Part shown: positions 1-64,000 of the stretch, in pieces
Layout: the number at the start of each line of letters is the position of its first letter
Numbering within the stretch: the stretch's first letter is position 1
NCBI RefSeq assembly: GCF_044704955.1
Contig: NC_091995.1
Location: forward strand, 53,320,001-53,384,000
Source: Pristiophorus japonicus
Taxonomy: Eukaryota
DNA length: 64,000 nucleotides
Reading direction: 5' to 3'
Notes under the pieces: generated by a model
The model's database searches: none
What the model was told of the DNA's origin: nothing
What the model saw: only the letters and a program-made list of their open reading frames with translations
Translations under genes and position numbers: made by a program

Positions 1-55004
<55,004 letters not shown>

Positions 55005-55897
55005 GGGCTCAATTCCCCCAGAGCTTTTTTTGGCATACTTGAAGAATTACTGCTGTTTTTTGCGGGGGGGCCAAGTATGCAAAAAAAAAATATTCTCAGT
55101 TTACCCAATGGATTTCTTCATTTTGACGCAGCCTAACCTGTCATTTAGTTTTGGGGGTGGAGCCTTGATCTGTGCCAAAAAGATCGGGTTATTATTAAAG
55201 CCGGTCCCGCTCCCCGCCCCTAGCTCTGGAGGAAGAGCTTGCTGGTCTGCTTGCCTAGCCCGTCCCAAGCCCCTTGCCGGTGGAAGTGCAGTTCTGCTCT
55301 CCCCCCGTCCCCTCTAGGGCCTTGCCCGTAGGCTCCCCCGCTCCTAGCCCTGGCCAAGTGGCCTCCGTCCTCCCGTCCCCGCACCTAATTACACCCGAAA
55401 GGCTTCCCCGCCACCCCATTTCTGCCCCCCCACACACCCCCCCCAACTCTCTCCACATCCCCACTTCCACCTCTCTCACTCTGCCCCTCTCTCTTACCTT
55501 TCTTGCTGCTGTTATCCAGGCATCAGCTGCACTTACAAGCATTGATTTCCTTACCTGCATTGATTTCCTTACCTGCACCGATTTCCTTACCTGCACCGAT
55601 TTTCTTACCTGCACCGATTTCCTTAACTCCCCAGAAGGTTTTTCTGCAGAGGCCACATACGCTGGCCTAAGAAGAACTGGAGTAACTCTCAGCTGGCCAA
55701 ACTTGCCTGAATAGCCAGAGTTGGCACGGGTGGCAGGTTACGCCTCCTTTTGCTGAAAAAAAAAGTACCTAAAAAAAATCGTTACTGACTGAGTTATGCT
55801 GGTGCAAATTGATCGGGAAAACTGTGGTTTCTTAGCAGGCTAAAAAAAACAGCCTGTTCCAAAAAAACGTTGCAAATCACTGGGGAAGACTGAGCCC
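55005..55897. mobile_element. Non-autonomous DNA transposon (MITE, PIF/Harbinger-like) inserted in the CR1
   Basis: Left end GGGCTCAATTCCCCCAG (55005-55021); the right end reverse-complements to GGGCTCAGTCTTCCCCAG (55880-55897). Flanking 3-mers ACA (55002-55004) and ATA (55898-55900) fit a 3-bp TSD with one mismatch. The CR1 peptide stops at TRGH and resumes as LRIRGRPFK directly after the element. No transposase ORF. Confidence 0.82.
55532..55625. repeat. 18-bp tandem repeat, about 5 copies, inside the MITE
   Basis: Unit GCA(T/C)(T/C)GATTTCCTTACCT starting at 55539, 55557, 55575, 55593 and 55611 (last partial); seen as TC(I/T)DFL repeats in the ORF track. Confidence 0.93.
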
Positions 55898-56186
55898 ATA
55901 CTCTCAGAATAAGGGGCCGCCCATTTAAAATTAGATGAGGAGGAATTTCTTCTCTGAGGGTTGTAAATCTATGGAATTCTCTGCCTCAGAGAGCTGTGGA
56001 GGCTGGGTCATTGAATATATTTAAGGTGGAGATAGACAGATTTTTGAGCGATAAAAGAATAGCAGGTTATGGGGAGCGGGGAGGGAAGTGGAGCGGAGTC
56101 CATAATCATATCAGCCATGATCTTATTGAATGTTGGAGTGGGTTCGAGGGGCCAAATGGCCTACTCCTGCTCCTATTTCTTATGTT
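55898..56186 (+). mobile_element. CR1 LINE, right part: ORF2 C-terminus and 3' UTR/tail
   Basis: Encodes, with small indels, LRIRGRPFK..RRNFFS..RVVNLWNSLPQRAVEAGSLNIFKVEIDRFL, the usual CR1 ORF2 end. Finishes with GAGGGGCCAAATGGCCTACTCCTGCTCCTATTTCTTATGTT, a CR1-type 3' end. Confidence 0.92.
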
Positions 56187-56512
56187 TGCTCTTGTCCCAG
56201 TTTTGTTCCCATCATGCTGCTCCCTCGGGGAGAGTTGTTGCTTTATGCAAGGTCCTAAGTCATGCAGGATTCAAGCCGGTAAACGCAGCAGGGCGGATCC
56301 AGGTGTGGCCTAACATACGGGACTGAGAAAAACCGATAGGAAATTTCCACATTCACTCAGAGTACAGCGCGAATTGATATATCTCTTTCAGCCTGAACCC
56401 TAGCACAGTCCCCTTCATTACACATTCCCAGCATTCACAGTGCTCCTTTGGACCTGAGACTCAACCAGCCTAAAACAACCATTGCAATGTACAGTCGAAG
56501 TTGCCCTGCCCA

Positions 56513-56545
56513 TCTCTCTCTCTCTCTCTCTCTCTCTGCCCTCAG
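56513..56545 (+). promoter_or_regulatory. 3' splice site of the Ig C1 exon: (TC)12 microsatellite as polypyrimidine tract plus CAG acceptor
   Basis: (TC)12T at 56513-56537, then GCCCTCAG with AG at 56544-56545. This gives a phase-1 exon start, as expected for Ig-domain exons. Confidence 0.88.
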
Positions 56546-56821
56546 TTGTGCCAGAGGTGATGGTCTATGCCAAGATGACCCCAGATGGCCAGAATCGCAA
56601 TCTGCATTGCCTAGCCACTGGCTTTTACCCACAATCTATCAATGTGACCTGGATTAGAGATGGAGAGCCAATCGCCAGTGCATCAAGCTCCGGCATTTTA
56701 CCCAACCACGACGGCACCTTCCAAATCAAGATCTCCCTGCTGATCAATCCCGAGGACAAGCATCAGTACATCTGCCGCGTCACACACAGCAGCTTGTCTC
56801 AAGAAAAGGATATACCCTGGG
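56546..56821 (+). CDS. Internal exon encoding an Ig C1-set domain, MHC class I heavy chain alpha3-like
   Basis: VPEVMVYAKMTPDGQNRNLHCLATGFYPQSINVTWIRDGEPIASASSSGILPNHDGTFQIKISLLINPEDKHQYICRVTHSSLSQEKDIPW has CxAxGFYP, the core Trp in WxRDG, the class I-type LPNxDGTFQ, the Ig/MHC signature YxCxVxH and a terminal W. It is 276 bp (same length as human class I exon 4), phase 1-1, bounded by CAG| and G|GTAAGG, with no stops. Confidence 0.92.
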
Positions 56822-57979
56822 GTAAGGAATGGGTATAACCCGGGTAAGGAATGGGTATAGCCCGGGTAAGGAATGGGTATAACCCGGGGTAAGGATTGGG
56901 TATAACCCGGGTAAGGAATGGGTATAACCCGGGGTAAGGATTGGGTATAACCCGGGTAAGGAATGGGTATAACCTGGGTAAGGATTGGGTATAACCTGGG
57001 TAAGGATTGGGTATAACCCAGGTAAGGATTGGATAAAACCCGGGGGAAGGATTGGGTATAACCTGGGTAAGGAATGGGTATAACCCGGGTAAGGAATGGG
57101 TATAACCTGGGTAAGGAATGGGTATAACCCGGGGTAAGGAATGGGTATAACCCGGGTAAGGAATGGGTATAACCCGGGTAAGGAATGGGTATAACCCGGG
57201 GAAGGAATGGGTATAACCCGGGGTAAGGAATGGGTATAACCCAAGGTAAGGAATGGGTATAACCTGGGTAAGGAATGGGTATAACCCGGGATAAGGAATG
57301 GATATAACCCGGGGTAAGGAATGGGTATAACCTGGGTAAGGAATGGGTATAACCCGGGGTAAGGAATGGGTATAGCCCGGGTAAGGAATGGGTATAACCC
57401 GGGGTAAGGATTGGGTATAACCCGGGTAAGGAATGGGTATAACCCGGGGTAAGGATTGGGTATAACCCGGGTAAGGAATGGGTATAACCTGGGTAAGGAT
57501 TGGGTATAACCTGGGTAAGGATTGGGTATAACCCAGGTAAGGATTGGATAAAACCCGGGGGAAGGATTGGGTATAACCTGGGTAAGGAATGGGTATAACC
57601 CGGGTAAGGAATGGGTATAACCTGGGTAAGGAATGGGTATAACCCGGGGTAAGGAATGGGTATAACCCGGGTAAGGAATGGGTATAACCCGGGTAAGGAA
57701 TGGGTATAACCCGGGGAAGAAATGGGTATAACCCGGGGTAAGGAATGGGTATAACCCAAGGTAAGGAATGGGTATAACCTGGGTAAGGAATGGGTATAAC
57801 CCGGGATAAGGAATGGATATAACCCGGGGTAAGGAATGGGTATAACCTGGGTAAGGAATGGGTATAACCCGGGGTAAGGAATGGGTATAACCTGGGTAAG
57901 GAATGGGTATAACCCAGGGTAAGGAATGGGTATAACCCGGGGTAAGGAATGGGTATAACCTGGGTAAGGAATGGGTATA
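56822..57979. repeat. Intronic 22/23-bp minisatellite (GGGTAAGGAATGGGTATAACCC[G]), about 51-52 copies
   Basis: Starts at the exon donor and fills about 1,158 of the 1,210 intron bases. Contains an internal 515-bp duplication (TATAG variant at 56856 and 57371; CCAAG variant at 57241 and 57756). Confidence 0.98.
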
Positions 57980-58007
57980 TTCTCGGGTCAGTGTACTGGG
58001 TTGGGGA

Positions 58008-58031
58008 CTGACTGTATCCTTGTTACATCAG
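58008..58031 (+). promoter_or_regulatory. Branch point and 3' splice site of the transmembrane exon
   Basis: CTGAC at 58008-58012 (branch A 20 nt before the exon boundary), a short pyrimidine-rich stretch, and CAG at 58029-58031. Confidence 0.7.
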
Positions 58032-58157
58032 ATGAAGATTTTGGTTTCAAGCTGTGGATGATTATTCTCGTGCTGATTCCCGTGCTGATTGGTGGCCTTG
58101 TCCTCTTGGTGTACAAACGAAGAGAGGACATGAAACACGCCTGGTGTTTCAATCCAG
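58032..58157 (+). CDS. Exon encoding connecting peptide, transmembrane helix and start of cytoplasmic tail of the same MHC class I-like gene
   Basis: Splicing 56821 to 58032 is in frame (G+AT = Asp): ...IPW-DEDFGFK-LWMIILVLIPVLIGGLVLLVY-KRREDMKHAWCFNP. This is a 21-residue hydrophobic segment followed by a KRR stop-transfer. Ends at a consensus donor CAG|GTAAGA (58155-58163), phase 1. Confidence 0.87.
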
Positions 58158-58208
58158 GTAAGACCCTAAAGCCTATCGCATTTCCCTTCGCGACACACAG
58201 TCAGTCAT

Positions 58209-58565
58209 GAAAGAAGAAAGAAAGACTGACTTACATTTCAACAGCACTTTTCACCACCACCGCAGGTCTCAAAGCGTATTACAGAAAATGAAGTACTTTT
58301 GACGTGAAGCTCCAGTTTTAATGCAGGAAACGTGGCAGCCAATTTGTGCACAGCAAGCTCCCACAAACAGCAATGTGATAATGACCAAATAATCTGTTGT
58401 AATGATGATGTTTGAAGGAGAATTATTATCCAGCACACCGGGGAGAACTCCCCTGCTCCCCTTGGAAAGAGTGCAGTTTGGTCCTTTACATTGACTTAAA
58501 GAGACAGACATGAGCTCAGTTTAATGTCTCATCCAAACGACAATGCAGGACTCCCTCAGTACTGA
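58209..58565 (-). mobile_element. DeuSINE-type (SacSINE1/AmnSINE1-like) SINE, 3' portion, antisense to the gene
   Basis: A (GAAA)n tail at 58209-58224 is followed by blocks GGCAGCCAATTTGTGCACAGCAAGCTCCCACAAACAGCAATGTGATAATGACC, CACCGGGGAGAACTCCCCTGCTC and GTTTAATGTCTCATCC, which I recognise as the reverse complement of this family. Family assignment is from memory and needs a Dfam/Repbase check. Confidence 0.72.
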
Positions 58566-61500
58566 CCCTCTGACAGTGCATTGCTCCCTCAGTACTGCCC
58601 CTCCAACAGTGCAGCGCTCCCTCAGTACTGCCCCTCCGACAGTGCAGCATTCCCTGAGTGCTGCCCCTCCGACAATGCAGCACGCCCTCAGTACTGCCCC
58701 TCCGACAGTGCAGCGCTCCCTCAGTACTGCCCCTCCGCAGTGCAGCATGCTCTCAGTACTGCCCCTCCGACAGTGCAGCTCTCCCTCAGTACTGCCCCAC
58801 CGACGGTGAAGCACTCCATCAGTACTGCCCCTCCGACAGTGCACCATTGCCTCAGTACTGCCGCTCCGACAGTGCAGCACTTCCTCAGTACTGCCCCTCA
58901 GACAGTGCAGCGCTCCCTCATTACTGCCCCTCCGGCAGTGCAGCGCTCCCTCAGTACTGTCCTTCCAACAGTGCAGCACTCGCTCAGTATTGCCCCTCCG
59001 ACAGTGCAGCAACTCCTCAGTACTTCCCCTCCGACAGTGCAGCACTCCCTCAGTACTGCCCCTCAGATAGTGCAGCGCTCCCTCATTACTGCCCCTCCGG
59101 CAGTGCAGCGCTCCCTCAGTACTGTCCTTCCAACAGTGCAGCACTCCCTCAGTAATGCCCCTCCGACAGTGCAGCACTCTCTTAGTGCTGTCCCTCGGCC
59201 AGCGCAGCACTCCCTCAATACTGTGCCTCTTACAGTGAAGCACTCCCTCAGTACTGCCCCTCCGACAGTGCAACACACCCTCAGTAGTGCCCCTCCAACA
59301 GCACAGCGCTCCCTCTGTACTGCCCCTCCCACAGTGCAGCACTCCCTCAGTACTGCCCCTCCGACAGTGCAGCGCTCTCTCAGTACTGCCTCTCCGACAG
59401 TGCAGCGCTCCCTCAGTGCTGCCCCTCCAACAGTGCAGCGCTCCCTCAGTACTACCCATCCCAAAGTCTAGCATTCCCTCAGTACTGCCCCTCCCAAAGT
59501 CTAGCACTCCCTCAGTATTGCCCCTCCCAAAGTCTAGCACTCCCTCAGTACTGCCCCTCCCAAAGTCGAGTGCTCCCTCAGTACTGCCCTGCTCACAATG
59601 CAACACTCCCTCAGTACTACCCATCCGAGAATGCAGTGCTCACTACTCTCTCAGTACTGTACCTCCGACAGTGCAGCAGTCCCTCAGTACTACTCCTCCA
59701 ACAGTGCAAATCTCTCCCAGTCCCACAGTGCAGCACTCCCTCAGTACTGCCCCTCCAACAGTGCAGTGTTGCCTCAGTACTGTCCCTCCGACACTGCAGC
59801 GCTCCCTCAGTACTGCCCCTTCTAAAGTGCAGTGCTCCATCAGTACCTCACCTCCAACAGCGCAGCGCTCCCTCAGTACTGCCCCTCCCACAATGCAGCA
59901 CTCCCTCAGTACTGTCCCTCCCACAATGCAGCACTCCCTCAGTACTACCCCTCCAACAGTGCAGCACTCCGTCAGTACTACCCCTCCAACAGTGCAGCGC
60001 TCCCTCAGTACTGCCCCTCCGACAGTGCAGCACTCCATCAGTACTACCCCTCCGACAGTGCAACGCTCCCTCAGTACTGTCCTTCCAACAGTGCAGCACT
60101 CGCTCAGTATTGCCCCTCCCACAGTGCAGCAACTCCTCAGTACTTCCCCTCCGACAGTGCAGCACTCCCTCAGTACTACCCCTCCGACAGTGTAGCACTC
60201 CCTCAGTAGTGCCCCTCCGACAGCACAGCGCTCCCTCTGTAGTGCCCCTCCGCCAGTGCAGCACTCCCTGAGTACTGCCCCTCCCACAGTGCAGTGTTCC
60301 CTCAGTACTACCCCTCCGACAGTGCAGCGCTCTCTCAGTACTGCTTCTCCTACAGTGCAACACTCCCTCAGTACTGCTCCTCCAACAGCACAGCGCTCCC
60401 TCTGTAGTGCCCCTCCGCCAGTGCAGCACTCCCTGAGTACTGCCCCTCCCACAGTGCAGTGTTCCCTCAGTACTACCCCTCCGACAGTGCAGCGCTCTCT
60501 CAGTACTGCTTCTCCTACAGTGCAACACTCCCTCAGTACTACACATCCCAAAGTCTAGCACTCCCTCAGTACTGCCCCTCCCAAAGTCTAGCACTCCCTC
60601 AGTACTGCCCCTCCCAAAGTCTAGCACTCCCTCAGTATTGCCCCTCCCAAATTCTAGCACTCCCTCAGTACTACACATCCGAGAATGCAGTGCTCCCTCA
60701 GTACTGCTCCTCTGACAGTGCAACGCTCCCTCAGTACTGCCCCTCCGACAGTGCGGCGCTCCCTCCAACAGTGCAACTCTCTCTCAGTACTCCGCCTCCA
60801 ACAGTGCAGAGGCCCTCTGTACTTCCCCTCCGACAGTGCAGCACTCTCTCAGTACTGTACCTCCGACAGTGCAGCAGTCCCTCAGTACTACTCCTCCAAC
60901 AGTGCAAATCTCTCCCAGTACTGCCCTTCCCACAGTGCAGCACTCCCTCAGTACTGCCCCTCCAACAGTGCAGCGTTGCCTCAGTACTGTCCCTCCGACA
61001 CTACAGCGCTCCCTCAGTACTGCCCCTCCGACAGTGCAGCACTCCCTCTGTACTGCCCCTTCCAAAGTGCAGTGCTCCATCAGTACCTCACCTCCAACAG
61101 CGCAGCGCTCCCTCAGTACTGCCCCTCCCACAATGCAGCACTCCCTCAGTACTGTCCCTCCCACAATGCAGCACTCCCTCAGACCTGCCCCTCCAACAAT
61201 GCAGCACTCCGTCAGTACTACCCCACCAACAGTGCAGCGCTCCCTCAGTACTGCCCCTCCGACAGTGCAGCACTCCATCAGTACTACCCCTCCGACAGTG
61301 CAACGCTCCCTCAGTACTGTCCTTCCAACAGTGCAGCACTCGCTCAGTATTGCCCCTCCCACAGTGCAGCAACTCCTCAGTACTTCCCCTCCGACAATGC
61401 AGCACTCCCTCAGTACTACCCCTCCGACAGTGTAGCACTCCCTCAGTAGTGCCCCTCCGACAGCACAGCGCTCCCTCTGTAGTGCCCCTCCGCCAGTGCA

Positions 61501-64000
61501 GCACTCCCTGAGTACTGCCCCTCCCACAGTGCAGTGTTCCCTCAGTACTACCCCTCCGACAGTGCAGCGCTCTCTCAGTACTGCTTCTCCTACAGTGCAA
61601 CACTCCCTCAGTACTGCTCCTCCAACAGCACAGCGCTCCCTCTGTAGTGCCCCTCCGCCAGTGCAGCACTCCCTGAGTACTGCCCCTCCCACAGTGCAGC
61701 GTTCCCTCAGTACTACCCCTCCGACAGTGCAACACTCCCTCAGTACTACACATCCCAAAGTCTGGCACTCCTTCAGTACTGCCCCTCCCAAAGTCTAGCA
61801 CTCCCTCAGTACTGCCCCTCCCAAAGTCTAGCACTCCCTCAGTATTGCCCCTCCCAAATTCTAGCACTCCCTCAGTACTACACATCCGAGAATGCAGTGC
61901 TCCCTCAGTACTGCTCCTCTGACAGTGCAACGCTCCCTCAGTACTGCCCCTCAGACAGTGCGGCGCTCCCTCCAACAGTGCAACTCTCTCTCAGTACTCC
62001 GCCTCCAACAGTGCAGAGGCCCTCTGTACTTCCCCTCCGACAGTGCAGCACTCTCTCAGTACTGTACCTCCGACAGTGCAGCAGTCCCTCAGTACTACTC
62101 CTCCAACAGTGCAAATCTCTCCCAGTACTGCCCTTCCCACAGTGCAGCACTCCCTCAGTACTGCCCCTCCAACAGTGCAGCGTTGCCTCCGTACTGTCCC
62201 TCCGACACTGCAGCGCTCCCTCAGTACTGCCCCTCCGACAGTGCAGCACTCCCTCAGTACTGCCCCTCCAACAGTGCAGCGTTGCCTCAGTACTGTCCCT
62301 CCGACACTGCAGCGCTCCCTCAGTACTGCCCCTTCTAAAGTGCAGTGCTCCATCAGTACCTCACCTCCAACAGCGCAGCGCTCCCTCAGTACTGCCCCTC
62401 CCACAATGCAGCACTCCCTCAGTACTGTCCCTCCCACAATGCAGCACTCCCTCAGTACTGCCCCTCCAACAGTGCAGCACTCCGTCAGTACTACCCCTCC
62501 AACAGTGCAGCGCTCCCTCAGTACTGCCCCTCCGACAGTGCAGCACTCCATCAGTACTACCCCTCCGACAGTGCAACGCTCCCTCAGTACTGTCCTTCCA
62601 ACAGTGCAGCACTCGCTCAGTATTGCCCCTCCCACAGTGCAGCAACTCCTCAGTACTTCCCCTCCGACAGTGCAGCACTCCCTCAGTACTACCCCTCCGA
62701 CAGTGTAGCACTCCCTCAGTAGTGCCCCTCCGACAGCACAGCGCTCCCTCTGTAGTGCCCCTCCGCCAGTGCAGCACTCCCTGAGTACTGCCCCTCCCAC
62801 AGTGCAGTGTTCCCTCAGTACTACCCCTCCGACAGTGCAGCGCTCCCTCAGTACTGCTTCTCCTACAGTGCAACACTCCCTCAGTACTGCTCCTCCAACA
62901 GCACAGCGCTCCCTCTGTAGTGCCCCTCCGCCAGTGCAGCACTCCCTGAGTACTGCCCCTCCCACAGTGCAGTGTTCCCTCAGTACTACCCCTCCGACAG
63001 TGCAGCGCTCTCTCAGTACTGCTTCTCCTACAGTGCAACACTCCCTCAGTACTACACATCCCAAAGTCTAGCACTCCCTCAGTACTGCCCCTCCCAAAGT
63101 CTAGCACTCCCTCAGTACTGCCCCTCCCAAAGTCTAGCACTCCCTCAGTATTGCCCCTCCCAAATTCTAGCACTCCCTCAGTACTACACATCCGAGAATG
63201 CAGTGCTCCCTCAGTACTGCTCCTCTGACAGTGCAACGCTCCCTCAGTACTGCCCCTCCGACAGTGCGGCGCTCCCTCCAACAGTGCAACTCTCTCTCAG
63301 TACTCCGCCTCCAACAGTGCAGAGGCCCTCTGTACTTCCCCTCCGACAGTGCAGCACTCTCTCAGTACTGTACCTCCGACAGTGCAGCAGTCCCTCAGTA
63401 CTACTCCTCCAACAGTGCAAATCTCTCCCAGTACTGCCCTTCCCACAGTGCAGCACTCCCTCAGTACTGCCCCTCCAACAGTGCAGCGTTGCCTCAGTAC
63501 TGTCCCTCCGACACTACAGCGCTCCCTCAGTACTGCCCCTCCGACAGTGCAGCACTCCCTCTGTACTGCCCCTTCCAAAGTGCAGTGCTCCATCAGTACC
63601 TCACCTCCAACAGCGCAGCGCTCCCTCAGTACTGCCCCTCCCACAATGCAGCACTCCCTCAGTACTGTCCCTCCCACAATGCAGCACTCCCTCAGTACTG
63701 CCCCTCCGACAGTGTAGCACTCCCTCAGTAGTGCCCCTCCGACAGTGCAACACTCCCTCAGTACTACCCATCCCAAAGTCTAGCACTTCCTCAGTACTGC
63801 CCCTCCCAAAGTCTAGCACTCCCTCAGTATTGCCCCTCCCAAAGTCTAGCACTCCCTCAGTACTGCCCCTCCCAAAGTCGAGCGCTCCCTCAGTACTGCC
63901 CTGCTCACAATGCAACACTCCTTCAGTACTACCCATCCGAGAATGCAGTGCTCCCTCAGTACTGCCCCTCCGACAGTGCAGCGCTCCCTCAGTACTGCTC
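58538..64000. repeat. 33-bp minisatellite (CAGTACTGCCCCTCCGACAGTGCAGCACTCCCT), at least 5.4 kb, about 165 copies, open at the right window edge
   Basis: 33-bp period gives the 11-aa repeats in the ORF track (QYCPSDSAALP, TVQHSLSTAPP). A variant sub-unit ...CCCAAAGTCTAGCACTCCCT occurs in clusters, and there are 1.2-1.3 kb higher-order repeats. Confidence 0.98.

Follow-up and report, generated by a model that had tools for sequence, protein, structure and literature searches.

The locus examined here raises the question of how the correct 5' splice site is chosen when a gene's own splice donor has been copied many times into the adjoining intron. The window, a stretch of 64,000 nt of the Pristiophorus japonicus genome (NC_091995.1, positions 53,320,001 to 53,384,000, forward strand), contains the alpha3 exon of an MHC class I gene, directly followed by a minisatellite in which the donor is reiterated. 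The initial annotation had taken this array for a possible dial, with the copy number setting how much of the product is membrane-bound and how much soluble or degraded. The features of the locus are given below in window positions, with a slash at the exon-intron cut of each donor.

56546-56821, plus strand: alpha3 exon (C1-set; PF07654, E 3.4e-17) of UDA, a nonclassical MHC class I gene; 276 nt, both ends in phase 1.
56801-56823, plus strand: putative seed of the repeat, the last 21 exon bases and GT (23 nt), 16/21 identical to the 23-bp unit.
56811-56837, plus strand: predicted 7-bp hairpin, TATACCC (56811-56817) with GGGTATA (56831-56837); the 13-nt loop holds the true donor.
56819-56827, plus strand: authentic donor GGG/GTAAGG, cut after 56821, the only donor seen used in the RNA contigs and in the P0001 join.
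56820-57979, plus strand: minisatellite, 52 units of 22/23 bp with 45 pseudo-donors and 95 G-runs.
56836-56838, plus strand: in-frame TAA in unit 1; the read-through tail GKEWV also ends the orthologue P0003.
56842-57719, plus strand: 515-bp block duplication within the array.
57019-57027, plus strand: strongest pseudo-donor, CAG/GTAAGG (second copy 57534-57542); its use would give a 476-nt exon.
57243-57251, plus strand: pseudo-donor AAG/GTAAGG (second copy 57758-57766).
57964-57986, plus strand: last, diverged unit; an intron from its GT would be 68 nt long.
57987-58031, plus strand: unique 3' end of the intron with acceptor CAG, identified from the sequence and from acceptor use in RNA contigs.
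58032-58157, plus strand: transmembrane (TM) exon, 126 nt, donor CAG/GTAAGA.

The top database match was P0001, a protein labelled as class I-related from Pristiophorus japonicus. Its leader, alpha1, alpha2, alpha3 and TM exons were all found on C19 at 100%, and in the protein model the TM exon follows alpha3 through the junction 56821>58032. The nurse shark orthologue P0005 is Gici-UDA in the supplementary alignment belonging to PMC10751288, and in a tree of 23 proteins P0001 and P0005 fell within one clade of 14 rows (support 93/97). Alpha1 and alpha2 each had a single match in the genome, at 97-99%, and the next-best alpha3 was only 53% identical. UDA is described as a single-copy elasmobranch MHC class Ib gene in the available parts of PMC10751288 and PMC12562908. 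The exon matches of P0001, the orthology with Gici-UDA and the single copy therefore identify the host of the array as UDA, a single-copy nonclassical MHC class I gene. Many class I exons were present on C19 at 40-57 Mb; a UDA gene would be expected in the MHC class Ib cluster, near brd2 and beta2m. A search of 174 kb of this region did not turn up the cytoplasmic exons of P0001. UDA forms that skip alpha3, with alpha2 joined to TM, were seen in P0032 of a bamboo-type shark and in the skate-like Logan protein P0034 (five contigs).

As assembled, the array consists of 52 units of 22 or 23 bp on the plus strand (TRF: 56820-57979, period 22, 51.8 copies), with a spacing of 22 bp in 31 cases and of 23 bp in 20. 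The units start with GT in 46 of 52 cases, with GG in four and with AT in two. GTAAGG is present in 46 units, that is, in the true donor and 45 decoys; the reiteration claimed by the initial annotation was real, while its figure of about 50 decoys was too high. At positions -3 to -1 there are 13 decoys with GGG, 14 with TGG, 13 with CGG, two each with CAG and AAG, and one with AGG. The earlier statements that many copies share the 9-mer of the true donor and that four copies surpass it were both correct: GGG/GTAAGG recurs identically in 13 decoys, and the better ones are the CAG type at 57019 and 57534 and the AAG type at 57243 and 57758. These CAG and AAG variants occur in pairs because a block of 515 bp was duplicated, 56842-57204 being copied exactly at 57357-57719 (363 identical bases). 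The variants among the units are ordered, and several differences separate the two blocks.

The match between the exon end (56801-56821) and the repeat unit, 16 of 21 bases without gaps, and all coordinates held on recheck. It lies beyond chance, as no position reached 14/21 or more in a control of 200,000 draws at 2,500 positions (window 54000-56500). Among 256 exon windows compared with the unit in every rotation, the 21-mer at the very end of the exon matched best, in agreement with the proposal that the unit is the exon end plus GT, amplified. The first unit spans the boundary between exon and intron, and the array starts at 56820 or earlier. A dispersed repeat or transposon as source of the unit was rejected, as the exact 25-mer unit had 20 matches in the genome (5.9 Gb), all within the UDA array. 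The canonical G-quadruplex pattern gave no match in the array with loops of up to 7 and 22 matches with loops of up to 12. A donor-like CGG/GTCAGT lies at 57987, directly after the last unit, and CTGAC at 58008-58012 is presumably branch-point-like, judged by the consensus.

Donor strength was scored by pairing with the U1 5' end from this genome and with a matrix of 74 heuristically called donors. The true donor forms seven Watson-Crick pairs and one GU with U1 (-9.7 kcal/mol), whereas decoys of the CGG type reach -10.8 and those of the CAG type -11.5 kcal/mol, the latter with 10/11 Watson-Crick pairs. In the matrix of 74 donors the true donor stands at the 54th percentile and the CAG and AAG decoys at the 99th-100th. 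Sequence strength does not pick the true donor over the decoys.

Folding gave a different ranking. The 9-mer of the true donor was predicted to be unpaired at 0.37-0.65, compared with at most 0.17 for any decoy, and in openness it ranked first among 46 in all seven window settings. The predicted cost of opening it was 0.05-0.23 kcal/mol against a median of about 3, placing it first at all four nascent lengths. It is singled out in these models because TATACCC of the exon pairs with GGGTATA of unit 1, so that the donor is looped out. When positions +1 to +6 were taken by themselves, the true site ranked only 11th to 15th. Eight paralogous donors, at 3.7-7.6 kcal/mol, were predicted to be less accessible than the decoys (median about 3), and the junction region showed no unusual stability (z -0.28). 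The predicted hairpin is a possible helper of first-donor choice and not its explanation. With 95 G-runs in the array, silencing by G-run enhancers (hnRNP F/H) was possible too; it was not adopted because fish introns seldom contain G-rich elements, according to the part of PMC3606033 available.

Donor use was assessed in RNA. The alpha3 exon was present in three of the 17 runs listed (share 0.64; one study, three samples). The evidence consists of assembled contigs from samples in which NMD was active; the contigs derive from a simplified graph, as stated in the available part of PMC12424806, and such graphs drop minor isoforms. In all three runs the contigs covered exons alone and crossed the 108-kb intron, and they therefore represent RNA. 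Alpha3 and the TM exon were found back to back on one contig in X15 (record places 568-845 and 845-972) and in X16 (533-810 and 406-533). In X17, at a depth of 761, the TM exon continued after 56821 for 27 nt, which is below the threshold for a bridge of at least 31 letters on each side of the junction; two of the three runs reached it. The 56821>58032 join was thus present at contig level in 3/3 runs bearing the gene. Neither 56827-56866 nor 57962-58018, at the ends of the array and intron, was covered by any contig of the three runs, and a stable intron-containing mRNA was accordingly not seen in them. A decoy branch or an array-derived contig was likewise found in none of the three, one of them at depth 761, in contigs from which minor isoforms are dropped. 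The contigs of X1 and X2, two of the 14 small-share runs, gave no match at the locus.

The RNA contigs reveal which stable mRNA dominates; they do not show that leakage is nil. At this resolution, at which minor isoforms are hidden, the 56821 junction alone was found, the very result that the initial annotation had named as speaking against its proposal. The copy-number dial was not upheld, as all three runs joined 56821 to 58032 and no contig entered the array. Among the orthologues, leaving P0003 and P0022 aside, 11 of the 12 others that bear alpha3 and were aligned extend past the junction into the TM-exon region; the orthologue P0029 has no hydrophobic stretch.

Read-through from alpha3 into the intron gives a chain ending in PWGKEWV at the TAA of unit 1. 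This stop lies upstream of the first decoy GT (56844), as had been stated earlier, and every GTAAGG decoy lies 3' of it. The sole GT upstream of the TAA, in TGG/GTATAA at 56833, scores below every one of the 74 sampled donors. Use of decoy 1 would give a 298-nt exon, with the junction at the TM-exon donor 131 nt past the stop, and use of a CAG decoy one of 476 nt. Neither AATAAA nor ATTAAA is present in 56822-58600. By the 50-nt rule, a stop far upstream of a junction marks an mRNA for NMD. Decoy-spliced mRNAs would be NMD targets, and a stable soluble chain would be the less likely outcome, because the TM-exon junction lies at least 131 nt downstream and a polyadenylation signal is absent. 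The initial annotation had allowed either a soluble protein or an NMD target; the stop and the tail stand, and the soluble form is unlikely. Soluble HLA-G5 arises by retention of intron 4, and the UDA stop, close to the start of the intron that follows alpha3, would similarly give a class I chain lacking TM. Unlike HLA-G5, UDA had no retained-intron contig in any of the three runs and has no polyadenylation signal nearby.

The first unit appears to be old. In the frame of the exon the unit reads stop-GMGITR and the exon QEKDIPW. The C-terminus of P0003, a Logan-only orthologue from another species (one contig of 1,195 nt; 79% identical), reads QAMDTTWGKEWV, with the GKEWV tail that unit 1 also gives, and the chance of W, V and a stop after the consensus-driven codons is about 5e-5. 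Since the tails agree, the first unit is likely to predate the split of Pristiophorus japonicus and the P0003 species. No TM form of the latter was found among 125 hits, a library search at 50% with P0003 gave no further read-through orthologue, and no short genomic ORFs reading through the donor were found in other sharks. Cluster members were compared for eight orthologues; in the skate cluster, of which 15/32 members were listed, the 11 further Logan members among them all had 355 aa, none being of read-through length. Read-through tails are also on record for the paralogues P0058 and P0079, and a TM-like stretch was missing in 17 of 84 class I-like proteins. At least four changes would bring the unit to the codons of P0003, compared with five for the present exon and 5-9 for 11 other orthologues; ATG and ACC of the unit are in common with M and T of P0003. 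That the unit is a relic of an older exon end was suggestive only, the gain amounting to one change, and was not adopted. The sequence at the exon end is nearly palindromic, and 11 bases of it, one GU included, are complementary to the last unit; these features would make a plausible seed for slippage.

The arrangement is already known from human F7, IFI6, CBS, LMNB2 and PDGF, and UDA adds one more case. In the available sections of Borensztajn et al. 2006 (PMC1557585), to which all comparisons with these genes refer, a 37-bp VNTR is described in F7 intron 7. The authentic, first donor alone is used in F7, LMNB2 and PDGF, while IFI6 and CBS also use one or two pseudo-sites directly downstream. 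In F7 minigenes, pseudo-sites with consensus values of up to 91 did not compete, whereas perfect sites took 70-90% of splicing. The UDA locus works like F7: the first unit spans the exon-intron boundary, the donor is reiterated downstream (45 GTAAGG copies in UDA), and the most upstream site is in use, shown for UDA at contig level in 3/3 runs. Unlike F7, with its four to eight pseudo-sites, UDA has 45; its unit is 22/23 bp long and holds 21 exon bases, its copies vary at -3 to -1 with four stronger than the true donor, its unit 1 contains an in-frame stop, and the host is a shark and not a mammal. The F7 authors found no masking structure, whereas a hairpin is predicted at UDA (PMC1557585). 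Long runs of donors are shared with IFI6 (6-16) intron 2 (25) and CBS intron 13 (15-20 units; also in the available part of PMC2630376), but no use of pseudo-sites was seen in the UDA contigs, which drop minor isoforms. As in the LMNB2 and PDGF minisatellites, the authentic donor alone was seen used; the units of these two are longer (100 and 81 bp) and their copies fewer than in UDA. An array at the alpha3 donor is not described in the available parts of the published elasmobranch UDA accounts (PMC10751288, PMC12562908), and no description of this UDA array was found in the literature.

These results are best explained, with good confidence, by a minisatellite that probably grew by slippage from a 23-bp duplication; the first donor alone was used in the transcripts seen, and the 45 copies are probably silent and removed with the intron. 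One old duplication of the alpha3 exon end and its donor would have been followed by divergence of the copy and by a recent amplification; tandem arrays are present in all introns of this gene. Later steps are visible in the 22- and 23-bp variants and in the 515-bp block duplication. The most upstream donor would be taken first and define the normal 276-nt exon, as in human F7, and the predicted hairpin, which leaves the true donor alone fully open, may contribute. Transcripts that leak to a decoy would all contain the TAA and would probably be removed by NMD, so the array would be cheap to carry. Several points count against a silent array. Pseudo-sites are used in IFI6 and CBS, and perfect sites took 70-90% of splicing in F7, as given in the available part of PMC1557585; the CAG/GTAAGG decoys are near-perfect. 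P0003 ends in the read-through tail, with no TM form among the hits.

The array may instead leak, as in IFI6 and CBS (PMC1557585, available part): a minor share of splicing would go to the nearest decoy or two, or to the near-perfect CAG sites, and the stop-bearing products would be degraded, which would lower UDA output a little without any selected role. In pairing with U1 the decoys equal or surpass the true donor (-10.8 and -11.5 against -9.7 kcal/mol), use of decoy 1 would give a 298-nt exon, and P0003 could be such a product. It may equally be an unspliced precursor, read-through tails being known from P0058 and P0079; furthermore, no branch or array-derived contig appeared in the three runs, one at depth 761, and none of the 12 paralogous alpha3 donors of this genome is spanned by an array. 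We regard a leak of this kind as rather unlikely. A regulated switch, in which splicing at decoys or a retained intron gives a secreted, GKEWV-tailed UDA or an NMD target at a ratio set by the copy number, is improbable. GKEWV ends at the same place in a 79%-identical orthologue (chance about 5e-5) and the TM region is plastic in the lineage (alpha3-skipping P0032 and P0034), but 17 shared intron-proximal bases need common descent only. Moreover, the stop lies in unit 1, so that one unit would do all that 52 would, the membrane join alone was seen in Pristiophorus japonicus, and the absence of a polyadenylation signal ahead of the following junctions makes a stable mRNA for a soluble form unlikely. 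Scarcely better are the prospects of a variant in which squalomorph-type sharks keep the stop-bearing unit 1 to switch UDA to a secreted or degraded form, hairpin and array length here setting the frequency. A U1 snRNP sink, also suggested initially, and an assembly artefact are the least credible readings. The array does offer 45 U1-complementary sites in 1.2 kb, but one intron set against at least 40 full-length U1 genes would make no meaningful sink; and the 363 identical bases of the duplicated 515-bp block, which might suggest an artefact, occur among ordered unit variants and in blocks that differ at several places, as in real arrays.

The silent array would then be a likely harmless oddity, one more donor-spanning minisatellite ignored by the spliceosome. 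It offers a natural test case from a cartilaginous fish, where the first site prevails over 45 competitors although four of these are stronger donors, and would extend the first-donor rule of human F7 (PMC1557585, available part) across jawed vertebrates. A soluble form, if true, would bear on the function of the ancient UDA lineage.

How ordinary such arrays are was estimated from 80 kinase exons, of which six without a callable donor were dropped and 74 kept; the donors were called heuristically and the rate is rough. An array lay within 800 nt of the donor in 11 of the 74, and one (L089) had the same donor-spanning build (95% interval 0.03-7%). Here 12 exon and 21 intron bases are repeated 12 times as a 33-bp unit, and two copies keep AGG/GTAAGT. 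L089 lies at C17:19321252-19322506 on the minus strand, in a receptor tyrosine kinase exon that we take to be Trk-like from its motif. Within UDA itself, the alpha1-alpha2 intron (L037, C19:53265483-53268060) repeats its donor start GTGAGCAC another eight times, in 43-46-bp units arranged in two blocks. A satellite of 7-mers, 105.5 kb long, begins 49 nt after the alpha2 donor, and RNA contigs splice across it. A donor-spanning array is background in this genome and gene.

Several other repeats were observed. The alpha2-alpha3 intron of UDA (108 kb) is filled by the 105.5-kb (GACAGGG/ACAGGAG)n satellite (window 4-53937, C19:53268384-53373936). Between this satellite and the alpha3 exon, at window 53940-55010 and 55880-56190, lie LINE-like fragments, presumably of CR1/L2 type. 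At window 55544-55625, on the minus strand, an 18-bp repeat of 4.6 copies contains CAG/GTAAGG or CAG/GTAAGA four times with no exon known alongside; donor-like arrays therefore also arise by chance. In the three class I alpha3 paralogues L009-L011, minisatellites of 43-48 bp begin about 35 nt or less from the called donor, which is itself uncopied. At C3:316.6-319.3 Mb (L014-L020, L033-L036), off the C19 cluster, about nine near-identical intronless class I-like ORFs run from alpha1 to TM in one frame (474-777 aa) and look like amplified retrocopies. After the TM exon of UDA a 33-bp array extends for at least 45 kb, from window 58538 to 64000 and on to at least C19:53423992.
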